Positions 1 through 64,000 of a DNA stretch of 64,000 bases are shown one piece after another. A program made the position numbers and the translations under genes. The notes beneath the pieces are model-generated. The model did not search any database. It had not been told where the DNA came from and worked only from the letters and a program-made list of their open reading frames with translations. Source of the stretch: Camelus ferus (Eukaryota); NCBI RefSeq assembly GCF_009834535.1, contig NC_045696.1, positions 47,990,001 through 48,054,000 of the forward strand, in the 5' to 3' direction. How positions within the stretch are numbered: position 1 is the stretch's first letter; each line of letters starts with the position of its first letter.

Positions 1-224
1 GTGAGACTCTCCCATAGCTCCAGGAGAGCTAAGTCCAAACATATATATATATTCTTGTAAATGTATATATTTATGAAATTGTTGTTGTTTGTTCTGTGGA
101 ATAACCACAAATAACATAACACAAAGGCATTCAGGAAGCAGAGAGGCTGTTGTTAAGACTCTGTTCTCATTTAATCTTTCTAGGGTTTAGAATTAGCCTG
201 TATGTAGCTGAATTTGTGTGTATT

Positions 225-273
<49 letters not shown>

Positions 274-299
274 CAGGGAGAGAGAGAGGGAGAGAGAGA
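225..299. repeat. Compound (TG)n(AG)n microsatellite
   Basis: TG run at 225-240 followed by an imperfect AG run to 299. It explains the CVCV/ERER ORFs in the track. Confidence 0.95.
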
Positions 300-1299
300 T
301 TGATTCTTCATACTCTACCGTGTAATTTATTAGCATCATCCCCAGTGATGGATTGGAGAGATTGCTCATTAAGCCTGCAGATGGGACTATGCTGGGCAAG
401 CTAACAAGATATGAAGTTGGTTAATTTCAGAGCTTCCCAAAGCAGTGGAGAGGTAGATAAGACTTTCCTGAGTCTCTAAGTATGGCAATCAGGCTAGATC
501 ATGAATGTGAAATAAAAGAACATGATTTCGTAGGGAGAAGTCTAGGAAAATTTAAATGACAAAGTGGAATAAATTTTCAGAAATAGAGATTTTAGGAAAA
601 TGCTCCAGTGAAAATTAAGAAAAGAGCACAGAAAACCTTTATCCCTTTTAGATGTGAGATGGGGATAAAACTGCTAAAAATTCTTAAGAATATCTGAATA
701 ATAAAATATCAACAGCAGACAGATGACTACAGCATATCATGTGGTGGGAAGTTAAAGGTCAACTAAATCAGGTGATAATGTGCTTGATTTGCATGAGAAT
801 TAGATTAATTTGTTATTTAAACTTATTTGCTTGCCTACTATATAACCCCCTCTAAAACATTTCGCATATTGTTAACAAAGTAATCTCTCTTGTAAGGTTT
901 TTATTTTGGAATAATTTTAGATTTACAAAAAGTTTCAAAAATAAAGATGTCTCATATAATGTTTATTTAGATGTCCCAAATCTTAACAGTCTGCCACACT
1001 TATTTATCATTCTCTCTTTTTCCTCCTCCCTCCTTTCTTCATCCCGGCCCACCTTCCAGCCTTCCTGCCGTACTTCTTTCCTTCTTTTTTTCTCTTTATC
1101 TTTTTTTGTATTTATACATTTTGAGGGGGACCTGAGGGGGAACTCAAAATGTATTCCTCCTCCTTCCTCTGCCTCATTTAATTAACTTTTTATTATTCTT
1201 TGTGTCTCTCACATTGATGATTTTTCTTCAGTCCCCGCAATTAAGCTAGGTTTTCCTGTAGATCACTGTACCTTTCATTAAGAGGACTTAGCACACTCT

Positions 1300-1455
1300 G
1301 TGATCTATGTTATTGTAAATATTGATTAATGTTTCTCTCATAGTAGATACAATTCCATAATTGTCAGGGAATGTGCTGTGTTGCTTGACTTGAATCTCTA
1401 AGATCTAGCACAGTAACTGACACATAGTAAACAGTCACTAAATATTTGTGGACTG
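1300..1455 (+). mobile_element. L2 3' end fragment
   Basis: 'tctagcacagtaactgacacatagtaaacagtcactaaatatttgtggactga' resembles the L2 3' terminus. Confidence 0.6.
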
Positions 1456-1925
1456 AAAAAAAAAGCATGTCTCTAGGCGTGTAGTATTGAAGTTAGCAAG
1501 ACCTGTGGTTATGTAGTGTCTTAGCAGTTATTCCATAATTTGCTAAGTATTTGGTTTTGTGAAATCACCTGCAATAATGAGAGTCTGGTTTATTTATTTC
1601 TACGATTTATACTTCATTTCTTAGGTGCATCTGTGTGTATGTGTATAACTGCAGCAGCTCTGGTCTCCAGAGTAATGAAGTGAGTACTAGTGACAGTGGA
1701 TATTTCTCTTTTGTTTTGACTGAAACAAGAATGATTTTGATCTTTCATTAAGAATGGTTTTCTAGAAGCTAACTTTAAAGAAGCTTCTTTCTATAGTTGG
1801 CTAAGAATTTTCTTTAAGAATGTGTATTGAGTTTTATCAACCAATTATTTTCAGTATTTTCTCTTTTAACCTATTTGTTACTAAGCAGACTAATTCTTAC
1901 ATTCCAAGAAAAACTTGTATGGCTA

Positions 1926-2165
1926 TGTATCATTTAGGAAGGCTTTTGACTGCAAATGACAGAATATCCAATTAAAAGTGAACTAAGTCACAAAGACAGA
2001 CATTAACTCACATTTCAAGAAGTCTGGAGTTAAGCTGTTCCAAAATGGTTCAGGCTCAACAATATTAGGACTCAAACACAGGTTTCTGAGATCCTCATGG
2101 CCTTCCTCTCATGATCTTTAGATGACTGTAGCGACTCTTAGCACCATGTTCTCATACAGAAGCAG
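1926..2165. mobile_element. MaLR (MLT1-like) LTR fragment
   Basis: 'ttttgactgcaaatgacagaa...aactcacatttcaagaagtctggag' resembles old MLT1 LTR ends. Confidence 0.5.
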
Positions 2166-3289
2166 AAGCCATCATGTATACAACCTTTAAATGCAAGTAT
2201 ATATCCAAAAACGTCAAACTTGAAATTTGTTTCACTTAAATATATAATATGAATCTAGTGCTAATATAGTACTTAAATAGCACAGAAAAACATGTAAATC
2301 TAAGACATCAAGATATCAATCTAATGTTGGTGATCATTTATTAAAATGTCCATATTGCTGAAGATCAGGTTTACATAAAATGAAACCCACTTACATTTGA
2401 ACACTATTAGAGAATCTATATATATCCTTAAATCATTATTTTAAAAACTAAAAAATTTTATAAAGCTGTACATAACACTCTAATCCTATAATCTAAGCTT
2501 CTTAAATATAGTATGATACCTTGTATGATTATTTTGAAGTCCTAAATAAATTTATTTCTCAACATTCTTTAAACATGTATTGACATGTAGCTTAATATTT
2601 ATAGGTTGAAGTTACATCTATCAAAATTTAATGTATTTGAATTTATAACTTAATTTTATAAAGCAGTTTTTGTGATGGGTTTGGATACATATATCACAAT
2701 GCTAAGGCTGCAATCTGAATGGATAAACATTTATAAATATTGTACTTGAAAGGAAAAATAGTGTCTTTTTCCCCTACATTGATTAGATGTTATTTTGAAT
2801 CACAAATTCAACATATCTCGTAGGATACTACCTCAAAACTGTGTTGAAAATGCTTGCCTTTCTTGGAGATACACTTGAATTAATTCCAGCTGAATATTTT
2901 AGGTATGATTTATTTTTAAAATACACAATACTTGGATAATATAGACAGCACTTTTTCTATTAATGTATATCAAAATCCTGACATTTTTGGCAAGTAAAAT
3001 CGAGAAATAAAGAATTAAGGGACAATTAAACAATGAGGACAATAAAAATCTGAAGTGCAGATTATAAAATAATTATTTATTTAGTTATTTGAATAAAGAT
3101 TAATGTGCTAATGAATATTCCTGAAACATACTAGAAAGTATAATTAAATTCAATATTATTTAAGCTTATTTAGCCTTTGAAATCTGGCATTTTTGCCTGT
3201 TTGTATGGAGGTCTAGGTAATCTGAGTAGTTTTCACATTACAATAAAACTATTTGTTAGATAAAAAAATTAAATCAGACTTGAAAATAA

Positions 3290-4020
3290 GTCAAATGGCT
3301 TTAGAAATAACAATTTCTAGTGGTCTTATCAGCTAAAAAGATGAATTTAATAGCAACTAACACACACACAGGAATTAAAAATTAGTGAATGAAGGATCGA
3401 CCTGAAGAAATTACACAATAAAACACTGAGAGACAAGAAGACAGAGAATATAAAAGAGAAACTAAAAGATACAGAAGATACAATGAGTAGGTCTATCATA
3501 ATTGAGGAAAAGAGAGGAGAGAAGATGTAAGAGACAATAGCTGACAGTTTTCTAGAAATAATCAAAGAAATTAATTCACAAAATACAGATAGTTCAAAGT
3601 ATACCAAGAAAGATTAATGAAAGTAAATCCACATCCACAATGTTGCAGTGATTTTTCAGCACACCACAAAGTACGTCTCAAACACAGTGGAGGGAAAAAG
3701 CAAGATTACCTGCTGAAGAATGATAATTAAACTAACACCAGATTCTTTTTAAGTCAGCGGAAGCTAGTGCACAATAACATTGTCTAACTTTAAAAATCCT
3801 GAGGTAAAATAATTCTCAATCTGCTTTTTTGTCCTTATTAGATTTAACTTTCAAGAATGAGGGTGAAGATTTTTTTTTTAAACAAACAAAAACTAAGGGA
3901 ATTTACCAGCACAGAGACTCATGAAAGGGACTTTTAAAAAGTGAACTTAAGGAATAAAAGTGAACCCAGAAAAAAATCCTATATGCAAGAAGAAATAATG
4001 GGCAAAGACACTGGCAACCA
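3290..4020 (+). mobile_element. Ancient L1 ORF1-region fragment
   Basis: A-rich degenerate ORF1-like sequence ('aaaattagtgaatgaaggatcgacctgaagaaattacac...'). Confidence 0.55.
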
Positions 4021-4042
4021 TGTAGATGAATGTTGATGATGA

Positions 4043-4439
4043 TGTGGCAGCCATGAAAATGCACCTTGCAGGTCTCCAATAAAAGGGAGCATAACTGACC
4101 AAGAGCTCTGGTTTCTACAGACTGAAATCCATCTCCACAGTTACTCCAAGCTCACTTTTTCCATGTGCTATTCCCAACCAATGACTAACTGTACAAAAAT
4201 ACCAAGACAGGACTGTTACTGGGAAATACAGGACTCCTTTCATGATGCTCCTTGGCTTGACGACTCCCATAGTACTTAGAATGCTACAACACGACCAATC
4301 TTCCTTTCTCCTTCATTTCGGATTAAACTTGCTTCATGGTCTGGCTTTTCCAACCTCTCCCCACTTTCTTTAACAGACATTTCCCCTAATAAAATCCTCA
4401 CTCATTTAATCCTGCTTCTTGAGGACTTAGATTAACACA
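4043..4439 (+). mobile_element. ERVL-type (LTR16-like) solo LTR
   Basis: Starts TGTGGCAGCC, has AATAAA near 4388 and ends '...cttagattaacaCA'. Confidence 0.6.
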
Positions 4440-4479
4440 ATAATATTGCCTAATGTTAGTCAGTAAAGGAGAAGCTGAG

Positions 4480-5090
4480 AAAAAATCCAGACACATATCA
4501 TACAGAAAACAAATGCAAAAATATAGACATAAATTTAACTGTATCAATAATTGAGCCCAAAGTAAGTAAACTAAACTCTATCAGAAAGCAAAGATTATCA
4601 AACCTGATGACAAAGAAAAGTTCAATTATATGCTTTCTGCAAGAGATATATTTTAGATTAAAAGATATATAAATATTGAAAATAAAACAGTGAAAAAATA
4701 CATATCTAGGTGGGGAAGATATAGCTCAAGTGGTAGAGTGCATGCTTAGCATGCGTGAGGTCCTGGGTTCAATCTCCGGTACTTACTCTAAGAACAAATA
4801 AGTAAACCTAATTACCTCCCCCCACCAAAAAACCCACAAAAAAACTAATAACAAAAATACATATCTATACAATGTAAATATTAAGCATAAGAAAAATAGA
4901 ATGATTGTATTTATATTGGATAAAATAAAATTTAATGTAAGAAATACTGGAGACAAAGAGGAACATGTTATAATGCTAAAAAAGTTACTACATCAGGAAG
5001 ATATAAGAATTATAAATGTATATGTATCCAACAGAGCCTCCAGTACATAAAGCCAAAAGACAAAGTTGAAAGATAAACAATTCAGTAATT
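4480..5090 (+). mobile_element. Ancient L1 ORF2 endonuclease-region fragment, interrupted by a SINE
   Basis: Degenerate match to the ORF2 start ('ttatatgctttctgcaagagata', 'caggaagatataagaattataaatgtatatg'). Confidence 0.65.
4709..4852 (+). mobile_element. tRNA-Ala-derived SINE (vic-1-like, camelid)
   Basis: A box TAGCTCAAGTGG, B box GGTTCAATC, AGC anticodon remnant and A-rich tail. Perfect 15-bp TSD AAAAATACATATCTA at 4694-4708 and 4853-4867. Confidence 0.9.
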
Positions 5091-5194
5091 CTGTGTAAAC
5101 ACATCAGTATAATTATGAAATGTAAAATCTTTTTTTATTTTGTCAGACTTTTTAAATATAAAAGAATTAAACCATTATTTTGTTAAGTCTTTAA

Positions 5195-6797
5195 AAAGAT
5201 TTGTTATTAACATACAGTTGATGTACAAATATTATATGTTATAGGTGTACAGTATAGTGATTCAGAATTTTTAAAGGCTATAAGCCATTTGTAGTTATTA
5301 TAAAATATTGGCTATATTTCTCATGTTGTACAATATATCCTTGTAGCTTATTTTATACATAATAGTTCATACCCCTTAATTCCCCTACCCTGACTTCACC
5401 CCTTCACCTTCTCTCTCCCCACTAGTAACTACTAGTTTGTTTTCTGTATCAGTGAGTCTGCTGCTTTTTTGTTATATTCACTAGTTTATTTTTTCAGATT
5501 CCACATGTAAATAATACAATACAGTATTTGTCTTTCTCTTTCTGACTTACTTCACCTAGTATGATAACATCTAGTTCCATCCATGTTGCTGCAAATGGCA
5601 TTACTTCATTTTTTATGACTGAATAGTATTTCATTGTGTGTATGTGTATATATATACATATATATATATATGTATATACCACATTGTCTTTTTCCATTCA
5701 TCCATTGATGGACATTTAGATTGCTTCTACAGTCTTGGCTATTGTAAATAGTGCTACTGTGAACATTGGGGTGCATGTGTTTTTTTGAATTAGTGTTTTT
5801 GGGGTTTTTTTGGATATATCCCCAGGACTGGGATTGCTGGGTCATATAGTAGTTCTTTTTTAGTTTTTTCAGAAAACTCCATACTGTTTTCCACAGTGGC
5901 TGCACCAATTTATATTCCCACCAACAGTGTATGAGGGTTCCCTTTTCTCCACATCCTTGCCAATGTTTGTTATTTGTGGTCTTTTTAATGACAGTCATTC
6001 TGACAGGTGTGAGATGATAACTCATTGTGGTTTTGATTTGCATTTCCCTGCTGATTAGTGATGTTGAGCATCTTTTCACATGCCTGTATATCTTTTTTGG
6101 AAAAACGTCTTTTCAGTTCTGCCAATTTTTTATTCAAGTTTTGTTTGTTTTGTTTTGTTTGTTTTTATGTTGAGTTGTATGAGCTGTTTAGGTATGTTGG
6201 ATATTAACCCACTATTGGTCATATCATTTGCAAATATTTTCTCCCATTCAGTAGGATGCCATTTTGTTTTGTCTATGGCTTCCCTTTGCTATGCAAAAGT
6301 TTTAAATTTTAATTAGATCCCATTTGTTTATTTTTGCTTTTATTTTGTTTACTTTAGAAGATAGATTCAGAAAATATTAAATATTGCTATGATTTATGTC
6401 AAAGAATGTTATGCCTATGTTTTATGGTTTCTGGTCTTTAATCCATTTTGAGTTTATTTTTGTATCTGGTATTAGAGAATGTTTTCATCTCTCTCTGTCT
6501 TTTTTTTTTTTTTTTTACATGCAGTTGTCTAGTTTTCCCAGTATCACTGGTTGTGGAGGCTGTCTTTTCTCTATTTGAATATTCTTGCCTCCTTTGTCAT
6601 AGATTAATTGACCAAAATGTTGTGGGTTTATTTCTGGGCTCTCTATTATTTTCTATTGAGCTACATGTCTGTTTTTGTGCCAGTACTATACTGTTTTGAT
6701 TATTGTAGCTTTGTAATATAATCTGAAGTCAGGAAACATCAGTATTCCAGCTCCGTTGTTCCTCTCCAGATGGTTTTGACTATTCAGCGTTTTTGTG
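5195..6797 (-). mobile_element. 5'-truncated L1 (ORF2 C-terminus plus 3' UTR)
   Basis: ORFs 5606-6079 and 5494-5697 match the ORF2 Cys-rich C-terminus ([14 protein letters not shown]; ends CGI) and are frameshifted. Confidence 0.9.
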
Positions 6798-9700
6798 AGA
6801 AGTACACCATTACTGATAAATTTAAATTCGCCCTCTTCATTTCCATCTTCTTTCTCTCCTCAGAGACAACCTCTATCTAAAATTTAGTATATATCCTTTT
6901 AGTTCATAGTTTTCTTACTTGTGTATGTAGCATGAAACCTTAGACTTCCTGTTTTTTAGTGCATGTAAATATCATGTGACACACATCATTCTGTAACCAC
7001 TTTACTTAGACCTGTCCCCATGCTGGTACTTGTGGATCAGTTTCATTCACATGAATACATTGAATAAATACACCACATTTTTTTGTTCACAGTTGCAAAA
7101 TAATCTTCTTCATTAAATACACATTACCCAGTAGTAGTTTAGAGAATTTTTAACAACATGATGAGTACTTGTGTTTTATTGGAAAGACACTCTAATTCCC
7201 TTTCAAACATGTCTTATAAGCATATCTTTTTAATAGCCTTTTGAACATTGCTGACATGTGATGATGAGGTCTCTCCCCTCTCTGCTAAGTATCATGAAAT
7301 CTACCTGTATGTCAGAAGTCTTTTGAAAACCCAAGAAAATCCTTGGAGGGCTTTTTTTAGGAAGTTTGCCATATACTAAAGAAAGTCTGTGATTTTGATA
7401 TATTGAGGAATCGAGGTATGGTGTTTGCCTACCTCTGGATGTTAAGTATTTCCCTTCTTCCTTCCTGCAATGCCATTCTTAGGAAATGACCAAGTTTTAC
7501 TTAAAATTCTAAATCTATAGCTCTCTTTGTCATAACTCCATTCTCTGATCAGTCACATTACATTTCCTCCAATACTTTGCTATTACAAAAATGATGCATT
7601 GTGCATATTTTTATGTGTCTCTTTGGGCAGAGTTTCTGTGTGAGAAACTTGTGAAAGTTTCTGTAGAAAAAAAACTTAGAGGTTGAACTGTTGGGTCAGA
7701 GGGCTCGAGTATTTGTGGGTTTATCTAAATACTGCCGAATTGCTCTACTAGAGTGGCTTTTCTAACTTGTCCTACTTTCAGTGTGAGTTTCCTTTCCCTC
7801 CACAGTTGCCAGCAGGTGGTGTTGCCAAACACTTAATCTGGTTGGTGAAAGTGGTATCTTTTTGTTGTTTTCGTCTACATTTACATGATTAATTATGATA
7901 TTGGTCTCCGTTTTGTGCCACTGATCTGTATAGTCTTACATGAATAACACACTCTTTTAATTCCTAAAACTTTAAATAATGAATAATAAAGAAATAAGAT
8001 AATACATTACGGTCTTCGTAGACTCCTGTGCTCTTTCTATCATGCAACACTGCCTTGATATCCTACTTTTTACTTCTACTTAGCTCTTTCTTTCTAAAAT
8101 CTTGTAAGCTTCTGGAGGTGAAGGAATGTTTGTTGGGCACCATCTGTATACTCTCTAAGGGTTAATTTCTGTTGCATCTTTCTCAACGCTTATTAGAGTG
8201 TGATACACATAGCAGGTGAATGAATGAATGAATAAACTAGCTGATCTCTGCCTCAATCTGTCAGTGGGTGAGTGAAAGATTTCATTAGGCTGTGGCCTTG
8301 CCTGATGCGTTAATTCACACCATCCTTTGCACCAGCATCTGGCACCTACAGTGATGGGTCCTCTCCTAGCTTTATCAGAGCTTCTGGAAAGAATGCTATT
8401 TAAGCTGGTCCCTGATTTCCTATTTTAGTTTCTAAAACATTATTCCACTGGGTCTTCCTGACCTAGAGTCAAGAGAGTATCACTGATGCACTAAGACAGT
8501 AAGGAACCATTTCTGAGTGAAACATAGCACTGGCTATGTGCTCTTTGCACCTTGCCTAATGTACACGATTAGAAATGATGAATAGTAATAGTAATAGGAG
8601 CTTAGAGAAAGCGAGACCCAAAAGCAATAACAATAAATGACAATGTTTGCTGTAATAGTATTATCCTTTACCTTGCTCATTTTTTAATTAGGGGACTTAA
8701 TCTTTTAGCCTTGAGCATTATCTTTTTTTAACTGCTGAAATGATTTGTCCAAGGATACACAAATGAACCAGTAACTCAATTTTAATGAAAGGCAGATCTG
8801 TCTTCAAATCCTGACCTTCTTTTAGTTTCTCCAATGCAAACCCCACTTAGAAGGGTGCAGCGTGCTCTATGTAGCTAATTTAAGTAGTAGTAAATAGCCC
8901 TGAATTTGACACATTGGATTTCTGCATCATCTTACAAATCATGACAGCAATCTGGCTTCACCAAGACTTTCAGAATACTACAAGGACTCAATGGACAAAA
9001 CCTACATAATTCTAGAAGTTCATGGCTCTTTGTTGTATGTTTTCCTGTTGCTGTTTTGTGGAAAGAGGCTGTATTGGCTGGATTTACTTCTTACTTTAGT
9101 ATCTATGTTTGGTGAGCTGGAGGCACTGAGTTGTTCTGACCTGATCAATAGTTCTAGTTTAAAGGATTTTCTAGTTGTATGGACTTTTATTAAAAATAGA
9201 GCAAGGTGGATATTGCAGTAAAATTTTTCTTTCTGCCTTAACTAGTAGTCTCTTGGGATATAGAGTATTTTCTGTCATTCAGCAAAACTGCTGAGGAGGG
9301 ACTCACAACTATCATAGGCTAGGTGGGGTTCCTGGTAGTGGAGGAATGACTTTCATCCAGAACAATCAGAAAACAAAAGTAGAATCCAAGGAGAGTCCAG
9401 GGGAAGTCTCATTCTGGAGTTCTGAAGTGTAGCATGAAGTGGTGAGACAGTGCAATTTCTAGAGGTACCCCTGAAGTACCTACCTAAGATATATTCAAAC
9501 AATAACAAAATATTATGTATGATGGGGCACAGTAGTCATTTTGAATAAATGCTACAAAAAGACTTTCTAGAAGGATACAAATATAGTAAGAAGTCATCCT
9601 CAGGAATATTACCCAGAAGATGGAGAAATCTTTTTACATTTTCATAACCAAAGAGCAGTGAGAAGTTTGAGTCACCACTGTGCCTGAAATCATCTCAAAC

Positions 9701-10877
9701 TCGCTGACCCCTACCTGCCAGGATATAAATGATTTTGGATCCTATTAAGCTCTGGTCAAAGGAAGTTAAAATATAAAAAAAGAAAAAGAAGAAGAAGAGG
9801 AAAAGATATTCCCCCATACCAAGATTTATTCTTATACAAATAATCTTAATTACACCAATAACTCAAGACTCTTAGGCCAATAACAATTAACTTAATAATT
9901 CCTCTAATTAACTAAACAATTTAAATGTGTCCCTATACATAAATTTTACAAAGTATACACACACTATAATTTATGAGGTTACATTTTATTTAAGAGGCTG
10001 ATTAGTGTAATTTATTTTCCAATATCAACATTCCAATAAAGCACACTTTACAATGTACTCAAAGATCATTTACACCCAATGCTTTATCATTCCTAAAAGG
10101 TTCTCATTCTGAGCATGCTAGTATCTGGAACCTACTATTTTGGGGAGAAAAAAGAAAACTCTTCTTAACAAGTCTGTTATCTTATTTTTAATTTTAGCAC
10201 TTTAGAATTTATAAGGCACTTACCATATATCATTTGCATGGAATGCTTTCATTAATTCTATTAGTATTTATTCAATCTTTTATACAGACTAGCTTTCCCC
10301 AAGGTCACATGGCCAGGAAGGAGAGGACTAAGGGAGAAGACAAAATACTTTTTCTGTGTCCTGGTTCTTCCAAAATTTATTATTTTTTGGTAAAGATTCT
10401 AAAATTCTTATACATTAATTCAGCAGGAAGAACTTTTTTTGGAAACATTTCCTGCATTTCCTCCATCTCTTTTGAGTATTAATGATTCAGGAGGCACCTA
10501 CTGATTCAGAGCTAAGAAAGTATAACTTTTAAAGGATTTAATGGATTTAATAGAAATACAGATTGCTCTTTGTGGCAGACAAAACTATAATGTAAACAAC
10601 TAACATTTTACTTTTTAGCTCAGCAAGTGAAATGAAGACTCGGATCATTTTGCCAAATACTGTGCCTAAAGCTCATCTGCAGGGCATATTTGCAGGCATG
10701 TCAGAAAGAACACATTTCAAATCTCAAAACTTACCGTATTTTCCATTGTTAAAGCTGTAAATACTCAGAGAAAATTCTTTGTAACACAGTGAGTATCATT
10801 AATATATACTATGTGCACTTTTGTACCTTATGTTGCCTGTCATGAAAATGAAAGCCCAAAGGACTTAAAAAAATGAC

Positions 10878-11320
10878 CTGTTGTTCTTTCTCCATTGCTG
10901 CGTAAGAAATAATCACAAACTTAAAACACCGTTGAGTTGCCTCCTGGTTTTTGTGGATCAGAAATTTCTGCATGACACACTCTGCTCAAGGTCTCATGAG
11001 GCTGCCATCAAGGTGTTGGCCAGTGCTGAGGTCTCATTTGCAGCTTGGGGTGCTCTTCCCAACTCATTTAGGCTATGAACAGAATTCAGCCCCTTATGGG
11101 TACAATATGATTGAGGCCCCACTTTTCTTGCTAGCTGTTGGCTGGGGTTGCTCTCAGTTCTTAGAGGCCACTTTCCTGTACTAGGCCCCTCCAAAGGCAA
11201 CTCATGACATTGCTATCCAGCAGAAGAGCTCTCTGAGGCTTCCAGGTTCTTTTAAAGGCCTCATCTGATTATATCAACCTCACCCAGGAAAATCATAGTC
11301 AGTAATATTTTTTTTTCAGT
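10878..11320. mobile_element. MaLR MLT1-like LTR
   Basis: 'ccattgctgcgtaagaaataatcacaaac...gctgccatcaaggtgttggccag...' are typical MLT1 motifs. Confidence 0.65.
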
Positions 11321-11569
11321 ATCTCCTTTCTCACATTGGATTATGGGCGTGTGTACACTTTAAGGGAGTCTTTTCTGCCTTAGAAATCTTTGTGTTTGCA
11401 GTATTTAGGCTGACACTGAGTAGGCTGTGTGTGCTAAAGGAAGGAAAGAAGGAAAGGGGGTGAGGGGGAGTATTCTCAGATGCTCACTCCAGAACCTATG
11501 TATGTTTTTTTTTAAACAGAAATTGTACAATTGTGTACTTTACTTGGTTTTGTTTTCTTTTTGGTAATT

Positions 11570-12255
11570 TTTCTATTCTGGTAAAATATGTATAACACAA
11601 AACTGACCCTTTTAACTGTTTTTAAGTGTACATTTCAGTTACATTAAGTTCATTCTCTTTGTTGTGTTACCATCACCACTGTCCATCTCCAGAACTTTTT
11701 CATCACTCCATAGTGAAATGCTGCACCCATTAAATAATAAATTCCCACTCCTACCTTCCTAACAACGTCTCATAACCATTGTTCTCTCTGTCTCTATGGA
11801 TTTGATTATTCTACGTACCTCATATAAGTGGAATCACAAAATCTTCATTCTTTTGCTTATGGCTTATTTCATTTGGCATTATGTCTTCAAGGTTCATCCG
11901 TGTTCTAGCATGTATCTGAATTTCATTCCTTTTTTATGGCAATATTCCATTGTATGTATATAATACAGTTTATGCATCCATAGTGGAAATTTTTGATGTT
12001 TCCACCATTTGGCTTTTGTGAATAGTCCTGCTTTCTGTTACTTTGTATGTACATTCGTAAGTGGACTGCTGGTTCATATTGTAAATCACTGTTTAATGTT
12101 TTTAGGAAACACCATACTGCTTTCTACTGCAGCCGCACTGTTTTATCTTCCCATCAGCAATGCACAGTTTTCCAGTGCTTCCAATTCTTGCCAACACTTG
12201 TTGTTTTCTTGTTTTTTGCTAACAGCCATTATGATGGGTATGAAGTGGTACCATA
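11570..12255 (-). mobile_element. Old L1 (L1MB-like) 3' end
   Basis: 'ttgtgttaccatcaccactgtccatctccagaacttttt', 'tcatataagtggaatc' and 'ttgccaacacttg' match an L1MB-type 3' UTR and ORF2 end. Confidence 0.75.
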
Positions 12256-12734
12256 TTTGTTTTATAATATATTTTGTTCACTTTGTAGTTTGTCAAACTT
12301 TGTAATAAAATGATATGAAATATTCCTAAATGAGATAGTTTTCATTTGCCGCATAGTATTCCATCATATAGCTACCCATAATGTATTTAATTAATTATTT
12401 ATTGCCTGATATGTATGTTATGCACATTCTAGATTTTATTCTGATTTTCTCCAATCTAAAATTTGATTTTATAAGAAATCTCATTGTTTTGTTCTTTTTT
12501 ATTCCAGAGAATGAGTGATTTATATGTGTGAGTACATCTATGAGTGTGTCCTTGTGTAGTTGGCTGGTGTAGGGTGGGTTGTGATGGTGACAATTTTAGT
12601 CGCTTGTCTCAGTCTCCTTTAAAATGTTCATATTCAAGGATTTAAAGTATACATTTTATAATGAAAGCATTAATTATCTGTCATATAAAATTTTACTGTC
12701 TTTCCTTTTAAGTTATAAACATTTATTTTGGCAC

Positions 12735-12920
12735 TTTCTTGGATTGGGTTCCTTGGGAGACAGACTCTGAAAGATCTGTACACAGGAGATTTATAGGAAA
12801 GTGTTCTGAGCAACAATATCTGTGAGCAAATGTGAGAGCTGGACTGTTCTTTGTATCTGAACAGGGCAGTACTAAGGCAGGCTCCAGTGGATCACCTGGG
12901 TGCCAGATGACACAGTGGCT
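12735..12920 (-). mobile_element. ERVL-type LTR fragment
   Basis: 'gggttccttgggagacagactctga...ttctgagcaacaatatctgtgag' resembles an LTR33/LTR16-class terminus. Confidence 0.5.
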
Positions 12921-12924
12921 CCCA

Positions 12925-13270
12925 AGCAGTCATGTGCAACACAAAGGTTTCCACACACATTGTGTCCATCCCTCTATGTCTCACCACATGCCTCTTTCTG
13001 AGAAGTCTCTGTCCCAGATCTCCCAGTCTTTTTCCTTCCATGCCCCTTCCAGCCAGTCAAGACCTTTGCCATTGCTCATGAAACCATATGTATCATAAAT
13101 TTGGGCCACTTCCCACACAAAGCAGATGGCTGGGTGCACCATCTGAAGCTCTGCCTGTTGGGAGGAAGTTCATTTTCTGTTGATTTCAAGGTTATCTCTG
13201 AGTGAGATGCAGGAGCTGGCAATTTTCAGCTTGTATCCATGTATGGAGCCAATCTACCAATGAATGAAGA
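12925..13270 (-). mobile_element. Degenerate ERVL pol (RNase H) fragment
   Basis: With frameshifts, the minus strand gives SSQQAELQMVH...WKEKDWEIWDR...RGMW. This resembles ERV-L RNase H (SSQWAEL...WKIGDK..WGRGMW). Confidence 0.65.
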
Positions 13271-14689
13271 ATTTCTGGCATTTCTAATTCACCTAATGCA
13301 GGCCATCAGTTTATGCTTCCAAGGCATCTGAGTAGCTAGCACTGTCTCCTGAGGTCCTTACAGAGTATTAAATTCTGTATCACAGGATAGTGTTCCCATG
13401 TTGGTAGACTCTCCCATATCCAGCTTTATGTTCCATCCTTCTTTGTTCCAGCACCTATAGTTACAGGTCTACATGTGCTTTCCCAGACCCTGCTAGTGCG
13501 TGTGGCATGTGATCCACGTCTCAGGTAGCCTAGCTCAGGAATGCCTTGGTCTTGAAGGGAATCTGAGTTGTGTGTGTACCACTGCACCTTCGACAGGGAC
13601 CTTTTTATCACAGGGTCATCTTTTTGACAGCTATTTTTCTGCCTAGTGGACCACATTTATATAACAATAACAATAACAATAATAATAATAATAGCTCCAT
13701 TTATTGATTACCCACTGTATGCCATATGATGCATCCATCAATTTATGAATTATTAATTTTTACACCTATGCTTCAAGCTATTAATTATGGTTTTACAAAT
13801 ATGATAACTAAAGTTTAGTGATCTTGAATCACTCACTTATAGTTACACACACACAGCTAGTGTTTAAAGTGAGGTCAGCATAACTCCAAAACTCAAACTT
13901 CTTTGTTCTACATTGCTTAAGTTAAAGAACTTCATTTTTTAAAAATAAATTAATTATGGACCTAGTCTTCAATTACCAGGGTAGTAAGAAAAAAATACAA
14001 ATCTTGATTGGGGAGCTCCTCTTTCTTATGGATCTGTAAGACTTGAATTGGGTCACGTGGAGATGAGCAGGTGACCTGGTCTGTAGCCCACTGTGTCTTT
14101 ATCATTATCACTGGTTATCCTGTTGCATGATGCTTTTACATAGGTTGGTCTTGTGTCAGTTTCCTGGCAGGACTGTGCTGGGCCTGCTCAGAGATCTCCA
14201 TTGGAGTGGTCCTCCTGCTAGCCCACAGAGGACCTTAATGCTGCCCTGCAGGTCTAGACCTTTAGAGGCCGATCTCAGATATCCTCTGTCTCCCATCTGG
14301 GCCCCTGTGTGCAGCAGGGACACGGGTCTCCTCTACTTGCCAAAAATCCAACCACACCCAGCTCTAGTCTGAGGGACTCTCACCCTCTTATATCTTCCAG
14401 GCCACACTCTTCTGCTTCATCTTTCTTCCTCCCCTCAGATGAAATTCAGCCCAATTGCTTCATGAAAGGTTTTAGAAAACAGAAGTTAATTCTCTCTTAT
14501 GGTAAGAGATATTCTTAAATTCTAGAACTCAAAATCTTGATTGTTTTCTTGAAGGAGGAAAGAGAAAAACATACAAAATCACTCCAAGTCTTTTGAATCT
14601 TCTGCATCAGTGAGAACAAAGGCAATAAACCACAGATTAATATCTCAAATTATCCTGCCACAATTGCAATACCTTAAAATTTGGTAATC

Positions 14690-14925
14690 ATATTAGCTGC
14701 CATCTACTGAATGCATAGAATATAGCAGGCACTGTTCTAAGATTCTTTCTTGGTTAATTTTATTCTTACAACAACTCATGAAACAGATATTTCTGTTACA
14801 CCCATTTTATAGATGAGGATGCTGAGATTGGAAAGGTAAAGTAACTTGTGCTAAATCACTCAGCTCCTGAATGGTAGAGCCAAGACTTGAATCCCAGGCA
14901 ACTGATTCAAGAATTTCTGCTCATA
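14690..14925 (-). mobile_element. MIR SINE
   Basis: Core 'cccattttatagatgaggatgctgag...gtaacttgtgctaaatcactcagct'. Similar MIR remnants lie near 13.7, 16.6, 17.9, 36.5, 43.9, 50.9, 53.7, 57.9 and 61.1 kb. Confidence 0.75.
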
Positions 14926-15660
14926 AACAGTATGGTATATTGCCTCTCATATTAGCCAGATACAGCTACTAGAATCAAAGATAGTTTGCGGATTTGGCAA
15001 GAAGTGTTTTTGAGTCTACGTGTGACGCATCTTAGCTACGGCTCAAAAATTGAGAATTAAGTCCATTCTCACTGAAATTTCCACTGAACACTTGAAAGTC
15101 TTATGGTTGTATCTCTCTCCTAGAGAAATGTATGTTTTACATTTCTACTAGTAACTTTGTGAGACGAAACCTGTGCCTCACTATTATGTTTGCCAGGTGG
15201 TTTAGAGAGAAAGATGAGGGACTAAATCTATATATCTATATTTACCTATATCCATATTTACATGTCCATCTGTCATAAATTTTTTAAATGAAATTATTTT
15301 TGTTATTGGCAACCTAGTTCTTTATTACTGAAGTCACCATAAGTAAAAGTGCCTGATAAAAATCACAGACTCTTAGTCTCAAAATTCTTTTCACAATTGA
15401 CCAAAGCTATCACATAAAAAAGAAAAACGTCAGTATCAGGAGTTGCTTGTACTCGCATCTTATTCTGGTTATATTTTTGCAATGACTCCTTGGATAATGT
15501 TTGCTTCTAGGAGGGAGGGATAGATTATGAAAGAAGAAAAGCACTAAAAGATTTATTGATAACATGCATTTTTCTATATAACGTATATAAATTGCCTGGC
15601 ACAATGCGGGAACTCAATAAACATTAGTTAACTTTTTTACGTTCCCTAAGAGTGGGCTTC

Positions 15661-15740
15661 CTACTAGGCTGTACACCAGAAACCAACACAACATTGTAAA
15701 TCAACCATGCTTCAATTAAAAAAATTTAAAAAGAAAAAAG
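15661..15740 (+). mobile_element. Extreme 3' tip of an L1 with A tail
   Basis: 'gctgtacaccagaaaccaacacaacattgtaaatcaac...ttcaattaaaaaa' matches the 3' end at 56296-56360. Confidence 0.75.
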
Positions 15741-18269
15741 ATTCTTGGGATTTGAGTATTGAGGCTTTGACTTTTCCGTCAGATCTTGTCATTTATATTT
15801 TTTCTTGTTTCTCTATTTCTTTGCCCAACGTGTGGTTTGCTGTCACCTTGTTAGAGATTGTATGAGAACAAGCTCATGTCTGTAAAGCGATCTCTGGAGC
15901 TTGTTGGGTTTTCTGCCATTATTTACTGCTTCCATAGGTGACTGAAGGCTGTGGCTGGTCACAGGGACTCTTCAAGGTTATTGGGATGTCGTTCACTCAG
16001 CTGGGAAGGTCTTTGTGTTCCTCTGACTTATTCTGGCTGTTTTCCTCACCTTATAGCTGGAAGCTTGTCTTAGTCAATCATTAGCATAAAGGTGTTCAGA
16101 GTTAATGATGAGTAAACAATATACATTCTATGCGTTTTACAGGTAATTACCTTTCTTTTGCTTCTTAGGTGGAACAGTCTGACTGTGCTCACAACTGTTA
16201 TTTGAATACATTTAAAAAATTGCTTTGGTCATTATTTCAGGCACTTGTAAAGTTGCCCCCTAAGAATTCTGCTAAAAGGTCTGCGCATTTAGATTCATGG
16301 CAGTGCTTCTGGGCATTCTCCTGTTTGAGAAAAAACATAAATACCTGCCACGGAGCAATGGGCAGTTTTGGAAAGTAATGATCACTCTGTTCCGATCAAT
16401 CTTATGGAAGTCCACTGTTTAATTCTCTGGTCAGAAGCAGTCACATGCAGAAGACACAGATAATCCCTTTAGCAGGAAAGGCTGCTTCCTGACTATGCTG
16501 CTCCATTCAGTAGGTCTCATTTGCAGGAGAAGACTTAGGTGCTTGGCTTTCTCTGCATTGTTTGTACTGCTCTATTAGGAAAGCAGTACAGCACTTTGGT
16601 TAAGAGCAGTGATTTTTGACCTTCCATAAAACGGGGTCAGATCCTGCCTTCTATCTTTAAACTGTGTGAATGTCAGTCAAATCTCTTAAGTGCTTTGAGC
16701 TTCAACTTCCTCATCTATTTAGTCCTTAATGCAGTGTCATCTTGCAAGTTAAATGACCAGCTCTTAGACACAGATGGCTACAGAACAAACTCTTAGATGG
16801 CCTGACTATTAAGACCAATTTTTCATTTTCATCTGCAAAAATGTTCTGCAGTTGTTTCCCAAGTGTTTTATGTTCCACATTAGAATGTAAATCCCTACAG
16901 CTTCAAGTAGGTGTTCAGTATGGTCCATGTCCCTAGATGGGGAAATTGATGCAAAGCAGGTATGAAGTAAATTGTAGATCCTGCGCTGTGACTGCTTCTT
17001 CTCACAGTTGTGTTGGGTTACTTTGAGACCCCCACCTTCTCTTACCAGGTTGCTGCTGCAATGAAGGACAAGTATTTGACAGAATGCTGGTTTGAGATAG
17101 GAGTGCTGATGGAATTGGATTTTTTCATTTCACGAAGCCAGTTGGTTGAAACTAGAGCCCTATTCTCATTAGATCCACATTCTGTCTAGTGATTGAACCA
17201 TTGCTTTCTGAAAGCTGTCTCCTTTGTTACAAGTTCAACTGCACAAAAAAAGGCTAGAGCTGGAAAAGTGATTACAGTCCATGAGTTCAAGGAGGCCACC
17301 AAAGGATTCTGACTGAGCTCTCTTTTTTGTTCATGACTAGCTGCTGAGTTTTGGAGGCTTAAAATATTATGTAGTTTCTCAGACTGGTGAAAATCAGGTG
17401 AATTATAACTTTAAATTAGCTGGATGATAGGATGAAATCTTTTTTTGATATTTTGTTTTCATTTTCAATTTTTCTATTTCTAGACAAACTCTAATCATAT
17501 AGAAGGAACTGAATTTTTCTTTTCTTTTTTTTAATACAAGAATAGAAGTGTCCAAAACTAAAAACCATGGACAAAGATACTCTCCTGTACCTTGTTGATT
17601 CTGACCAAAAAGCCAAAAAAATTCAAATAACCAATAAACACAGTATTTATTGAATTACCACTCTCTGAGATTGAAGTGGATTCTCTATAAGACAGACCTT
17701 CTTAGCTTATTGCCAAGATCTCTCAGTTTCTCAGGCATATTAATAGTTTTCATCCATGAGTTCCTGTTTGTTATGCATATTATATACATATACATATGCA
17801 TATATGACTTATGCAATGATTTATATGTGAAGTGTGATCAGTAACTGTTGGCTCTTGCTGTTACCTGTACTTTTATTGAATTCTCTCAGTATGTATTATG
17901 AATATTAATTAAATGAAATATTATTAGCTCCACTTAACAAATGTGAACACTGAGACTGAGAGAGGTTAAATAACTTGTCTGCCCAAGAACTCTCACTGAG
18001 TAAATGGGCAAGATGCAATGCATCACAAGTCTTTATTATGGCAAAGTGCATACTCTTAGCTCCTACGCTCTACAAATTCATGAACCAGCATTTGAATTGG
18101 TAAATTTTTCCTAGTTCAGGATCTGGTCCTCAGTTCTATACGCTCAAAAATATGGTCTGTCAGCACACCAAGAGTGGGCTTACTAACCAGGTTTACAGAG
18201 ACAATGCATAAGGCAGAGAATTTTTTTTTCTTAATTTGACATTTCTGTGAGTCAGTTCTTTTTTCTACG

Positions 18270-18800
18270 GAAAGTTGCAAAAGCCCAAACAACACAAGCC
18301 TGTTCATGCAAAATAGAATACAACAATACAAAAATTGCTGGCTTCCATAATTGAAAGAACAGTGATGTCTTCAGGGACAACTGGATTCAGATATTTAGAT
18401 TAAGTAGCATAGATACTAAGCTAGCTCTTGCCATTGTTTTCCTCTGCATTTACTTTATTCTTAGGCAAGTAAATATGGCAAAGTTGGCTATAGAACTCCA
18501 GGCCTATGTTCTAGCAGTCTAGCAACTCTAGCAGAATGTCTCTTTCCAAATATTTACAAATGGTTCTAGCAAAAGTCCCAGGGCTGATTCTCATTGGTCT
18601 AGTTTTGGTCACTTCTCATCACTAAACCAATCACAGAAACTTGGATTTATCTAGGCTTCAGTCATGTTCCTACTTCTGTATCTGGAAGTTTGGAAGTTGA
18701 ATCATCTTTTCACAACATGGTTTAAGGGAAATAAAAATGCTCTCAGCAAAAGAAGCCTGAATGAATACCAGCTAGACAAAAAGAACAGGTGCCCATACAG
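18270..18800. mobile_element. MaLR MLT1-like LTR
   Basis: 'aaaagtcccagggctgattctcattggtc...ggtcacttctcatcactaaaccaatcac' is typical of old MLT1. Confidence 0.55.
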
Positions 18801-19117
18801 TCTGTCACACAGTCTGATATACTTAGCTTGAGGAGGGGATTTTCCCAGCTGAGAAGTTTTAAATGGAAAGCTAAATTAAAACCAGAGGTTGTTTCGTGGG
18901 TATGGAATTGGAACACAGATCCATAGATGGTTTGAGGTAAAATTGTGTTGAGCTGTGATAGCTGAAAAGTCTCCCTAACGAGGTCATGCTTGGAATAGCT
19001 TTCAGGAAGGTGGAGTCTGTGGATCAGGAAAGAGCTCCCTCTTCACTCCCAGTAGTGCTGGGACTACTTGCCACCTTTTGCCTCTTTGTTCTACCGATTT
19101 CTATGCTCCATGCTAAC

Positions 19118-19677
19118 TGTATTAGTGAGAGTTCTCCAGAGAAACAGACGCAGTGGAAGGTATATATTTATATTTGTACATATAAAGAGAATTATTATAA
19201 AGAATTGGCTCCTGCAATTACGGAGGCTGAAAAGTCCCAAGATCTGCAGCATGAGTTGGCAAGCTTGGGATCCAGGAACGCCAGTGATTTTGTTTCAATA
19301 CAAGTCCAAAAGGCTGAGAACTAGGAAAACCTCTGGTGTAGTTCCAACCTGAAGCCTGGCAGGCTCAAGACCTAGGAGGAGCCAATGTTTCAGTTCAAAT
19401 CCACAGGCAGGAACAAGCCAATGTCTTCATTTGAAAGCAGGCAGGTAGGAGAATTTTCTCTTACTTAGGGGATGGTCAGCCATTTTGTTCTATTCAAATT
19501 TTTAACTGATTGGAACGAGGCCCAATTAGGAAGGGCAATCTGCTTTACTCAATTTACCAATTTAAGTATTAATCTTATCTCAAAATATCCTCAGGGAAAC
19601 ACCAACAATTATGTTTGATCAAATGTCTGGGCATCTCATTGCTCAGTCAGGTTGACAAGCAAAAATTAACCATTAAA
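19118..19677 (-). mobile_element. MLT2-like (ERVL) solo LTR
   Basis: Runs TGTATTAGT...ttctccagagaaacaga to ...aaaattaaccattaaa. 5-bp TSD CTAAC at 19113-19117 and 19678-19682. Confidence 0.85.
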
Positions 19678-20452
19678 CTAACCATTCCCCTTTTCTTTAT
19701 AGACACAAAAAAGTTGTGCAGGCGTCCACTTACTAAATAATAATGATTTCCCATACTCTCTTTCTAAGATTAGAAACAAAGCAACTTGTTTGCAATTTTG
19801 AATGTCTGCTCTTTAACAGATACTTTATAAGTGTGCTCTTGGTTTACTCACATGTGTGACTCTCTCTGGAGTTTGTAATATTTAATTCATAGAATGCATT
19901 ACTTATTTCCAAGATTTCAGAAGTCCTCATGGTAAAAACCATAATTAGTTTGTATTAAATGAGATAATAAGTGCTGGGTGAGGGTAGGGGTATACGTACA
20001 CTGCAGAACTCAAAGAATAACTGTACTCAAGGACTTCAAATCTAGTCAGTAGACAAGATAGCTGCCAGTGAAATTATTGGTAAGTGATCAAATATAATCT
20101 AACAATATGGTTAAAATTCTCATATTAAGTAAGTAACTTAATAATGGTGTTGATAAATGAGTTCTTTTTTTTTTTATACCATTTGTGGATCATGTACATT
20201 GAAAAATATTTTTAAAGATGTAACTATTTTCATTAATTTAGACTTGAAACATTCCCATATTATTTTCTTAGGAACATAATGAAAAAATTGTTTATTTTTA
20301 TCAAAAACATAATGGCAGTTACCTCTTTGGGGAGGGAAAGAGAAGGTCTGGGCTCAAGAAGAGGAACATGGATAAGGTTCAGAGATGTTTGTTTTATTAT
20401 TGTACTTTATAGCTTATATGCTATTTATATTTTGTACTAAAATTATGTACTT

Positions 20453-20557
20453 AAAATATATATATACTTTTTCAGATTATTTCCATTATATGTTATTACA
20501 AGATATTGAATATAGTTCCCTGTACTATACAATATGTTCTTGTTTATCTATTTTATA
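20453..20557 (-). mobile_element. Short internal L1 3' UTR fragment with TSD
   Basis: Matches the reverse complement of 56160-56270. Flanked by TAAAATTAT(G/A)TACTT at 20438-20452 and 20558-20572. Confidence 0.7.
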
Positions 20558-21441
20558 TAAAATTATATACTTTTAAATAGCTTTATTAAGTTAGAGTTGA
20601 CCTAAAATAAACCACATATTTAGCATTTATATAGGTGTCAACGCCTGAATATACTTAGTAAAACCACAGCTACAATAAACTTAGTGAACAGATCATCACC
20701 CCAATAGTTTACTTCTGTCCATTTTAATCTCTTCCTTCTGCCCTTCTCTGTTCTGATCTGCTTTCTGTCACTAGATTAGATTTCATTTTCTTCATACATA
20801 CATATATACTAATTTTGTTTTTGATAAGAAGGTCTGACTTTCTTCATTCAGAATAATTGTTTTGAAATTTATCCATATTGAAATGTACCAATAGTTGACT
20901 CTTCTCCTTTGTTGAGTAGTATTCTGTCATATGTGTGTACAACAATTGGTTTATCCATTCACCTGTTAATAGATATTTGGGTTGTTTCTAGTTACAAATA
21001 AAGCTAATAGGAACATTTATGTACAGATCTTTTATGGAAATATGCTTCCATTTCTCTTGGATAAATACCTAAGAGTGAAATATTTATCTCATATTGTAGA
21101 AATACAGTTTCACTTTATAAGGAAACTACCATATTGTCTTCCATTATGGGTGTATCATTTTCCATTTCCACCAGCTGTGTATGGGACTTCCAGTTGCTTC
21201 CACATGCTCACAAACACTTGGTAATGTCAGGCTTAAATTTCAGACATTCTAATAGAGAGATAGTAGAATTTCATTATAATTTAAAGTGCATTTCCCTGTG
21301 ATATGCTTTTATGACATCCATATATATATTTTTGTGCTGTTCAAATCTTTTGCCCATTTTAAAGCGGATTATTTTTTATTGAGTTTTGAGGGATATATTA
21401 CTTGAAAATATTTTTCCTAGTCCATGACTTGCCATTTTCAT

Positions 21442-21578
21442 CTTTTTCTTTTTTGGGGGGGAAGGAGGAGGTAATTAGGCTTATTTACTTATTTATTTTT
21501 AATGGAGGTGCTGGGGATTGAACTCAGGACCTTGTGCATGCTAAGCACCAGCTCTACCACTGAGCTAAACCCTTCCCC
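21442..21578 (-). mobile_element. tRNA-Ala-derived SINE (vic-1-like)
   Basis: Reverse complement of the 4709 element, with A/B boxes and the 'cctaattacctcc' tail motif. Confidence 0.9.
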
Positions 21579-23947
21579 TAACCTTTTTATTTTCTTAGTG
21601 CCTTCCATGGAGCAGAAGTTCTTAATTTTTATGAAGTCCACTTTATCAATGTTTTCTTTCATGGATTGTGCTTTTGGTATTGTACCTAGCAAACTGTTGC
21701 CTAATCCAAGGTTACACAGATTTTCTCCTATGTTTTCTAATAGAATTTTTATAATTCTAGATTTTACATTTAGGTCTATTATTAATTTTGAGTTAATTGT
21801 TATATATGGTATGATTAAAATTTATTTTTGGCATATGTATATATATTTTGCATATATGTATTTGCATGTGTAATTGATCCAGCATTGTTTTTAGAAAATA
21901 TTGTGCTTTCTCTGCTGAATTTTCTTTGCAACTCTTTTCAAAATTAATTGACTATATATAAGGGAGACTTTTCTGGACTAAATTCTATTAAATTAGATCA
22001 ATTTGTTTATTCAAATACCATTAACATACTATCTTGATTAACGTAGCTTTATAGTATATCCTGTAATTAAGTTTTCCAACTTTATTCTGCTTTTTCAAGG
22101 TTGTTTTGGCTTTTCTAGGTCCTTTGTATTTCTAAATGTTTTTATGATTCAGCTTGTCAGTTTTTACAAATATAGGCTGCTCTGATTTTGATTGGATTGC
22201 ATTATATTTATACATTAATTAGAGGATAATTAACATTTAACAATATTTAGTCTTTTGATACATGAGTATGATATATCACTTAGTTGATTTGTCTTTAATT
22301 TCTCTCAGCAATAATTTGAAGTTTTATTGTCCATATTTTACACCTATTTTGTCAGATGTTCCTAAGTATTTTATATTTTTGATGCTATTTTAAATTGCAT
22401 TAAAATTTCAAAGTCAGATTTTTACTAGTATATACAAAACACCTGATTTTTGTCTATTCACCTTATATAACTGATTTATTAGTTCTAGTAGCATTTTTGT
22501 GGATTCCATCAGACTTTCTACAAAGGCAGTATGTAGTTTGTGTACACAGACAGGTTTACTTCTTATTTTTTAATATGGCTGTTATTTACTCATTTACTTT
22601 TCTTGATTTACAGCACTGTGTAAAACCTGTAAAATATTTTAAAATCACTTTACTGAGATATGATTGACATAGAAAAAGCTGTAGATGTTTAATGTATACA
22701 ACTTGATGTGTTTGGAGATTAGTATATTACCTGTCATTACTATCAATGCCATAAATGTATCCATCACCTCCACTGTTTCTTCCCAGCCACTTGTTGTTTT
22801 TTCACTTTTGGGATAAGAGCACTTAACATAATATCTACCATCTTAGCACATTTTAAAGTGTACATTACAGTGTTGTTAATTATAGGACCTATGTCGTACA
22901 GTTGTACTCCAAAACATTTATTTTGCACAGCTAAAGCTTGATCCCCTTTGACCAACACCTCCCCATTTCCCCCACCCTCAAGTCTCTGGCAACCACCAGT
23001 CTAACTGCTTCTACATGTAAGTGAAATAATGCAGTAGTTGTCTTTCTGTGTCTGACTTATCTCACTTAGCATAATGTCCTCCAGGTTCATCCATGTTGTT
23101 GCAAATGGCAGGACTGCCTTTTTTAAGGCTGAATAATATTCCATTGCACATCCTTTATCTGTTCATCCATCGATGGACATTTAGGTTGTTTTCATATCTT
23201 GATTACTGTGAATAATGCTGCAGTGAACATAGGAATGAAATATCTCTGAGATCCAGATTTCAATTCTTTTGGATACATACCCAGAAATGGGATTATTGGA
23301 TCATATGGTAGTTCTGTTTTTCATTTTTCAAGGAACCTCCATAATGTTTGCCATAGTGATTATACCAATTTACATTCCTTCCAGTGGTGTTCAAGTGTTC
23401 CCTTTTCTCCAAATCCTCATCAGTAGTTGTTGCCTTTTGGTTTTTTTTTTTTGATAACAGCCATCCTAACAGGTGCAAGGTGATTTCTCATTGTGATTTT
23501 GATTTGCATTTCCCTGATAATTAGTGATGTTGAGCACATTTTCATACACCTGTTGGAAATTGTATGTATTCTTTGAACAAATATTTGTTTGGGTGCTTTA
23601 CTCAATTTTTAATTGTTTTCTTTGTGTTTTTTCCCTTCCTACTAAATTGTTTGAGTTCCTTATATATTTTATTATTTTTCTTTTTCCTTATATACTTTAG
23701 ATATCAATTCCTTATCAGCTATATAGTCTGCAAATATTTTCTCCCATTCTCTAGGTTGCCTTTTCACGTTGTTGATTATTTCTTTTGCTCTACAGAAGCT
23801 TTTTAGTTTGATGTAGTCCCATTTGTTTATTTTTGCTTCTGTTGCCTATGTTTTTGGTGTCATATCCAAGAAATTATTGTCCAGTCCAATGTCTTTAGGC
23901 TTTTTCCTTCTGTCTTCTTCTAAGAGTTTTTTTTTTTTTTAACATTT

Positions 23948-23953
23948 TTTATT
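23948..23953 (-). terminator. L1 polyadenylation signal AATAAA
   Basis: TTTATT on the + strand, 7 nt from the poly(T) run. Confidence 0.8.
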
Positions 23954-24254
23954 GATTTATAATCATTTTACAATGTTGTGTCAAATTCCAGTGTTCAGCA
24001 CAATTTTTCAGTTATTCATGGACATATACACACTCATTGTCACATTTTTTTCTCTGTGAGTTATCATAACATTTTGTGTATATTTCCCTGTGCTATACAG
24101 TGTAGTCTATTCTACAATTTTGAAATCCCAGTCTATCCCTTCCCACCCTCCACCCCCCTGGTAACCACAAGTCTGTATTCTCTGTCTGTGAGTCTATTTC
24201 TGTCCTTTATTTACGCTTTGTTTTTGTTTGTTTGTTTGTTTTTGTTTTTGTTTT

Positions 24255-27200
24255 TTAGATTCCACATATGAGCGATCTCATATGGTATTTTTCTTTCTCT
24301 TTCTGGCTTACTTCACTTAGAATGACATTCTCCAGGAGCATCCGTGTTGCTGCAAATGGCATTATGTTGTCAGTTTTTATGGCTGAGTAGTATTCCATTG
24401 TATAAATATACCACTTCTTCTTTATCCAGTCACCTGTTGATGGACATTTAGGCTGTTTCCGTGTTTTGGCTATTGTAAATAGTGCTGCTATGAACATTGG
24501 GGTGCAGGTGTCATCCTGAAGTAGATTTCCTTCTGGATACAAGCCCAGGAGTGGGATTCCTGGGTCATATGGTAAGTCTATTCCTAGTCTTTTGAGGAAT
24601 CTCCACACTGTTTTCCATAGTGGCTGCACCAAACTGCATTCCCACCAGCAGTGTAGGAGGGTTCCCCTTTCTCCACAGCCTCTCCAGCATTTGTCATTTG
24701 TGGATTTTTGAATGACGGCCATTCTGACTGGTGTGAGGTGATACCTCATTGTAGTTTTGATTTGCATTTCTCTGATAATTAGTGATATTGAGCATTTTTT
24801 CATGTGCTTTTTGATCATTTGTATGTCTTCCTTGGAGAATTGCTTGTTTAGGTCTTCTGCCCATTTTTGGATTGGGTTGTTTATTTTTTTCTTATTGAGT
24901 CGTATGAGCTGCTTATATATTCTGGAGATCAAGCCTTTGTCGGTTTCACTTGCAAAAATTTTCTCCCATTCCGTAGGTTTTCTTCTTGTTTTATTTCTGG
25001 TTTCCTTTGCTGTGCAGAAGCTTGTAAGTTTCATTAGGTCCCATTTGTTTATTCTTGCTTTTATTTCTTCTAGGAGAAAATTTTTGAGATGTATGTCAGA
25101 TAATGTTTTGCTTATGTTTTCCTCTAGGAGGTTTATTGTATCTTGTCTTATGTTTAAGTCTTTAATCCATTTTGAGTTGATTTTTGTATATGGTGTAAGG
25201 GAGTGTTCTAGCTTCATTGTTTTACATGCTGCTGTCCAGTTTTCCCAACACCATTTGCTGAAGAGACTGTCTTTATTCCAATGTATATTCTTGCCTCCTT
25301 TGTCAAAGATGAGTTGACCAAAAGTTTGTGGGTTCATTTCTGGGCTCTCTATTCTGTTCCATTGGTCTATATGTCTGTTTTGGTACCAATACCATGCTGT
25401 CTTGATGACTGTAGCTCTATAGTATTGTCTGAAGTCTGGGAGAGTTATTCCTCCAGCCTCTTTCTTTCTCTTCAGTAATGCTTTGGCAATTCTAGGTCTT
25501 TGATGGTTCCATATGAATTTTATTATGATTTTTTCTAGTTCTGTGAAATATGTCCTGGGTAATTGGATAGGGATTGCATTAAATCTGTAGATTGCCTTGG
25601 GCAGTGTGACCATTTTAACAATATTGATTCTTCCAATCCAAGAGCATGGAATATCTTTCCATTTTTTAAAGTCTTCTTTAATTTCCTTCATCAATGGTTT
25701 ATAGTTTTCTGTGTATAATTCTTTCACCTCCTTGGTTAGATTTATTCCCAGATATTTTATTACTTTGGATGCTATTTTAAAGGGGATTGTTTCTTTACTT
25801 TCTTCTTCTGTTGATTTATCGTTAGTGTAAAGAAATGCAACTGATTTTTGAACGTTAATTTTGTAACCTGCTACCTTGCTGAATTCTTCAATCAGCTCTG
25901 GTAGCTTTTGTGTGGACCTTTTAGGGTTTTCTATATATAGTAACATGTCATCAGCATATAATGACACTTTTACCTCTTCTTTTCCAATTTGGATCCCTTT
26001 TATTTCTTTCTCTTGCCTGACTGCTGTGGCTAGGACTTCCAGGACTATGTTGAATAGGAGTGGTGATAGTGGGCATCCTTGTCTTGTCCCAGATTTTAGT
26101 GGGAAGCTTTTGAGTTTTTCACCGTTGAGTACTATGCTGGCTGTAGGTTTGTCATATATAGCTTTTATTATGTTGAGATATGTTCCCTCTATACCCACTT
26201 TGGGGAGAGTTTTTATCATAAATGGGTGTTGAATTTTATCAAATGCTTTTTCTGCATCGATTGAGATGATCATGTGGTTTTTGTCCTTTCTCTTGTTGAT
26301 GTGATGTATTACACTGATTGATTTGCGTATGTTGAACCAGCCTTGTGTCCCTGGGATGAACCCCACTTGGTCATGATGTATAATCTTTTTTATGTGTTGT
26401 TGGATTCTATTTGCTAAAATTTTGGTGAGGATTTTGGCGTCTATGTTCATCAGTGATATTGGCCTATAATTCTCTTTTTTTGTAGTGTCTTTGCCTGGTT
26501 TTGGTATCAGGGTGATGGTAGCTTCATAGAATGAGTTTGGGAGTAATCCCTCCTTTTCAGTCGTCTGGAAGAGTTTGAGAAGGACTGGTATGAGTTCTTC
26601 TTTGTATGTTTGGTAGAATTCCCCAGTGAAGCCGTCCGGTCCTGGACTTTTATTTGTAGGGAGGTTTTTAATTGGTATTTCTATTTCCTTTCTAGTGATT
26701 GGATTGTTCAAGTGTTCAGATTCTTCTTGATTCAGTTTTGGTGGACAGTATGTTTCCAGAAACTTGTCCATCTCCTCTAGGTTATCCAGTTTGGTTCCAT
26801 ATAGTTTTGCATAATATTCTCGTATGATATTCTGTATTTCTGTTTTGTTTGTTGTAATTTCTCCATTTTCCTTTCTTATTTTGCTAATTTGTGCTCTCTC
26901 TTTTTTCTTCTTTGTGAGTTTGGCCAGAGGTTTGTCGATTTTATTTACTTTTTCAAAAAACCAGCTTTTGGTTTGGTTGATTTTTTCTATGGTCTTGTTA
27001 ATCTCTATTGTATTTAATTCCTCTCTGATCTTTATTATTTCCTTCCTTCTGCTGCTTTTTGGGGCTTTTTGTTCTTCTTTTTCTAATTCATTCAGGTGGT
27101 GGGTTAAATTGTTTATTTGAGATTGTTCTTCTTTTTTGAGGAAGGCCTGTATCGCTATAAACTTCCCTCTTAGCACTGCCTTTGCTGTGTCCCATAGGTT

Positions 27201-28050
27201 TTGAGTGGTTGTGCTTTCATTCTCATTTGTCTCAAGGTATTTTTTAATTTCAGCTTTGATTTCCTCATTGATCCATTGTTTTTTCAATAACATATTGTTT
27301 AATCTCCATGCTTTCCTTTTTTTCTCCTTTGTTTCTCTGTTGTTGATTTCCAGTTTCATGGCATTGTGGTCAGTAAAGATGCTTGAGATAATTTCTATCT
27401 TCTTAAAATTGTTGAGGTTTCTTTTGTGCCCAAGTACATGATCGATCCTGGAAAATGTTCCATGTGCACTTGAAAAGAATGTATATCCTATTTTTGGGGG
27501 GTGTAATGCTCTGAAAATATCCACCAAATCTAGTTTTTCTATTGTAGTATTTAATTTCTCTGTTGCCTTGTTTATTTTCTGTCTGGAAGATCTGTCTAGT
27601 GATGTTAATGCAGTGTTAAAGTCTCCAACTATGATTGTATTCCCATCAATATCCCCCTTTATCTCTGTTAGTAATTCTTGTATGTACTTAGGTGCTCCTA
27701 TATTGGGTGCATATATATTAACGAGTGTAATATCCTCATCTTGTATCACTCCTTTAATCATTATAAAATGTCCTTCTTTATCTTTCTTTATGGCCTTTGT
27801 TTTAAAGTCTATTTTGTCTGAAATCAGTACTGCAAGACCTGCTTTTTTGGCTTTTCCATTTGCATGGAATATCCTTTTCCATCCTTTCACTCTCAATCTA
27901 TGTGTCCTTCTCCCTCAAGTGGGTCTCTTGTATGCAGCATATTGAAGGTTCTTGCTTTATTATCCAGTCTGCCACTCTGTGTCTTTTGACTGGAGCATTT
28001 AGTCCATTAACATTTACAGTAATTAATGATAGATGTGTGTTTATTGCCAT
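24255..28050 (-). pseudogene. L1 ORF2p (endonuclease/reverse transcriptase), one frameshift at ~27900
   Basis: ATG at 28050 reads MAINTHLSLITVNVNGLN...[13 protein letters not shown] then TAG. Restoring 2 nt joins the 1213-codon open frame carrying GDFN, RIDH, DH, QGCPLSP, YADD and the CCHC motif (~1265 aa). Confidence 0.93.
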
Positions 28051-28453
28051 TTTGAACTTATCTTTGCAGTTGAATTGGTATATCCTCTTTGTTCCTTTCT
28101 TCTTCCTTTTGTGGTTTGGTAATTTTCCTTTGTATTATCATGGATTTTATTTAATTTTTGTGACTCCTTTGTAAATTTTTGGCTTGTGGTTACCCTTTTT
28201 TGTAAATCTATCAACCCATTACTATAACTGTTTTTATTAAACTGATAGTAACATGATCTCAAACCCATCCTACTGTTAAAAAAATTTAAAAAGAAAGAAA
28301 AAGATATTCTATATTTCCCTGCCTCCCTCTCCCACTCTCAGTGATTTGTATGTCTTCTTTTATAATTTCATGTTTACTTTATTTGTAATTCATGAGTTAT
28401 CACCTTTCCAGTTGTGTGTTTCTCATTTCTGTAGCATCCTGCTGCTTTTCTAT

Positions 28454-29357
28454 TTAGAATAGCGCTTTCAATATTTCTTTTAGCATGGGTTTAGTGTTGC
28501 TAAACTCCTGCAGCTTTTTTTTGTCTGTGAAACTCTTTATTTCTCCTTCTATCCTCAAGGATAGCCTTGCTGGATAAAGGATCCTAGGCTGCATCTTTTT
28601 TTCATTCAGGGCTTTGAATATATCTTGCCACTCCCTTCTGGCCTGTAGTGTTTGTGTAGAGAAATCAGCTGAGAGCCTTATGGGGGTTCCCTTGTAACTT
28701 ACTCTTTGCTTTTCTCTTGCTGCCTTTAGAATCATTTCTTTATCCTTGCCTCTGGCCATCTTGATTATGATATATCTTGGTATGGGTCTATTTGGGTTCT
28801 TCCTGTTTGGGACCCTCTGAGCTTCCTGTACTTGGATATCTGATTCCTTCTTTAAGTTTGGGGAGTTTTCAGTCATGATTTCTTCAAAAACCTTTTCAAT
28901 CCCCTTTGATCTTTCTTCTCCTTCTGGGACCCCTATTATGCGAAGATTGGGACGCTTTATATTATCCCATAGGTCCCTTATGCTATTTTCATTATTTTTT
29001 ATTTGCTTCTCTTGTAGTTCTTCTGAATGAGTGCTTTCTATTGCCCTGTCTTCTAGATCACTAATTCGTTCCTCTGCATTATCTAGTCGGCTTTGCACAG
29101 CTATTAGATCATTCCTCATCTCTGTCAATGAGTTTACCCATTCTACTTGGCTCTTCTTTATAGCTTCAATTTCATTTTTGAACATATTTTATATCTCTAA
29201 ACACTATCTCTTTTAATTCCTTCAGCAATTCGATCACTCCTTTTTTGAAATCTTGATCTAGTAGGCTATCGATGTCTATTTCGTTGATCTTTCTTTCAGG
29301 GGATTTCTCTTGTTCTTTTAATTGGGAGAAGTTTTTCTGCTTCTTCATCTTGCTCAT
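28454..29357 (-). pseudogene. L1 ORF1p, one +1 frameshift at ~29180
   Basis: ORF 29172-29357 and ORF 28454-29185 (NLRIIGVPEGEE, ARREW, YPARLS) fuse into 300 aa if one nt is removed from TATGTTCAAAAAT. Confidence 0.92.
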
Positions 29358-29849
29358 ACCTCTTTGGCACTGTGGTTTATGGAGTATCAGTTGTTTATTT
29401 TGGTCCTTAAGGATTTTATCTATCTGATGCCTATTTAGGAATAGAACTTAGGAAAAAAAGAAAAAAAAAAGAGAGAGAGAAAGAATTTTAAAAGAAGGGA
29501 GAAAGAGGGTTTGAAAACAGTGTATAATGAATAATAGAAGAGTGAGTTGAAGCAGAGTATTAATCGGGTTGAGACGTCTTTTTAAAACCTTTACAAAAAA
29601 AAGGGGGGGGAGATGAATAGATATATTTGAAACCTGTGTCTAATCAATAGCAGGACATCAAAACCCAAGAGAAATAGAAATGAATTAAGAAGTAAAGATT
29701 AAGAGAGTAACAGAAAATAGAACAGGTAAAAACAGATTTAAAAAAAAAAGGGGGGGGGGGGTTGTCGGTGTTCTCCTGGAGTCTGTGTGCTTTTAATGTG
29801 AAGTCTTTCTGTCTTCGTCCTGTTTTGGAAGCTCAGCTTGCTGTTTTCA

Positions 29850-31037
29850 GAGGCCCTCCGTTGGCGCCCTCTTCTGTGCTGCTCCCAGCACCTGTCGCAA
29901 GCAGATCGCGCCTCCTCCTAACACTGGGTCAGGTGCAGCTCTCCTCTGCTGTGGGCGGGCGGGTCGCTGCCCCTCCGGATGCCGCAGTCAGATGTTGCAG
30001 ACTGGCCAGGTAGGAGGGCGGGTCGTGCCCCCCTCCCAGCACCTCGGTCAGGGGCTGTGTTCCTGCCGGAAAGGCGGGGGGGCCGCTCTCGCTCTACCTG
30101 CACCGCCGCCGGTAGCTCCGCTGCTCTGTGCGGTTGCGCGCTCCGCCCTGGTCGGCGCTCCGCAGGTGGGCTCGGGGAAGACCGAGGGACAGCCCTGTCC
30201 CTGCTCCGAGCCAGAATCCAGCTCCTTGTTTGTCTTTGTGGAGCAAGTTCTCTGAGGGACCAGGATGGAAGGATCCTGTCTGCCCCGGGCTGCAGGCCAG
30301 TCTCAGTCTGGCCTTTGCGGCTGCTAAGCCCTTCGGTGCGGTTGCAGGTTTCGCCCCCGCCCCCGCCTGAGTGCTCAGCGCGGAGGATATGGCGGCTGTG
30401 CCTGAGCCCCGCCTCTCTTCCCCTGAAAACTTTCCGCGGGTTTTCAGAGATGGGGGTGTGCACCCTTCCCCCGAGAGCACATCAACCTTGCTGTTTTATG
30501 CAGGGCCCAGGTTGTTTTGCCCTGTGCACCCACAGCCACGGCGCGCAGCCCCTTGCGTTCCCCTGGGGCTGCCTCCGTGCAGCCACTTCCGTCCTCCGCC
30601 CGGCTTGTGCAGCCTGGCCCTGCCCGCCGCTGCCGGCCCGCGTCTCAGGCTGGGTGTCGGGGGGATGCTCTGTGCCCGTTTAACTTAGTTCTGTTAGTCA
30701 AGGGCTGCTCTGTACAGATCCGAGCCTCGGAGGCTCCCCCTCCGTCCCGCTGGCCTCTCAGTTGGAGAGGGGAGACCCAGCGAGCGAGCGCCAGTCCTCC
30801 TTTGCCGCTCCCTCCCCGCGGGACCCGTCCCGCGCTGCTTTGCCTTTTGTTCTTTCTTTTTTCCTTTTCTCCTACCAGATTTTTGGCGTCTTTATCTTTT
30901 GAAGAGGGTGATGTTCTGTCGGAGTTCCACAGGTGCTCTGGTTGGCTGAGTGGGTCTGCAGATGTGGGTCTTGGTGTATTTGTGGGAGAGGGTGACCTGC
31001 GAGCGTCCTTCTACTCCGCCATCTTCTCCCGGAAGTC
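29850..31037 (-). promoter_or_regulatory. L1 5' UTR CpG-island internal promoter with YY1 site
   Basis: The only GC/CpG-dense block in the window. It has AAGATGGCGG (+ strand CCGCCATCTT at 31016-31025) and GC boxes near 29953-30080. Confidence 0.85.
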
Positions 31038-31745
31038 TCTAAGAGTTGTATTGTTTCAGGTTTTATGTTTAGGTATTTAATCAGTTTTGTTGATTTTGGT
31101 AAATGGTGTGAAATAATGGTCTAATTTCATTCTTTTGAATATGGATATGCCATTTGCCATACACCATTTATTAAAGAAACTCTCTTTTCCCCATTGTGTA
31201 TTTTGGGCACCCTAGTCAAAGATCAGTTGACTGTATCCAAATAGATTTATTTCTAGGATCTCTATTCTGGTGCATTGGTTTATGACTGTTTGTATGCAGT
31301 ATCATACTGTTTTAATTACTGTAGCTTTGGAATATGTTTTGAAATCAGGATCATTATACTTCCAGCTTTGTTCTTCTAGCTCAGAATTGCTTTGGCTATT
31401 TGGGGTCTTTTGTGATTCCAAATAAATTTTATGATTTTTTTTTCAACTTATGTGAAAAAAATGCAATTGGGATCAGTAGGGTGAAGCCACAAAGGGATAG
31501 GGCTGCTTTTGGTTCTGCAACCAAGTCTATGGATGATGGATCTACTATTGGGGCATGGACCTGCCTTCTTAAAGTGGCTGTTTTTAGTCTTGGGCTCCAA
31601 AGAGTTGTCATAACTTCTTATCTGGATCCCAGAGCTTCTACAGAGGCGCTTTTATCCATGAATGGTTGCTGAATTCGTGTTTCTGTGAGGGTTGAGGTCT
31701 GGGGACTTCCTATTCTGCTGGCTTGCTGACATCACCCAACATTAA

Positions 31746-32289
31746 TGTTACAGTACAATTATTAGCAGAGATAGATAGCTAGATATGAGCAGAGAAAGGG
31801 GGTATGGGCCAAATGTGAGGAAATCACACATTTTAGGGTGACAAGGATCCTATAGGCTGACAAAGAAAGGTGGGAAAAGGTGGAAATCTCCAACATTCGA
31901 ATGTAGCCTTTTGCTCATTATGCTTTGATTAGAATAAAATTAGTCTTGCAGATAAGAAGTATCCATCATGCAGTGCTGCCATGACACTTCTTATTAAGAC
32001 TAAATAAGGACAAAAATTCCTGCTCCCCTTGAGAAGGTGGATTGGTATGAAAATTAGGAAATATGACCCCAAGTGCCTCCCTCTCCAATCAATATTTCGC
32101 CTATTTGTTTTTTACACCCCATGTAACCAGCTTACCAAAGAAGCCCAGAGCAACTATTCACCTGAGTCTGCCCACTCTACCCTTGAGAGCATACTACCGC
32201 TTAATAAATCCTTGCTTCGCTTTCTTAACTTCTGTGTCTCAACTCTGATTTCTTTCTGCAATGAGACAAGAACCTACTCTCTGGTACCG
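31746..32289 (+). mobile_element. ERV solo LTR (~540 bp, ERV1-like)
   Basis: Starts TGTTAC, has AATAAA at 32203-32208 and a U5-like 'ttctttctgcaatgagacaagaacc'. It interrupts L1 sequence. The right end and TSD are not resolved. Confidence 0.6.
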
Positions 32290-33697
32290 AAACTGAACAG
32301 AAGTGGAGAGAGCAATTATTTTGCCTTATTTTTTTGAACTTATAAAAATACCATTCACTCTTTTACCTAGCAGTAAGCTTTTTGTAGATGTCCCTTATAA
32401 GGTTGAGAATGCTCTCTTTTATTCCTAATTTGTTGAAAGTTTTTATAAGACTTGGATGTTAGATTTTTATCAAGTGTTTCTGTTTTGAGATGACCATAAA
32501 GCCTTTTCTTAGTCTTTAAAATATATAAATTACACTGAATAATTTTTTAATGTTAAAACAAATTTGCATTCCTGAAATAGACTTGTCTTTGTCATGATGC
32601 ATTATCCTTTTTATATTGTTGGGTTCAATTTGCTAAATTCTTAATTTTTAAGTTTTTGCCTTCATGTTCACAAGGAATATATAGGTCCATAGGTCTGTAT
32701 TTTTTTTTTTTTTTAATGCCTCTGGTTTTGGTATCAGAGTAATTCTGGCCTTAGTGAATGAAAGTTTAAGTATTCCTTGCCTAAGTGTTTTATAGTATTC
32801 ACCAGTGAAGCCAGGTGGGACTAGTTTTCTTTGCAGGAAGATTTTTAGCTACAATGCTAAAAATGATATAGAGCCATGAAAAACTAATTCTTCTTGAATG
32901 AGTTTTGGTAATTGTTGTCTTCCAAAAATTTTTGATCATTTTATCAATGTTGTCAACTTTATTGGCATGAAGTTTTCATAATACTCTTTTATTATTTTGT
33001 TTTAATATCAGTAGAATCTGTAGCAGTGTCACCTTACTTATTCCAGATATTGTTAATTTGTGTTTACTCTCTTTTTTCCCCCAGATCATTCTGGATAGAA
33101 ATTTATCAATATTATCAATCTGATTAAAGAACCAGTGTTTGTTTTCATGGACTTACTACATAGTTTTCTGATTTGTATTTTACCACTCTGTCCTTCCTTC
33201 TGCTTATTTGGATTTCATTTGTGCATCTTTTTCTAGTTTCTAAGGTAAAAGTTGTGGTTGTTGATTTGGGACTTTTTTTTTTTTTTTTTCTGTTAAAGCA
33301 AGTAGCGCTATAAGCTTTCTTGTAACTATAACTTTCACTGCATCCCCAAAACTTTGATATGTTGTGTTTTTATTTTTAATTCAGTTTAAAATACCTTCCA
33401 TTTCCCCTTCTGATTTCTTCTTTGATTTATGAATTATTTATAAGTGTGCTATTTTGTTTTTACATATTTGGGGATTTTTAAAAAAGATATCTTAATGTAG
33501 TTGGTTTCAAATTCAGTTCTATGGTGGCAATACTTGATTGATTTTAAATGTATTGAGATTTGTTTCATGACCCAGAATATGGTTTATGTTGTTGTGTCCT
33601 GAGGGAACTTGAAAAGAATGTGTATTCTGCAGTTGTTGAGTGGAATGTTCTATAAGTGTCTTAGTCAACTAGATTGATAATGCTCAAGTCTCGTACA

Positions 33698-34012
33698 CAG
33701 GCAGACCTCGTTTTATTGCACTTCAATTTATTGTGCTTCACAGATATTGCATCTTTCACTAACTGAAGATTTTTGGAAAACTGCTTTGTCAGATGATGGT
33801 TAACATTTTTTAGCAATAAAGTGTTTTAATGAAGATATGTACACTAATTTTCAGACATGATGCTATTGTGCACCTAATAGCCTACAGCATATATGAACAT
33901 AACTTTTATATGCACTAGGAAATCGAGAAATCCGTGTGACTAGTTTTATTGCGATGTTCCCTTTATTGTGGTGCTCTGCAACCCAACCCACAGTGTTTCC
34001 GAGGGAAGCCTG
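33698..34012 (+). mobile_element. Internally deleted Tigger1-like DNA transposon
   Basis: Inverted termini CAGGCAGACCTCG and CGAGGGAAGCCTG, followed by TA. Confidence 0.85.
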
Positions 34013-35589
34013 TATTCCCAATGATTTTCTTCCTTGTGCAGTGAGGGGTTTTTAAAGTTATTTAACTATAATTATGGATTTGTCTATTTCATTTTTTTGC
34101 AGCTCTATCAGTGTTTATTTCATATATTTTGAAGCTCTCATTAGCTGTATGTATGTATTAGGGTTTGGTATCGTATATCTACTTGATGAATTGACCCCTA
34201 TATTACTATGAAATATCCCAATTTCGTCTCTGTTAATATTCTTTATAACGAAGTCAACTTTGTCTGAAAAAATATAGCCATTTCAAGCTTTAATTTTCTT
34301 TTGAAGAGATTTGAATAATAAAATTATCCTTACATTTGCCAGTGTAGTTATCACTTCCTATGTGTTTCATGCCTACTTAGACCCAGTGTTTCTATCTGAT
34401 TTCTTGTTCCTTCTGCTTAAAAAACTTCCTTTAACATTTCTTGTAATGCATGTCTGAGTTCTTTTTGGTTTTGTGTGCCTGAAATAATCTCCATTTTGCT
34501 TTTGTTCCTAAGAAGTAGTTTCATGGGATAAAGAATTATAAGTTGATATGTTTTGTTTTTTCTTTCTATGCTTTTAAGATGTTGCTTCCCTGTCTTGTTT
34601 ATATTGTTTCCAATATGAAATAAGCTGTCATCCAAGTACAATGCCGACAGAGGCGCATGTTATGTGCCTCTGTACATAACATGTCTTTTTTCTTTTGCTG
34701 TTTTAAATATTTTTCTTTTATCAGTAGTTTAGAGGAATTTGATTTTGATGTATGTTCATACAGTTTTCCTCGTTTTTCTTGTGCTTTGAGTTTGAGCTTT
34801 TGGATCTGTGGGTTTCTAGTTCCTCCTTTCTCCTCACTTCTCTTGGGACTCTAATTACATATATTTTAGATTGCTTGAAATTGCCCCACAGCTTATCAAT
34901 TCTCTGCATATTTTTTAGTACATTTTCTCTTAAAGTGTTATAATGGATAGTTTTGACTGCTTTGTATTCAAGCTCACTGATCATTTTCTTCTGCAGTGTC
35001 TCATCTTCCACAATCATAGCCAATGAAATTTTCCTCTCAGACATTGTCCTTTTCATCTCTAGAAGTTTAATTTGTGCCTTTTTTTTTTTTTTGGTTTCTA
35101 TGCCTCCACTTCACATATTCAGTCTTTCCTCTAAATTCTTAAATGTACAAAATATAACTAAAATAACAGTTAACATTCTTTGTCTGCTAATTCTCTCTTC
35201 TGTGTCATTTCAGGGACAGTTTCAGTTGACTCCTCTCTTCACCATGGGTCCTGTTTTTTATGCTTCTTTGCATGCCTGGTAATTTTTTTATAGGATACCA
35301 GGTATTTAAAATGTTATCTGGTTGGTGGCTTTATACATTAATATTCTTTTAAATACTCTTGGGCTTTGTTCTGGGATTTGGTTAAGCTACCTGCAAACAG
35401 TTCGATGCATTTTGGACTTTCCTTTAAGTCCTATTAGGTGGAACCAGAGAAGTTTCTAGTCTGTGGCTAATTTTTCCCCAGTACTACAGCCAAACTGCTC
35501 TGATTACTCTACTCAATGCCCTGTGAATTATGAGCTTTTGATCTGTAGCTGGTGTGAACTGGTACCTCCCTGGCCCTATATGAGCTCCC

Positions 35590-35756
35590 AGCAAAGCTGG
35601 GGCTAGGGTGAGGCGAGCAAGATATCAGGGTGGAAGGTTGAAGATGGTACGCTCTCTGAGGCTCATCTGAGTGCAGAGTCTGGTAGAGCAAGTACCTCCT
35701 AAAATTTTGTGTCCTGGAAGGGCACCATGGTTGTCTAACAGTAGTCCCAGTCCTGG
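35590..35756. mobile_element. MER96-like hAT MITE
   Basis: Inverted ends 'ctggggctagggtgaggcgag' and 'tagtcccagtcctg'. Confidence 0.55.
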
Positions 35757-35780
35757 TACACAGGATCAGTCATTCTAGTT

Positions 35781-35989
35781 CAGAGGTCAGCAAACTTTTT
35801 CTCTAAGGACTAGATAGTAAATACTTTAGGTTTGTGAGACATACAGGTTCTGTGGCATCTACTCACTGCCACGATTGTAGCATGAAGTAGTCATATACAG
35901 CATGTGAATGATAGGCGTGGCTGTGTTCCAGTAAAATTTTATTTACCAAAAGAGATGGTTGGCCCACTGGCTGTGGTTTGCTGATTCCT
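35781..35989. mobile_element. MER58A-like hAT-Charlie MITE
   Basis: 'cagaggtcagcaaact...ggcgtggctgtgttccagtaaaattttattt...ggtttgctgattcct'. Confidence 0.8.
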
Positions 35990-38900
35990 TCTCCAATCCC
36001 CGGGGTGCTCTTTCTGCAGGCTTGAGTAGTTTCTTCACAAGCATGTGCTAGTTAGTACTTAACCGTGCAGATTTTCAGTTAAAATTTGTTCAACTCTTTT
36101 CTCCAGCACTTTCCCTTGCAAACTCTAGTTACCTTGGTCTCTTATCCTCCCAGCCCCATCCCTCCACCTCAGGGAGACTACTTGGCTCTAAATGAGTTTG
36201 CTCTTCTTGTGTCATGGCCTCTTCATTGGCTGACACCCAATATCTCAAGTGCATAATGTTTCACATTCTGTGTACAATTTTTTAAGTTATTTCAGGTGAG
36301 AGGATACATCTAGCCCTTGTTACTTCATCTTGGCTCAAAGTAAAAAATCTCTAGCAGTATGTTTTAAAATTAGATTGTACCATCATCTCTTGTTACAAAT
36401 AGAAATGAAATAAATTATTTGTACAGAATAAAACATTCAGAATTCATAATTTAACTAACTTTATACACTTATCAAGTTGTCATAGACCTCCAGAATTCTG
36501 ATTTCCTCATTTGTAGGAGGATAATGATACCCGTCTCACAAGGTTGTTAGGAAGTTTAAATGAATAATAAATGAGAAAGCACGTAGAACTGTGTACGTCT
36601 TACTCATAGTAGGCATTAAGATGTTTAATTCACTTTCCTGAGTTTGATGTGTTGATTAATTAAAACTGGTTGCAAGTTTTAGACTGTGTGCAGGGGTTAG
36701 AAGTATACTGAGGAATGTAAGTACATGTAAATTATATTGTTGCTATTTTAATAGTACAGCCAAAGTTTGTGAGTTGGGTACTGGTGGTAAGTACCCTATA
36801 TTTCACTTGTCTGCCCTTATCCTGTAAAAAGGAGTTTAATTAAAGTAGTATTATATTTGCCATTTGTAGATTCTCTTTAGTGGAATGTCTCCTTATGTCA
36901 TTTGCCCATTTTTTAATTGGATTTTTTTAACTGATGAGTTTTGAGGGTTCTTTATATATTCTAGATTTAAGTCTTTTGTCAGATATACGGTTTGCAAATA
37001 TTTTCTCTTATTCTGTAGCTTGTCTTTTCATTCTCTTATCAGCATCTCTCACACAGAAAACTTTTTTTTCTTGAACTGTGATGAAGCCCAGTTTATAAAG
37101 ATTTTCCTTTTGTCCATACTCTTAAGTGTCATGTCTGAGGACTCTCTACTAAGCCTTAGGTCCTAAAGATTTTCTCCTATGTTATCGTCTATATTTTTAT
37201 AGCTTTATGTTTTATGTTTAAAGCTATGGTCATTCAGATTTTTGTATAATGTATAAGGTTTAGATTAAAGTTCATTCTTTTGCCTATGGGTTTCCAATTG
37301 CTCCAGAACCATTTATGGAAAATATTATATTTCTTTCACTGAATTTCTTTTGCATTTCTGTAGAAAATAAATTGGCTGTACTTGTGTGGGTCTATTTCTG
37401 AGTTATCTGTGACATTCCATTGATCTACATGTCTATCCATTTGTCAGTACCACACAGTCTTGATTATTTTGGCCATATAATAAAGTCTGAAGTTAAATAG
37501 AATAATTCTTCCCATTCTATTATATTTTAAAATCATTTCAGATACCCGAGGTCCATTGCTATTCCACACATTTTAGAATAGTCTTGTCTATGTATTCAAA
37601 ATAAATTTTGCTGGGATTTTGATAGTGATTGTGATATACCTCAATTAATTTGGGCATCTCTGCTATGTTGTCTTCTTGTCCATGAAACCATGACACAATA
37701 TGTCTCCCTATTTATTTAGGTCTTCTTTCATGAGCATTTTGTGATTATCAGCATACAGATTCTGCATATGTTCAGTTAAAAGTACATCTAAGCATTTCTT
37801 TTCTTTTTTCTAATGATTAAAGATGTAGTCTGTTTTAAATGTTGGTATCCATGTGTTCATTGCTGGTATATAAAAATACAACTGATTGTTGTATGTTGAT
37901 CTTATATTCTGTGACCTTGCTGAACTCACTTAGCTGTTTAATGAATTTCTTTGGGTTTCCTATATGTACGATCATGTCATCGGCAAATAGGGACAGTCTT
38001 ACTTCTTTCTTTCTGATCTATATGCCATTTCTTCTCTTTACTTGTTTTAATGCACTAGCTGAAACTTCAGAACTATGCTGAACAGAATTGATGAGAAGAG
38101 ACATCCTTGCCTTGTGATCTAAGGGGAAAGCTTTCAGTCTTTCACTATTAAATATGATGTTAGCTGAAGGCTTTTTGTAAATGATTTTAATCAAGTTGAG
38201 AAAGTTCCCATTTATGTCTAGTTTTCTGAGAGTTTTTAGTTTAAATGAGTAATGAGTATTGCCAAATACTTTTTCTGCAGCAATTAATGTGATTGTGTAA
38301 TTTTTCTTTTTGCCCTGTTAATATGGTAGATTACATTGATTGATTTTCTAATATTGAATTAGCTCTGCCTCCTTAGAACAAACATACCATATGGTCATGG
38401 TTTATAATTTTTTAAAATATATTCCTAAAGTCTATTTGCTAACATTTTGTTAAAGTTGTGTGTGTGTGTGTGTGTGGTTGTTTAATGAGGAATATTGGTC
38501 TGTAGTTTTCATTTTTTGTATTGTCTTTGGAATCAGGATAATAGTGGCTCCACAGAATAATGTGGGCATGTTGCCTTCTTATTATTTTTTTAAAAATGTG
38601 TAGAATTAGTATTATCTTTTCTTTCAGCATTTGGTAGAATTCTGCAGTGAAACCATCTGGAACTGGATGTGTCCTTTTTGAGACTTTAAAATTAATAATT
38701 CAATTTCTTTAACAGTTATGGGGATATTCAAGTTATTGACTTCACTTTGCATGAACTGTGGTAGCTTATGTTTTTGAGGAATTCGTCTGTTTCATCAAAA
38801 TTGTCAAATTTACATGTGGATAGCTGTTCATAGTATTATTCTTTTGGTGTCTGCAATATCTGTAGTAATTTCCTACATTTCCTTTCTGATATTGCTAATT

Positions 38901-40655
38901 GTGTCTTCTCTCTTTTTTTTCTTTGACACTTTTGCTAGAGATTGTCATTTTTGAAGATCATTTCCAAGAACCAGTTTACTGATTTCCTCCATTGTTGTTC
39001 TATTTTCAATTTTATTTATCTCTGCTTTTATCTTAATTATTTTATTCCTTCTGCTAGATTTGGGTTTATTTTCCTCCTCTTTTTTAATTTCTTGAGGTAG
39101 AAAATTATATTACTGACTTGAGAGCTTTCCTCTTTTCTAATGTAATCATTTAATGTTCTACATTTCTCCCTTCTCAGCATTGCTTTTGTTGTTTCACACA
39201 AATTTTAATATGTTGTATTTTCATTTTCATTCAATTCAATGCATTTTTAAATTTTCTTTGAGACTTCTCTTTTGACTCTTGGGCTACTGAGAAGCATGCT
39301 GTTTAGTTTTCAATTGTTCGGTAATTTTCCTACTATATTTTAGTTATTGATTTTAGGTTGGATTTCATTATTGCTGGTAAACACATTCTCTATGATTTTA
39401 ATTCTTTAAAACTCTTTGAGGTTTGTTTTATGGCCCAGCATATGGTTTATCTTGGTATATGTTCTGTTGTCACTTGAAAAAAAAATTGTGTGTTCTGCTG
39501 TTGTTGGGTAGATTGTTCTATGCATGTTGATTACAACAAGTTGGTTGATGAATTCGTTGAGTTCTTTTTCACCCTTGCCAATTTTCTGTCCAGAAATACT
39601 ATCAGTTGCTAAGAAGTGAGTTTGGCATCTCCAAGCATAATTGTGGATTTGTCTATTTCTCCTTTAAGTTCCAACAATTTTTATTCGTGTATTTTCAGGA
39701 TCATTGTCTGATGCAAACACAATTAGAATTTCTGTCTTCTTTGTGGATTTATCCTTTTATTATTATGTAGTATCTTTCTCTGTCCTTGGTAATTTTCTTT
39801 TCTGTGAAATCTACTTTATATGATGTTTATATAGCTATTCCTACTTTCTTTTGATTCATGTGTGCATGGCATATCTTTCTTTTTAATTTTTACCTACTTA
39901 TATTGTTCTGTTTGAAGTTTCTTGTAGACAGCATATAGCTGGGTATGCCAGTCTCTGTCTTTTAATTTGTACATTTAGATCATTTACATTTAATGTAATT
40001 ATTAATACATTAAGGCTTATGCCTGACATTTTGTTGTAATTTCTGTTCTTTCTGTTTCTCACTTCTCTATTTTTATTTTCCTTGCCATATGTAGGTTATT
40101 TGTACACATTTTAGAAGTTCATTTTGATTTATCTATATATTTTTTCTTATATTTCCTTTATAGCATTTTTTTAGTGGTTGCTCAAGATATTACATTACAT
40201 ATACATAATTTATCACTGTCTACTGATGTCTATTGGTATTCAAGTAAACTATAGAAATCTTACCTCTCTTTTTGTCCCTTTACTCTTAACTATGTATAAT
40301 ATAATTGCCTTACCTATTTTCTAGTACATTTAGACATGCTTATAATACATCAGTTTTGTAATTTTTGCTTCAACTATCAAACATAATTGAGAAAATTGAA
40401 GAGGATGAGAAAAAACTGTCATATTTACCCATAATTTTCCTTTTTCTGCTGTTCTTTCTTTCTTTCTTTCTTTCTGAGGTTCCAAGATTTCTTGTTTTAT
40501 CAATTCTTTTCTGCTCAGAGATATTCATTTAGCTAATCTTTTAGACTAGTTCTGTTGATGACAAATTCTCTTGATTTTTCTTCATCTGAGAATATTTTTT
40601 TCCCTTCATTCCCAAAGGATATTTTTGTTGGATAAAGAACTCTGGGTTTGAAGTC

Positions 40656-40836
40656 CTTTTTATTTATTTATTTAAATTTTAATTTTGAAATCTTTTGGGA
40701 GAAGTAATTAGGTTTGTATTTATTTATTTATTTGTTTGTTTGTTTGTTTGTTTGTTTTTAATGTAGGTACTGAGAATTGAACCCAGGACCTTGTGCATGC
40801 TAGGCATGCACTCAGCCACTGAGCTATGCCCTCCCC
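40656..40836 (-). mobile_element. tRNA-Ala-derived SINE (vic-1-like) with (TTTA)/(TTTG)n tract
   Basis: 'ttgaacccaggaccttgtgcatgctaggcatgcac...actgagctat'. Confidence 0.88.
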
Positions 40837-41007
40837 ATTGATTTTTTTTAAATTTCAGCACTTAAAAAGTAGTGTACCACTTCTTTCTGGCCTCTGTGGT
40901 TTCTGATGAGGTCTGGTCTTTTGTGAATTACTTTTCCCCAATAGGTAAAGGTGTCATTTCTCTCCTCTTGCTTCCAAGATTTCTTCTTTGTTTTCAGTTT
41001 TCAGAAG

Positions 41008-41264
41008 GTTACACAATAATGAGGGTAGCACTGGGTATAGGAATAAAAGCTGCTCCAGAACCTCAGGAGCCAGGCTAGTACAGCCTTCTCCCTGTGATCC
41101 TGTCTGTGCTCACCCCTGGAGTTCATCTTGCCAAAGCCAAAGCCACCTCTGTCCCCACCACCTTAGTCCCCTCCTTGGCCTAGGTAGCCTCCCCGATCAT
41201 AGCATCCTCTGCCACCATGATGATTATGTCCATAGTTAACATCCACATGAGAACCTCCTGGTCC
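41008..41264 (-). pseudogene. FUS: Processed pseudogene fragment of FUS (RGG3/PY-NLS coding end plus start of 3' UTR)
   Basis: The minus strand translates as [58 protein letters not shown], compared with FUS [29 protein letters not shown]...[26 protein letters not shown]. It continues 'tagcctggctcc..aggttctgga.cagctttt...cccagtg.taccctc', like the FUS 3' UTR. No introns are present. Confidence 0.9.
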
Positions 41265-43087
41265 TGGACTATGATGTACTTAGGTATGTTTTTCTTTGGG
41301 CTTATTTTTTTTGGTGTCTGCTGAACTTCTTGAATTTCTAAGCTTATGTTTTATTGACCAATTTGAGAAATTTTCAGCCATTATTTATTTGAATAATTTT
41401 CAGCCATACAATTTTTCTCCTCTCCTTCCAGGATTCCTATAATAGGAATGTTAGATCTTTTGTTAAAGTCCCATAAATCCTTGTTAAAATTTTCCAGTTT
41501 AGTTTTTCTCCATGGTTCTATCTTCCAGTTCACTAATTCTTTCCTCTGTCCTCTCCATTCTGCTTCTGAGACCTTTTGTTGAGCTTTTAAATTTTAGGTA
41601 TTTTATTTTCTAGTTCTAAAAATGCATTTGAAACTTCTTTATATCATCTGTTTCTTGATTAAGACTTTGTATTTTTTAAATTTGTTTCAAGCATGTTCAC
41701 AATTGTTGAGGCATTTTTATTACGGATACCTTAAAGTTCTTGTCAGATAATTCTAACATCTGTGTCTCAGTCTTGACATCTGTTGATTGTTTTTTCTCAT
41801 TCTAGTTGAGAATTTTCTAATTTTTATATGATGAGTAATTTCTTTAAATTGAATCCTGGACATTTTGGTTATTGTGTTGTGAGACTTTAGATCTTATTTA
41901 GGTTTTTAGTATAGCAGACATCCTCTGACACCAGTGGGAAAAGAGGGGTAGCATGTCATTAGTGTCAGGTGAGGGTAGAAGTCTAAGTTTCTTACTTGAC
42001 TTCTGTTGACACTGGTAGGGAAGGAAGGTGCTCTTTGTTGCTGCTGGGTGAGGGTGGGGGTCTAGGCTGTCTATAACGCATACACTAATACCACTCTGGC
42101 TGGCAGTTGTGAGGTACCCCATCACTCCCCACATGGTCTCCCTGACACTGTTGAAGGTGGTACCTTGTTACTACTGGAGATTGGCAAAAGACATGACTCT
42201 CTGCTAGGCCTCATCTGAGACCAACTTAGTGGGAAATGAGAGGAATGTCAATACCTTTTTTTTCTTTTTTTTTTTTTTAGATGGGGGTGGAAGACCAGGT
42301 TTCCCACTTGGTCTCCATTGACCCCACAAAGAGGGACAGCTTGTTACCATTCAGTAGGGATAAAAGTCCCATTTTCTTTCTTAGACTTCATTGACACCTC
42401 CCTGGCAGAGGAATTAGGGTGACTTGTTATAGCCTGGTGAGGGTAGAATTCTAGTTGCCTCACTTGGCTTTTGAAGACAGAGGTGTGGGTAGGGTCACTG
42501 TTTTGCTCCATGTCTGGTTGGAGTAGAGTGGTTATTGTGTAATTAGAAACAAATCTTGGTAGGTTCCCCTTTTCTGGATCTTTGGCTGGATTGAGAAAGC
42601 TTTTCTTGGGGGCATTTTCTGTCTGTACCTGTTATTGTTTCTAGGTTGCCTGCTGCTTCAGCACCCAGTCTGGGACGTGTAAGGTAAAACAAAAACAAAA
42701 AAAATGAGGGAACTCATTGCTCAGAAGTACCTATGCTTCTAGTTGCTGAAATATCTCTTTGGTTCTAATGTGCAAATTGGCTTGCTTCTGCACTGCTTCT
42801 TCCCTGGGGGCTTAGATTTTAGCATTCTCAGGTTTTCTAGGTCAGTTGCCATTTTTCCATCTGCTTCTAATTTTTCAAAATTTTCTGCTTAGCATCTCTT
42901 TTCCTGATCACATTGTCCTTATGGATTTATTTCTAAAAGCATTTTATTAGGTTTTTGTGAATGATATGCCTTTCATTTTTATGGATCTATTATAAATTGC
43001 AGTTCTTCAAAAGTATTTCCTTTGTATGAGGTTTTTATTGAAAATATTTTAGATCCACTCTCTCCATGCCAATGGCTCCATAGCATT

Positions 43088-43760
43088 GTGTCAGTCAGGG
43101 TTCATTAGGAGATGGAAACCATACAAATTACTTTAATGGAGAGCATCAATATAAAGAATTGTTGACTACATACTTAGAACTGAAAAAAAAAAGGCAAAAA
43201 AAGAACATGATGGTGTCATGGAAATAGCAATTGTAAAAAGTAGCTACCATTCCTAGATTTGAAAGAACAAAGGAAAGAAGATAGAGTGAATAAAACTTGG
43301 ATGATTACAGAAGGGACTCCATAAAGTTGAAATCCTGGCCTCGGCGTTGGAGGTGCTTGTCAGACGGTGCTGATATCTCTAAGCTCAGTGGAGGGTTCTA
43401 TGAGGCTGGGACTCAGCCCATGTGGTGGGGGATGATGGCTGGCTCTTCCTGGGGTCTCTGAGGTGCATAATAAAGCAGATTCTCCAAGTGTTGGAAACAC
43501 TGCAAGATAGGTTCAACTGAGGCTACAAAAACAAATCTCTGACGAAGCAAGCTTGGGATGATGCTGAGAGAAACACGATGTAAACAGAAGCCAGAAATAA
43601 GCAAATGGGAAAGGTTGGCCCTTTCTTTTACCTCCATCCTTGAGATCTTTCTCTAATACTTACTATTTGCAGAACTTACCAGAAGTATGATTTACAGAGT
43701 TCTGCCCCAGAATGAGAAGGCAGAATATAAAAGTTGGATTTGAATCTGAGAGACAATAAC
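43088..43760. mobile_element. Ancient LTR-like element
   Basis: Begins TGTGTCAGTCAGGGTTC...gaaacca, typical of old ERVL/MaLR LTR termini. Confidence 0.45.
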
Positions 43761-44049
43761 TTAAAATAGATATCGTTCTCTTTAGTTTTGTCTCAAAATA
43801 TTTGCATTCCCGAATTACTCAAATAATTATGTTTTTAATTTGTTTTACTAGAGGATACTATCATTTGTTTTTCACAACACATGTATGATATAGAAGAGGT
43901 ACTGTTTTTCTTATTTTACTCATGTGAAACTGGAGCCATGGTGAAATTAAGTGATGTCCAAAACTACATAGCTGAGACCAAAAATCAGGTCCTCTGGAGC
44001 CCATACCAGTGCATCCAGTATGTGGTGATTTTACCTAGTCTTATGGCTT

Positions 44050-45185
44050 GAATATCTTCTCTCTTGTAAACATATTCTCTCAAATGTATCTCTCCACTCC
44101 AGAACTTCTCCCTAATTCCAGATCATCATCCAAATGTCTGTTTCAGACAGCTTCACTGGATGTGTAATAGGCATCTCAGTTTAACACAACCAAAAGGAGC
44201 TCAGAGCTTTCCACCTTGAGACTCATTCTTCCAGCAGCTTTCCCACTGCGGCTAATGGCAGCCTTACTCTTGTAGTTCTCAGTGCAAAGACCTTGGGGCA
44301 GTCCTTGACTCTTCGTCTCTTCTAGTCAGTCCCTCAGCATCTTGAACATTATAATAAGGTTCCATTATCTTCTTACAATCTCCACTTCTAGTTTTCTCAT
44401 CTATCACCACCTCTTGCCTTACTGGATTATTTCAATAACCTCCTATTAGGACTCCCAGTTTCCCTTGTAGTCCTTTTTCTATTCTTAAGAAGAAAATTAA
44501 GCGACCTGTGTAACCCTACTAAATTGGAAGTCTGAACATTTTGCTGTATGGCTCAAAAATCCTCCAGTGCCTTTAGTTTTACTCAGTCAAAGCCAAAGTC
44601 ACTTCGGGACCCCACCAAGCCCTGTGTAATCCAGCTCTGAGTTGCCATGAACAACGGCACAATCCCAGAGGGTGTCATCCGTACAGTATACAATGTGTCA
44701 CATCGTAAGCCCGCCACTTCCTCCTTTTCTCTCTCTGACTTTCCTTCCTGCTATTTCTCTTTTCATGTATTCTGCTCCGGTCCCCTCAGCCTGCTTGCTG
44801 TTACTCAGACTTGTCAAATACCCTTCACAGCCACCGCTCTGCTGTTCTCTGCGCTACCCCTCCAGAGATGTGCATGGCTTCTCCTGTGCATGCTACAGGC
44901 TTTTACTTAAAAGTACTGTCTCAGTAATTCCTACTCTTGCCTATTTAGAAATGCAAGAAGTCCTGCTTTCTGTAGACCCTATGCCTTTTCCTTGCTTTAC
45001 TTTTTCACAACACTTAACCCCATACAACTCACTATATGTTAAATGTTACTTATTTTATTTATTTTCTGCTCACATACAACTAAACTATAACATCTCAAAA
45101 GTAGGTTTTTGGTCTAGTTTATAAGTGGTGTGCTCCAGTACCTGGGACTAAACACATAGTAGGTACTCAGTCAGACATATTGAAT
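44050..45185 (+). mobile_element. L2 3' region
   Basis: 'ggatgtgtaataggcatctca', 'gtccttgactcttc' and terminal 'cacatagtaggtactcag'. Confidence 0.75.
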
Positions 45186-47607
45186 ATTTCACTATAGGAT
45201 ATAGTAATCTCATATTACTATGTTCGTAATCTGTGAAGATTTGCCATAATACAAATTAAAAAGAATTTGTAACTTTAAATTCTGAAAAAGAATGAGAATC
45301 TGTACCGATAGATGCTTCCCGGGAGACCAGTGTTTACACCTTTTTAAGAAAGTGTAGCTGCATGCAGTTTTAGAATGCAGTGGTAACACAAAGAAATTTT
45401 GAAAGAAAAATGTTTTGGGCCAAAAATATACATCACTGGGAAATTTAGCATATTGACAAAGCTATGATTTGGCAATGAGTTTAGTATTTGTTTTTTAAGG
45501 ATTGCTAATAGAATGAAGTAAAAAGTTGCATTGCTCTCCTTTAACAAAGACACATATTTAAAAAGTGTGATAAAATGCAATGCAAACTTCAAGGTGAACT
45601 TTGGAATTACAGGATGTTGCCATGAATTGATGTGCCAAGCTTGTTAGTATTCTCAGCCCCATTGCTACATAAACAATGTTACCTCTTGTCTTGTGATTCT
45701 GGTATTATTAATTGAAAAATGTGTGAGCTGTCTGTCTTGAATGGATTATAAGAAATAAAGGAAACAATGACCTATAGAATGCACTCTCATTTTCCTGTTG
45801 ATAATATCAAGCAAATGAAATAGCCCAAAAAGGAAAATATACAGAAACCTATATATTTTTGGGGGGATGAGGGGAGTCCGAAATGGGGAAAAAAATAAGC
45901 TCTAGAATGTATTCAGGACATCACAAACAAGGCATCACAAAGCGTCCGGCAGGCTTAGATGCGGCGCTATTATAGGGCTTGTGCTAGCAATTTGTGTCAA
46001 GTTAAAATTAATACTGGAAAATAAATTTATCTGGATACTATCTTTGTAACTGCACTCATTATATAAACTTACATTTCTTAAACTATTACTGGTTTGATAA
46101 GGTTAATTTAATCAGAGAGGAATCCACCAGAAATAAATGTCTAATAACTGAAAAATGAAATTTTTAATGCTTTGGGGAAGAGAGGAAATATGTAAAATTA
46201 CTGCTTAGAGGTTAGTTGGACTCAGCGAATGTTCTTTATTATTTTGCATTGTTTCCAGATATGGGTAGTGATGAGTGTGCTAACCATGTCAGTTTTCACT
46301 GAGCTGGCTCAGATTTCACACTGTAAGAGCTTTGTTTTGTTAAGATGGAGATGCTGCTACACTTAGGAAAACCAGGGGTTTCATCTGACCGTGGAAAAAA
46401 GCATAGTCGGCTTGTCTTTCTCATGTTTACAAGAGGCTTTAGAAAACTGTTTGGCAGGGCCAAATGAGAGGGAGAAAATCCTCCTTTGACTACAGACACC
46501 TTTTCTTTGTTCAGTTTTGTGATGAATGGTTTATTTGCTGCACATGGTTGCTTCTCAGAAATGTATTAGCATTAGTGCTGATAAAGTGATCAGTAGAAAT
46601 TCTGTATTCCAGTATCCTTTTTTAAATTCGTATACAATTTAACAGCAGATAGAATTGGTCTTATTTTTTTTTCAAATTTTTAGTTCATCTTTATTCAATT
46701 TTTTTTTTTTTGATAGTAGCTTAATTCCCACAGTTTAAAAAGTGAGAGCTTCTATTTTTCTGTTAATTGATTTTTGTATTTCACTTTGTGGGTAGGAAAA
46801 TATAGATAGTTCTTCCTCCCCAGGCCACACAACCCTGCATTCAAGAGGAACTAGAAGTAGAAGTGGATGAAGGTTATTACTTGGATGCCAGCTGGGGGAT
46901 GATGGGGGTGGTGGGATTAAGGGCATGGGTAGAGTTAATTGCCCAGGTAAGGTGGTGGTGGGCAGAGGGAATCTGAAAGTCAAAAGGGATGAACCCGTGG
47001 TTCAAATTATCATGGAAACAGGGGTGAATCCAGGAAGGGTCGATGACTCAAAGTGAGTCAGAGCCAAGGGACCATCCAAAGCCACCAGAGCAAGGATGTG
47101 TATGTCGAGAATTACGACAGAGGCGTACTATAAATCTGGTTGGTGGTTCTTCTCAGCTGCTCCCTGAACATACATTTTTTTGCCTGGATTATTTTAAAGA
47201 TATCCCATGTCTTCTTGACCTCACCTAGTGAACTGGGACTCCAGGCCATTTCTTTAAGTCCTCTGACTACTCTGTTCCCGGGTACTGTCTGGGTTATAGG
47301 GGTGATCTGTCTGTAAACGTGGTGGCATTTTTCAGCAGAAGCTGCTTCAGATTCATTCTCTTGCCCCCGCTGCTCCTGTCCAGTTCCTTTGGCTACACTC
47401 TGCAGCCACTCTGCCTCATCTCTGCCCTTCCTGCGGTAGAGGAGGGCTATGCCCTGACCTATGATGATAACCAATTAGTAGGTTTTCCAAGAATTGCCTG
47501 GCTCTTAGACTTCAGTATCTTTGACTATTCTCAGGCCTGTATTCTTATATACAAACTGTAGAATCAGTTCGATAAATAAAAGTCCTATGTAATTTTCATA
47601 GAAATTT

Positions 47608-48030
47608 TCTTGGCCAAAACTAGGGTGAGTCAAGTGATGCATTTGTCTCAAGAGCAAAATAGAAAGGAGTTCCCCCCAAACTCACTGATTAAGATAAATA
47701 ATATTTTAGAAATAAAAATGTATGCAAAAAAGTACCTGATGACAAAATGTTAAAGTTTTTAATAAAGGTCAGATCAGTAACAGTGCCACTGTCAAGCCAT
47801 ATTGGAGGCAGAGAGAAAACAAAAAGTCAGGACTGATCCTGTCTTCCATTCTTTCTTGACAATTTTTTCACTTAGTTAATTACTGACTTTTTACAGTTAA
47901 TTTTAATTTTTAAAGACTATTGCATTAAAATATTATTTACCTTGGTTACTAAGTTTTTGGTGTCCTTTTAAATTTTGCACCCTCATCAAGGTGCTCACTT
48001 ACCTCACTCCCCTCACTCTAGTGCCCTGAG
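47608..48030. mobile_element. MER96B-like hAT element
   Basis: 'actagggtgagtcaagtg...aaactcactgattaagataaataatatt...aaattttgcaccc...ctcactctagt'. Confidence 0.65.
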
Positions 48031-48066
48031 AGGTACATACATTAATAATTTTATTTAGATAAAATT

Positions 48067-48205
48067 TTTGCTTGTTTGTTTTTTGGGGGGAGGTAATCAG
48101 GTTTATTTATTTAACTATATTTTTAATGGAGGGACTGGGGATTGAGCCCAGGACCTCGTGCATGCCATGCATGTGCTCTACCCCTTGAGCTGTACCCTCC
48201 CCTCC
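48067..48205 (-). mobile_element. tRNA-Ala-derived SINE (vic-1-like)
   Basis: Same family motifs. Degenerate TSD TAGATAAAATT / TAGGGAAAATT. Confidence 0.85.
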
Positions 48206-48929
48206 TAGGGAAAATTAATACAGTTCTGTGATTTTGAGTTTTTCAAACATGAATATGGTGTTTATTCAGGGCCTCTTTTGTGTCCTGCAATAAAGTTTTT
48301 CTATTTCCTCCATGAAGTTCTTGCATACTTAAAAAAATTATTTCTAGTACTTAATGATCTTCTTGGCTTTTTAAAGGGAGTTTTATTTCTTTGTTATTCA
48401 AAAATGGTAATTTTTATAGCTCATTCTTGACTATGCCTTCTGGCCTTCTATAAACACATACTGATACCTTTTATGTGTCAGACATTGTTCTAAGTTCTGT
48501 GAGATAGCAGTAAACACAGCTAGTGAGGGAAGACCAAAAATAATCAGATACATCAATAGAAAGCAAAAGTTAGGCAATGAAAAAACCAAAACAGGGTGGA
48601 CTGACACAAAATGATAAGGGGTGGGGCTGTTTGAGTAAGTTGTGTGTAATTTGAGACCTGAGTATTAGGAAGGAGGCACGTATCTGAAGCTCTAAGACAC
48701 AGAGAGAAGCTCCAGAGGATAGCTGTATAGCATCAGGGTGGAATTTGGACAAATGCACCCTTTCCTTCCTTAGGTTTACCCCATTCTCTAGGACCTGAAG
48801 CTCCTTTCTTACTGTTTTTTCCCCTCATTTTACTTTTTCAGTGATTCATTCGCTAAACCAAAAATATTTATTGACACTTCACTGTGCACATTTCTCACTT
48901 TTAGCACCGAAACATCTTTGAAAATTATT

Positions 48930-50460
48930 GCTATACTAGCAATGAAAAATTAGAAATTGAAATTTAGAAAGTAAATACAATTTACTGTATCATTATAATA
49001 GCACCGAAAATGAAATATTTAGGTATAAAGTTTACAAAGTATGTTCAATATTTGTTTGCTGAGAACAAGTAAATACTGATGAAAGAAGTCAAGAAAAGAT
49101 ATGCCATATTCATGGATTGGAAGACCTAATTTTGTTCAGATTTTACTTCTCAGATTAATCTGTAGAGTCAATTCAGTGACATTCAAAATCCCTGCATGAC
49201 TTTTAATAGAAATTAACAACTTGATTCTAGACTTTATCTGAAATACAAACTAGAATAGACAACCAATTCTGAAAAAGAATAAGGTTTGAAGACACAAAAA
49301 GATGCTCAACGTCATTATTCATTAAGGAAGGACAAATTATAACTGCAGTGAGATCTCCCTATGCATTTATTAGAATGGCTAAGATTAAAAACAAACAAGC
49401 AAAACAACTGACAGTCTTACATTTTGCTGACTATGTGGAACAACTCTATTGCTGGTGAGAATGTAAAATGATACAGTCATTTTGGAAAACAGTTTGGGAG
49501 TTTCTTATATAATTTAACATACCCTTATCGTATCATTCAGCAATCCCATTTCTAAATGCACACAAAAACATGTATGTGAATGCTTATAACAGCTTTTATC
49601 ATAATTGGTCCAAACAGGAAACTACCAAATACTCATCAACTGGGGACTAGTTAAATAAACTGTGCTATATCCATACAACGTAGTACAGATTTCCCAGCTA
49701 TCCAAAAGTAGGGGGTTCCTATGTGAAACCTTTTGTAAGCTAGCCAAAATGGTATACAGTGTAGAAGCAATTACCTTAGGACACATCTTGCTAATGGATG
49801 CACAGAATGAACTGAGATAAAACACAGATGCTCACAGACACAGTTTAAAGCTACGGGCAGCTTGATGCAGGGATGCTGGGTGTAGTTCTGGGGAAAGAGC
49901 TTGGCAGTGCCACTCCTGCTCGGGGCACACGCTGCCTCTATAATGGCTCGCTGCAAAGCAAACTCTGAATACTATTTGTGCTTCTCAACTTTTTTTTGTA
50001 AAAGCAAAAATCTTTTTAAAATTTCTCTTGGTTAGCGAAAACAGATCCTAATGTAGGTCTTCCATAAAAGCGAAAAGGTATAAAGCAAACTTTCAAAAAG
50101 AAGGGGATACCTGTATTTCTTTAGCAATTAAAAGGAACACATTATACAAAACAAAACAGATGAATCTCAAATTATACTAAAGAAAAGAAGCCTGGCTTAA
50201 ATGGCTGCATACTGTATGATTCCATTTGCATGACATTCTGGAAAAGGTAAAACTAGAGAAACAGAAAAAGTATCAGTGGTTGCCAGGGCTGGGGGTTGAG
50301 GAGGGGCTTATTACAGTGAATCATGGGGTATTTTTTGGAATGAAGAAACTGTCCTATGTCTTGATAGTAGTACCTGTTACATGACTATATATGTTTGTCA
50401 AAACTTGCAGTGTTGATTTTCTGATATGTAAATTATGCCTCAATTTTAAAAATGAAAACA
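48930..50460 (+). mobile_element. Old L1 3' portion, interrupted by MER82
   Basis: ORF2-like 'ccatattcatggattggaagac' and 'ttgctggtgagaatgtaaaatg', and 3' UTR 'tactgtatgattccattt'. Confidence 0.75.
49686..50113. mobile_element. MER82-like Tigger-family element
   Basis: TA|CAGATTTCCC...GGGGATACCTG|TA inverted termini with TA TSD. Confidence 0.75.
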
Positions 50461-50626
50461 AAAACAAATTATTAGAAATGCTAGATCACAGATTTTTGTT
50501 TTGTTTTGTTTTTGGTGTATGTATTTGAGTAGCATCTTAATATAATAAAATTTGGTGATCTGTCAGACTTCATTAATTTCCTTTCTTCTGTCTGAAGTCC
50601 AAAGGTCTGCAAGCCATTGGTTAAAA

Positions 50627-50800
50627 CACTGCATCTCATGAAGTAGTTTCTAGCAGCATCAGCATCACCTGGGAACTGGAGAGAAATGCAAATTCTCTAG
50701 CTGTACCTGCTGAATCAGAAACTTTGAAGGGGGGCTCAGCAATCTGTCTTAACAAGTCTTCTGTGTGATTCTGACACACGCTAACCCTTGAGAGCCCACA
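50627..50800. mobile_element. MER5A-like hAT MITE
   Basis: 'cagcagcatcagcatcacctgggaact...gaaatgcaaattctc...ctgaatcagaaact'. Confidence 0.8.
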
Positions 50801-52515
50801 TCACTGTTCTTTGCTGTATGTGGAGACATTACAGTACAGGTTTAGGAGTGAAACAGAGTGCTTTTGAATTCTGGATCTTGCACTGTGTGAGGTATTTAAG
50901 TTTTGATTTTTCCCATCTCTAAAATGGGGGTTTTAATGTCTACTTCCTAGCATTGTGGTAAGGTTTAAAAGGAAGTCAGGTCTCAGCGCAGAGTCTGAGA
51001 CAGCAAAACTCAGTGACGGGTTCTTAGTTTTAAATATTATCTGAGTCACAGTCTTGAATTTTTGCTTTGCTTTTTGATGTATGAGCAATCAGATTCATCT
51101 TAGGCAGGCAGTTCAAACTGCTGTCTGGCTGTCACCTTTGCAGTTATCCAGGCAAGAGGCTCGCAATTCCTAATCGGGTATTTTCCTTTTCCGTAGTGTT
51201 TTCCATGTATTTTATATGCTTGTTCTTGCCTTTTCTTAGATGAAACACTGCTTGAAGAGACACTGTGGCTGGTACTTTGAAGGCAGGATTCAGACAGTGT
51301 ATCTTTATTTGCATATTTATATTTTAGTCAGTCATTGGGCACTTGAAAAAATTGAATTAAAATTAATTTAAATGGAAAATTAACTAACCGAAGGCAAAAT
51401 ATTCAGTAGCAGATATGAGTATCAAACCTCGTTCTCCTGATTCACAATCTATTTCCATAACCATGCTATAAGCTTAAAGTACTATGTGCGTGTGCATGTG
51501 TGTGTATGTTTGTTGAGAGGAGGGAATTTGGATAAGAGAGAACACAGGGAAGAATGTATCACCATTAATGGTGAGCAGGTGTTTTAAAAAGTGCTATGTC
51601 TCAATTTGTAAAACATAGGGAATTAATACTTTTGTTCCAGTTTATCAAGTTGGAACCACTGATTTCCAGGAAAAAATGACTTTTTTTTTTTTTTGCAGAG
51701 TTAGAATTGAGAGGTACTTGGTATTATCCTTTATTTTCTGTTTCCTGAAGGTGGTGAGTGCTTGCTTAATTATTCATATGGCTCAATAATGCAACCACTT
51801 TTCAAATAGGAGAGACCTGCCAAGATATTTCCCCATGTCCCTTTCTTCAATATTCTGGAGATTTATTCCCTTTCCTTTGGTTGGGAAAGTATTCAGGACA
51901 GAAAACTTATTTCCTTTTGAGAATGTTTACTTGCATATCTGATTCAATTGATTTTGAAAATAAAAGTGGAATCTTTTGCGACTTTAGATTCCATCTTGAC
52001 TTGTTCTGCTTTGCATGGAAACTGCTAAATGCTGTAACAACAATACCATTTATTATTATTATTAAATATGATAATAAATGAACACTAGTATAGGGGTCCT
52101 ATCTGACATAGTATTATCAAACAAATTGTAAGACTTTCTTGAGAATTTATTTAGAGGGAGTGATTGAATTGTCCTCCACACTGGACACAAATAAAGAGAC
52201 AATTTCTTTTGGCAAAGGTGCAGTATGCTTGGACATTTGTTTTTGTTTTTTTCTGCAGGGTGGAAAAAAAACCATACTAAAAAAAATGAGTATTTCTCCA
52301 AACCTTCCGATCAATAGTTGGGGTTTGTCTGATAGATGTCTTTGCTCATTTCTGTTTCACTGAGATTTGCAGAGCTTTATCATCATTGCAGACCTTCCAG
52401 TAGTCTCCTAAGCGGTTCTGGGAAACACTGTGCACTTAAGAACTTTGTAAGTAAATGTGGTTCCATTTGGCAGCCAAGGAGAGGGAGCTGTTCAGATCTC
52501 CCTTGAAGAGAGAAC

Positions 52516-53466
52516 TTGTTCTGCTCCACGGTGCTAGTAGTTGACAGCCTTTGTCTGCAGAGCCCTCAGGATCTTCTTGGGCTTTTTTTTTTTTTTTTAA
52601 CACCTTTATTATGCTATGATTTCTGTACAGTAAACTACACGTATTTCAGATGTACAATTTGTACAATGAAACCACCACCACAATCAAGACAGCTAACATT
52701 TCCATCACTCCTTAGAGGTGGAAATTTCGAATTCCCAGTTTATCCCTTCCCACCCCATTATCTCCTGGTAACCATAAGCTTGTTCTCTATGTCTTTGAGT
52801 CTGTTTCTGTTTTGTAGATAAGTTTGTGCCCTTTTTTTTTTTTTTAGAATTTCACATATAAGTGATATTGTGTTTTTCTTTCTCTTTTTGAGTTACTTCA
52901 CTTAGAATGACAATCTTCAGGTCCATCAACGTTGCTGCAAAAGGCATTATTTTATTCTTTTTTTATGGCTGGGTAGTATCCCATTGCATATATATATATC
53001 ACAACTTTTTTATCCATTCATCTGTCGATGGACATTTAGGTTGTTTCCATGTCATAAATAGTGCTGCTGTGAACTTTGGGGTACATGTGTCTTCTCAAAT
53101 TATGTTTCCCTCCAGATAAATGCCCAGGAGTGAGATTGCTGGATCATATGGCAAGAGGATCTTCTTGGGCTTCTGTTTGAGCTGAGGGCACACTTTTCTA
53201 AGCAGTCCACAGCCGATGACTGAGCATGATGGGACTGCGAGGGCTTGGCTGCTTCTACTCAACATGAGATGAGACTCCTCTAAAGGGCAGTCTTTGCGCC
53301 AGAGCTCTCCACTGGGTTGGCTTAGATTTTGGCCAATCTGTTTGACAGTCTGAGGCTTTCCTGCTCAATCTTGCTTTCTCTTTATTATTCACAAGAGTGA
53401 CCTCCCAATAAACCACTTGTGCTTCTAACTTCTCAGCATCTGCTTCCAGAAAGACTAACTGATGCA
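52516..53466 (+). mobile_element. ERVL-type LTR split by a retroinsertion
   Basis: Ends 'cccaataaacc...ctcagcatctgcttccaga'. Sequence is continuous across the TSD. Confidence 0.55.
52585..53155 (-). mobile_element. Chimeric 5'-truncated L1 insertion with 17-bp TSD
   Basis: Perfect TSD AGGATCTTCTTGGGCTT at 52568-52584 and 53156-53172. Poly(T) run to 52598 and AATAAA (minus strand) at 52605-52610. Confidence 0.9.
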
Positions 53467-54578
53467 GGACTGATTGCTTTCGAACATTCAAACAAGATTC
53501 AAACTAGATGATAGTATTGACATTAAAGAGTCAGATTCCCTTTCAGAAGTACCTTTTCCATATTTCACTCTCTCTCCCTTATTTACATACATTGCCCTTA
53601 ACTGCACAGTTATTTTATACAAGTGGAATCTTGCAGTCAAGTGTACTAGTTAAGAGCTCAAACTAGGACCTGCCTGCCAGATTAAACAACCCTCATTCAG
53701 TACTGTTATTGGCTGTGTGATGGGGACATGCCCAGTTCCTTTGTTTGCAGAAGTATAAAGTAATCATGCCACCTCGCATGAATATTAGCAAGAATAAATG
53801 AACTATTATACATAAAGCACTTAGAAGAGTATCTGCTGCAAAAAAGTGTTTATGAGTTTGCTATTATTAGCAGTACTATGGCTGTGAACCTTGTTTTCAG
53901 GCTGAGCAATATGTTGTGGACATCTCCCCATCTTCCTCATCTATTTCTTTCTTTTGTAAGGAAACAGGTACTTTTCTTAAATAAAGTAATGATTTTTTGT
54001 TTGCTTTTTAAACAATAGCTTTATTGAAGTATAACTGACATGTAACAACCTTCACTTAAAATGTACAGTTTGATAGGTTTTGATATATGTGAAACCATCA
54101 CCACGATCAAGACAGTGAAACTTTACCCCCAACATTTCCTCATGCCCGGTGGTAATGATCCTTTGCTTCTGCTCTTCCTTCCTCATTACCCACTCCCTGG
54201 GAAATGGCTCATCTGCTTCTGGTCATTAGTTTGCATTTATGGAATTATATAGTATGGACTATATTTTCCCTGTTTAGGATATGATATATACACCAAAGTT
54301 TTCTTTTTTTTTTGCCTATGGATATCAATTATTCCACCACTACTTGTTGAATAGATTCTTTTTCACTGTGTGCCTTCCTTTATGCCAGTACCACATTGTC
54401 TTGACCACAGGACCTTTATAAGTCTTAAAATCAGAATGTATTCATGCTCTATGTTCTCCCTTTCCAAAGTTGTTTTGGCTCAGAGAGATGACTTTAAAGA
54501 GATGATAAGGGATGGATTTGGCTTATTGCATTATTTCTTGAAAATAATTATTTTAAGTTTAATTAAAATGTCACTTTT

Positions 54579-55575
54579 ATAATAGACACCAAACCAAAGA
54601 AGATATACAGATGACACATAAGCATATTAAAAGATGCTTTACATCATATGTCATCAGGGAAATGCACATGAAAACAACAAGGAGATATTACTACACACCC
54701 ATCAGAATGGCCAAAGTCCAGAACACTGGCAGCATCCAATGCTGACAAGGATGTGGAGCAACAGCCACTCTTTCACTTATTGCTGGTGGGAATGCAAAAT
54801 GGTACAGCCCCTTTGGGAGGGAGCCAGTTGGGTGGTTTCTTACAAAACTACATGTATTCTTACTGTATGATCCAGCGATCATGCTCCTTGGTATTTACTC
54901 AAAGCAGTTAAAAAATTATGTTTACACAAAAGCCTGCACATGGATGTTAACAGCACTTTTATTCATCATTGCCAAAACTTGGAAGTGACTGAGATGTCTG
55001 TCAGTAGGTGAACGGATAAAGAAACTTTGGTACATCCAGACAGTGGAATATTATTCAGTGCTAAAAAGAAAAGAGCCATCAAGCCATAAAAAGACATGGA
55101 AAAACCTTAAATGCACATTGCTAAGTAAAAGGAGCCAATTTGAAAAGGCTGCACACTGTAGGATTCCAACTATATATTCTGGAAAAGGCAAAAGCTATGG
55201 AGACAGTAAAAAGATTAGTGGTTGCCAGGAGTTAGCGGGTAGAGAAGAAGGATGAACAGGCAGAGCACAGAGGATTTTTTTTTTAGGGCAGTGAAAATTA
55301 TGTAATTTCATAATTATGTAATTGTGGATATATGTCATCATACACTTGTCCAAACCCACAGAATGTACAACACCAAGAGTGAATCTACGGTAGACTGTGA
55401 ACTTTGGGTGATCATGATGTCAGTGTAGGCTCATCAGGTACAGCAATGGACCAGTCTGGTGGGGAAGGTTGATAATGAGGAAGGTTATGCACATGTAGGG
55501 GCAGGGGTTCTATGGGAAATCGCTTCCTCTTAATTTTGCTGCGAACCTGAAACTCCTGTAAAAATTAACCCTTAA
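54579..55575 (+). mobile_element. L1MC1-like 3' end
   Basis: 'ccaaacccacagaatgtacaacaccaagagtgaa' 3' UTR. TSD-like AAAATGTCAC(T/C)TTT at 54565-54578 and 55576-55589. Confidence 0.8.
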
Positions 55576-56119
55576 AAAATGTCACCTTTCAGGGGAACTT
55601 AATCTGGGTCTTGGCCATGGCATCATTGAGTAGAATTGCTTCATCACAGTGGCATTTGTGATGGTAGCAGGTGCTTCTCTGCCTGTTGAGAGAATTTGTT
55701 GATGCACACAACGCAGCCAGCAGTGGCTGACCCAGATCCTCTTAGCATAATATCTGAGACCTCAATCTTCTGAAACACCACCTGCTCATGGCAGAGTGAT
55801 GGGGCTCTCACAGGCACTGGCCGTGACCGCCTTCAGCCCCTTTAACAAAGAGCAGCCCACTAGGTCTTGGTGCCTGGGCTTCAGTGCTGCTGCTCGGCCT
55901 TGACCTGTGGGACATTATTGCCTCCTTTACTGGCTGCTGCTTCCACTCAAAAGCCAAACTGCTGCAAATAAAGAAACTCAACCCCAAGCGGAGTCCAAGC
56001 GTGGAGGACATAAAGTTCTTCCAGAGCTTTAGTGGTGGGTGTGTGGAAGTGGGGCAGATGAGTCTGAAAAGAAGGCTGCTGGTGAGAATGTTCACGTTCC
56101 TGCTGATGCTGCAGTCCTT

Positions 56120-56372
56120 AGGGATAAATTGGGAGTTCGAGATTTGCAGATACTAACTGCTATATATAAAATAGAAAAACAACGGGTTTATACTGTATAG
56201 CACAGGGAACTACATTCAATATCTTGTAGTAACATATAATGAAAAAGAATATGAAACTGAATATATGTATGTATATTTATGAATGAAACATTATGCTGTA
56301 CACCAGAAATTGACACAGCATTGTAAATTGACTATACTTCAATAATAATACTAAAAAAGCCAACCAAAAAAA
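56120..56372 (+). mobile_element. Young-type L1 3' UTR fragment
   Basis: 'gggataaattgggagttcgagatttgc...gctgtacaccagaaattgacaca' plus an A-rich tail. Confidence 0.85.
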
Positions 56373-59300
56373 GTCACCTGGAGGTAGCTGGAGCCAGCTA
56401 GAGAGTGTACATCCAGGCTCCACCTTATTGGGAGAATGTTCTTAGGTTCCATTTTCCTGTACCATTTAGGAAGAGGGGATCAAGAATAATCTTAGAGGCT
56501 GGCTCCTGGAATGACCTAGATAGGGCTGAAAGTAGTCAAAGCATCTGGACTGGCAAGGAACTCTGCAAGTGAGTGGTTACTTAGTTAACTATGAGGATAA
56601 GCAGGTGACAAGATTAGATTATAGCAAGTGCACATGTATCTGGTGGAGGAGGTTCAAGGATCAATATGGATTAACACAGTCACTGGACTTGACATAGTTC
56701 GGTCAGGGGGAAAATATGCTTCACAAATAAGTCATTTAAAAGATTTTTTATCTAACATGCTCAAAAACATAATCATTTTCAAATTGATTCTATAAACACC
56801 TAATCCTGGCTGGGAGCTGGGGACACAGAGATGAATCATGTCTTGGACCTTGCCTTTAAGGAGCTGTCTAAAAGGCGGGGATTTTTTGAGGTCCCTTTCT
56901 TCCCTCTGCAGCTGTGTGGAGCAACACATGTGGATCAGGAATCTCACATTCACCAGGGGCCCGTTACTGGAGCTGGCCGTGACTGCTGGAGACTTCCACA
57001 GGAAGCTCGTTATGGAGAACCCGCCAAGTGCTTTGAGGTCTCTGTGCCTTCATTCTCCTCCATCCTCCTCTAATGGCCTGCCTGGAAGTTGACAGAGCAT
57101 GAAAGCTATCAAAAGTAGGCTGTTTCATGTAGCTCTCAGAGAAAACTTTTTTTGTTTACTGTGGGTAATTGTTCCTTTTTTGGTGGTGTTGCCTTTAGTG
57201 CCTCTGGTTTCCCGGCTTTAATGAGCTGCCAGTTTTCATTCTTAGGTGAGAAGGAAACAATACAGTCACTATGTAAACAAGATAAATAAGTAAATGCAAG
57301 TGAAAAGGTGAAATGCTCAACACCTCGATTAGAGATGCTGGTGGATCAATGTGTTTGTGGATCAGAATTCGACGTGCATTACGTTTCTCAGGTTTTGAGA
57401 TGAAAGTTGTTTTATTTCTCACAGGGAATTAAACCTTTCAAGGGACTCTCTAATAAAAGTGCTGGATGTTTATCAGAGGCTTCCCCTGTCCTACTGAAAG
57501 CAGGTAATTCAATAGCTCTGGGTACTTACTGAAGGTCACTTGGTGTGGTTTGGACTATTTGCTTCTTCCCGTCCCCCTGTTCCACTTCAAAACTGCAAAT
57601 CTCATGGAACTATTTCACCTAACCGAACTCTTGTAGGAAAAACTGTAATTCTTCTTCAAAATTATAAATCATAATAAAAGTAAATGTTGTAATATGCAGT
57701 ATAAATCTACAGATTTATTATGCCAAGAAGTGCTCACCTTCTACTTACGACGGAGGTGATGTGTCACATGGAGAGACTCCGCAACACGTTGACAAAGAGC
57801 ACACGTGAAGCCTGTGTCATGTGGAAAGTTAAGCTGCAGTTTACAGATTCCCACCCTGAAGGCTTAGTTGTACATTGAATGGAATGTCTATCAAGATGCC
57901 TTTTTCCCATCGTAACTCTTTAGGTTTTGGGTTATTAGCCTTATTTTACCAATGAGGAAATTGAGGCTTTGAGCAATGAAATAACTTGCCCAAAGCCCCA
58001 TGTTCACTAAGTTGTAGAGAGGACTTCAGACCCAGGATTCTTTGCCTTGACCGTCCTGTCTTTCTCCCCGCATTCCTGGCTGACTGCTAAATCTCAGGAA
58101 TGCTGTCTGCATTGGGCAGATTTTATGTAAAACCATTGCTGCTTTCAATGAAGGATTCTGCTGTGTGTCCCCTGGTGCATTTAAAAATATCCATCATTCA
58201 GACTGGCATGGCTATGACAGTTACTGAATCTTTCAAGCAAACAAGGTCACAGATTTTCAAGAGAATATCTATATCCTCTTTATTCTTGTTTCTGAGGGCT
58301 AACATATTCATAATACTTAATTTATTAAGGTCAATCCAAACCCCACAAATAATATAGAGGAATATAAATAGATTCCATTGATGTATACTCTTTCTGCCTC
58401 AATTACTGGTAAATAAAATTCAAATACAGATAATCTAATACTATATTATACTTAATATTTGATTTTTTTCTATGTTTAGATTTAATATAAATATTTTAAA
58501 ATAAAAAATCGAACTTCTGTAGAAATAAAATGTGCATATGATTTGTTTTATATTTGAAATACCTATTCTTATGTATCATAATATGTAGTTGTCAGCTCAC
58601 AGCTGTGACAGTGCATTAGAAATAAGAGTAATCAAAAACATTTTTAATTTTAATTTTTAGGATGTACATCCTGGTGTTGAAGCAGGTTGTTTCTGTTTTC
58701 ATATGTTTATGTTTTCCTCATTTGATTCAAGATCTTGGTCCATCATAAATGTTCCCTATAGTAATTTTTCCATCTCCAGTGTAAAAATATCAGTAATGAT
58801 TTGCCACCAATTAAACTGATTCTTAGAACTGATGACATGATTTTTAGGGACAATAGGGTACTGTATAGGTTTAGAAATAAGAAGAAGGAAGAAAGTATGT
58901 CAAATTTGTTTCCAATAAAATAAATAAAAGTGGGTATAATTGTATATCATTGGCAATTTACATCCTAAAGTGTTAGATGTAGAAAAGACTGTAGAGGCCA
59001 AGTGTCAAGTGTCCCTTTGTTCTCTCTCTTCGTATATACATTATATATGTATAATACACCTTATAACACATTCTATATACATGTAATCATCTCTTTTCAT
59101 ATATTATATATATAATCTTCTATGATTGTAAATTAATTCAACTGGAAATACAATTTTACATTGTTTGCTATGATAATAATTATCAAGTTAAGTAATATTT
59201 TTGATGTCTTACTCTCTCATTCAGAGGACCTCAAAATTGTGTGTGTGCAAATCCACAACAATGGAAGGTCAAGTAATTGCATTTTTAACCACTCAGTTAT

Positions 59301-61310
59301 GCATGCAGAATGATGTATGCAGTATTTTCTATATGCTTGCAATTTAGAGGAGCCTTTCAAATGCTCAGTTTAAGGACATTCAAATTACAAAAAACAAAGT
59401 CAATTTTTGTATTTTATATTCAATGCAGAATCATCAGATTTCTTTTTGCCTGGCGAGGGGTAGCTCAGCATAGAGAAAAATGCTTAGACACAATTTATTA
59501 GCTATTTGACCTGATTTTCTCTCATGGACAATGGAACTAATAAAAGTTACATGAAGGTTTCTTAGTAAGGTTAAAAATAAGATGTTAAATCAACCAATGC
59601 TTATTAAGAACCTGCAATGTGCTAAACTCAGAGCAAAGCAATTAACATAGTGTCTGGGATAGAGTAGGCATTTAGTGAATGGGAGCACTTTATTATAACC
59701 TAATATGTGTTTCCCTTATGATCAAATGTTTTATGCCTTTTGATTTGTTTGTTTCCAGCAGTGCACTGGCCCTAGAGTGAAGTCTGCCTGGTAACCTTGT
59801 TTCTTTAGTGGTTTGACCCTGTAGACTTGAAAATTTACATGGTAGTTTCAATACTTAGCTAAATCTGCTGTCTTCCAGAGAGAGTCATGAAATTATGTCC
59901 TCATTCAAATGCCCATAACCTAAAATAAATCAGTTACCTTAAGGAAAGCCAACCAGCCAAAACCAGCCCTTGCCCTTCTGAATTTAAAAAATTTTGATAT
60001 TTCAATTTTGGGGAGGAGGAGGAAGAGAAGCTGTAAGAGTATTTCCAGTGTGTGATTATCCTTTCCCTTACCAAACATTGCATTTATTATCGAAAAAGTA
60101 GAAAAAAGAAGTGAGTGGACTGGAGAAATTGTGAGGCATATTGCTGAAAAAGATGGACTGAGAGGGGACATCAGTGGCTTGCATGATTTTAAACCAATTG
60201 CAAGATTTATGTAAACTTTGCTTAAAATGATCTTTCTGTATCTATGGCACTTGAAAGAAAACAATGAGAGGAAGGAAAATTATATCTTAGTTTATGATAT
60301 TACAGTTGGTTATTCCTGGGAAGCAAAGATGCCTACTCAGCGTAGTGTGTTCAACACATACTACTAAATGAAGCTAGGCCGGCGTGGATGCACTGAGTGT
60401 GGTACTAGACAGTGGGGAATCAGGTGGACCAAAAGGGTTCATGCGGCTTGCTGGATTGTTAGGTCTTTATATTGTGCACAGTCTGGTACATTGTGCCAGA
60501 TAACGCCTCCCTAGCTATAAGGTCCTTGAGGACAGGCTGTGTTTTACGTATTTATATGTTCTCCACAGCCTTCAGAGATCCTCATAGAGACCTAGCTCTT
60601 CATAAATATTTGTTAACCGATAGTCTGCCTGACTGACTGAAAACATTAAATAAAGTGTGATTTTCTGACATTTAATGGCTCTCATTTTCAGTGTTTTAGC
60701 TTTCTTTTATTCACGGTTCAGGAAGAAAGCATCCTGATTTAAAAGCTGCTTGTGATGTTACATCAGTAAAAGTCCGGTGAGCACTGCAGCTCTGCCCTCT
60801 CCACGCCGCCTGAGTCACAGCCCATCATCACAGCAGAGTGTTCTGTAACCCGGAGCAGTTAAGTCTGATTTCTTTCCAATACCTTGACTATCTCTTCTGT
60901 CCTGCATGCTTGCTTCTAATTAACTGAAGGTGAAGGACTGTGTCAATGCCACCTCTTCTGTCAAATCCATTTATTTATTCTCTCCCACACAACTTGCAAA
61001 CGAGAGGACCAGAGACAACTCCCAGTGGGTTTCTGTAGTATAGGGGAAAAAAAGCAACTAGGAGGCAGTAGTTGCAGCCTGGGTCCATTAAATTAGCATG
61101 TACGTTTATATACTGGCCAGAAGCATGTGACCTGGAATCAAAAGAGCTGGATTCAAATTCTGCCTCTTGCCGTTTGCTGTTTGTGTGACCACCGGTAAAT
61201 GACTTATCCACCCCTCCTCCCTTTAATCTTTTTTCTTGGTTGAAAAGTGTACACCAAATGCTTAAGCTCTTTTAACCTTAGTTTCTTTGCCAAAAAAATT
61301 TTTTAAAATG

Positions 61311-61722
61311 CAGATGGCCACCAATCACATGAAAAGATGCTCAATATTGCTAATTACCAGAGATGCAAATCAAAACTGCAATGAGATGTCACCTCACACC
61401 TGTCAGAATGGCCATCATCAAAAAGAACACAAATAACAAATATTAATGAGAATATGGAGAAAAGGGGAGCCCATACACTGTTACTGGGCATGTAGATTGA
61501 TGCAGCCATTGTAAAAAATTGTATAGAGGTTTCTCAAAAAAATAAAAATAGAACTACTGTATGACCTAGCAATTCCACTCTTGGGAATATATCCAAAAAA
61601 AGAAAAACACTCATTTGAAAAGATACATGTACCTCAGTGTTCATAGAAGTATTATTTACAATAGCCAAGACATGGAAACAACCTAAGTGTTCACCAACAG
61701 ATGAACGGATAAAGAAGATATG

Positions 61723-61761
<39 letters not shown>

Positions 61762-62125
61762 TGAAATGAAATACTACTCAGCTATAAAAAAGAATGAAAT
61801 TTTGCCATTTGTAGCAACATAGATGAACTTGGAGGCCATTATGCTAAGTGAAATAAGTCAGAGAAAGACAGCTACTATATGATACTGCTTATATGTGGAG
61901 TCTAAATATTACAACAAACTACTGAATATAACAGTAAAGAAGCAGTCACAGATACAGAGAACAAACTAGTGGGTAATACAGGGGCAGGAGAGTGGGAGGT
62001 ACAAACTACTAAGTGTAAGATGGGCTACAAAGGTGTATTGTACAATGTGGGGAATATAGCCAGTATTTGGTAATAGCTATAAATGGAGTGTAACATTTTA
62101 AAATTGTATGCAAAATAGAAAAACT
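61311..62125 (+). mobile_element. 5'-truncated L1 (ORF2 end plus 3' UTR) containing (TG)n at ~61725-61758
   Basis: ORF 61637-61822 (LFTIAKTWKQPKC). The 3' UTR resembles that of the 5195-6797 element. Confidence 0.85.
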
Positions 62126-62769
62126 GAAATCAGGAAAAAGAGCTGTAGCTATCGTGTAGATTTGTCTTAAAGATTAAATGAAATAATCCATGTAAAGTAG
62201 TTTCACCCTGTATGGTGCACAGTTTGCCCTCAGTAAATATGTTTCCTACTATTGCTGTTGTTCCTATTCTTTCTACATCATCTTTGTCTTACAGTCTGTT
62301 GTATGGCTCTTTATACGTCATCAGTATATAGACTGTTTTACAGCTCAATATCAATTTTTCTGCCTCATTCACCCCAATATGATCTGAAGTGAATCTTCCT
62401 CCCTCCCTCTCTGTCTCTGTTTCTCTCTCCATCTTTCTTTTTACTCTAGCTCTTGTAGGTGCCAAGAGTTTTAGGTTTAAGCTCATCTGGGACTCTATTT
62501 ATTTACTGCTTTGCCTTTATTTTTGTTCACTACTCATCGTGTCCTTTCTTTTTGACTTTCTGAATTGGAAACTTTATACCTGAACTTGATGGAAAGTCAA
62601 TCTGCTGTAGTTCTGAAGCTGCTATCTGTGTGAAGCTCCAGTAATAACTGCAGAAACTACAGAAGCTTTTAAATCAGCAGAGTTCACCTTGCTGTTCTAA
62701 TTTAAACTTATTTTGGATAGTTCTTGGATAGTGCAGTTTCTGAGGTCTTCGATTATTAATCTGATGTTT

Positions 62770-63204
62770 TGATTACCGAGTCCAAGCTTATACCGCTCAC
62801 CACATGACAGGCCAATAAACTGAGAAACTTGAGTTGCTGGGGCAAGGAATAGTGCCTTTATTTGTAAAGTCAGGAGACTGAGAACATGTTGGACTAATAT
62901 CCCAAAGAACCATCTTCCCCGAGTTAGAATTCAGGCTTCTTTTATACTGAAAGAGAAGAGGGTAGAGTCCTGGTTCTGGCCAGACTCTGGAGGGTATGTG
63001 TTAATTTCTTCCTTCCTGCAGCCATTCACAGATGGGCCAGGTCATGATACTTCCTGTGAGCTAAACAAAGGTGTTTTAGCTTAACGCTCATTACCTGGGC
63101 AGCAGGGTTCCCAGAGATGGGCCATTACGTATAATTCAAGCTTATAAGCAACATCCCTTTAGTGATTAGCTTGTAATAGAACACAAAGGTTCTTCCCCGT
63201 TACA
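62770..63204 (-). mobile_element. ERV1-like solo LTR
   Basis: The minus strand starts TGTAAC at 63204, has TATAAAA near 62940-62946, then AATAAA at 62857-62862, and ends ...GGTAATCA. Confidence 0.75.
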
Positions 63205-64000
63205 TTTTGAATTATTGAACATGATCATGTCCATTTCTCCATTAAAAAATCTGCTGATGCCAGCACTCTTCATTCACACAGCATCCTATTCAGAGGCAAG
63301 TTCGAGTCGGGGGCAGCTGTATGTACCAAGTCTCTTCTCTAGGACAGTGGCCCCACCTCATGTTGCTGTCTTTGTGTAGGGCAACTGTGAGAGTAGCCTG
63401 TAAGGGGAACAGCCTGAGTTTGGGTGTCCAACTGCTTGACCTTGAATGAGATTTCTTTGAGAGATCCTGGAAATGGCTGCTATCCAACTCCTGGAAACCT
63501 TGGGGGAAGTAGATAGCATGTGAAGCCTTTTTCACTGGGAGTAGGAGCCGCTGGTCCCTTCTTGCTCGTTGCCAGGCAACTCAGAGTCACCTATGATCAT
63601 TCCCTGGACAATCCTGCATGCCACCACAATAAGTTAATTATGATATCTAAAATTAGTAACTAATAAATTATTAAGATCTAAAAATTAGTAATTCACTAGT
63701 GATCTTATCAACAATGACTAATTAATAGATCTAATGATAACTTATGAGATCTTAATAAAGCTGAAATTAAATTGAATAGGAAATGGAAATCATGTTAATA
63801 ATGTGGGGAAGTTATATGAGATGCACTAAAAGCCAGATACAAAAGTTTAGAGTTGCTATGACAAGAAATGAGGATCCATAGAGGGTTTTTAAGTCAGAAA
63901 ATTGCACATGAAGGGAGCATTCAGGGATTACTGGTCCAGCAGCAATAATCAACCAATTAGGCAGGAGATGGTGAGAGTGAGGGAAGGCTGTTCTAGAGCC

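What the first reader, a model, noticed from the sequence alone, without database searches (positions are those of the whole stretch)
41004..41266. Tailless, TSD-less spliced FUS cDNA fragment patched into an old L1
Seen: ~257 bp of non-L1 sequence splits an L1 between 'ttttcagaag' and 'gactatgatg'. It has no poly(A), no target-site duplication, an in-frame stop and CpG-decay-type changes (RR to HH). Known: it matches the FUS C-terminus and proximal 3' UTR as I recall them, crossing the positions of the last two introns, so it is mRNA-derived. About 21 nt of the RGG repeat are missing. GAAG at 41004-41007 fits both the FUS UTR and the L1 flank. Inference: RNA-templated break repair or endonuclease-independent/internally primed retrotransposition rather than ordinary TPRT. 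The ORF track misses it entirely.
Basis: partly seen in the sequence, partly recalled or inferred. Interest (0 to 1): 0.7.

Follow-up and report, generated by a model that had tools for sequence, protein, structure and literature searches.

The report
Spliced FUS fragment patched into LINE-1
A short, intron-free piece of the FUS gene's message sits inside an old jumping-gene copy without the usual retrocopy marks, most likely an ancient scar where a DNA break was patched with copied RNA, which is a known kind of event.

Summary
Window 41264-41008 (minus strand, 257 nt) is FUS codons 458-526, the stop and 67 nt beyond it. It runs without a gap across the positions of introns 13 and 14 and lacks 7 codons of the RGG repeat (6 of 6 PDB hits are FUS). 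It splits ORF1 of an old, near-full-length L1 in the same orientation. The ORF1 reading frame works as a built-in empty site: about one codon was lost and nothing was duplicated. There is no poly(A) and no TSD, while two insertions nearby keep theirs. The host L1 looks about twice as decayed as the insert, so the insert probably came later. Best reading (0.68): a spliced-mRNA-derived cDNA captured at a break without L1 endonuclease. This is the known class 2 templated insertion / RT-mediated break repair type. Rivals: copied from a FUS retrocopy elsewhere, a trimmed ordinary retrocopy, or a double template switch during L1 insertion. No FUS DNA or orthologous site was available, so the UTR identity, the 4-nt microhomology and the date are only partly tested. 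Real and clean, but a new member of a known kind.

The parts
41268..41666 (-). Host L1 ORF1, 5' part (coiled coil to RRM), decayed; the last Val codon ends at 41267. The L1 5' UTR probably continues to about 42700 (not mapped).
   Evidence: tblastn with the young ORF1 of the window, E 9e-15; frameshift-aware profile alignment
41265..41266 (-). Two unassigned bases at the 5' junction (untemplated, a remnant of the lost L1 Lys codon, or FUS codon 457)
   Evidence: between the end of the ORF1 alignment and the start of the FUS alignment
41243..41264 (-). FUS exon 13 end (codons 458 to about 465); boundary within about 2 nt
   Evidence: boundary inferred from p.G466VfsX14 (PMC10642611 passages)
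41116..41242 (-). FUS exon 14, 127 nt: 7 codons (21 nt) of the RGG repeat missing, with an in-frame stop at 41165-41163 beside the gap
41075..41115 (-). FUS exon 15 coding part (PY-NLS, codons 514-526) and stop codon 41077-41075; one extra base after codon 523
   Evidence: codon numbering agrees with variant nomenclature in PMC13394925
41008..41074 (-). 67 nt after the stop, read as proximal FUS 3' UTR, ending without a tail; 6-of-7 match to the miR-141/200a seed site at 41033-41027
   Evidence: seed from PMC13088682; G48A site from PMC8508793; full UTR identity is recalled, not tested
41004..41007 (-). Four bases that belong to the L1 frame (Leu-Leu codons) and, by recall, also to the FUS UTR: candidate microhomology and priming site
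   Evidence: L1 side: (residue after the lost Lys is Leu in 77 of 120 homologues); FUS side not testable here
40518..41007 (-). Host L1 ORF1, 3' part, resuming one codon short of the normal spacing; interrupted by a tRNA-derived SINE
40675..40836 (-). tRNA-derived SINE in the same host L1, with an A-rich tail and a decayed flanking repeat (16 of 19 columns); serves as a control
   Evidence: Rfam tRNA hit 40762-40833
36861..39880 (-). Host L1 ORF2, decayed: 974 codons aligned, 25 frameshifts, 19 stops, 46% identity to the young ORF2

Best explanation
A dead fossil with no function. Long after an old L1 had integrated, a germline break occurred in its ORF1. SHOWN: a 257-nt piece of spliced FUS sequence was joined in, with about 1-3 nt of target lost (up to 7 if the 4 shared bases are counted as FUS only), 2 unassigned bases at the 5' junction, no TSD, no tail and no L1-endonuclease site at the 3' junction. 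INFERRED: the broken plus-strand 3' end paired over 4 bases with FUS mRNA about 70 nt past the stop codon and primed reverse transcription (L1 ORF2p acting without its endonuclease, another RT, or a ready-made cDNA). Copying stopped in exon 13 and the end was closed by end joining. The piece then decayed neutrally (CpG loss, a stop, a +1 base). The 21-nt RGG deletion arose by slippage, either during copying or later.
For: Spliced origin: gap-free alignment across both exon junctions (junctions, checked by the V-S-T-D-R frame). Target loss without duplication: the ORF1 spacer is 7 residues in 115 of 120 homologues and starts with Lys in 118 of 120; the host has 6 and lacks the Lys. No TSD or tail, whereas the young L1 has a poly(A) tail and a perfect 10-nt TSD, and the SINE in the same host keeps a tail and a 16-of-19 repeat. 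Host older than insert: 19 stops in 974 codons fits about 0.16 substitutions per site, P = 0.002 at 0.07, against 10 of 140 non-CpG nonsynonymous sites in the insert. Not an assembly artefact: 14 runs in 5 studies and 3 organism labels hold 0.96 of the stretch's 81 words (one may be the source sample). The same anatomy is described for class 2 insertions and for spliced Pcnt and Inadl pieces captured at Cas9 breaks in zygotes.
Against: The microhomology is verified on the L1 side only. Nothing shows that RNA was the direct template at this site. The age gap is soft: the insert's interval reaches 0.127, 19 stops are compatible with 0.13 (P = 0.23), frameshift densities are alike (25 in 974 against 1 in 62 codons), and ORF1 26/155 against all insert changes 17/140 is not significant (p = 0.32). 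Insert and host share orientation, which a template switch predicts and a break patch gives only half the time.
Confidence: 0.68

Rival explanations
1. DNA-templated patch: the break was repaired by copying 257 nt from a FUS processed pseudogene that already lay elsewhere in the genome. The introns were lost earlier, in an ordinary retroposition.
For: It gives the same junction marks. Two stored mammalian 'FUS' models (P0130 ferret, P0122 vole) carry Arg-to-Cys/Gln/His or similar changes that look like decayed retrocopies (my inference), so such donors may exist in mammals.
Against: FUS mRNA is abundant (recalled) while a retrocopy is one locus. Experimental templated insertions depended largely on reverse transcription (PMC5110952). 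No other FUS piece lies in the window.
Confidence: 0.13
2. Ordinary 5'-truncated TPRT retrocopy with a tail and TSD, later trimmed by a deletion that removed the distal UTR, the tail, the 3' TSD copy and about 3 nt of L1.
For: 3'-truncated, tail-less retrocopies are frequent (64.2% of inserted human retrocopies had tails, 59.6% had TSD motifs). A 4-nt match could equally mark a microhomology-mediated deletion.
Against: The deletion would have to end within about 3 nt of the TSD edge, a coincidence. The 5' flank offers only a weak endonuclease site (by eye).
Confidence: 0.1
3. L1-FUS-L1 chimera made in one event: while copying this L1's RNA, ORF2p jumped at the 4-nt match onto FUS mRNA, copied 257 nt and jumped back almost in register.
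For: Same orientation as the host, which template switching predicts (bioRxiv 10.1101/2025.02.02.635956). Tiny target loss. Match lies at the end where reverse transcription would enter FUS.
Against: The host looks about twice as decayed as the insert. It needs two jumps, the second back to within a codon. The chimeras in the passages I read have the foreign RNA 5' of the L1, not inside it.
Confidence: 0.06

Closest known systems
Class 2 templated-sequence insertions (Onozawa and Aplan; PMC5110952, parts 1-3 of 4 read)
   Same: Distant template, no TSD, no poly(A) or signal, microdeletion, microhomology and extra bases at the junctions; spliced cDNAs are among the templates; experimental inserts were 73-414 bp.
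   Different: Those are human polymorphisms or experimental events. This one is old, decayed and shared by three organism labels, in a non-primate mammal.
[quoted passage not shown] 2015; PMC4516963, passages read)
   Same: Internal pieces of spliced mRNA (Pcnt, Inadl) skipping several introns, no tail, short microhomology at one end.
   Different: Seen at Cas9 breaks in mouse zygotes, with an ERV-L RT suggested. Here the break was natural and the RT is unknown.
Endonuclease-independent L1 retrotransposition / non-classical L1 insertion (Morrish 2002, Sen 2007; seen only as cited in PMC5110952, PMC4516963, PMC2912911)
   Same: Truncated at both ends, no TSD, no endonuclease site.
   Different: The template there is L1 RNA; here it is a cellular mRNA.
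Tailless retropseudogenes (Noll et al. 2015; PMC5322556, passages read)
   Same: 3' truncation without a tail, by internal priming.
   Different: Defined by 8-35 nt TSDs and A-rich priming sites; neither is present here.
L1 chimeric insertions with cellular RNAs (Law and Burns; bioRxiv 10.1101/2025.02.02.635956, introduction and passages read)
   Same: Foreign RNA in sense orientation next to L1 sequence.
   Different: The foreign part is 5' of the L1 and of the same age; here it is internal and probably younger.

Membership tests
Class 2 templated-sequence insertion / RMDR | Insert copied from a distant locus | tested here: met
   FUS match; no other FUS sequence in the window
Class 2 templated-sequence insertion / RMDR | No TSD | tested here: met
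   (below 188 of 200 random pairs); ORF1 register shows loss, not gain; controls
Class 2 templated-sequence insertion / RMDR | No poly(A) tail or polyadenylation signal | tested here: met
Class 2 templated-sequence insertion / RMDR | End-joining marks: microdeletion, extra bases, microhomology | tested here: inconclusive
   Microdeletion of about one codon met; 2 unassigned bases seen; microhomology shown on the L1 side only, FUS side recalled
Class 2 templated-sequence insertion / RMDR | Introns skipped, showing an RNA stage | tested here: met
   Gap-free across both junctions; junction positions from human/mouse nomenclature, assumed conserved in this mammal
Class 2 templated-sequence insertion / RMDR | RNA or cDNA, not a genomic retrocopy, was the direct donor | not testable with these tools
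   No genome held for this window
Class 2 templated-sequence insertion / RMDR | Empty allele observed | not testable with these tools
   No orthologue or read alignment obtained; the empty site is only reconstructed from ORF1 homologues
Classical processed pseudogene (TPRT) | Poly(A) tail, TSD and TT/AAAA site | tested here: not met
Tailless retropseudogene | Flanked by 8-35 nt TSDs | tested here: not met
   definition; scan
L1-RNA chimeric insertion | Foreign segment of the same age as the L1 | tested here: inconclusive
   Host about 0.16 against insert about 0.07; intervals overlap at the edges

The most novel reading that the evidence does not exclude
The structure is an in-register L1-mRNA-L1 sandwich made by ORF2p leaving its own RNA for FUS mRNA and returning to within one codon during a single, near-full-length retrotransposition. 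That would be a germline fossil of double template switching in trans, an architecture not seen in the chimera passages I read.
Probability: 0.06. Interest if true: 0.55.

Novelty: new member of a known kind. Interest (0 to 1): 0.22.

Why it matters
It is a tidy natural example of a spliced mRNA piece fixed in a mammalian germline without L1 hallmarks, and its target can be read back from the host ORF1 frame to within a few bases. That trick (inserts inside coding repeats give their own empty site) could be used to count ancient break patches across genomes. The piece has no promoter, start codon or intact frame, so no function is expected. The mechanism class is already described, so one more case changes little.

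Tried and rejected
Own-genome search: none held. Read alignment to test for an empty allele and to read FUS mRNA against the insert: no result obtained, so both questions stay open. A 20-nt motif scan of metagenome contigs for host FUS DNA gave 1 locus, a chance match in unrelated bacterial-looking sequence. Word-indexed protein search with the decayed insert found nothing among 37 candidates. The search with a true FUS tail gave 35 proteins, none labelled camelid or other artiodactyl; of 38 FUS-like proteins printed, 34 keep the segment missing here, including 4 of 4 informative mammalian-type tails, and 4 were uninformative. Paper searches for a printed FUS 3' UTR and for FUS retrocopies or this locus listed nothing relevant; only search listings were seen for most, and supplements were not opened. 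Onozawa 2015 is not held. Folding of the insert is unremarkable, z = 0.98. Pfam on 82 non-repeat ORFs of at least 62 aa gave no hit above a curated cut-off, so no host gene was identified; short exons would be missed. A first regex count of the ORF1 spacer missed 69 of 120 proteins and one alignment count was mis-anchored (part a); both were replaced. My ungapped TSD scan at the SINE picked a distant match; the gapped comparison is used instead and is weak because the repeat is A-rich. Rejected: TAF15 origin; chance low-complexity match; genomic FUS with introns (no room for them); classical TPRT; tailless retropseudogene in the strict sense.

Full report
What is there. The window is AT-rich, L1-dense mammalian DNA; no genome is held for it. 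The closest named ORF1 relatives of its young L1 come from bats, pig, peccary and horse. Its tRNA-derived SINEs resemble a camelid family by my recall, so the host is probably a camelid; that is a guess. On the minus strand, 41264-41078 encodes FUS codons 458-526. All 6 PDB hits at E up to 10 are FUS, best 3.3e-14, with one 7-residue gap. The 1.84-billion-protein search gave 3 hits, all FUS-type, 2 named FUS. The alignment score is 234 against at most 57 in 500 shuffles. Full-length TAF15 is in the PDB library and was not hit; the EWSR1 tail was not available.

Decay. Against a stored FUS tail, 15 of 62 codons differ, by at least 17 bases, 7 of them CpG-type. There is also a +1 base after codon 523. 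Codon numbering agrees with variant names in PMC13394925 (passages). The missing RGG segment is present in 34 of 38 FUS-like proteins printed, the other 4 being uninformative, so its loss is derived; no artiodactyl FUS was seen.

Spliced origin. Skipping exon 14 gives p.G466VfsX14 (PMC10642611, passages). Reading the window from 41115 in that frame gives G-V-S-T-D-R, which places the junctions at about 41243/41242 and 41116/41115. The alignment crosses both without a gap. This assumes that intron positions are conserved in this mammal, which is standard knowledge. After the stop (41077-41075) come 67 nt with no tail. A 6-of-7 match to the miR-141/200a seed site at +42 to +48 lies close to the human G48A site (PMC8508793, passages).

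The target. The flanks are ORF1 of an old, near-full-length L1 on the same strand (ORF1 41666-40518, ORF2 39880-36861). In 120 ORF1 homologues the spacer between the two motifs that flank the junction is 7 residues in 115 and starts with Lys in 118; the host has 6 and no Lys. So about one codon was lost: 1-3 nt, or up to 7 if the shared bases are counted as FUS only. Nothing was duplicated. The TSD scan scored below 188 of 200 random pairs, the longest A run in the insert is 2, and the 3' junction is not a TTTT/A site. As controls, the young L1 has a poly(A) tail and a perfect 10-nt TSD, and the SINE about 170 nt away in the same host keeps its tail and a 16-of-19 A-rich repeat. The stretch is in 14 runs of 5 studies and 3 organism labels at 0.96 of 81 words, so it is not an assembly artefact; one run may be the source.

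Order of events. Non-CpG divergence of the insert is 10 of 140 nonsynonymous sites, 0.07 (interval 0.035-0.127). The host ORF2 has 19 stops in 974 codons, which simulation matches at about 0.16 (P = 0.002 at 0.07, 0.23 at 0.13). Divergence at columns shared by the young L1 and older copies is 0.21, an upper bound. Against this, frameshift densities are alike, the aligner may add stops near frameshifts, and the ORF1 comparison is not significant when CpG changes are kept (p = 0.32). The host is probably, not certainly, older.

How it most likely arose. A break in the dead L1 was patched with FUS-derived cDNA. The geometry fits priming of reverse transcription by the plus-strand end on a 4-base match in the 3' UTR, followed by end joining in exon 13; a ready-made cDNA fits as well. 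Shown: spliced sequence, both truncations, small target loss, missing hallmarks. Inferred: the break, the priming, the enzyme and RNA as direct donor. I give this 0.68. A DNA copy from another FUS retrocopy gets 0.13, a trimmed ordinary retrocopy 0.10, and a double template switch during the L1's own insertion 0.06.

Comparison with what is known. It works like, and meets the testable features of, class 2 templated-sequence insertions (PMC5110952, parts 1-3 of 4) and RMDR, where spliced Pcnt and Inadl pieces were captured at breaks in mouse zygotes (PMC4516963, passages). It fails the TSD criterion of tailless retropseudogenes (PMC5322556, passages) and the hallmarks of classical retrocopies. 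In long-read human data only 64.2% of inserted retrocopies had tails and 59.6% had TSD motifs (bioRxiv 10.1101/2020.06.07.139212, passages), so missing hallmarks are common. PMC12065846 (abstract and outline only) concerns repair of a gene by its own transcript, a different case. PMC2912911 (passages) gives microhomology at 3' junctions of endonuclease-independent and tailless insertions. My searches listed no paper on this locus; supplements were not opened and could list it. This scan noted a parallel POLR2A-in-MIR case in another genome, an unchecked AI note that suggests such scars recur.

Verdict. Interest 0.22.

Noticed in passing
window 23919-31047, minus strand: Young full-length L1 (CpG-rich 5' UTR near 30000-31030, long stop-free ORF1 and ORF2 stretches of 244 and 1219 aa, poly(A) tail, perfect 10-nt TSD). 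Both ORFs are broken near their starts. It splits an older L1 at about ORF2 residue 929.
   Followed up: partly
window 41096-41078, minus strand: Neutral decay in the fossil has produced R521H and P525L, changes at the same codons as human ALS variants; both are CpG-type transitions, so this is expected and not functional.
   Followed up: yes
window 4715-4787, 21503-21574, 40762-40833, 48127-48199: Four copies of a tRNA-derived SINE; the copy in the host L1 is 78-81% identical to the other three.
   Followed up: partly
window 32300-35100, minus strand: A second, more decayed L1 with ORF1 (35095-34420) and part of ORF2, next to the 3' end of the host L1.
   Followed up: partly
stored proteins P0130 and P0122: Ferret and vole proteins labelled FUS carry scattered substitutions in the otherwise invariant tail, as a decayed retrocopy would; they may be mis-annotated FUS pseudogenes.
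   Followed up: no
window 40850-41650 in RNA runs X15-X19: Five RNA or guessed-RNA runs hold 0.31-0.49 of the words; this could be intronic transcription, DNA carry-over or a related species.
   Followed up: no
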